Made by a program: the position numbers and the translations under genes. 64,000 nt of DNA from Eledone cirrhosa (taxonomy: Eukaryota), in NCBI GenBank assembly GCA_964016885.1, contig OZ024747.1:682001-746000 (forward strand). The letters are read 5' to 3'. Of the stretch, positions 1 through 64,000 are shown in pieces. Numbering within the stretch: the first letter of the stretch is position 1; each line of letters begins with the position of its first letter. The notes below the pieces were generated by a model, which did not search any database, had not been told where the DNA came from, and saw only the letters and a program-made list of their open reading frames with translations.

Positions 1-1702
1 TACACTCCTGTCTACACTATACACCCCTGTCTACACTATACACTCCTGTCTACACTATACACCGCTGTCTACACTATACACTCCTGTCTACACTATACAC
101 CCCTGTCTACTCTATACACCCCTGTCTACTCTATACACCCCTGTCTACACTATACACTCCTGTCTACACTATACACCCCTGTCTACACTATACACTCCTG
201 TCTACACTATACACCGCTGTCTACACTATACACCCCTGTCTACACTATACACCGCTGTCTACACTATACACTCCTGTTTACACTATACACCGCTGTCTAC
301 ACTATACACCCCTGTCTACACTATACACCGCTGTCTACACTATACACCCCTGTCTACACTATACACTCCTGTCTACACTATACACCCCTGTCTACACTAT
401 ACACCCCTGTCTACTCTATACACCCCTGTCTACTCTATACACCCCTGTCTACACTATACACTCCTGTCTACACTATACACTCCTGTCTACACTATACACT
501 CCGGTCTACACTATACACCGCTGTCTACACTATACACCCCTGTCTACACTATACACTCCTGTCTACACTATACACCCCTGTCTACACTATACACTCCTGT
601 CTACACTATACACTCCTGTCTACACTATACACTCCTGTCTACACTATACACTCCTGTCTACACTATACACTCCTGTCTACACTATACACTCCTGTCTACA
701 CTATACACCCCTGTCTACTCTATACATCCCTGTCTACACTATACACCGCTGTCTACACTATACACTCCTGTTTACACTATACACCCCTGTCTACACTATA
801 CACCGCTGTCTACACTATACACCGCTGTCTACACTATACACTCCTGTCTACACTATACACTCCTGTCTACACTATACACTCCTGTCTACACTATACACCC
901 CTGTCTACTCTATACATCCCTGTCTACACTATACACTCCTGTCTACTCTATAGACTCCTGTCTACTCTATACACCCCTGTCTACTCTATACAGTCCTGTC
1001 TACTCTATACACCCCCGTCTACACTATACACTACTGTCTATCCTATACACCCCTGTCTACACTATACACTCCTGTCTACTCTATACACTCCTGTCTACTC
1101 TATACACCACTGTCTACACTATACACTCCTGTCTACTCTATACACTCCTGTCTACACTATACACTCCTGTGTACACTATACACTCCTGTCTACACTATAC
1201 ACTCCTGTCTACACTATACACTCCTGCCTACACTATACACCGCTGTCTACACTATACACTGCTGTCTATCCTATACACCGCTGTCTACTCTATACACCCC
1301 TGTCTACTCTATACACTCCTGTCTAGTCTATACACCACTGTCTACTCTATACACTACTGTCTAGTCTATACACCACTGTCTACTCTATACACCACTGTCT
1401 ACTCTATACATCCCTGTCTACTCTATACATCCCTGTCTACTCTATACACCCCTGTCTACTCTATACACCACTGTCTACTCTATACACCACTGTCTACTCT
1501 ATACACCCCTGTCTACTCTATACATCCCTGTCTACTCTATACACCCCTGTCTACTCTATACATCCCTGTCTACTCTATACATCCCTGTCTACTCTATACA
1601 CCCCTGTCTACTCTATACACCACTGTCTACTCTATACACCCCTGTCTACTCTATACACCCCTGTCTACTCTATACACCACTGTCTACTCTATACACCACT
1701 GT
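1..1702. repeat. 19-bp minisatellite (TACACTATACACYCCTGTC)n, ~89 copies, runs off the window start
   Basis: CTGTC recurs at 8, 27, 46... (period 19). The TACACT variant dominates early and TACTCT late. ORF 1169-1723 is a translation of the repeat. Confidence 0.97.
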
Positions 1703-1825
1703 CAACATAAATGTAGGGGGTAATATCTCTAAATATTCTTCAACAGAAAAACTATATCTTCAGTTGAATTATTATTTTGAATATTTTCCCCCTTCTCCAA
1801 CATTTATATAACAAGACTAGTCTCT

Positions 1826-2012
1826 AGATGGTCACTTGACCATTTAGAAATAACTGCCAAATCTCCCTCAAATCAAACTCCCACTGTCTTAAAAGTAGGA
1901 CACATTGGATAATGTAGTCCTAGATACAGTGGAATAAAAACTGGGATGATTATCAGTGAAATACTTTTGATTACAGATTTGCTTGATTAAGGTAAACTTG
2001 AAGCTAAACAAC
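1826..2012 (+). repeat. Dispersed ~200-bp interspersed repeat, SINE-like family with about 10 decayed copies in the window
   Basis: Motifs TAGAAATARCNGCCAAATCTCCCTCAAATCA, GATAATGTAGTCCTAGATACA and GCTAAACAAC. Reverse-strand copies at ~13655-13710, 15100-15200 plus 15560-15680, 50800-50950, 51727-52060, 53080-53240, 56235-56340, 56690-56790, 57455-57680 and 60050-60280. Confidence 0.75.
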
Positions 2013-2074
2013 CACATGACTGTAGTCCAGACAATCATAGCTATGTTTATGTCAGTTTGTAATATATAACAACC

Positions 2075-2275
2075 TCCCTAGTGCTAGTGTCATGATAACA
2101 TGGTACACTTTGTAAAGTGATTAGTGACAGGAAAAACACCCAGCTGAAGAAGACATGTGAGATATGGCTTCCGGCCTGTCAGGGGTAGGTTTAGGATTGG
2201 CTCTAAGTACTGGCATGATCTGTGATGACCAGTCCAACTTATGTCAGTTAAATGATGATGATGATGATGATGATA
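2075..2275 (+). mobile_element. RTE-3'-tail-derived short element ending in (ATG)n
   Basis: GTAAAGTGATTAGTGACAGGAAAAACACCCAGCTG resembles the RTE 3'UTR motif GTAAATGTGGTTGGTGTTAGGAAGGGCATCCAGCTG. Ends GTTAAA(TGA)n like the RTE copies. Confidence 0.7.
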
Positions 2276-2679
2276 TACAGTGTTGGTACTACAATAAAAA
2301 GCACAAATGAACCAGCCTATACTGTAAAGTGGTAGTGTTTGTGCCACAATAAAAAGCACCCAGTCCATCCTATTAGTTGATGGTGACAGTGCCATGATCA
2401 ATATAGGACAGACAGACTTCACTTGGCCACAGTAGCTGCAATGAAATTTGATGCTGGATTTAGTGCTGTTGTGTTGCTTTTCTTCCTCCATTATTTACCC
2501 CAAAGCCTTGCATGTATTCTCACTGGAGGAAACAGAATGGTGTATGTTACAGGAAACCAGAAGCTATAACCAGACCACTGGTTATGGTCAATGTGACATG
2601 CTTGAAGAGATTTCTTCAGAGAACCCTTGTACTTTTTCTTTCAAAACCCTTCTGTAATGGTGGCCAGTAGAACGTTTGC

Positions 2680-3300
2680 CATTCAGTGCATTCTTAGGCA
2701 GTCAATGATTCTCCATGTTGGACCTGGTCCAAGTTAGCTGTATTTTTAATAGCATGACCTCACTCCTGATGAATTCTATCTGTTCAACTACTTCAGTGTT
2801 GGTAACATTGTCTGGGAAACAAGAGAAGCATTTTTGGCAAAGTCTAGCTTTGAAATGAATTGCTTCAGTAGAAGGACCTAAGTAGCCTCAGATTGAACAG
2901 GCTGGTTGCCATCAGTGCAATATCAGATGTAGAGACCATCCTCCTCATTGAGGTCTTCTCTAGCCTTTATGAGTATTATGCAGAAAAAAGTTGATGGGTG
3001 TTGGCATGAGAATGCTGCCTTGCTTTATACTGTTTCCTATTGGGAAGGCTTTTGAAAGCATCTGACTTGGCCATACTGATCCTCATGTTAAGGAAATGGA
3101 GGGGCAGGTGGTTGGACATCCTAGTCATTCCATGATCCTCTATAGACCTTGCTCTTCATAGTATCGAATTCTTTGGTAAAGTCTATAAAAGTTAGTCATT
3201 TGTTGAGTTCCCTACATTTTTCTTGGAACTGAGGACAAATATCATATCAGTGGTGCCCTGTCAGCTCTGAATCTCTGTTGGCTCTGTTGGCTCTCTGGTG
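2680..3300 (-). pseudogene. Ancient, heavily decayed RTE-type reverse transcriptase fragment
   Basis: The reverse strand of ~3150-3275 reads, with indels, FRADRGTTDMIFVL.FQEKCRELNK..TFIDFTKEFDT, matching the RTE RT motif RGTxDMIFxLRQLQEKCRE...FIDLTKAFD. Boundaries approximate. Confidence 0.65.
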
Positions 3301-4070
3301 GGTTTAATATTATGTCAATGATGCCCCTGTTAGCTCTGAATCTCTGGTGGGTTTAATATCATGTCAGTGGTCCCCTTGTTGGCTCTCTGGTAGGGTTTTT
3401 TTTTGTAATGGCTGACACAGCTGATTACTCTTGTGAAGGTTTTCCCTGCTACTTGTGGAGTTTGGTGTGTGTAATGCTGATCCTACACTCTTTCAATGGG
3501 ATTCTTTCAAATCCTGCTGCTTTAGGGCTTTTACAGTCTGTTCAGAGATAGGGTCTTGTATAGCTCTATTGAGGGATGTGATGGATTGGTGAACCATGAA
3601 CCATGTGAGCGGAGCTAAGGAGTCAGGAAACACACACACACGTACTGTTCTATACTAACACCAGAACCAACACATTAAGCTACACTTACCTATTAATCTT
3701 TCTCTCTACTCATTCATAATATTCTACCAAAAACAGAAGCTTTTCTCTCTTCATGCTCATTTTAGGTTTAATCCATACATATAAGATATATATCAATAAT
3801 CAATAATGTTTCTCAGTACAAAGCTACATGAAACTTCATATACATTTTTTAAATTTTTTTTATGACCATGCTGTAAATGGAGGGGTAGAGAGGGCCCATG
3901 AGTCCAGTAAGACATCCTCTCTAGTGCTGGCGGCACAAATAAAAGCACCCAGTCCATGCTGTAAAGTGGCGCTGGTGTTAGGAAGGGCATCCAACCAGTG
4001 GTTGGATGCCCTTCCTATCAATGCCAAAACAATTATAAGCACAGCAACAAATATATAGGAACAACAAAAT

Positions 4071-7000
4071 ATGAAGACGTTGCATCTCAGAGTTGCAACA
4101 CTTAATGTTGGCACTCTCAGAGGTAGATCTGCTGAAATAACGGAGATGCTGGAGAGAAGGCATGTGGATGTGTGCTGTGTGCAAGAGGTGAGATGGAGAG
4201 GTGCCTCTGTGAGACTAGTTGCAGGCAAACATCTTAGCTATAAGCTTTTCTGGGTAGGTAAGGATGATGGGTTACGGGGAGTAGGCATTTTCCTGGCTGA
4301 GAGATGGATCAATAAGACAATAGAGGTAGTTTGAGTTAGTAATCGAATAATTAAGCTTAGATAAGTTGTAGGCAGGAGACTACTGACAATCATCTCTGCC
4401 TATGCTCCCCAAGCAGGCCTAGGCAAAGAAGAGAAAGACTGCTTTTACGAGCAACTTTTACAAACAACCGCAATGACAGAGGATGGAGACATCGTTATGC
4501 TAGCAGGGGACTTCAATGGTCATGTTGGACAGCTCCAGGATGGTTACACTGGAGTACATAGTGGGCACGGTTACGGCTCAAGAAATGAAGAAAGAGTGAG
4601 ACTTCTTGAATTTTTGTGATGCAAGTACACTGACTATTTGCAACACTAACTTCCAGAAACCTGCCAACCACCTAATAACTTACAAATCAGGCGAGCACAT
4701 AAGCCAGATTGACTTCTTACTAGTTAGGCAGCGGGACAGGCAGATGGTGTCTAATACCAAGGTATACCCTGGGGAAGAATGTACCCCACAGCATAGGTTA
4801 GTCGTTAGTGATATCTCAGTAAGCAAGAGATGGAATGAGACATACAGGAAGGTGTGGAGAAGAAAGGTCTGGAAGCTAAGAGACCTTTCACTAAAATACA
4901 AAAATTTAGGAAAGCCCTTCAAGATGTGTATGATGAAAAAGAAGACGATTTAGAGACGTATGACATAGATAATAACTGAAATTTCTTACGTGACAACTTA
5001 CTACAGGCTACTGATGAAACTTGTGGCTGGAACAGAGATTGACCTGGTGGTGGAACAGCACAGTAGATAGGGCCATTAGAGACAAAAGACTAGCATGGAA
5101 GGCTTGGAAAAAGGGTGGGAGAAGAGAAGGATATACAGCCGCTAAGAAAGAAGCTAGACGTCAGGTGTACTTAGCACGCAGGGAGGCTGAGAGTAGGAGG
5201 TTTGCCAATGTTCTGCGACGGGAAGACCAGAGGCGTGCGGTGTTCCACATTGCAAAGCAGTGTGTCAATGCAAATCAGGATGTTGTTGGGGAAAATGTGT
5301 CCGGAATGATGCCGGTGTACTTAGTGTCACGAATGATCAGAAAAAGGAGGCCTGGAAATGTCATTATGAGAGACTGATGAATGTGGAGAACGAATGGGAG
5401 AGAGAAATTACCCTCAGTAGATCCGACAGAGGGACCAGCTATTGAGATTGACGAATATAGGGTCCAAGAGGCGATTAAGGAAATGAAAAATGGTAAGGCT
5501 GCTGGACCTTCGGGGATAGTTGCTGAGATGCTGAAGGCATCAGGGGACGTAGGCACTAAACTGGTTGCACGCATCATCAATCAGGCTGTATATGGTGGTG
5601 TCATAGCCAAAGACTGGTGCAGCAGTATTCTCATAAATTGCTACAAAGGTAAAGGGGATGCTCTGGAGAGGAGCAATTATAGGGGTATAAAACTGATGGA
5701 TCAGGTTATGAAAGTGGCAGAAAGGATATTAGCACAAATAATTAGAGAAAGGGTCAAACTAGATGAGATGCAGTTTGGTTTTGTGTCTGGGAAGAGTACA
5801 ACAGCTGCCTTCTTGGTGAGACAATTACAAGAGAGGTTCTTAGAGAAAAATAAGCCACTATACTTAGCCTTTGTTGACCTAGAGAAAGCCTTTGATAGGG
5901 TACCCCGATCTGTCATCTGGTGGACCCTAAAGAAACTAGGTGTTGAGGAATGGCTTGTGAGGACAGTGTAAACTTTGTACAGAGGTACTGTCAGTAAAGT
6001 CAGCGTAGGAATGGAGTTTAGTGAGGAATTCCAGATACAAGTAGGAGTGCATCAAAGTTCGGTCCTCAGCTCGCTCTTGTTCCTTATAGTCCTCCAAGCC
6101 ATAACAGAGGAGTTTAAGACTGGCTGTCCATGGGAACTTCTCTATGCTGATGATCTGGTTCTTATAGCAGAATCAGTAGAGGAGCTAGAGAATACATTCT
6201 GGCTATGGAAACAGCAGTTGGAAGCAAGAGGACTGGGAGTAAACCTAGCTAAGACAAAAGTGTTGATGAGTAGAAAAGAGGGCAAAACTCTGATTCCGTC
6301 AGGGAAATGGCCATGTTTGATATGCAGAAAAGGAACTGGCATAAATTCTCTAAAATGCACACAATGCAGATCCTGGGTACACAAGGGATGTAGTGGGATA
6401 GCAGGCAAACTAACAGGTAGGGAGAAATATGTATGCAGTAGATGTACAAGGAAATTAGACAGTAGAAGTTGCATTGGTAGACACATTTTTCAAATGCAGG
6501 CGGGTGCTATAGAAGTGGTGGATAGCTTCCGCTACCTCGGAGATCAGATTAGCATGGGAGGGGGGGTGTTCCGAGGCCATAGTATCTAGAATAAGGACGG
6601 GTTGGAAGAAGTTTAGGGAGCTGCTTCCTCTGCTGACGAAGAAGGGTTTCTCCCTGCGTACGAAAGGCTGGTTATATGATGCCTGTGTGAGGAGTGCGAT
6701 GCTGCATGGTAGTGAGACATGGGCAGCAACTGCAGAGGATATGCGACGGCTGGAGAGAAATGAGGTAAGCATGCTCCGTTGGATGTGCAATGTCAATGTG
6801 TGTGAACGACCCAGCATAAATGTGTTGAGAGAGAAATAGAATGTAGTGTGCGAGAGAGGAGACTGAGGTGGTATGGACATGTGATGCGCATGGAGGATGA
6901 CCGATGAGTGAAGAAGTGCCAGGAAATGCCAGTTGAAGGAAGACGTGGTAGAGGTAGACCACGAAAAACATGGGCGGAGGTGGTGAGAACAGACCTCAGA

Positions 7001-7127
7001 TCGCTAAAGCTCACAGTGGAGATGACGAAGGACCGTGACAGGTGTGCTGAATAATACCCGACCCACCCTTGCAAGCAGGGAAAAGCGGACGTAAAATGAT
7101 GATGATGATGACGACGACGACGACGAC

Positions 7128-7130
<3 letters not shown>
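4071..7130 (+). mobile_element. RTE-clade non-LTR retrotransposon, near full length, decayed (APE endonuclease, RT, PHD finger)
   Basis: ORF pieces give APE motifs LNVGTL, CVQEVRW and GDFNGHVG, and RT motifs [21 protein letters not shown] and YLG. Many stops and frameshifts. The 3' end is GGAAAAGCGGACGTAAA(ATG)n(ACG)n followed by (TA)n. Confidence 0.95.
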
Positions 7131-7164
<34 letters not shown>

Positions 7165-7303
7165 AGTCCTGAAACATAACATGATCTGCTATTTGTAACC
7201 CAATCTAGTAACTCTCGATTGTCCTTGTTAAGAGTTGGGACTGGTTGAACTAGCAGATGGAACATGGATATTCTAGTTAATGTTTTGTTCTATCATGCTC
7301 TAT

Positions 7304-10300
7304 CATCATCATCATCATCAACGTTTAACGTCCGTGTTCCACGCTTGCATGGGTTTGGACGGGGGTAGTCCCACTTGAGGCAAGAGTGATTGTCTTGCTC
7401 GCATAGGACTGTCTGGCAGGTTTTCTACAGTTGGATGCCCTTCCTAACACCAACCACATTTACAGTGTGGGTCTGGGAGGTTTTTACCGTGTTGCCTACA
7501 CGGCCACATTACAGCGTGGACTGTGTGTTTTTTTGTCGTGACACCTACACGATCTCATTTGTTTCGGCCTCGATGGCGCGGCACCAACATAACTTTACAT
7601 AGGAGGGGGTGGTGTGGATGGGGTGGGGGTGGGGGTGGTGGGACGGGGTGTATTTTGTTAGAGATGCCTACTGGCTGGAGTAGGTTTTACTATATATTTA
7701 GGTAAGGCGGGTCTTCTCTGTTACTGAGTACCGCCAAAGGTCTCGGTCTAGTGACATTGTCTTGGAGAGGTGTAAGTGTGTGATGTCGGAGTTTATCAGC
7801 TCGTCCCAGGTTTTTCTAGGTCTGCCTATTCCGTGACTACCGTCTATCTTTATTGCCCTGCACTTTGTTATACAGCTATCGACTTTCATGCGCATCACGT
7901 TTCCATACCAACGTAGCCTTCTCTCGAGTAAACAACATCTGATCCCTCTTATCTCTAATTTTTTCCTTAGTTCGTTTTTCCTATGCTTTGCCGTTCACGT
8001 ATATTACTGTTACACATCCAGCGGAGCATGCAAGCTTCGTTCCTCTCTAGTCTGCGTATATCCTCTGCACACAATGCCCAGGTCTCACTGCCATGCAGCA
8101 TTGCTGTTCGTATGCAGGCATCGTACAACCTGCCTTTCATTTTTAGGGAGAACCCTTTAGCAGCTAATAGTGGTATAAGCTCTCTGAACTTTTTCCAACC
8201 AGTTCTGACTCTAGCTACAGTACTTTCAGAGCACCCTCCCCCACTGCTGATTTTATCGCCCAGGTAACGGAAGCTGTCCACTATTTCTATAGAACCTTCT
8301 GCGCAATTGAAAGAGCTAGTATTTTGTGGGCACTTGCTGCTACTTATTGCACCAGAACACCGGCCACATGTAAAATCTATGTTCTTAGTTAGCTTACCTC
8401 TGATCCCACTACATCTTTTATGCACCCATACTTTGCATTTAGGACATAAAATGGAGTTTCTACCTACGCCTTTCCTACACACCGAGCACGACCAGTTTCC
8501 AGAAGGGACCGCCGCCTTGTTTTCTTTCCTACAAACTAGTACTTTGGTCTTAGCCAGGTTAATTTTAAGTCCTTTTGACTCTAGGCCGTGCTTCCATGTT
8601 TGGAATTTCTTCTCTAGCTCGGCCATTGATTCCGCTATGAGTGTCAGGTCGTCTGCGTATAGGAGTTCCCATGGGCAGCCTGTCTTGAACTCCTCTGTTA
8701 TAGCCTGAAGGGCAATAATAAATAGTAGGGGGCTGAGAACAGAGCCCTGATGGACGCCAACTTTTACGCTAAACTCTTCACTATATTCGTTGTTAATTCT
8801 AACCTTGCTGACTGTTTCTTTATACATGGCTTGTATAGCCCTCACAAGCCATTCGTCAACGCCTAGTTTTCTAAGAGCCCACCAGATAATGGAGCGGGGG
8901 ACTCTGTCGAAGGCTTTCTCCAAGTCGACAAAAGCTAAGTAGAGGGGTTTACCTTTAGCTAGGTACTTCTCCTGTAGTTGTCGTACTGTGAAAAGAGCGT
9001 CTGTGGTACTTTTGCCTGACACAAACCCGAACTGCATTTCATCTAGGTCAATTCTCTCTCTGATTAGTTGCGCTATTACTTTTTCCGTGACCTTCATGAC
9101 CTGGTCGATTAATTTAATGCCTCTATAGTTACTCCTATCTAGGGCGTCTCCTTTACCCTTATAACAGTTAACGATGATGCTGCTATGCCAGTCCTTCGGA
9201 ACAACCCCATTCTGTACGACTTGGTTAACTATGCGGGTGACCATGGTGTGTCCCACCGTGCCAGATGCCTTCAGCATCTCAGCAACTATTTCCGAAGGCC
9301 CAGCCGCCTTACCCGTCTTCATATCCTTGATTGCCTTACTTATTATACTCCCCTCGACTAACACTGCTGGTCCCTCTATTGGGTCGATATGGGGGAGACT
9401 GTCTTTCTCCCATTTATTCTCCTCATTTAGTAGCCTTTCATAGTGACACTTCCAAGCTACCTTCTTATCAGCGTCGGTGATGGCAAGTGTGCCATCGTCG
9501 TTTAGTACACACTTCTCCCCGACAATATCACGGTTTTCCTTGACGCATTGCCTAGCAATCCTGAACACCTCACGTTTTTGGTCATCGCGTTGTAGAACAT
9601 GCTTGAACTTTCATTCCTCAGCTTCCCTTCTTGCTAAGTACACTTGTCTCCTAGCTTCCCTCCTGGCCACTTGATAGTCTTCTCTACTTCCCCCATCCCG
9701 CCATACTTTCCAAGCCTGCTTTTTGGCCTTAATTGACCCCTCCACCTTACTGTTCCACCACCATGTTACTCTCCTCCTGCCTACAGGCCTGCTCCAGCCA
9801 CAGACTTCGTCTGTCGCCAACAGCAGGTTTGCTTTCAGAAATTCCCACTCTCCCTCTATATTGTCCGACTCTAAATGTTCTTCCTTACTGTCGAAAGCAT
9901 CAAGTAATATGCTTTGAAATTTATTCCTGGCTGTGGGGTCCTTTAGCTTCCATATTTTTCTCCTGAGGATAGTCCTCTTCTGCTGTCGAGTACGTCTCGT
10001 CCTGACTATGAGGTCGCTAATTATCAGACTATGTTGGGAGGTGCATTCTTCATGGGGGAGGGATTTAGTGTTTACAACAGACACTCTGTCACGTCTTCTG
10101 GTAAGGATATAATCTACCTGGCTTGTGTGTTCCCCGGATCTATAGGTGATCAGGTGATTGTCACGTTTTTTGAAGTTAGTGTTACAGATAGTTAGGTTAT
10201 TTGCATCACAGAATTCCAGGATTCTGGAGCCTTCCTCATTTCTAGTACCAAACCCATAGCCTCCATGGATTTCGTCGTAGCCGTCACAATGTTGTCCAAC

Positions 10301-10730
10301 GTGATAATTTAGGTCGCCTGCAATAATTATATAGTCACTGTCGGATATTTGGGAGGTAGTTAGCATCAGTGTCTCATAGAATCTGTCTTTTATAGTGCCG
10401 GGCAGTCCGGATTGGGGTGCGTACGCAGATATTACTGTCACCGTAGTTCTATTGAGGACAAGTCGTATTTTAATTATTCTGTCGTTCACTCTATTTACGT
10501 CTATTATCTTATCTGCCCACTTTTCTGCTACCATGATTCCTACTCCACCCAGCCCATCGTCGTTTCCCACCCAGAAAAGCTTATAACATCGTTTTTTACC
10601 CTCAATGAACCTAGCAGACCCATCCCTCCACCTGGTCTCTTGAATACAACAAACATCGACCTCCTTACGTTCAAGCATTTCTACAACCTCGTTAGCGCGA
10701 CCCTTTAGGGTACCTACATTTATGGTACCA
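7304..10730 (-). mobile_element. RTE-clade LINE, near full length and young (one nonsense codon at 9611, one 5-bp insertion near 7976), 7-bp TSD GCTCTAT
   Basis: ORFs 9611-10678 (APE), 7967-9568 (RT with YADD and PHD) and 7698-7898. 3'UTR 7321-7697 and (CAT)n tail at 7304-7320. GCTCTAT at 7297-7303 and 10731-10737. Confidence 0.97.
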
Positions 10731-11705
10731 GCTCTATGTATCAGCTATTTGATGGATAATATCAGAGCAATTAAGTTGCTTTTGCTAGATTAGAAATTTA
10801 AACTCAGTTCTCTTTTTCAGCTGTCTGCCACTTAAACTATGAAATTGCTTTAGATTTTAGACTATTGATAAAATAGTAGGCACATTTTAAGAATTCTATT
10901 TAACATTTTTGTGACTATATTTCTATCAGCAATTTACAGCTTTTGTGCTTTAGTTTATCAATGTAATCAAGAATTATGAGAGGTTTTGTGTATTAATTAA
11001 CTTAATAATGGTTTCTGATTTAGGCACAAGGCCAACAGTGCATTACTGGTACTTTATTTTATCAACCCTCTAAAGATGAAAGCAAAGCTAATCTCGAAAT
11101 TTGAACTCAATTAACTAACTTAGTAATAAAAATATTTAATCCCTGAAACCAATATTATCTGTCAAGAAATAACAAGCCCAATGGCTATCTTTTTATGTTT
11201 TTTTTTTCTAGATTGCTTAGTCTTAGTTTTCATTTTGATAAATGGTGTTATTTTCAAGGTTTAAATATCCTTATTTATCACCACAGAACCCCTGTCTTCA
11301 GCCTTGTTTTACCAATGTAAGGACTACAACAGCTCCTCTGATCAACTTTCTCAGTTATATAAATGTTTGTTATATTAAGGTTTACTACAGCTACTTTCTA
11401 CCCCTTAGTCATTGCTATATATAGCAGAAGGTTCATCTCACTCATACTATTTCGAAATGCTAGTAGCTTTGGTGAAATTGGAAGTAAACAGTCAGTAACT
11501 ATTACTAAGAAATATTACTCACAGTACTGATTCTGAGACCATCAATTAGCTGTACTGTGCTCTATCAATCACAATCTCGCATTTCATTGATCTATAAACT
11601 GCTGTTTTATGAGCTGCAAATGAAATGTGATGATATATTGTGTAAGATCATATCAATAGAATAACTTTACTTTTGTAATAGGAAAGTCTTTTGTGTCTTC
11701 CTAAG

Positions 11706-11827
11706 ATAAACTTGATGGAATTCGATTTGGTAAACGGCGACGTTCAGCCTCTCCTATATTCAGCCTTGATGACTATCTTCAGCTGGACGGTTACAGAACA
11801 AGACAAACAGTACCAGGAAAAAAACGA
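11706..11827 (+). CDS. YLPM1: YLP motif-containing protein 1 (ZAP3), penultimate coding exon
   Basis: Acceptor ttttgtgtcttcctaAG and donor GTaagg, phase 1 in and phase 0 out. Translates (D)KLDGIRFGKRRRSASPIFSLDDYLQLDGYRTRQTVPGKKR, matching the vertebrate YLPM1 sequence DKLDGLR...MEDYLQLPDDY...PGKKR as I recall it. Confidence 0.88.
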
Positions 11828-12761
11828 GTAAGGATTTTTTTTTTTTTTTTTTTTCCTTCCGTCTGTCCTTATCTCCCACTAGAAACCTTTTAGTGTAACT
11901 GTAAGATTGAATTAATAAGTATGGTTGAAAAACTACCATGTATTAAAATATAATTAGCTGTTAATATAAAGAATGGTGGTCTCATGTGGAGATGTTATAG
12001 AGTGAAGACCCTTTAAGACAGAGCAAGACGTTAGCATCGGCCAATGGCAACTTCTTTCTTCATCTTTTAACGGTGTTCATCCTATTTTATAGCATCTCTG
12101 CACATGAGACAACCATCCTTTATATTAACTTTATCCCCTCAGTGCTTCGTAAAAATCCGAGAGATCAGCTACATATACATGATAATTAGCTCTATTTAGG
12201 TATAAATTATTATAAAAGTTAACAACTATATATTATAAATAGTTGACTGAATCTTGTAAAAGTATGTAACTCTATCTAAATATCTAAAACATCATATTGG
12301 TAAATAAATAGAAACCATTATAAATTAAAAAAATAATCAATTCTACATACAATATAAATAATTAGGAATTATAATTGATGATAAATCATTAATTATAAAA
12401 TAATGATAATCTGTAGGTTTTAAAAATACAATTATTTGAAGCATTATAAACAGTTTGTAAAGAATATAAATAACTAGTGAAGCCATTGTAAAATAGAAAT
12501 AAAAACTATTTTTTAAATACAGGTCTACCTCAGCTTATATTGTCAAAAGTTTTGTCACTTTTGAAGTTACAGCAGTTTTTCTTAAAATTATGACAAAACT
12601 AAACCTCATGTTATGTCAGCCAACTCAACTTTATGTTGGTCTGACAAAAATATTAAACCATAAAAAACACTATAAAAGGCAATAAAACATAAAATCACAT
12701 TTAAATAAATGCTAAAATATATAACATAATGTAATGTAGGGAATACCTAGGGTTTATGGAG

Positions 12762-12899
12762 GGTAGACCTGTACACTGAGGTAGACCTGTACACTGAGGT
12801 AGACCTATATACTGAGGTAGACCTGTACACTGAGGTAGACCTGTACACTGAGGTAGACCTATATACTGAGGTAGACCTATACACTGAGGTAGACCTGTA
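12762..12899. repeat. 18-bp minisatellite (GGTAGACCTRTAYACTGA)n, ~7.5 copies
   Basis: Direct tandem repeats visible in the sequence. Confidence 0.95.
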
Positions 12900-13452
12900 T
12901 TGGAACATTTCTGTAAACACACATTAGTGACTTATTAATATTTACAATAGTTGTATAGTTCAGTATAGTGACTTATTAATATTTTTAGTAGTTATATAGT
13001 TCAGTATAGTGAGTGATTTGTCTAAATTGTAGATACAGTTGGTGTGTTTTGTGTAAGGCTGGGTTGCCTTTTCTTAAGAAAAGCAACCACTCAATGTTGT
13101 TGCTAGACACTGCAAAATAAGAAAATATTTAATTTATAGAAGCTGTAGGTTGCAAAAAGGAAGTAAATTAGAAACGATTTGAGAGATGAGAGGAGTTTTC
13201 ATTACGTAAATCTAGGTGGTTATCAGTCTCAGCTGAAAGGAGCAACTTATACAGTATTATCATCATCATTGTCATTACCTGCTTATAATCTATTTGTAGT
13301 CTAGATAGATTTGCTTGGTAATAGTTTGCTAAACAATTGGAATATGGTGTGTGTACACATATGCTCAAACTTGTACATGTTCTTGAAGCAAGCTGTTGAA
13401 CTCCAGTTGACTTCTAATCAAACAGAGCTTTGATCATTGTTTGTTTATTTAA

Positions 13453-13640
13453 GGGCGGTGGATTGGCAGTATCGGTAGATGGTCGGACGCCATTCTTTGA
13501 CACAGAGTTACGGCCCTTTCCATTCTGAGTTCAAATTCTGCCAAGGTTAACTTTGCCTTTCATCCTTACGGGGTCGATAAAATAAAGTACCAGTAATGCA
13601 CTGGGAAATTGCTGGCCTTGTGCCAAAAGTAGAAACAATT
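13453..13640 (+). mobile_element. tRNA-derived SINE (abundant family)
   Basis: A-box-like TGGCAGTATCGG, B-box GAGTTCAAATTC and body AACTTTGCCTTTCATCCTTACGGGGTCGATAAAATAAAGTACCAGT. Older or partial copies at ~11010-11110, 18120-18320, 52405-52600, 56520-56670, 57270-57370 and 58630-58700. Confidence 0.85.
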
Positions 13641-14259
13641 GTTTGTTTATTTATTTGTGAATGATTTGGCTGGTGTTTCTAGCAGGTGAAGTGACCATGT
13701 AGAGGGTCCTTTGTTGGTTTGTGAAGCGGGTGGTTGATTCATCAGTACTGCGAGGTTTTATATTTCCTCAATTAATATCTCTCCCCTTTCTTCCCCTCTT
13801 TAAGTCCTTTCATTAATTTTATGAACATTCATGCAACTTACCATCTGTACTTTTCATAGCTTTGTCATTTTCCATCCTATTTTGATATTATATCATTACT
13901 GCTGTTTAAACATTCACAGTTGACAAACCACATATAGCATACATTAGTCTAGTCTGGGCCTATGATATACTCCTCCATCAAATGGTGAATTGACTGAGTG
14001 AAGGAGGCATATTACATTTATTGTGTTATATTTTATAGTCACAGGCCAAACCATTGAATGAAAGACTTATAAAACAGTTGATTGATGAAGCTGTATAAAA
14101 GCCACGTAGCTGTAAACACAATTACTCTGTTAATATACCATTGCACTCATTAAGAAAGGAACTCGAATCAGTAAGATTCCAGACATCATTTACTTAGTGA
14201 GTCAGGTGGAACTGGCCAAAGGAACAATGTTTCCATTGGTCTTTCCAAATGCTAATACT

Positions 14260-14520
14260 GTTGTGTACTGGGTGCATTTTTTCATGATACTGCCATTAAC
14301 CCATGACAGGGTGGACTGGGTGTTTTTTATCATGGAACCAACCAGCACTACCATTTTAGAGAGTCGATTGGGTGCTTTTTATCATCGAGCCAGCACTACC
14401 ATTTTACAGTGTAGATTGGATGGATTTTATTGTGGCACCAACACTACCATTTTACAGAGTGGACTGGGTGCTTTTTACATGGAGCCAGCACTACCACTTT
14501 ACAGAGTAAACTGGATGTTA
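14260..14520 (-). repeat. Degenerate ~50-bp tandem array of the RTE 3'UTR module (GACTGGGTGCTTTTT...GCACTACCAYTTTACAG)
   Basis: About 5 diverged units. The same module occurs in the RTE 3'UTR at 47440-47525 and at 2290-2370, 3920-3970 and 15250-15425. Confidence 0.7.
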
Positions 14521-14638
14521 CTCTTTTACTCTTCCTTTCAATCATCACACACTATAGTAGTAATAGTAGCAGCAGCAGCAGTAGTAGTAATAATGATGCT
14601 GGCAGTTTCTATTTTAACCATGTCTTTTTCTGCTCCAG

Positions 14639-14785
14639 GTACGATGGGCCGATATGGAAGAACGTAAGCAACAGCTACGTCGGCGAGAACTTGGATTTGT
14701 GGTTGGCCAAACTCAGCATGACTGGGACAAAATTACTGATGATAGTTATGCTGAGAGGGCCTTAAACCGCACCAAATACATATAG
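14639..14785 (+). CDS. YLPM1: YLP motif-containing protein 1 (ZAP3), last coding exon
   Basis: Acceptor tctttttctgctccAG, phase 0, compatible with the previous exon. Translates VRWADMEERKQQLRRRELGFVVGQTQHDWDKITDDSYAERALNRTKYI*, matching the recalled YLPM1 C-terminus VRWADLEE...IGFVVGQTDWEKITD...AEKALNRTKYI. Splicing completes the PP1-binding KKRVRW motif. Confidence 0.92.
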   Translation, partial: VRWADMEERKQQLRRRELGFVVGQTQHDWDKITDDSYAERALNRTKYI

Positions 14786-15204
14786 AAGGTAACACTGCAA
14801 CATTTAACATTTTCCAATAATTTACAACACCAACAAACAAAAAAAAAGTTAGGGAGGTGGGGATTGTGCACCCAACAGACTCTGTCTTCTGCATATTAAA
14901 AATCATCTCATGTCTTTTTAAGAGGATATTTAGTGTTGTTTTTATTTTTTCTTATTTATAAATTTTTATTTGTTTTGTTTATCTTTATTTTTTCATTGCA
15001 AAGTTTGGGTGTTTGTGTCCTTGACTTATTGCAACTGTGTGCTAAAGTCAATTGTATTCTGACCCTGAGCCAATGATTTCCATTTTGCTTCAGTCGACCA
15101 ATTTGTTGTTTAGTTCCAGGTAAGCCTTGATCAAGCAGATCTATGATCAAAGGTATTCCAATCGTGACCATCCTGTCTTATTTTATTTTTCACACATAGG
15201 GTTG

Positions 15205-15558
15205 AGAGGATTCTTCAGTTGTATCTAACACAAAGCAACCTCCCTTGTGTCGGTGCCACAATAAAACGCACCCAGTACACTCTGCAAAGTGGTTGGTGAT
15301 AGGAAGAGCATCCAGTTGTAGAAACTCTGCCAAATATAAGGTGAAGACTTTTCATGTGTCTAACACATGACAATCTCTCTCCTTCTGGTGCCATGATGAA
15401 ATGCACCCAGTGCACTCTGTAAAGTGCGGAACATATGTAAACAAGATATGGCTCTCACCCTGTCTGTGAGGTCAATAACTCCAAGTACTGACTTCGTCAG
15501 TGACAACCCACCCAGCCCCTTGCTAGCAAGGAAAACAGATGTTAAATGATGATGATGA
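15205..15558 (+). mobile_element. RTE-tail SINE inserted into a copy of the ~200-bp dispersed repeat
   Basis: Two GCACCCAGT...TGTAAAGTG modules, GATAGGAAGAGCATCCAGTTGTAGAAAC and the 3' end TGCTAGCAAGGAAAACAGATGTTAAA(TGA)n. Halves of the host repeat lie on both sides. Confidence 0.7.
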
Positions 15559-15842
15559 CTAGTATGTCTAGAATTATTTTATCTAATATATCCTTTTTTT
15601 TTTTTTTAAATATAGTAGGATGACTTGATGGAGATTTGTGTTCCATTTCTAGCAGGTTGAGTGACCATGTAAAAGGTCTTCATGTTTATTATTTGGTGGG
15701 AGGGGGGAAATAATAATAATAATAATAATCATCTGTCTGTAAAAATGAAGATGTATATATGCAAAGAGAAACAAACTTGTTGCAATAATTTAATTTAAAT
15801 ATACAAATTTTGCAAAAAAAACAACAACAAAAAAAACAACTA

Positions 15843-15910
15843 AATAAATGAAATAAATACATGTTAACACGTTTGTCTATGTTGGTGTGGTAAAATTAGA
15901 AGCAAATAAA
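15843..15910 (+). terminator. Candidate polyadenylation signals for YLPM1
   Basis: AATAAA at 15843, 15852 and 15905, with GT-rich GTTTGTCTATGTTGGTGTGGT at 15871-15891. The AT-rich context makes chance hits common. Confidence 0.3.
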
Positions 15911-16106
15911 AAAAATGTGATAAATTCTGTAGTTAAGTTTGTTATATTATTGAACTTGTGATAAAAGACATGAGTTCAAATATAAACTAAGTGTGGTGGC
16001 TGGTAAAGTCAGTACAACACCAGGTGGTATAATAACAGTATCTTATACCATCTTACAGCATCAGATCAACAAATGACTCCTGATGATCTATTTCACTAGC
16101 ACTCTA

Positions 16107-16450
16107 CTCTCAGGTCTCCAATAATCCTTCCCCGCCTCAATTATTAATTTTTCAGCCCCCCTTCCCTGCTAATCTATCTCTGGCAAAATTCTATTTCAAG
16201 TGGTAACATTCCTACAACAATTAATTTTCTTTATACATTAAAAAATATTATACATGACAAAAAAGTACATTACTAGAAATCCCATCCATTATAAAATAAA
16301 TAGGATGTGTTGGTGTCTCAGCATGTAAACAAAACAACTAATTCCAGTTTTTAAAAAAATTCAAAGGAGACAACCTAAAAGAATTATCGATTTTCCCCCA
16401 CCACTGCCTGTTTATTCCACCCCACCTCTATATTATTTGGGACCTGAGAG
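16107..16450. mobile_element. MITE with TA target-site duplication (Tc1/mariner-type)
   Basis: TA|CTCTCAGGTCTCCAATAAT ... ATTATTTGGGACCTGAGAG|TA. A related copy lies at 49696-49995. Confidence 0.8.
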
Positions 16451-16548
16451 TATGTACTTGTTACAGAATTTTTATGGAGGTGTACAAAGGTATTTTTTCT
16501 TTCTTTTTTTTATTGCCATCATTTGGATATTTTGTTAGAAGACACCAT

Positions 16549-18118
16549 GACAGGTTTGCCACACCTGACTGGTTTGTTAGCATTAGATTCAGACAGGCTT
16601 GCCACACCTGACTGGTTTGTTAGCATTAGATTCAGACAGGCTTGCCACACCTGACTGGGGTTTATTAGCATTAGATTCAGACAGGCTTGCCACACCTGAC
16701 TGGGGTTTATTAGCATTAGATTCAGACAGGCTTGCTACACCTGACTGGTTTGTTAGCATTAGATTCAGACAGGCTTGCCACACCTGACTGGTTTGTTAGC
16801 ATTAGATTCAGACAGGCTTGCCACACCTGACTGGTTTGTTAGCATTAGATTCAGACAGGCTTGCCACACCTGACTGGTTTGTTAGCATTAGATTCAGACA
16901 GGCTTGCCACACCTGACTGGTTTGTTAGCATTAGATTCAGACAGGCTTGCCACACCTGACTGGGGTTTATTAGCATTAGATTCAGACAGGCTTGCCACAC
17001 CTGACGGGTTTATTAGCATTAGATTCAGACAGGCTTGCTACACCTGACTGGTTTGTTAGCATTAGATTCAGACAGGCTTGCCACACCTGACTGGTTTGTT
17101 AGCATTAGATTCAGACAGGCTTGCCACACCTGACTGGTTTGTTAGCATTAGATTCAGACAGGCTTGCCACACCTGACTGGTTTGTTAGCATTAGATCCAG
17201 ACAGGCTTGCCACACCTGACTGGGGTTTATTAGCATTAGATTCAGACAGGCTTGCCACACCTGACTGGGGTTTATTAGCATTAGATTCAGACAGGCTTGC
17301 CACACCTGACTGGGGTTTATTAGCATTAGATTCAGACAGGCTTGCCACACCTGACTGGTTTGTTAGCATTAGATTCAGACAGGCTTGCCACACCTGACTG
17401 GGGTTTTTAGCATTAGATTCAGACAGGCTTGCCACACTTGACTGGTTTGTTAGCATTAGATTCGGACAGGCTTGCCACACCTGACTGGGGTTTATTAGCA
17501 TTAGATTCAGACAGGCTTGCCACACCTGACTGGGGTTTGTTAGCATTAGATTCAGACAGGCTTGCCACACCTGACTGGGGTTTGTTAGCATTAGATTCAG
17601 ATAGGCTTGCCACACCTGACTGGGGTTTTTAGCATTAGATTCAGACAGACTTGCCACACCTGACTGGTTTGTTAGCATTAGATTCAGACAGGCTTGCCAC
17701 ACCTGACTGAGGTTTATTAGCATTAGATTCAGACAGGCTTGCCACACCTGACTGGGGTTTGTTAGCATTAGATTCAGACAGGCTTGCCACACCTGACTGG
17801 TGTTTGTTAGCATTTGATTCAGACAGGTTTGCCACACCTGACTGGGGTTTATTAGCATTAGATTCAGACAGGCTTGCCACACCTGACTGGGGTTTGTTAG
17901 CATTAGATTCAGACAGGCTTGCCACACCTGACTGGGGTTTGTTAGCATTAGATTCAGATAGGCTTGCCACACCTGACTGGTTTGTTAGCATTAGATTCAG
18001 ACAGGCTTGCCACACCTGACTGGGGTTTATTAGCATTAGATTCAGACAGGCTTGGCTTGCCACACCTGACTGGTTTGTAAGCATTAGATTCAGACAGGCT
18101 TGCCACACCTGACTGGTC
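16549..18118. repeat. 43/45-bp minisatellite (GGCTTGCCACACCTGACTGG[GG]TTTRTTAGCATTAGATTCAGACA)n, ~36 copies
   Basis: Head-to-tail near-identical units in two interspersed length variants, with no unique spacers. Confidence 0.97.
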
Positions 18119-19089
18119 ATCAAGATATGCTACAAATATCACAAATTTTGTCAATCCACTACCTTTTATTGGTACCTTATTTAACTGGCCCTGGAAGGGT
18201 GGATAAAAGGCAAAGTTAACCATGGCAGGGTCTGAATTCAGAAGCTAAAGAGCCAAAACAAATACTGAAAGACATTTTGTTTGAAACTTAAATAATTGAC
18301 CCTATTTACTGCTTTGGTGGTATTTTAGTTGGCTATTTTATGTCCTGAGTTGAAACCTAACCAAAGTTAATTTCTTCATTTCATCTTTCTAGGAATTAAT
18401 GCAATAAATACCATTTCAATACTGTGCTTGATAAAAGCAATACTAATGAAATATTTGGGCTTAGTGGATCATCAATATAATAACCAATACTTGCACCTGA
18501 CACCCCAAGCCACATCTCAAATGTGTCACCCTTTGTCTTTGTTAGAATTCATTATTGTACCATTTCTCATAAGGGGAATTCAGCTGCTGTTAACCTTTAT
18601 TCATGCTGTTCTCATGTTTTCAATGTAAACCATAATTTCTATCCCATATAAAAACATAAGCAATCACCATAAAAGATTTCTGTTATTTTTTTTTTCTTAT
18701 TCTTTCATGTTTTCAATATTGTTTTTCTTCTTTCATCCTCTGACATCAGTCCAATGGTTGTCCTATTTTTTCATTGTATTAAATGGTTGAGAAATAATCT
18801 CCCACACACATATGCACACGCAAGCCAACAAGGGTGCCACTATTTTGAAAAAGAAAATTGCGATTATTGCTGGAAATCTCATCTTAGATCTGTTCAATGA
18901 AGGATCACTGGGTGGCTAAACAACAGATACATACACACAGATACATATACAACTTGAAAGTGCTAGTCTCCTAGTAAGTTATTAGGCATATTATTTTGGC
19001 CATAGCAATATTTCAGGTTTTAATATTAACACAGCGACCACAAGATATTTCAGTTGTTAAAACAGTGGAATGCCCTACTTTTGAAATTA

Positions 19090-19300
19090 ACATGCAAGTG
19101 GCTGAGTATTCCTGAGCTATGTGTACTTAGAAAGATTCAGTATGACACAGTGTGTGATAAAAGTAGCCCTTTCAATTACAGGTACAACTCATTTTTCTTA
19201 CCTGAATGGACAGGAGCAATGTGAAATAAAGTGACTTGTTCAAAGACACAATGTGCTACCGGGGAATCAATCTCATGATTTTACAGTTTTCAACTCAACA
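19090..19300 (-). mobile_element. Old SINE with a CORE-like central domain
   Basis: Reverse strand TGTGTCTTTGAACAAGTCACTTTATTTCACATTGCTCCTGTCCATTCAGGTAAGAAAAATGAGT resembles the CORE domain (TTGGGCAAGTCACTT...AAAATG). Confidence 0.55.
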
Positions 19301-19769
19301 TTCTGACCTCACCAGAAGATGAGATACAGTGATGGTTCTAAATACATTTCCTCCCTGGCGAGGAATGCACCCCTTAACATAACCTAGTAGTTTATAGTTA
19401 GGGATAGACGTAGCTGGAGGAGACCTTAGCCAGTAACACTTTTAGAGGTATTTTGTTTGACAGAGGTTAGATGTAAGTTCAAAGTTGTTGACACACATTA
19501 CAAAATGGATGAGATAGTAACTCATGACAGGATTAATGGGATTTTTTATGAAATAACCCGCTGCATGTCACATACCAAACCTGTGATTGGACTAAGGTTT
19601 CAGCAAGAAGGAGGGTATTGTATATACGGACCCATTGGAGTGACATACAGTGATTCTTGGGCATTTTAAATGGCGGGATTTGAACTGAGAGTGAAGAGAG
19701 CTGGAATGAACATTGTAAAACATTTTATCTGACATTCAATTCATTGCTTTGGATGATACAGTAGATAGA

Positions 19770-19990
19770 GTTATAGAAGTTAAGAAACTGGTTTGGAAAG
19801 ACTGGCAAAAAGTGGGGAGCAACTAATATCAGGCTGATTTGAAGAGATGGTTAAAAGTCAGGTATATGTAGCACGGAAAGAAATTGAAAGTAAACCTAAA
19901 AAGTTTGCCTATGTTCTCTAAGAAGAGAATCAAGAGATGTGAGTTGTTCTGGATTGTTAAGGTATTGGGGAACTGAGTACAGAATGTTAC
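19770..19990 (+). pseudogene. Decayed RTE ORF fragment (inter-domain region)
   Basis: Reads KKLVWKDWQK...QVYVARKEIESK..KFAYVL, homologous to KKQAWKVW...QVYLARREAEE..KFKHVL in the intact RTE copies. Confidence 0.65.
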
Positions 19991-20665
19991 TGGTATGTTA
20001 CAGGAATGTTACTTCTCATTACGACTAACAAGTAACAAAGTTACTATGAATTAGAATTTATTCTTCTAAATCTTTCTTGACTATTTTTTTCCACCATCAG
20101 CATCACCACTTCTACCATCATAATGCCACCATTATCATCCTTTTACATCTGCTTGCATGGGTTGGATGGTGTATGGGTTTCGATAAACCATTAAACAAAA
20201 TAAGCACTTGTTTAGGGCTCCATGGTGGAGGGGAGCCAGATTTACCATTGTTTAAATGATAAATTATGACAATTTCTTTTTAATGATGAAAAAGTGTGGA
20301 GAATATTTAGTTTTTTTTTTTTTGTTGCTCTAGCTATAAATAATTTAGTGATAAAATAAAATTGTTAAAAAAATGCTTCAAAGCACCTAGCTGGTATTTG
20401 GGAGATACAGGGTTCAATTCCACGTAGCAGTTGATGGCAACTTCTTTTTCCGTGTTTAAGGGTCTTCACCTTATTTTATAATATCTCCACGCATAAGCAC
20501 AGTGTTCTTTATTTTGATAACATTTTTGGGTTCTGGTCTGGAAGAAAACTGAACTATTAATCTATTGCTTCATATTTTTCACTTATGTGTTGTTTGACAA
20601 TAGTGGAGTTGACTAAATCTGGTTATTCTACCACACCACTAACATCATGACCATCATCAATAATA

Positions 20666-20848
20666 ACTGTTTCTACTTTTGGCACAAGGCCAGCAATTAT
20701 CCAGTAGATTACTGGTACTTTATTTTATCGACCCCATAAGGATGAAAGGCAAAGTTAACCTCGGCGGGATTTGAACTCAGAATGGCAAGGGCCGTAACTC
20801 TATACGTCAAAGCATGGCGTCCGACCCTCTACCGATACTGCCAATTTA
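20666..20848 (-). mobile_element. tRNA-derived SINE, same family as 13453-13640
   Basis: Reverse complement of the same A/B-box head and body (GATTTGAACTCAGAAT; GGATGAAAGGCAAAGTTAACC). Confidence 0.85.
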
Positions 20849-21294
20849 CATCAATAATAACACTCATGTTATTATATCATGACTCATACACTGTTCATTT
20901 TCCTGACATTTGTACATTATTCTATGTACTATACATGCACCTTTGATGAGTTGTAGTGCACCTGAGCACTGTACACAATAATTTCATTATATTATATAGT
21001 TTATCTTATAAATCTGTGCAGCTGTGACATCACAACATATTTTGTTACGTCACACAGTAATGTGTTCTATCTCCGCCATCACCATCTGTATCATATCACC
21101 ACCACCATTAACACCGGTACTACAATCATTAACGCCACCACTACCATTACTACGGTTATTACCATCGTCGCCGCCACCACCACCACCATAATCACAACAG
21201 TCGCCATCCCATCACCATAACCGCCGCCACTTGCACTACATTTACTTTCACCGACACTACCATAACACCACCACCATAATTAATACAGTAGCAA

Positions 21295-21620
21295 TCCCCG
21301 TCCCCCCACCACAGTAACACCGTCTCCCCACCACGACCACAGTAACACCGTCTCCCCCCACCACCACAGTAACACCGTCTCTCCACCACCACCACAACAG
21401 TAACACCGTCTCCCCACCATCACCACCACCACAGTAACACCGTCTCTCCACCACCACCACACAGTAACACCGTCTCCCCACCACCACAACGGTAACACCG
21501 TCTCTCCACCACCACCACAACAGTAACACCGTCTCCCCACCACCACCACCACCACAACGGTAACACCGTCTCTCCACCACCACCACCACAACAGTAACAC
21601 CGTCTCCCCACCACCACAGT
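21295..21620. repeat. ~27-35-bp minisatellite (CCA)n-CAGTAACACCGTCTCC, ~11 copies
   Basis: Constant GTAACACCGTCTC core separated by variable (CCA)n. Confidence 0.92.
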
Positions 21621-21970
21621 TAAGCAGCACTTCAATCCGTCTCAGTCACTTTCGTTCTCTGCAGTAAAGTTACCAACGAAAACAAACAACAACAAAAATG
21701 TGTATTACATAGATATACACACACACACATACATGTTATAGTATATATACACACATGATATATAGATATATGTATACACACATGTGGTATATCTGTTTTT
21801 TCGAACAAACCAATATTGAATATATTTGACGAAATATCTGCAACCAAAAACAAGAAAATTACTTTCTTCATTGTCAACAACTTCTATCAACTTTACCGGA
21901 TTTAGGAGCGGATTTCTACGGTTTAAACCTTTCCTCATATTCTAGACATTGTTTTCTATTAATATCTTCA

Positions 21971-22003
<33 letters not shown>

Positions 22004-22119
22004 TAACACATATATATTAATACAGACAAGAATAAACATCAGGGTTAGAGGGAGAGAGATAAATATATAAATATAAATAAATATAGACAGAGAAAGATAC
22101 AGGACAGAAAGCAGAGAAG

Positions 22120-22141
22120 AATCTAATCTTCGAAGGTAAGT
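22120..22141 (+). other. Candidate 5' splice donor (AAG|GTAAGT at 22135/22136), possible non-coding exon of a downstream gene
   Basis: Perfect donor consensus after a purine-rich unique stretch. No coding support. Confidence 0.25.
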
Positions 22142-22210
22142 AAACTTTTCTTTATAATTCTGTGGATTTGGTTATAGGAATATATATATATGTATACATA
22201 TATACATATA

Positions 22211-22260
22211 TGGTGCCCAAGCATGGCCTCAGCCGGATGGTTGGAACAGGTAAAAGAGTA
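22211..22260 (+). mobile_element. 50-bp 3'-terminal stub of the CR1-group LINE found at 39956-43535
   Basis: GGTGCCCAAGCATGGCCTCAGCCGGATGGTTGGAACAGGTAAAAGAGTA matches the reverse complement of 39956-40004 with 3 mismatches. Confidence 0.9.
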
Positions 22261-22537
22261 TATATGTGGGTGTGTGTGTATGTATTAGGTATATATATAT
22301 ATATGTGTATGTATTAGGTATATATATATGTGTGTGTGTGTATTAGGTGTATATATATGTGTGTTAGGTATATATTATATATATGTGTGTGTATTAGGTA
22401 TATATATATGTGTGTATTAGGTATATATATATGTATGTGTATTAGGTATATATATATGTGTATGTATATGTATATGTGTGTATATATATATATGTATATA
22501 ATATATAAGAACAGAAGATGGTTAAAGGAGTTCCATG

Positions 22538-22608
22538 TATTTTATTATGCGCATTTCAAAAACAAACATCATCATGCAATAATATTTGTGTTTTCATCAG
22601 ATAAAACA
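22538..22608 (-). ncRNA. Minimal type-I hammerhead ribozyme (complete)
   Basis: Minus strand: stem I UGUUUUAU, core CUGAUGA, stem II AAACACAAAUAUUAUU-GCAU-GAUGAUGUUUGUUUUU (one mismatch, G-U pairs), GAA, palindromic AUGCGCAU, A17 (AUA triplet), stem I' AUAAAAUA. Confidence 0.8.
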
Positions 22609-22944
22609 GGTAGATATGATATAAAGGCTAAAAAAACACTTGTGGATAGTGCAGTTTTAAATCAACATATATTGCTTTATCAACATATATTGCTTTATTG
22701 TACTACAATAAAACTCACCTCCTACATTATATATATGTATATATATATATGTGTATGTATATATATATATATGTGTATGTATATATATATATATGTGTAT
22801 GTATATATATATATATGTGTATGTATATATATATATATGTGTATGTATATATATATATATGTGTATGTATATATGTATATGTGTATGTATATATATATAT
22901 GTGTATGTATATATATATATGTGTATGTATATATATATATGTGT

Positions 22945-22980
<36 letters not shown>

Positions 22981-23221
22981 ATGTATGTGTATATATATAT
23001 ATATGTGTATGTATATATATATATATATATATGTGTATATATATATGTGTATGTATATATATATATATATATATGTGTATATATATATGTGTATATATAT
23101 ATGTGTATGTATATATATATATATGTGTGTATATATATATATGTGTGTATATATATATATGTGTATATATATATATGTGTATATATATATATATGTGTAT
23201 ATATATATATATGTGTATATA

Positions 23222-23262
<41 letters not shown>

Positions 23263-23659
23263 ATATATATATGTGTGTCTATATATATATGTGTCTATAT
23301 ATATATGTGTGTATATATATATGTGTATGTATATATATGTATATATATATATATATGTATGTATATATGTATGTATATATATGTATATATATATATATAT
23401 GTATGTATATATGTATGTATATATATGTATATATATATATATATGTATGTATATATGTATGTATATATGTATATATATATATATATGTATGTATATATGT
23501 ATGTATATATGTATGTATATATGTATGTATATATATATATGTATGTATATATATATATGTATATATATATATGTATGTATATATATATATGTATGTATAT
23601 ATGTATGTATATATGTATGTATATATGTATGTATGTATGTATGTATATATATATGTATG

Positions 23660-23699
<40 letters not shown>

Positions 23700-23871
23700 T
23701 GTATGTATATATATATGTATGTATATATATATGTATGTATATATGTATGTATATATGTATGTATATATATATGTATGTATATATGTATGTATATATATGT
23801 ATGTATGTATATATATGTATATATGTATGTATGTATATATGTATATATATATGTATATATGTATATATATG

Positions 23872-23906
<35 letters not shown>

Positions 23907-24007
23907 GTATATATATATGTATATGTATATATATATGTATATATATATGTATATGTATATATATATGTATATATATATGTATATATATATATATATGTAT
24001 ATATATA

Positions 24008-24086
<79 letters not shown>

Positions 24087-24423
24087 ATATATATATGTAT
24101 ATATATATATGTATATATATATATGTATATATGTATATATATATATGTATATATGTATATATATATATATGTATATATATATGTATATATATATGTATAT
24201 ATATATATGTATATATATATATGTATATATATATATGTTATATATATATATGTATATATATATGTATATATATATATGTATATTATATATGTATATATAT
24301 ATATGTATATATATATATGTATATATATATGTATATATATATATGTATATATATATGTATATATATATATGTATATATATATATGTATATATATATGTAT
24401 ATATATATATGTATATATATATG

Positions 24424-24454
<31 letters not shown>

Positions 24455-24603
24455 GTATATATATATGTATATATGTATATATATATGTATATATGTATAT
24501 ATATATGTATATATGTATATATGTATGTATATATGTATATATGTATATATATATGTATATATGTATATATGTATATATGTATATATGTATATATGTATAT
24601 ATG

Positions 24604-24634
<31 letters not shown>

Positions 24635-24695
24635 GTATATATATGTGTATATATGTATATATATATGTATATATATGTGTATATATGTATATATG

Positions 24696-24729
<34 letters not shown>

Positions 24730-24751
24730 TGTATGTATATATGTATATATG

Positions 24752-24784
<33 letters not shown>

Positions 24785-24789
24785 GTATG

Positions 24790-24836
<47 letters not shown>

Positions 24837-24983
24837 GTATATATATATGTGTATATATGTATATATATATGTGTATATATGTATATATATATGTGTATAT
24901 ATGTATATATGTATATATATATATATGTATATATATATGTGTATATATATATATATATGTATATATGTATATGTATATATATG

Positions 24984-25106
<123 letters not shown>

Positions 25107-25141
25107 GTATATAGGTATATATATATATATATGTATATATG

Positions 25142-25266
<125 letters not shown>

Positions 25267-25301
25267 ATATATATGTATATATATGTATATGTATATATAT
25301 G

Positions 25302-25338
<37 letters not shown>

Positions 25339-25355
25339 GTATATGTATATATATG

Positions 25356-25390
<35 letters not shown>

Positions 25391-25407
25391 GTATATGTAT
25401 ATATATG

Positions 25408-25444
<37 letters not shown>

Positions 25445-25607
25445 GTATATATATATGTATATATATGTATATATATGTATATGTATATATGTATATATAT
25501 GTATATGTATATATGTATATGTATATATATGTATATATGTATATATATATGTATATATATATATGTATATATGTATATATATATATGTATATATGTATAT
25601 ATATATG

Positions 25608-25640
<33 letters not shown>

Positions 25641-25654
25641 GTATATATGTATAT

Positions 25655-25686
<32 letters not shown>

Positions 25687-25721
25687 GTATATGTATATAT
25701 ATATGTATATATGTATATATG

Positions 25722-25752
<31 letters not shown>

Positions 25753-25761
25753 GTATATATG

Positions 25762-25792
<31 letters not shown>

Positions 25793-25809
25793 GTATATAT
25801 GTATATATG

Positions 25810-25842
<33 letters not shown>

Positions 25843-25859
25843 GTATATATGTATATATG

Positions 25860-25892
<33 letters not shown>

Positions 25893-25909
25893 GTATATAT
25901 GTATATATG

Positions 25910-25942
<33 letters not shown>

Positions 25943-25959
25943 GTATATATGTATATATG

Positions 25960-25992
<33 letters not shown>

Positions 25993-26111
25993 GTATATAT
26001 GTATATATATATATATATATTGTATATATATATATATATGTATATATGTATTTATATATGTATATATGTATATATATATGTATATATGTATATATATATG
26101 TATATATGTAT

Positions 26112-26191
<80 letters not shown>

Positions 26192-26228
26192 GTATATATA
26201 TATGTATATATATATGTATATATATATG

Positions 26229-26263
<35 letters not shown>

Positions 26264-26284
26264 GTATATATATATGTATATATG

Positions 26285-26322
<38 letters not shown>

Positions 26323-26557
26323 TGTATGTATATATATGTATATATGTGTATATGTGTATATATGTATATGTTATATATATGTATATGTATGTATATGTAT
26401 GTATATGTATATGTATATATATGTATATGTATGTATATGTATATGTATGTATATGTATGTATATGTATATGTATATATATGTATATATATATATATATGT
26501 AAATATATATATATATGGATGTATATATATGTGTATATATGTATATGTATATATATG

Positions 26558-26604
<47 letters not shown>

Positions 26605-26986
26605 GTATATATATATATGTATATATATATATATGTATATATATATATGTATGTATTTATATGTATATATATATATGTATGTATTTATATGTATATATAT
26701 ATATGTATGTATTTATATGTTATATATATATATGTATTTATATGTGTATATATATATATGTATGTATTTATATGTGTATATATATATATGTATGTATTTA
26801 TATGTGTATATATATATATGTATGTATTTATATGTATTTATATATATATGTATGTATTTATATGTATGTATATATATGTATGTATATGTATATATATGTA
26901 TGTATATATATGTACATATATATGTATGTATATATGTATGTATATATATATGTATGTACATATATATGTATGTATATATATATATG

Positions 26987-27139
<153 letters not shown>

Positions 27140-27268
27140 GTATATATGTATATATATATATGTATATATATATATGTATATATATATATGTATATATATA
27201 TATATGTATATATATATATGTGTATATATATATATGTGTATATATATATATATGTGTATATATATATG

Positions 27269-27317
<49 letters not shown>

Positions 27318-27318
27318 G

Positions 27319-27363
<45 letters not shown>

Positions 27364-27572
27364 GTAGGTATATATATATATGTAGGTATATATATGTAGG
27401 TATATATATATGTATGTATATATATATGTAGGTATATATATATGTATATATATGTATATATATATGTAGGTATATATATATGTATATATATGTATATATA
27501 TGTATATGTATATATATGTATATATATATGTATATATATATATATGTATATATATATGTGTATATATATATG

Positions 27573-27603
<31 letters not shown>

Positions 27604-27714
27604 GTATATATATATGTATATATATATATGTATATATATATATGTATATGTATATATATATATGTATATATATATGTATATATATGTATATATATATATA
27701 TGTATATATATATG

Positions 27715-27763
<49 letters not shown>

Positions 27764-27764
27764 G

Positions 27765-27797
<33 letters not shown>

Positions 27798-27798
27798 C

Positions 27799-27831
<33 letters not shown>

Positions 27832-27850
27832 GTATATATGTATATATATG

Positions 27851-27901
<51 letters not shown>

Positions 27902-27902
27902 C

Positions 27903-27951
<49 letters not shown>

Positions 27952-27962
27952 GTATATATATG

Positions 27963-28013
<51 letters not shown>

Positions 28014-28014
28014 C

Positions 28015-28047
<33 letters not shown>

Positions 28048-43970: not shown

Positions 43971-46452
43971 GGGGGAAGTAGAGAAGACTATCAAGTGGCC
44001 AGGAGGGAAGCTAGGAGACAAGTGTACTTCGCAAGAAGGGAAGCAGAGGAAAGAAAGTTCAAGCATGTTCTACAACGTGAGGACCAAAAACGTGAGGTGT
44101 TCAGGATTGCCAGGCAATGTGTCAAGGAAAACCGTGATATTGTCGGGGAGAAGTGTGTACTTAACGATGATGGCATACTTGCCATCACCGACGCTGATAA
44201 GAAGGTAGCTTGGAAGTGTCACTACGAAAGGCTTCTAAATGAGGAGAACAAATGGGAGAAAGACAGTCTCCCCCAGATCGATCCAATAGAGGGACCAGCA
44301 GTGTTAGTTGAAGGTAGTATAATAAGTAAGGCAATCAAAGATATGAAGACGGGTAAGGCGGCTGGGCCTTCGGAAATAGTTGCTGAGATGCTGAAGGCAT
44401 CTGGTTCGGTGGGACACACCATGGTCACCCGGATAGTTAACCAAGTCGTACAGAATGGGGTTGTTCCGAAGGAATGGCGTAGCAGCATCATCGTTAACTG
44501 CTATAAGGGAAAAGGAGATGCCCTAGATAGGAGTAACTATAGAGGCATTAAATTAATCGACCAGGTCATGAAGGTCACGGAAAAAGTAATAGCGCAACTA
44601 ATCAGAGAGAGAATTGATCTAGATGAAATGCAGTTCGGGTTTGTGTCAGGCAAAAGTACCACAGACGCTCTTTTCATTGTACGACAACTACAGGAGAAGT
44701 ACCTAGCTAAAAGTAAACCCCTATACTTAGCTTTTGTCGACTTGGAGAAAGCCTTCGACAGAGTCCCCCGTTCCATTATCTGGTGGTCTCTTAGAAAACT
44801 AGGTGTTGACGAATGGCTTGTGAGAGCTATACAAGCCATGTATAAAGAAACAGTCAGTAAGGTTAGAATTAACAACGAATATAGTGAAGAGTTTAGCGTA
44901 AAAGTTGGTGTCCATCAGGGCTCTGTACTTAGCCCCCTACTATTTATTATTGCCCTTCAGGCTATAACAGAGGAGTTCAAGGCCGGCTGCCCATGGGAAC
45001 TCCTATACGCAGATGATCTAACGCTCATAGCTGAATCAATGACCGAACTAGAGAAGAAATTCCAAACGTGGAAGCACGGCCTAGAATCAAAAGGCCTTAA
45101 AATTAACCTGGCTAAGACTAAAGTTCTAGTTTGTAGGAAAGAAAATAAGGCGGCGGTCCCATCGGGGAAATGGCCATGCTCAGTGTGTAGGAAAGGCGTA
45201 GGTAGAAACTCCATTTTATGTCCCAAATGCAAAGTATGGGTGCATAAAAGATGTAGTGGGATCACAGGTAAGCTAACTAAGAACATAGATTTTACATGTG
45301 GCCGGTGCTCTGGTGCAATAAGTAGCAGCAAGTGCCCACAAAATACTAGCTCCTTCAACTGCGCAGAGGGTTCTATAGAAATAGTGGACAGCTTCCGTTA
45401 TCTGGGTGACAAAATCAGCAGTGGGGGAGGGTGCTCTGAAAGTACAGTAGCTAGAGTCAGAACTGAATGGAAAAAGTTCAGAGAGCTTATACCACTATTA
45501 GCCGCTAGAGGGTTCTCCCTAAAAATGAAAGGCAGGTTATACGATGCCTGCATACGAACAGCAATGCTGCATGGCAGTGAGACCTGGGCATTGTGTGCAG
45601 AGGATATACGCAGACTAGAGAGGAACGAAGCTTGCATGCTCCGCTGGATGTGCAATAGTAATATACGTGAACGGCAAAGCATAAACGAACTAAGGAAAAA
45701 ATTAGAAATAAGAGGGATCAGATGTTGTTTACTCGAGAGAAGGCTACGTTGGTACGGTCACGTGATGCGCATGAAAGACGACAGCTGTATAACAAAGTGC
45801 AGGGCAATAAAGATAGACGGTAGCCACGGAGTAGGCAGACCCAGAAAAACATGGGACGAGCTGATAAATTCCGACCTCACACGCTTACACCTCTCCAAGA
45901 CAATGTCACTGGACCGAGACCTTTGGCGGTACTCAGTAATAGAGAAGACCCGCCTTACCTAAATACAAAGTAAAAACCTACTACAGTCAGTAGGCACCTC
46001 TATCAAAACACACCCCGTCCCTCCACACCGCCCCTTTCAATGTAAAGTTATGTTGGTCCCACAACATCCAGGCCGAAACAAATGAGATCGTGTAGGTGTC
46101 ACGACAAAAAACACACAGTCCACGCTGTAAATGTGGCCATGTAGGCAACACGGTAAAAACCTCCCAGCCCCACACTGTAAATGTGGTTGGTGTTAGGAAG
46201 GGCATCCAGCTGTAGAAAACCCGCCAGACAGTCCACGCTGTAATGTGGCCGTGTAGGCAACACGGTAAAAACCTCCCAGCCCCACACTGTAAATGTGGTT
46301 GGTGTTAGGAAGGGCATCCAACTGTAGAAAACCCGCCAGACAGTCCTATGCGAGCAAGACAACCACTCTTGCCTCAAGTGGGAAAACCCCCGTCCAAACC
46401 CATGCAAGCGTGGAACACGGACGCTAAACCTGATGATGATGATGATGATGAT
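43971..46452 (+). mobile_element. 5'-truncated RTE LINE, same subfamily as 7304-10730, open RT/PHD frame to 45962, (GAT)n tail
   Basis: Uninterrupted GGSREDYQ...YADD...KTRLT*. The 3'UTR carries a ~113-bp tandem duplication. Tail at 46431-46452. Confidence 0.97.
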
Positions 46453-46475
46453 GTATATATATATATATGTATATG

Positions 46476-46506
<31 letters not shown>

Positions 46507-46535
46507 GTATATATATATGTGTATATATATATATG

Positions 46536-46566
<31 letters not shown>

Positions 46567-46569
46567 GTG

Positions 46570-46618
<49 letters not shown>

Positions 46619-46635
46619 GTATATATATATATGTG

Positions 46636-46666
<31 letters not shown>

Positions 46667-46667
46667 G

Positions 46668-46762
<95 letters not shown>

Positions 46763-47267
46763 GTATATATATATATGTGTATATATATATATGTGTATAT
46801 ATATATATGTGTATATATATATATATGTGTATATATATATATATGTGTATATATATATATATGTGTATGTATATATATGTGTATATATATATGTGTATAT
46901 ATATATGTGTATATATATATATGTGTATATATATATATGTGTATATATATATATGTGTATATATATATATATGTATATATATATGTGTATATATATATGT
47001 GTATATATATATATATGTGTATATATATATATGTATATATATATGTGTATATATATATGTGTATATATATATGTGTATATATATATATGTGTATATATAT
47101 GTGTATATATATATATGTGTATATATATATATGTGTATATATATATATGTGTATATATATATATGTGTATATATATATATGTGTGTATATATATATATGT
47201 GTATATATATATATGTGTATATATATATATATGTGTATATATATATATATGTATATATATATATGTA
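46453..47267. repeat. (TA)n/(TGTA) array between the 3' tails of two RTE copies
   Basis: Simple repeat visible in the sequence. Confidence 0.97.
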
Positions 47268-49044
47268 TCATCATCATCATCATCATCATCACCGTTTTAC
47301 GTCCGTTCTTCCACGCTAGCATGGGTTAGACGGGTTGTCCTGTTGTGGGCAGTGTCTGGTCGGCTGACCATGCCTTGCTCATACAGGAACTGATCTGGCT
47401 TGATTTCTACAGCTGGATGCCCTTCCTAACACCAACCTCATTTACAGTGAATGCTGGGTGCTTTTTCGTGGCGCCTACACGTCCACTTTACAGTGTGGGC
47501 TGGGTGCTTTTTTGCCGTGGCACCTCCACGGCCACCTTGCGGTGAGGGGGGGGGGGGCATATTGTTTATATGCTTCAGCATGTACCCATGGGAGGTCGGG
47601 TACCCTGTATTACTGCGTGACGCCAGAAGTCACGGTCGTGTGTCATTGACTTTGAGAGGTGTAGTTGGGTAAGGTCGGCTTTTATCACCTCATCCCAAGT
47701 CATCTTGGGTCTCCCCACTCCGCGGTTTCCATCAACTTCTAGTGCTCTGCACCTTTTTATGCAGCTGTCATCCTTCATACGCATCACATGTCCATACCAG
47801 CGTAACCGCCTCTCCTGCACGCAGCATTTGATTCCTCTTATGCTCAGTCTCTCTCTCAATTCCTTTATGCTTTGTCGTTCACGTATATTACTGTTACACA
47901 TCCATCGGAGCATGCAGGCTTCGTTTCTCTCTAATCTACGTAAGTCTTCCACCTTCAGCGCCCAGGTCTCACTACCATGCAACATCGCTGTTCGGATACA
48001 CGCATCATACAGTCTGCCTTTCATTCTGAGGGAGAAGCCTTTTGCAGCTAGCAGTGGTAGTAGTTCCCTAAACTTCTTCCATCCCGTTCTTACCCTAGTT
48101 ATTGTACTTTCTGAGCACCCACCTCCGTTGCTAATTCGGTCACCTAGGTAGCAGAAGCTGTCTACTGTTTCTACAGGGCCCTCCCAGAGATTGGTGGTAC
48201 TTGTTTCCTGTGGCTGTTTGCTTGCTGTTTCAGCACAGCTGCTGCATGTGAATCCTACATTCTTAATTAAGCTTCCTGAGATCCCGCTACATCTCTTGTG
48301 TACCCATTGTTTGCATTTGGGGCAGAGAATGGAGTTCCTACCTACACCTTTCCTACATACTGAGCAAGGCCATTTCCCTGAGGGGATCTGGGTTCTGTTT
48401 TCTCGTCTACTTACAAGGACCTTAGTCTTTGTCATGTTGACTTTGAGGCCCTTTCTCTCTAGTCCCTGCTTCCAGGTTTGGAATTTATTCTCTAGTTCTA
48501 CCATAGATTCAGCTATGAGTGCGAGGTCATCAGCATACAGGAGTTCCCATGGGCATCCGGTCTTAAACTCCTCCGTTATTGCCTGCAGGACTATGATGAA
48601 CAGGAGAGGGCTAAGAACAGAGCCCTGGTGGACCCCAACCTGTACGCTAAATTCCTCGCTATACTCATTGCCAATCCTAACTTTGCTGACTGCTCCCCTA
48701 TACATGGCTTGTACCGCTTTCACAAGCCATTCATCTACTCCTAGTTTTCTAAGAGCCCACCAGATTACTGCACGTGGAACTCTGTCAAAGGCTTTCTCAA
48801 GGTCGACAAATGCCAAGTAGAGTGGCTTACTTTTAGCTAGGTACTTTTCCTGTAATTGCCTCACAAGGAAGAGGGCATCAGTGGTGCCTTTCCCTGGTAC
48901 AAACCCAAATTGCATCTCGTCTATATTCACCCGGTCCCTAATCAGCTGTGCTATAACTCTTTCTGTTACTTTCATGACCTGGTCCATCAACTTTATACCT
49001 CTATAGTTTCCTCTATCTAGTGCATCGCCTTTACCTTTGTAGCA
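47268..49044 (-). mobile_element. 5'-truncated RTE LINE of a second subfamily, open RT/PHD frame to 47575, (CAT)n tail
   Basis: [16 protein letters not shown]...YADD...CSVC..CPKC..H..C..CSSC...PPMGTC*. Tail at 47268-47291. Confidence 0.97.
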
Positions 49045-49695
49045 TATGTATATATATATGTACATATGTATATATATATGTGTATATATATATATGTACA
49101 TATGTATATATATATGTGTATATATATATATGTATATATATATATCGAATTTTGTCAGTGAAAAGTGAAAGTTTTATGAAATTATTTGTAATGTATATAT
49201 ATAATATAATATAATATAATATAATATAAACGAGTTTTCCTTGGAAAATTGAAAGTGTTATGAATGTATTTGTAAAATATTTTTTCATTAGTTGTTCTTA
49301 GATAAATGTGGAGTCTTTTTATGGGTGAAAAGTTAGAATTTTATGATTTTCTTTTCTCATAGAAATAATACAGGAATGTATTAGATTATTCCATGACAAA
49401 ATATATATTTGGCTGATAACATTAAAATAAGTTGATACATTATTGAGAAAGTTATAATTTTGCAGAAAAATAACTATCTGTGTTCTATCATTCTCTTTTA
49501 TTTTTATAGAAAAGAAATGTTACATTTTTATATCAGCATCCTAAAATTTATGGTAAATCTTTAGAGAAACACTCGTCACGGCTGTAAAATGGGTTTTCTG
49601 TTCTTTTGTTACGTGTTTTCAACGATTCTGACCTCCAAACCTGTCGGAAGAGAGTTTTATGTGGTAGATATAGAGAGGATGAGATTTTGGTGGCA

Positions 49696-49995
49696 CTCTC
49701 GGGTCCCAAATAATAGGCGGGGGTAGCAATAATGGGGTGGGGCTTGGGAAATCAGTAATTGTATAGTGTACGTTCTTAAATATCGGATTTCTTGTAATGT
49801 TCTTTTGTCATATATAAAGTATTTTTAATGTAAAATAAAATTATTAGATTCTCCAGCTGCTGTATCAATATGAATCACTTACAATAAAATTTTGCCGGAG
49901 ATAGATTAGCAATGTTTAATAAGCGGGTGGGGGTGGAAAAAATGTGACAAATTAATAAGCGGGGGGGGGGGGCACGATTATTCAAGACCTGAGAG
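49696..49995. mobile_element. MITE, second copy of the 16107-16450 family in inverted orientation
   Basis: CTCTCGGGTCCCAAATAAT ... ATTATTCAAGACCTGAGAG|TA. Confidence 0.75.
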
Positions 49996-50133
49996 TACGT
50001 GAATTATTGATGGACGTAAGAATGAAAACTCAAAACCTAAGTAGTTTAAATATTCATTTATTATAACTAAGCCTTGTTACTCTGGAGTTTCGCCTGCGTA
50101 CTTACCAGACAGACTGGTGATATATATATATAT

Positions 50134-50305
50134 AATGTAAAAGGTAGACAGAAATAACAACACAATCGGTACAGTATATGGAAGGAATATATTAGGTTAA
50201 CACTTGAAATAGCAGGAAGAGGGTGTTAACGTTTCGCACGCTAGTCTTTCATCAGAAGAAAGAATGAGAAATAAGATAAATTGAGGGGACGGGCCGGTTG
50301 GAGAT
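50134..50305 (-). mobile_element. Hammerhead cassette (degenerate copy of 59127-59298), flanked by (TA)n on both sides
   Basis: Minus strand CTGATGAAAGACTAGCGTGCGAAACGTTAAC, with stem II broken by substitutions. The rest aligns by eye with the 59.1-59.3 kb copy. Confidence 0.8.
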
Positions 50306-50430
50306 ATATATATATATAGGAGATGAATAAATTGGGTATAATACCAGTTTCTTACCAAATACGAAGCTCGATATATTAACCCCTTAGGAAAGGGTACAGA
50401 GCTTAATCTTTTTTAAATGATATATATATA

Positions 50431-50657
50431 CAGTGGCGGTGGAACTGGGAGGCGGGGGGGCATGTCCCCCTCCAATAATACTTTCTCCCCAAACTACCAA
50501 AACATATCTATTTGGATATGTGCTACAATTTATGTACATGTTATGTTTATCGCATATCGAAATTATCTCACCATTTTAGAGTCAACGAGCTAAACTAATC
50601 ACTACGACTAAATTGTGCCCCCCCCCCCCTCCATTCAGAAATGCCTCCACCGCCTTG
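50431..50657. mobile_element. hAT-like MITE (decayed)
   Basis: Imperfect TIR CAGTGGCGGTGGA / TCCACCGCCTTG with subterminal GGGGCA/TGCCCC motifs. No clean TSD. Confidence 0.55.
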
Positions 50658-51515
50658 TATACGGCACCTTATCAAACAGTATCTGATATTGGGATATATA
50701 TAGTGGTTCTGTTCTAAGACAGATTTGATGGACTTTACATTCTATACCGGCTTATTTTTTCAGACATCCATCTTTTAAAAAGTCGATGGAAGATTTGATT
50801 ATTTCTAGTGTTTAACTCTAGGTCAACCCTGATCAAGTAGGCTTAGATTAAAAACATTCCAACTATTTACATCCTTTCTTCTATTCAGATAGTGTATCTT
50901 GGATTATATTATCTAATGTGTAGGTAGATTGTATGCTACATCTAGCTGGGCGAGGGACCGTGTAGAGGTTTAATATTTCTTGGCACATGTGTGTCTTCAT
51001 ACATGTAGCGCCTGATGGTGTGATGTAGGTCTTGTAGTGTAACGTCTGTGTATACCTGCCTCTTTTCTCTCTCATATTTACAAATCTAAATATTTACCTC
51101 AACTAACGATATTTCTTTATGTACACAAGTTGGCAATCAATTCTACTTTCATTTAAGGATTAGTTCGCCTCATGGTCCCAGCGGACAGAATGAGGAGAAC
51201 ATTGTCCCGGATGGCGAGGGAGACGTGATGGAACAGAGACTTCACCTTGCGGGGCTCGCACCTGCGGGTAGCCAACACTGTCCTATAGGGATTTGGTCCC
51301 AGGAGGGGTCAATAATGCTGGAAGTCTCAACATTCTTGATAGTCTCGGATAAAACGAATTGACGTTACTTCCACTGGAATTAAGACAATAGTCATAAATG
51401 CATGCTGAACATTTTCAGTTTAATGTGCTCATACTAAAATCTATTATTCCACCTGAATTCCCCGTAAATATTGACTTTTCAGCATTTATACTTTACTATT
51501 AAACTAGAGAGATTA

Positions 51516-51691
51516 TTGACAAGAAATCTCGAAATAAGAAATGAAAATATCTCGTCCGATTCACCGGATTTATTTTGTTTGCTCTATTCACAGACACGAG
51601 TCGACGAGGGAACATTTATCTTAACCTTACCTAATGAATCCTCTGAATTAGGCGAGATATTTTCATTTCTGATTTCGGGATCTGTTGTCAA
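51516..51691. mobile_element. Small MITE-like imperfect inverted repeat (~57-bp arms, ~60-bp spacer)
   Basis: TTGACAAGAAATCTCGAAATAAGAAATGAAAATATCTCG... pairs with ...CGAGATATTTTCATTTCTGATTTCGGGATCTGTTGTCAA. Confidence 0.6.
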
Positions 51692-51803
51692 GGATTCACT
51701 TTATTACGTAGTAAATATATGTTTCTGTTGTTTAGCCCTAGGTCAGCCTTGACAGAGAAGTCCCATGATTAAAGTTTCAAGTCATGACCATCCCCGTCTT
51801 CTT

Positions 51804-51962
51804 CAGGGCCGTCTTAACAGCATTATAGACCCCCGGGCAAAGCAGAGCACTGGGGCCCCTACCTACACAACCACTCACAGGAATAAAAATACAAATGGGC
51901 CCCCTATCCTCGCGGGACTTCCGGGCAACTGCCCAGCGTGCCCATGCGTTAAGACGGCTCTG
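51804..51962. mobile_element. 159-bp hAT-superfamily MITE with perfect 8-bp TSD
   Basis: TIR CAGGGCCGTCTTAAC / GTTAAGACGGCTCTG (1 mismatch). TSD GTCTTCTT at 51796-51803 and 51963-51970. Nested in the ~200-bp dispersed repeat. Confidence 0.92.
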
Positions 51963-53832
51963 GTCTTCTTACTCAGACATAGATACATTACTCTGTGTCC
52001 TTCACATTTTAAAGACATGATTTGTGGCTGCTATTTCTAGTAAGTCAAGTGGCCGCTTAGAGACTTTCTCGACGAATTTAACTTAAGCTGTTCATTGAAA
52101 GGATATGGTTGTGGTATTTAAGAAATGTGATGTCCATTAGTAATTTATTCATGGGTAATAATAGAGGAGGGCATTTAAGGACACAGACGTGTTATCGTCT
52201 GTAAGTATATATAGTCATAGGCACGTTCCTTAATACAAATACATAAAATAAATAACACGTTAAGTGTGTAAATATTGTTAGAACATTCTCTTGGTGGATT
52301 TATAACCTTCACTATATCTGTCTTCCAAGCTGTACTACTTTCTTTGTAAAAGTAAATTATATATATATATATATCTAACTTAAACACAAGGTCATACATA
52401 AAGATTTCTAATGTAGGCACAAGGCTAGCAATTTTAAGGTGTATGGGGTGGGGGACGATTGCTTTGACCCTGTTTTTGACGGGGACTTTATTTTCTCGAC
52501 ACCGGGAGGATGAAAAACAAAGCTGATCTCGGTGGGATTTGAACGTAAAATGCTGTAACTAAATACTAGAAAGTATTTCGCCGATTCACCGACCTCACTA
52601 TCCTAAATATCAATAACAACAATAATTTCTTTATCGGCTTCTATGAGATAGTTCAAAAATAGGGTCGGGTGGGGGCGGGAGTCGTGTAAAACCCCAGAAA
52701 AACATTATTTTACACGAAAACGAGTTAATGGCAGTAACAACAGAATGAATTATTTACAAAGACTGCCACTCCCCTCCCCATGTAGTAGAAGAGGACAACC
52801 GCTAAGTCAATCTAGAAACACCACAGACCAAGAATTGCAAGTACTTGTTCAGTGTCCGAACATTGCTGACCTGTGGAATTTTGTCGAACAGTTGTCATCT
52901 AGGATGAATGTGTAGATCAGACATGCCCATCGTGAATATCGTACTTTGTCTGTCTTTCCCAGCCAGTTTTCATCTGTCTTGTGGCTATGTCGAAATATTT
53001 TGTATTGTAGATGTGACTGAAAGGACTGAACACGGGCATTTTCTCATCAGCTAAGTCCTTATCAACTAGAATTCTTTCATGGTCAACCCCGACTGAACAG
53101 ATCTATCATCAAAGGCGTTCCAATTATGACCATCTCGTCTTTTTCTAGCATATATGGCTATATTGTTCAATATGCCTTTTCTATTTTGAGATGGGACGAT
53201 GTGATTAGAGGGAAATTTGGCTTCTCTTTCTAGCTGTCTAACGAAAACATACGCTTTTTCGTTGACTCGTTCTCTGACCATGTTTTCTCTCCTCGGCATC
53301 AAACTATATATGTACGAACTGAACATTAAACACATTGACATCACAACTGTGGAATGTATGCAAAGGTCATACACAGTCTTCCTCCGCCAGATGATATGTT
53401 GCCAGCTCATCTCTTACGTAATAGTTACTTTTTTTTTACAAGTCTACACAATAGAAGGAATACTTTCTAATGGCACTGAACGTGTGTGTGTGTGTGTGTG
53501 TATGGAAGTTATGTTATTGCACGCCATATATATAAAAAACTTATCACCTTCTTTGTAAAGCTGTCCAATTGAACAATTTTGGAAATTATCTATAATCTTT
53601 GACCTGAAATTCAAAGGCGGATGTTGGGGGATAAATTTGCAGGACTTCCCTGTTGGCTTCCTTAGGAACCCGTGTTGTTAGGCGGGATCAGAGGAGGAGA
53701 AGGCAACATATGCCCCAGTTGGTAAAGGCTTATTATTTTAATCATATACACTATATGTATATCATATACACTATATAGTATATCGTATACACTCTATAGT
53801 ATATGATATATGTATATCATATACACTATATA

Positions 53833-53865
<33 letters not shown>

Positions 53866-53870
<5 letters not shown>

Positions 53871-54012
53871 TTCGTATTCGCCTCATTCGGGAAACCTCTG
53901 GTAATGAGGTAATTATATTGTATTGATTTTATACATTAAATTTTGCTCTGATATTTACATAGAGCACTCTTCATTTCTATGACCTTTTCTGTTTCCAACT
54001 GGAATTTCAATA

Positions 54013-54015
<3 letters not shown>
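53866..54015 (+). mobile_element. 5'-truncated hammerhead cassette (3' half only) between (TA)n tracts
   Basis: GAAACC-TCT-GGTA stem III and cleavage site, then a body (TAATTAT...GCTCTG...TACATAGAGCACTCTT...GACCTT) related to 54285-54395. Confidence 0.6.
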
Positions 54016-54074
<59 letters not shown>

Positions 54075-54138
54075 GGAATACTGTTGGCTTTTTGCTACAA
54101 TGTTTTCTATACCTTTCATTTATATATATATATTATAT

Positions 54139-54329
54139 ATAGTTATGTAATAAACAACATAAGATAATTATTTCATTTACCAGTGGTTTCTTGAAAGCAA
54201 ACGAAATTTGCTTTCATTCATCAGAATGAAAAAATCCTGGTGTCTGATGAATGAAATCAAATTTCGTTTGCTTTCAAGAAACCACTGGTAAATGAAATAA
54301 TTATCTTATGTTGTTTATTGCATAACTAT
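54139..54329. repeat. Long inverted repeat (87-bp arms, 2 mismatches, 17-nt spacer) containing hammerhead motifs
   Basis: 54139-54225 is the reverse complement of 54243-54329. Confidence 0.95.
54171..54231 (-). ncRNA. Type-I hammerhead ribozyme (near complete)
   Basis: Minus strand: UUUCAUU, CUGAUGA, A[UGAAAGCAAA-UUUCG-UUUGCUUUCA]A, GAA-ACC-ACU-GGU-A, AAUGAAA. This gives a 7-bp stem I, a 10-bp stem II with an A-A closing mismatch, and a GUA triplet. Confidence 0.72.
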
Positions 54330-54396
54330 TGAGCTCTGTAACCTACATAGAGCACTCTTTTTTCTTGGACCTTTCCGACGGAATTACTTCATTCAT

Positions 54397-54431
<35 letters not shown>

Positions 54432-54812
54432 GATATACATGTATATCATATATATACCAGCCCCAAAATGTTTTCTTTTCTTTTTATTTCTTTTAGTGGT
54501 GGTGGTGGGGGCATTTCCTTTATATTAACCAGATTTTATAACGAATAGAAAATCGTCTGCACCATTCAGACATTTTGCAGCACTTCAAATCACACACGTA
54601 CACATACACCTACCTACACACATTGATATACGTTAAATATATCTACTTGAGTCGTCAGGTAGACTGCTATCAATAAAACTTGCCTCTCAAATTACAACTT
54701 TGGTAAGCAGGAACGAATGTGTGAATATCTCTGCACACTGCCTGTACTTTCAACATTTCGAATATAATTCTTCAATTTATTCCACCCTTATATATATATA
54801 TATATATAAATA

Positions 54813-55205
54813 TATATATTGGTAAACGGAATAGAAAATGCTGACAAATTGTTCACAGTTGAAAAATGGTTTAATTAGGAATAAAAGAGTATTAGTGATT
54901 GTATGGGTTAGTATTCAGTTGTGGTTTTAAGTTTTTAAGTTTTTACCGGTTGCGCATTTCTAAATGCTTTTCAAAAATAATTTTGAGATAGTGTCCGTGT
55001 TGTTTGCTCTGATCAGAGCAAACAACACGGACACTCTATCCCAAATTATTTTTGAAAAGCATTTAGAAATGCGCAACCGGTAAAAACTTAAAACCACAAC
55101 TGAATACTAACCCATACAATCACTAATACTCTTTTATTCCTAATTAAACCATTTTTCAACTGTGAACAATTTGTCAGCATTTTCTATTCCGTTTACCAAT
55201 ATATA
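54813..55205. repeat. ~393-bp spacerless palindrome centred on GA|TC (55012/55013)
   Basis: Arms of 200 and 193 bp differing only by an 8-bp duplication and small indels or substitutions. The left arm ends in (TA)n. Confidence 0.97.
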
Positions 55206-55299
55206 ATAACTTGTGTGTTACACCTCTATTCTTTTAACTATATATATATATAATTTTAACAGTGTGTGTGTATGTATGTATATATCGATATCTTAACAT

Positions 55300-55408
<109 letters not shown>

Positions 55409-55671
55409 ATATATATGTATATACACATATATACACACGTCTGTAATGTTTTATGTTTAAGATTGCAGCAATTTGGTAATTGTACTTTTAGACAGTAAAT
55501 GAATTCCCCAGAACTTTGGTTTACCGCGCGCACGCACGCACACTCTCTTTCTCTCTTCTCCCCTCTTCCCCACCTCACCCCCACAATCTTCTCCCCACCT
55601 CATTTTTATTCTCCGTTATAACACCCGTCTCCCCCATTTCTCGCCTCCCCATAAATCAAAATCAAATGTCC

Positions 55672-55852
55672 GTATTGGTGTGTATAGAGAGTCGGACGCC
55701 ATGCTTTCCAGCATAGTTACGTCCCTTTACGGTCTGAGTTCAAATCCCGTCGAGGTTAACTTTGCCTTTCATCCTTACGGGGTCGATAAAATATAGTACC
55801 AGTAATGTACTGAGTAATTGCTGGCCTTGTGCCAAAAGTAGAAACAATTATT
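55672..55852 (+). mobile_element. tRNA-derived SINE, same family as 13453-13640
   Basis: B-box GAGTTCAAATCC and a shared body ending GGCCTTGTGCCAAAAGTAGAAACAATTA. Confidence 0.85.
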
Positions 55853-56349
55853 ATAACCAAGTTGTTGAATGGTATACATGCGATGCTTTGATCATACTAT
55901 TTCGTCGTTCTTCCATTTAAACTCTTTAATTTATGTCTTACTTTGAACTGAAATAGCTATTTAAAGTCACAGCTATATAATCTAATCGTTGAACTTGGCA
56001 TAGCGATGTCTTCTATATTTAAGACTTTCACTTCTGAAAATGGCCTAATTATTTACACTAAGAACCTATCTTGATGATTTCCTTCAGTTTACCATGCCAG
56101 TTGGCAATAAAAATAAATTGGACTTTTTGCAGTTTTAGTTTATGAAATATATTAAAAAAAGAACAAAAGTTTCAATGTATAGAGAGCTATTTGTACTTAG
56201 CGTTCGAATTTTGATAGTTTTGGCGAGTATGACGTCTTAGTTTAACCCCGGGTTACCTCTTAATCGAGAAGACCTATAATTAAAGGTGTTTTAGCCATGA
56301 TCATCCTGTCGTTTATAAGCTATAGTGTATTTGGTATGGTATAGTCCCA

Positions 56350-56670
56350 TAATTCCTGAGTTGTAGGGGCACCGTATTGACATACGATGTGTCCTGGGCA
56401 TTTTTTAAACCTGACAGAGCCCATCTCCTCTTCAGATCTGAACACAGCAGATTTCTTCCAGAGAAGGAAGGAGAGAGAATGAAAGAAAGGAAGTGAGAAA
56501 GAGATATAGAGGAAGAATCGACCCCAGTACTAGACTGGAACTTTTTTATTGACCTCGAATGGATGAAAGGTAAAGTTGACTTCGGTGGGATTTGAACTCA
56601 GAGAACAGAAAGCCGGAACAAATACCACAAACATTCTATCTGTTGTTCTGATAACTCTGCCCATTGCCTG
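56350..56670 (-). repeat. Composite repeat (unique ~130-bp module, GA-rich tract, SINE body), second copy at ~58485-58700
   Basis: Both copies share GGGGCRCCRTATTGACATACG...GAGCCCATCTCC...TCTGAACACAGCAGATTTCTTCCAGAGAAGGA...GAAGAATCG.CCCAGTAC. Confidence 0.75.
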
Positions 56671-57971
56671 CCTTTTATAGTATATTTAGAACTAGATTAT
56701 TCTGGATACACGTTTCCTTCCTTACATAAGACAATAGGGTGTCCTTTGAAAGAAATTTAGCTGCTATTTCTAGCACGTATAATGACCAAGAAAGCGACAG
56801 TTATATATTGATGTGGGGGATGAAAACGTGATTTCAAATACCAAACGGAATATATGTAACAGGTTTATTATTTGAATTTAAAACATTTAAATTGCAAGAA
56901 GTCCTCAAAGAATAAATATTTCTGTAAAATTCCCAAATCTTTTAGAATGAAAATATATTTAGATTGTGAGAAAATAAGAGTACTATAGTAAATAGTTTCT
57001 CTATTGATATTATTTTCAGTCTAGATAGAGTACCTACTGTACTTCAGCTTTCATTTATTGATTTGACATAATTTGTTATTGACTCGTGTATTCTGTTCTA
57101 GAGCCAGAGTTGTTATTGGAGTTAACAACATTGATTTATCATAGAATAAACAATATTTTGGCTTTCATCATTTCCCCGGGGTTCCTCGTCAAATTCAATA
57201 AACATTCGACTGAGAATAGAAACACCTTGAATTAACCGACATTCCAATGACTTTTGGTATTGTGGAGACAAAGAGTGGGGTGAGAGATTCAGATAAAATA
57301 TTTTGTGGTATTTAGTTACAACCCTTTACATTCTGAGTTCAAATCACGCTGACAGCAATCTCACCTTTAACCCCCCCCCTCTACCGGGACACACACACAA
57401 AGTATTAAAATTCTGAAATTGATGTTTTTAATAGTTTTTTTTTTTTCAATCATAAGCCGTGATTTGAGGGAAATTTCGCCTGCTATTTCTAGCAGGTCGA
57501 ACGATCGTCTTTGGCTCTGAGGCCAAAGTTAGCCCATGAGCCGACCTTTGGTTAAAGGCGGTCAACCTGTCTTATTTGCAGGCATAGTGTATCAAGGATT
57601 ACACTATCTAATGTTCTTCTCCAGTTTTTGTAAAGGCAAAAAGGATGTGATTTGATGGGGGGTATATAGTTATTTCTAGTATGAAGTTCGGCTGAAAACC
57701 GAAAGAGCAACTAAATCTCTTCGCTCCCTCTGAAAAATACATTGGATAACGGAAATCTAAAGACGTGGTGGTGGTGTGTTAATTTAGTTTCATATTGAAT
57801 TGACGAATATCAATGTGATATATCGATCAACCAGCAGTGGTATTGAAATTGATGTAGAAATAAGATTGAAATAAATGTACAAAAAATACCACCGAAGACT
57901 TTATATTGTAAAAATACCATTGGTGTTTGGAATGGTGAAAATAAGATTTAACAGGTGTATAATAGTGTCAA

Positions 57972-58151
57972 TAGAGGATCGTAGTACTCAATACCTATCA
58001 GTGGTGTCACTAGGTAGAGGTTTGTAGTACTCAATACCTATCAGTGGTGTCACCAGGTAGAGGTTTGTACTACTCAATACCTATCAGTGGTGTCACCAGG
58101 TAGAGGATCGTAGTACTCAATAATTATCAGTGGTGTCACCAGGTAGAGGAT
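57972..58151. repeat. 43-bp tandem repeat, ~4 copies
   Basis: Units of TAGAGGATCGTAGTACTCAATACCTATCAGTGGTGTCACCAGG. Confidence 0.93.
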
Positions 58152-58745
58152 ATATTTACAGACAATTGGGTTTCCTATAACGTTATCTAACTCTCTGTAA
58201 ACCATTTTTGAAGTTTGTCAATCCAGTGAATGTTGATTCACACACACGCACACACTTTCATAGAAACACACAGACGCACACTACTCGCGCGCGCACACTC
58301 ACACACTCTTTCTCTCTCATACACACACTCACACACTTTAAGGGACCTGGCCATTTGTCAATTGTCAATGCGATGGACTTTTGTCAATTTGTCTATTTTG
58401 TCAATTACATATCCTCATGAGTTTATTTAGCGATGAATAAATAAAAATAACTTCCTCGATTTTATTATTTTATATATTTCCTATAACTCCTGCTGGAGTT
58501 ACAGGGGCGCCATATTGACATACGGTGTTTCTTGGACATTTTAAAACCTGGCGGAGCCCATCTCCAGCTCTGAACACAGCAGATTTCTTCCAGAGAAGGA
58601 GTGAGAGAAAGAGAGAGAGAGAAGAAGAATCGTCCCAGTACACGACTGGTAATTTTTTTATCGACTTCGAAAGGATGAACGGCAAATTTTCTTTGACATT
58701 AATATAACGTATAAATAATATAAAGCTTAAACTGGATTTAAACAG

Positions 58746-58819
58746 TTGCGACCAGTAGATTATATCAGCAATGGAAACATTGTTTATTTGGTCCGAGTTG
58801 ACAAGTTCCACGCCATTTG
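58746..58819 (+). other. Weak candidate exon (AG|...|GTAAGC; ATG at 58771 would give METLFIWSELTSSTPF)
   Basis: Unique sequence bounded by aacAG and G|GTAAGC, but the polypyrimidine tract is poor and I recognise no homology. Confidence 0.2.
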
Positions 58820-59020
58820 GTAAGCGAATGAGATCAATCAATTTCCCATAAAACAAAATGGAAGAATATTTCATAAACTGAAGATCTGTAATGCTTATAT
58901 TTTTAGTTTTAACCTACTAATAACGAAAGATAGCTTAAGACATTTAAACCTACACTGTTGCTAATAGCTAAACCCTTTTTTTCTTGTGATTTAATCGATT
59001 GGAAGCTAGCTAACTATATA

Positions 59021-59071
<51 letters not shown>

Positions 59072-59174
59072 CCCCAAGAGATGTCAACATGAATGGACCT
59101 ATTATTTTTATCTAAAGACATTGTTTCCAATTCCACCCCGCCCGTCCCTTCAATCTGTCTTATTTCTCATTCTT

Positions 59175-59210
59175 TCTTCTGATGAAGGACTAGCGTCCGA
59201 AACGTTAAGA
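59175..59210 (+). ncRNA. Minimal type-I hammerhead ribozyme inside a ~170-bp cassette (59127-59298)
   Basis: UCUU, CUGAUGA, A, GGAC-UAGC-GUCC, GAA-ACGU-U, AAGA: 4-bp stem I, 4-bp stem II, loopless palindromic stem III (AACGUU), GUU triplet. Confidence 0.78.
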
Positions 59211-59304
59211 CCCTCTTCCTGCTATATTAAGCATTAACCTAATATATTCCTTCCATATACTGTACCGATTGTGTTGTTATTTCTGTTTACCTTTTACACA
59301 CACA

Positions 59305-59773
<469 letters not shown>

Positions 59774-60135
59774 GAGAGAGAGAGAGAGAACATTAAGTGA
59801 GCAAAGTTGGTTTCGTATATCAAAGAGATACAATCTTGATGTCTTAAACCCATTTAACATTTTATTATAGATCTATAGATCAAGGCACTATTTGAATGAC
59901 GTGGCGGTGGTGGTGGCATTTTCAATTCTCAATGCACGTTGTCATATATGTATTTAGTGTCCGTGTGGTTTAATGCTTTGGAATGTTTAGCTCACAGTCA
60001 TGTATTGTTATAATACATATTTCTATCACTGTTTCTCTGTGTGCCCAGTTTTCGTGGTTCAACTGGTATTCCAGCCGTCACCAGACTTTCTAGAACATCG
60101 TATTCAGAAGTAAAGTTATCCAGTACTATACCAAT

Positions 60136-60271
60136 CCATTTGTTAAAACGATAGGGTGATCTTTGGTGGAGAATGGCTATTTCTAGCTGATTAAGCGATT
60201 ACACCATTTGTTAAAACGATAGGGTGATCTTTGGTGGAGAATGGCTATTTCTAGCTGATTAAGCGATTACA
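60136..60271. repeat. ~68-bp exact tandem duplication within a dispersed-repeat copy
   Basis: CCATTTGTTAAAACGATAGGGTG...GATTAAGCGATTACA occurs twice. Confidence 0.92.
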
Positions 60272-60691
60272 TAGAGGCTGTTCCTTCCGGTGTCACACAG
60301 TGACATGTTGCTGGAGGTGCAGCTGCCCCTAAAAAATTATCAGAAAGTTCTTAAATTTTCAAAAAATATTGTATACTTTGCTCGTTTATTTTAATTACAC
60401 AAAACATAATAAATTAAGTACAATACAATAATGAATAAAGATGGCATGGTAATGATTGGTGTGTATAAACATTTTATCACAAAATTACGAACGTCTGCAC
60501 CTCCCAAAATGGAGCACTACACTTATGGTGACATATATATATTTGAAAAATGCTGCTTAGTAGGGTCTCTCCTGATTCACTAACCAACATTTTTGGACTG
60601 ACTTTACGTATAGGGTAATTATGGCAGTATGTAATTCTCATAACATAATAACCTGCACATTCTGCATACTTCACTCATGTCATACATACAG

Positions 60692-60758
<67 letters not shown>

Positions 60759-60763
<5 letters not shown>

Positions 60764-60859
60764 AACCAGTAAGACCCCGACAGCTGAGCTCAAGCCGTTT
60801 CTCAGAATTAGCCGTCGAAACGGCTTGAGCTCAGCTGTCGGGGTCTTACTGGTTCCTAT
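60759..60859. repeat. Perfect inverted repeat (43-bp arms, 15-nt spacer) carrying a hammerhead 3' half
   Basis: 60759-60801 is the reverse complement of 60817-60859. The arm begins GAA-ACGGC-TTGAGCTCA-GCTGT-C (stem III plus GUC). Confidence 0.95.
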
Positions 60860-61224
60860 TATCCACTCTACTACCTCAAGTATTGAGTACTTTGGTGCGT
60901 TATGGTCCACCTGGTTCCTTACCACATTTCCTTCGTTATATATATATATATATATATATATAGTAGAATAATCGAGTATCGGAAAATCAGCTCACGAGTT
61001 TACGATAAACAAATCCGACATGAGTGGCAGAGGGCTCAATAATTCAGATAAATCAGAGCTATAACTATCGTTAAAATACCAACACACAAAGATTATGTCT
61101 AAAATCACCCATGCGGCCGAAAAATTACGACCAGGAAGTTTCGGGTCACTCAGATAAAATATCAAAAAATCAATAAATCATATGAATGTAAAAAGCTTAT
61201 ATATACAGAGTATATGTATATATT

Positions 61225-61929
61225 TCATCATCATCATCGTTTAACGTCCCTGTTCCACGCTTGCATGGGTTTGGACGGGAGTTTTCCCACTTGAGGCAAG
61301 AGTGGTTGTCTTGCTCGCATAGGACTGTCTGGCAGGTTTTCTACAGCTGGATGCCCTTCCTAACACCAACCACATTTACAGTGTGGGACTGGGAGGTTTT
61401 TACCGTGTTGCCTACACGGCCACATTACAGCGTGGACTGTGTTTTTTTGTCGTGACACCTACACGATCTCATTTGTTTTGGCCTGGATGTTGTGGCACCA
61501 ACATAACTTTGCATTGAAGGGGGCGGTGTGGATGGGGTGGGGGTGGTGGGACGGGGGTGTATTTTGTTAGAGATGCCTACTGACTGTAGTAGGTTTTACT
61601 TTGTATTTAGGTAAGGCGGGTCTTTTCTGTTACTGAGTACCGCCAAAGGTCTCGGTCCAGTGACATTGTCTTGGAGAGGTGTAAGTGTGTGAGGTCGGAA
61701 TTTATCAGCTCGTCCCAGGTTTTCCTGGGTCTGCCTACTCCGTGGCTACCATCTATCTTTATTGCCCTGCACTTTGTTATACAGCTGTCGTATTTCATGC
61801 GCATCACGTGACCATACCAACGTAGCCTTCTCTCGAGTAAACAACATCTGATCCCTCTTATTTCTAATTTTTTCCTTAGTTCGTTTATGCTTTGCCGTTC
61901 ACGTATATCACTATTACACATCCAGCGGA
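61225..61929 (-). mobile_element. Strongly 5'-truncated RTE LINE, same subfamily as 7304-10730
   Basis: [20 protein letters not shown]...EKTRLT*, 3'UTR and (CAT)n tail. Confidence 0.96.
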
Positions 61930-62137
61930 TGAGAAAAACCACAGACCCTCCATCTCAACTCTACTTTTGAAAATCAGAAGAACTGCGAAACCGGTAAAGG
62001 AACCAAATAAATATATATATATTTTTTTTAAATAAGACTCCAGTTGCATTTTCGATTTCATCTCTTTTTCTTTATACTTTCACTCGTGTAGGACACCTCG
62101 GTTATTTTTCAATTTGTAAAAAAAACCTCACTTTCTA
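61930..62137 (+). mobile_element. Candidate hammerhead cassette with U3-A8 core variant (motif 61964-61999) ending at (TA)n
   Basis: CTT, TTGAAAA, TCAG-AAGAA-CTGC, GAA-ACCGGT-A, AAG. Confidence 0.5.
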
Positions 62138-62161
62138 ATATATATATATATATACATATAC

Positions 62162-62205
<44 letters not shown>

Positions 62206-62206
62206 C

Positions 62207-62250
<44 letters not shown>

Positions 62251-62251
62251 C

Positions 62252-62291
<40 letters not shown>

Positions 62292-62292
62292 C

Positions 62293-62363
<71 letters not shown>

Positions 62364-62370
62364 CATATAC

Positions 62371-62467
<97 letters not shown>

Positions 62468-62483
62468 CTCTGTATATATATAT
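62138..62483. repeat. Compound array [(TA)n CATATACTCTG], 7 units
   Basis: Constant CATATACTCTG motif separated by variable (TA)n. Confidence 0.95.
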
Positions 62484-64000
62484 AACTTTGAATAACTTTG
62501 AAATGTTTTGGCCAGTATTGGCCCAGGCCATGTCTAACTTAATAGCACCACCTGGCGAAGTCTTTCAATTCAGGATTTGGGCACCATGGCCCATTCGAGA
62601 AGAGAATTACTGTTTGCGGAGACATATCCGGGTGTGGGTGGTTTGTCCGGGATTACTTGGAGGAATTTGTCCAAAGACTTCTTGAATTTTGTGTGGTCAG
62701 TTTCTGTTTTGACGTGTCCTGGTGTGATGTTGAAGAGAGCAGGGCCGATTGAGGTGAAATAATTGTGCCGTATTGTTGTTATGAGTTGCGATTTAGATTT
62801 TTGAATGGGACGGATAGCACGGGGCCCAAGCCTTGGGTGTATCTTGAAGGCGATGCCAACATCATTTGGGCAGTGATGATGGAACATTTTCCACATCATG
62901 CAGATAATATAACGCTCACGGCGACGTTGGAGTGAGTAAAGTTTCAGGTTTTCCAATCGACCCCAGTAGTCAAGGTCTGACATGCCATCTATCTTTTTCG
63001 TGATTGCCCTTTGAGGAGCTTCAAGTTTCATGATACTTTGTTTCGTGTGGGGAGACCACAGTGGACAACAGTATTCAAGGTGTGGTCGGGCGAAAGTAGA
63101 GAAGAGAAGGATAATGGTGCGGGAATCTCTCGACTGGAAGGTTCTGAGGATCCAGGAACACATTCTGCGGGCCATGTCAACTTTGCTGCTTATATGCGTG
63201 GTCCAGCTTATGTTGCTGTCCACGGTTACTCCCAAGTCTCTGATGTTGTTAGATGCCACGAGAGTTTCCCCGGAGGGAAGGGAGTACGGGAGTTTCAGAG
63301 CATCCTCTTTTCCAAAGTGGATCAGTTCGAATTTGTCTTCGTTCAGTAACATGTTGTTCTTTTCTGCCCATTGGGTAACAGCCAGTAGGTCTGACTGAAG
63401 GCTTATCCGGTCATCCACGCCATTGATGACCTTTTGGAGCTTGGAATCATCAGCGAAAATTTTAATGTTGCTGTGTTTGATGATGTCAGTGATGTCATTA
63501 ATATAGATGATGAAGAGAAGTGGGCCCAACACAGTGCCTTGTGGGACTCCACTACTGACTTTGGCTGGGCTTGATTTGACTCCCTCAACTACAACATGTT
63601 GGGTTCTGTTTGACAGGAAGCTCTTGATCCACTGCAGCAGCTTTCCAGTGACACCAATATTGGACAGCTTTCTCAGTAGAATGTTATGATCAACCCTGTC
63701 AAAGGCCTTGCTGAAATCAAGGTAGATAACATCAGTGTTGGAACCCTCTCCCAAGGCTCTCAAAATGTCATCAAAGTGATGCAGTAGTTGCGTCAGGCAA
63801 TCCCTTCCATTACGGAATCCATGCTGGTTGGAGTTCAGCATATTGTTACTCTCAAGGAAGTGGGTCATTCGCGATCTCACCACTCGCTCAAATACCTTAA
63901 TGATATGAGAGGTGAGTGAGATTGGACGGTAATTCACGGCAAGGGATTTGTTTCCCTTTTTGAAAACTGGGACAACAGACTGGGATAGAAGGTTTTCTGG
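62484..64000 (-). mobile_element. Second CR1-group LINE family, uninterrupted RT frame running off the window end
   Basis: NYRPISLTS, QHGFR, DFSKAFDRV, PQGTVLGP, FADD and SLQRRRERY; stop at 62570. Short 3'UTR with a (TTCAAAGTTA)2 tail abutting (TA)n. Confidence 0.96.

Follow-up and report, generated by a model that had tools for sequence, protein, structure and literature searches.

Hammerhead ribozymes with a palindromic stem III are an established component of Penelope-like retroelements (PLEs), elements that spread as lone truncated copies and use (TA)n targets. Most metazoan PLE hammerheads are lone motifs in truncated copies; a single motif did not cleave, and dimers cleaved at a low level (Cervera and de la Pena 2014, PMC4209133). 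A review agrees on single-motif versus dimer cleavage and cites Lunse et al. for the cleavage of dimers (PMC6765202). Elements of the Hydra clade insert into (TA)n, carry hammerheads universally, and occur as inverted, 5'-truncated copies with a 30-40 bp tail at either end; their protein is recognized by RWK, DKT and a CxCX5C linker and has no CCHH motif (Craig et al. 2021, PMC8557442). The (TA)n target is common to the Hydra clade and Naiad, and a bias toward microsatellites is also found in Neptune. The protein of PAc, a Poseidon element of Anolis, cuts AT-rich DNA on both strands and extends each of them, and two internal reverse-transcription start sites bound the genomic tail of the element (Frangieh et al. 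2024, PMC11167929). In the same report, cleavage by the PAc hammerhead required the protein, the hammerhead was dispensable for insertion in vitro, and RNA-seq yielded no ends at the PAc cut site. Animal non-LTR retrozymes (bioRxiv 10.64898/2026.07.22.740005) are small, non-coding, high-copy, PLE-related sequences with a type I hammerhead, and are defined by head-to-tail units, each with its own hammerhead.

The window, by which we mean the whole stretch of 64,000 nucleotides analysed, contains one hammerhead of this kind, on the minus strand of a short island between TA-rich microsatellites. Like the PLE hammerheads of PMC4209133, it has type I topology, an intact core, a long helix II and a small palindromic helix III that depends on a dimer. 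Unlike those described there, its stem I has 8 bp rather than 4-5 and its stem II 15 pairs rather than 7-8, it lacks the extra nucleotide after A9, its A10.1-U11.1 pair replaces the usual G-C, and an AAUAAA hexamer overlaps its cut site. With the Hydra clade (PMC8557442) the locus shares the (TA)n target, a hammerhead shortly before the 3' end with a near-palindromic stem III of 3-4 bp, and a truncated and inverted layout with a tail, provided that the orientation and identity we ascribe to the tail at 22689-22727 are correct. Its hammerhead matches neither Hydra-1_Obim nor any row of File S2 in the available part of that paper; the published Hydra-1_oBim motif, as in the island, closes stem II with an A-U pair. 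Two reverse-transcription start sites downstream of the hammerhead, as in PAc, would explain the two ends of the island, although PAc is a Poseidon element, outside the presumed clade of the island, and its reading frame starts inside the hammerhead (PMC11167929). In contrast to the head-to-tail retrozymes, the window holds a single motif in a composite island and no tandem hammerhead unit.

A type I hammerhead motif with a palindromic stem III

The minus strand from 22608 to 22538 reads as a complete type I hammerhead of 71 nt (Table 1), and all of the parts listed in the initial annotation, the 8-bp stem I, the core, the G-U-rich stem II of ~15 bp, the palindromic stem III and the cut site, are present in the sequence. 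The type I core consensus (C3 U4 G5 A6 N7 G8 A9 / G12 A13 A14 A15.1 / U16.1 H17) is matched in full, with A22546 as H17 and the predicted cut between 22546 and 22545. The first pair of stem II is A10.1-U11.1 (A22593-U22558), not G-C, and no variant at a frequency of at least 3% was seen there in the public run X1. A G10.1-C11.1 pair is typical of type I hammerheads but is not universal.

Table 1 Features of the island and its surroundings (positions in the window)
Feature	Position	Strand	Basis or remark
Type I hammerhead	22538..22608	-	Sequence, descriptor and shuffles, folding
Stem I	22608-22601 pairs with 22545-22538	-	8 bp, one G-U
Core C3..A9, CUGAUGA	22600-22594	-	Intact
Core G12-A13-A14-A15.1, GAAA	22557-22554	-	
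Stem II	22593-22558	-	3 bp, C x U mismatch, 12 bp (four G-U); 15 pairs
Loop II	22577-22574	-	4 nt
Stem III, perfect 8-nt palindrome AUGCGCAU	22554-22547	-	A15.1 to U16.1; predicted helix between two RNAs only
AAUAAA hexamer, first A is H17, other five bases in 3' strand of stem I	22541..22546	-	Sequence
Ribozyme part: 5'-truncated 3' end of a repeated element (putative PLE 3' UTR or pseudo-LTR) ending in (TA)n	22508..22670	-	X1 depth; layout likeness to L142 family
Trailer, predicted cut to short end of the element at (TA)n	22508..22545	-	38 nt; X1 loose ends before 22515 TA-rich
Perfect 18-bp tandem duplication over the junction of the parts	22661..22696	+	
39-bp piece with fixed end at (TA)n, putative tail (long end) of that element in inverted orientation	22689..22727	+	X1 depth and loose ends
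Left flank, ~250-bp TA/GT-rich microsatellite	22258..22506	.	
Right flank, TA-rich microsatellite array, ~17.2 kb	22728..39956	.	
Broken LINE, AP endonuclease and reverse transcriptase	39957..43535	-	Exo_endo_phos_2 E 8e-13; RVT_1 E 2e-12
41-bp fragment of the 3' tail of the same LINE	22212..22252	+	38/41 identical to reverse complement of 40004-39964

In folding calculations, stems I and II form around the core with helix I open-ended, and helix III appears only as an intermolecular 8-bp duplex. The pairing probability of stem III in the monomer is 0.0, and the palindrome duplex is predicted at -10.5 kcal/mol. The strand-swapped active dimer is predicted at -32.7 kcal/mol, compared to -33.7 kcal/mol for the dimer minimum and -21.2 kcal/mol for two monomers. 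A monomer that forms no helix III and an active dimer within reach agree with the cleavage behavior reported in PMC4209133. In monomer folding, the probability of stem I is ~0.65 in the minimal motif and only 0.14-0.37 with more flank, because GUUUU/AAAAC closes a competing hairpin over the core; the monomer folding z-score of -1.5 is weak. The initial annotation had proposed that the motif could cleave itself as a dimer. This is plausible by folding and has precedent in the ribozyme class, but the published dimer cleavage is low; for the lone copy, self-cleavage at 22546/22545 is a prediction of the model.

A descriptor of the motif with a stem I of at least 6 bp found no match in 20,000 dinucleotide shuffles of the island or in non-repeat window sequence (41 kb) shuffled 200 times. 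When 24 Mb of simulated sequence was searched on both strands, four matches with a stem I of at least 6 bp were obtained and none with at least 8 bp. Within the window, the island motif is the sole match with a stem I of at least 6 bp; another descriptor match, at 54244, has a stem I of 4 bp and lacks the palindrome. In run X1, substitutions at a frequency of at least 3% occur at 11 positions of the island, three of them inside the 71-nt motif and none in the core or the palindrome. All three keep the fold: G-U becomes A-U at 22607, A-U becomes G-U at 22583, and 22575 lies in loop II; each change is one-sided and no compensatory pair was seen, so that the three lend the fold weak support. A search of Rfam gave no hammerhead at gathering level and none among the 37 matches at E<=10. 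The C/D snoRNA-like and miRNA matches from Rfam were rejected, as they fell far below their own thresholds. The lack of a hammerhead match in Rfam, the weak z-score and the A-U pair at 10.1/11.1 could be taken to mean that the motif is a chance arrangement in AT-rich DNA and no ribozyme. We give this next to no credence, since neither the shuffles of the island nor, at a stem I of at least 8 bp, the simulated sequence produced a match, the variants within the family preserve the fold, and the published Hydra-1_oBim motif has the same A-U closure. A chance origin of the motif is excluded.

The predicted cut falls inside the AAUAAA hexamer, and another minus-strand AATAAA, at 22699-22694, lies upstream of the ribozyme. 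The hexamer recurs in the same register in the metagenomic L142 family described below, which was selected by pattern, so that this recurrence is not independent. An AUUAAA in this register is found in Hydra-1_aMil in the available part of File S2 of PMC8557442, by eye in only one of the 26 Hydra rows, which come from AT-rich genomes. It is conceivable, though we think it improbable, that the hammerhead and the poly(A) signal of the element act together as a switch in which folding or cleavage removes AAUAAA. A survey of literature titles and abstract openings found none describing a switch between poly(A) signal and hammerhead.

A repeated sequence of two parts beside a TA array

The island falls into two parts that meet at a perfect 18-bp duplication, and X1 depth has a trough at the joint (Table 1). 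The hammerhead with its palindromic helix III sits near the 3' end of the larger part, 38 nt from predicted cut to (TA)n, and the sequence of the island upstream of the core amounts to 70 nt. TA repeats on both flanks and in the loose ends of X1 contigs indicate insertion in (TA)n. The 39-bp piece contains a 9-bp inverted repeat at 22694-22712, and similarity between the two ends of the island itself was not significant (3,234 of 5,000 shuffles). The island is not hidden within the 17-kb TA array, as first described, but adjoins the left edge of the array, between it and the ~250-bp TA/GT repeat. The array itself includes a gap of 200 N at 32051-32250 followed by a non-TA stretch of ~50 bp (to 32302), and its true length and contiguity are uncertain.

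We compared the public runs X1, X4, X6 and X18, the last sampled at ~1%, with the island segment 22495-22740 (246 bases). Run X1 yielded 2,836 contigs on the island, 944 of them at 99% identity or more, 1,002 at 95-99%, 740 at 90-95% and 150 below 90%. Summed depth, which is no copy number, peaked at ~2.0 million on the ribozyme (22540-22548), fell to 0.011 million at 22675-22683 and rose again to ~0.73 million at 22711-22719; the eight long pieces listed for X1 had depths of 10-35. The family of the island is thus a dispersed high-copy repeat, and an estimate of thousands of copies would be an extrapolation from X1 depth, which does not count copies. The description of the island as unique applies to the window, where it is single-copy, and does not hold in view of the X1 contigs. 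Run X4 contributed one contig and X6 two, two of these three at a depth of ~3.4 and one with a 38-bp match containing 7 differences at depth 56, and the ~1% of X18 covered gave none; these contigs are not taken as a sign of a wide host range. None of the runs listed as containing the island is recorded as RNA, which is evidence in neither direction.

The loose ends of X1 contigs outline the two parts. Other copies diverge behind 22670 (12 contigs, agreement 0.59), 28 contigs have other sequence before 22689, and 13 contigs enter (TA)n behind 22727. Each part thus ends at a fixed point beside (TA)n, and the parts meet at a composite junction. Three contigs lead from 22655-22670 through unknown letters to 22694-22707; four join both parts at junctions differing from that of the window. 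Another contig returns from 22736 to 22529 across 15 letters in a tandem-like manner.

Facing 3' tails of one LINE family, a 41-bp stump and the end of a broken 3.5-kb copy, flank the TA tract on its two sides. The 41-bp tail at 22212-22252 indicates that several elements have landed in the tract. Elsewhere in the window there are four RTE-like LINE copies with similar proteins, at 5381-6589 (+), 7967-10744 (-), 43971-45962 (+) and 47575-49173 (-), two of which start at TA tracts; the copy scanned with Pfam, at 7970-9610, showed a reverse transcriptase and a PHD-like finger. A 112-bp direct duplication (97% alike) at 46115-46346 directly follows the copy at 43971-45962. Minisatellites (periods of 19, 43-45 and ~31) and a 119-copy (CACG)n tract occupy 1-1707, 16549-18116, 21306-21617 and 59297-59773.

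The initial annotation suggested that the ribozyme would cut antisense transcripts that leave the TA array, such as read-through of the LINE at 39956. The locus lends this no support: the LINE is broken, its frame being interrupted by stops at 42700 and 41148 and shifting between 41776 and 41640, and lies 17.2 kb off across an N gap, an AATAAA precedes the ribozyme on the same strand, and a partner RNA would be needed. The broader idea of a locus-specific ribozyme kept to cut transcripts leaving the array can point to the intact core and to the shared strand of LINE and ribozyme. It is nevertheless very improbable in our view, given that the sequence is a high-copy repeat, that the LINE is broken and 17 kb away across an N gap, and that the monomer forms no stem III and, with flanks, forms stem I with a probability of 0.14-0.37. 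The young age of the family accounts for the intact core, and no observation calls for a host function of the ribozyme. Most likely the ribozyme lies on the sense strand of the mobile element itself, and the lone promoterless copy is most likely without effect for the host.

A metagenomic family with the same hammerhead design

The pattern used to scan metagenomes was anchored on stem I and core letters of the island, so that any family recovered shares these letters by selection. The scan gave at least 119 loci, most of them chance matches; among the matches listed, 47 loci with 48 copies share the hammerhead design of the island and constitute a single family. In the 38 distinct rows among the matches listed, 94.9% of the cells pair and four pairs change on both sides; the covariation score lies above that of all 500 shuffles, and the number of two-sided pairs was reached in 85 of the 500. 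One of its loci, L142, has an open reading frame of 720 aa whose end lies 164 nt before the core. When the L142 protein was searched with tblastn, 26 loci were obtained, all within the family: 24 of the 45 loci that the first pattern had given, and L202 and L205, which the second had added. The motifs of the L142 protein, RWK, DKT, CxCX5C, CxxC and CxH, correspond, by eye, to the Hydra diagnostics of Craig et al. Pfam did not recognize the protein, so its clade assignment rests on motifs read by eye, which suggest that the L142 family is a Hydra-clade PLE. As a resource, L142 4212-6374 (-) holds an apparently intact reading frame of putative Hydra-clade type together with a hammerhead, with 46 related loci among L098-L216.

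Copies of the L142 family end either ~45 nt past the cut site (short end) or ~60 nt further (long end). Among the matches listed, 12 of the 48 copies have an inverted piece upstream, which is of the opposite end type in 10 of the 12 and unassignable in 2; the remaining 36 show no such piece in the DNA at hand, which for many consists of 300 bases of flank only. In two loci, L147 and L203, a hammerhead copy with a short end stands beside an inverted piece consisting of tail only, the layout seen in the window. Short and long ends in inverted pairs make this family a clear data set for a model with two start sites.

Outside stem I and the core, no similarity links the two families: nhmmer models built from the L142 family did not find the island (E 1.1), and the 39-bp piece of the window gave no nhmmer match to 17 metagenome tails, with 302 of 500 shuffles scoring as high. 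One X1 loose end has a 9-nt match to a tail motif of the L142 family, with a chance of ~0.02-0.06 before multiple testing. A tblastn search of the window with the L142 protein found nothing, and the window contains no PLE reading frame. A loose-pattern scan of viral sequences gave 97 loci but no family with both stem II and the palindrome, and family-specific scans gave no locus in prokaryote genomes and two in viral sequences, with other flanks. These two viral contigs, L217 1352-1381 (-) and L218 3001-3030 (+), have a hammerhead-like core, the 8-nt palindrome of the window, different flanks and a short stem II. Locus L186 has two opposite-strand pattern matches with a near-identical core and different flanks, is inverted-repeat-like and is probably no hammerhead.

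Proposed origin of the island

We consider it likely that the whole island stems from a single insertion, heavily truncated, of a PLE that targets TA repeats and probably belongs to the Hydra clade. Of the parts of this reading, the PLE identity of the island is very likely by analogy with the L142 family and the published elements, and membership of its family in the Hydra clade is favored less strongly, as somewhat more probable than other placements. Since no reading frame is linked to the island's own family and the search for tail homology was negative, the clade is something we infer. It counts against the PLE reading that the analogous family was found by an island-derived pattern, so that agreement in stem I and core is not independent evidence.

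The mechanism that we propose draws on the L142 family and on the published biochemistry. Within a (TA)n tract, the GIY-YIG nuclease of the element would cleave the two strands, and each would prime reverse transcription at one of two internal start sites located downstream of the hammerhead. One strand would start at the short site (22508) and copy 163 nt including the ribozyme, while the other would start at the long site (22727) and copy only the last ~39 nt of the tail. Both cDNAs would then be joined head to head at 22670/22689, with 18 bp over the joint duplicated. Two-site priming as published for PLEs fits the layout of the island. The ribozyme would be a passenger of the pseudo-LTR of the element, and in the parent element its folding, by way of the palindrome, would require dimerization or the protein of the element. 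If hammerhead and poly(A) signal did form a switch, the RNA would run on to both reverse-transcription start sites that insertion needs.

Two other origins account for some of the same observations. The island could be an internally deleted copy of a non-autonomous, retrozyme-like PLE derivative of fixed length (~300-400 bp) with constant ends at 22727 and 22508: both ends are sharp and adjoin (TA)n, the three X1 contigs with unknown letters between the parts are what a fixed-length element with an internal deletion would produce as well, the contig that returns from 22736 to 22529 looks tandem, and animal retrozymes are non-autonomous PLE derivatives that are often monomers (bioRxiv 10.64898/2026.07.22.740005). 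We regard this as unlikely, because the window has no tandem unit, the agreement of loose ends behind 22670 is low, and the autonomous L142 family arrives at a two-ended layout by inversion, with variable junctions. Still less probable, to our mind, is the back-to-back insertion of two unrelated TA-targeting elements, of which only 22508-22670 would be a PLE end. The depth trough between the parts, their different continuations in X1, the failure to find tail homology and the tendency of the array to collect several different elements all suit such an event, but the parts have no TA spacer between them, and in X1 four contigs join them at junctions different from that of the window.

A single truncated PLE insertion thus remains our preferred reading. 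With its long stems, the motif offers a convenient construct for comparing dimer with protein-assisted cleavage and for studying the overlap with the poly(A) signal. In a literature search on octopus Penelope elements with a hammerhead, the work of Craig et al. was the sole relevant one found, and five motifs of the island family were absent from the available part of its supplement (PMC8557442). Being absent from this one supplement, the family may represent an uncatalogued, abundant PLE family in the host animal, and the island would preserve, in compact form, a natural trace of priming at two sites combined with inversion.
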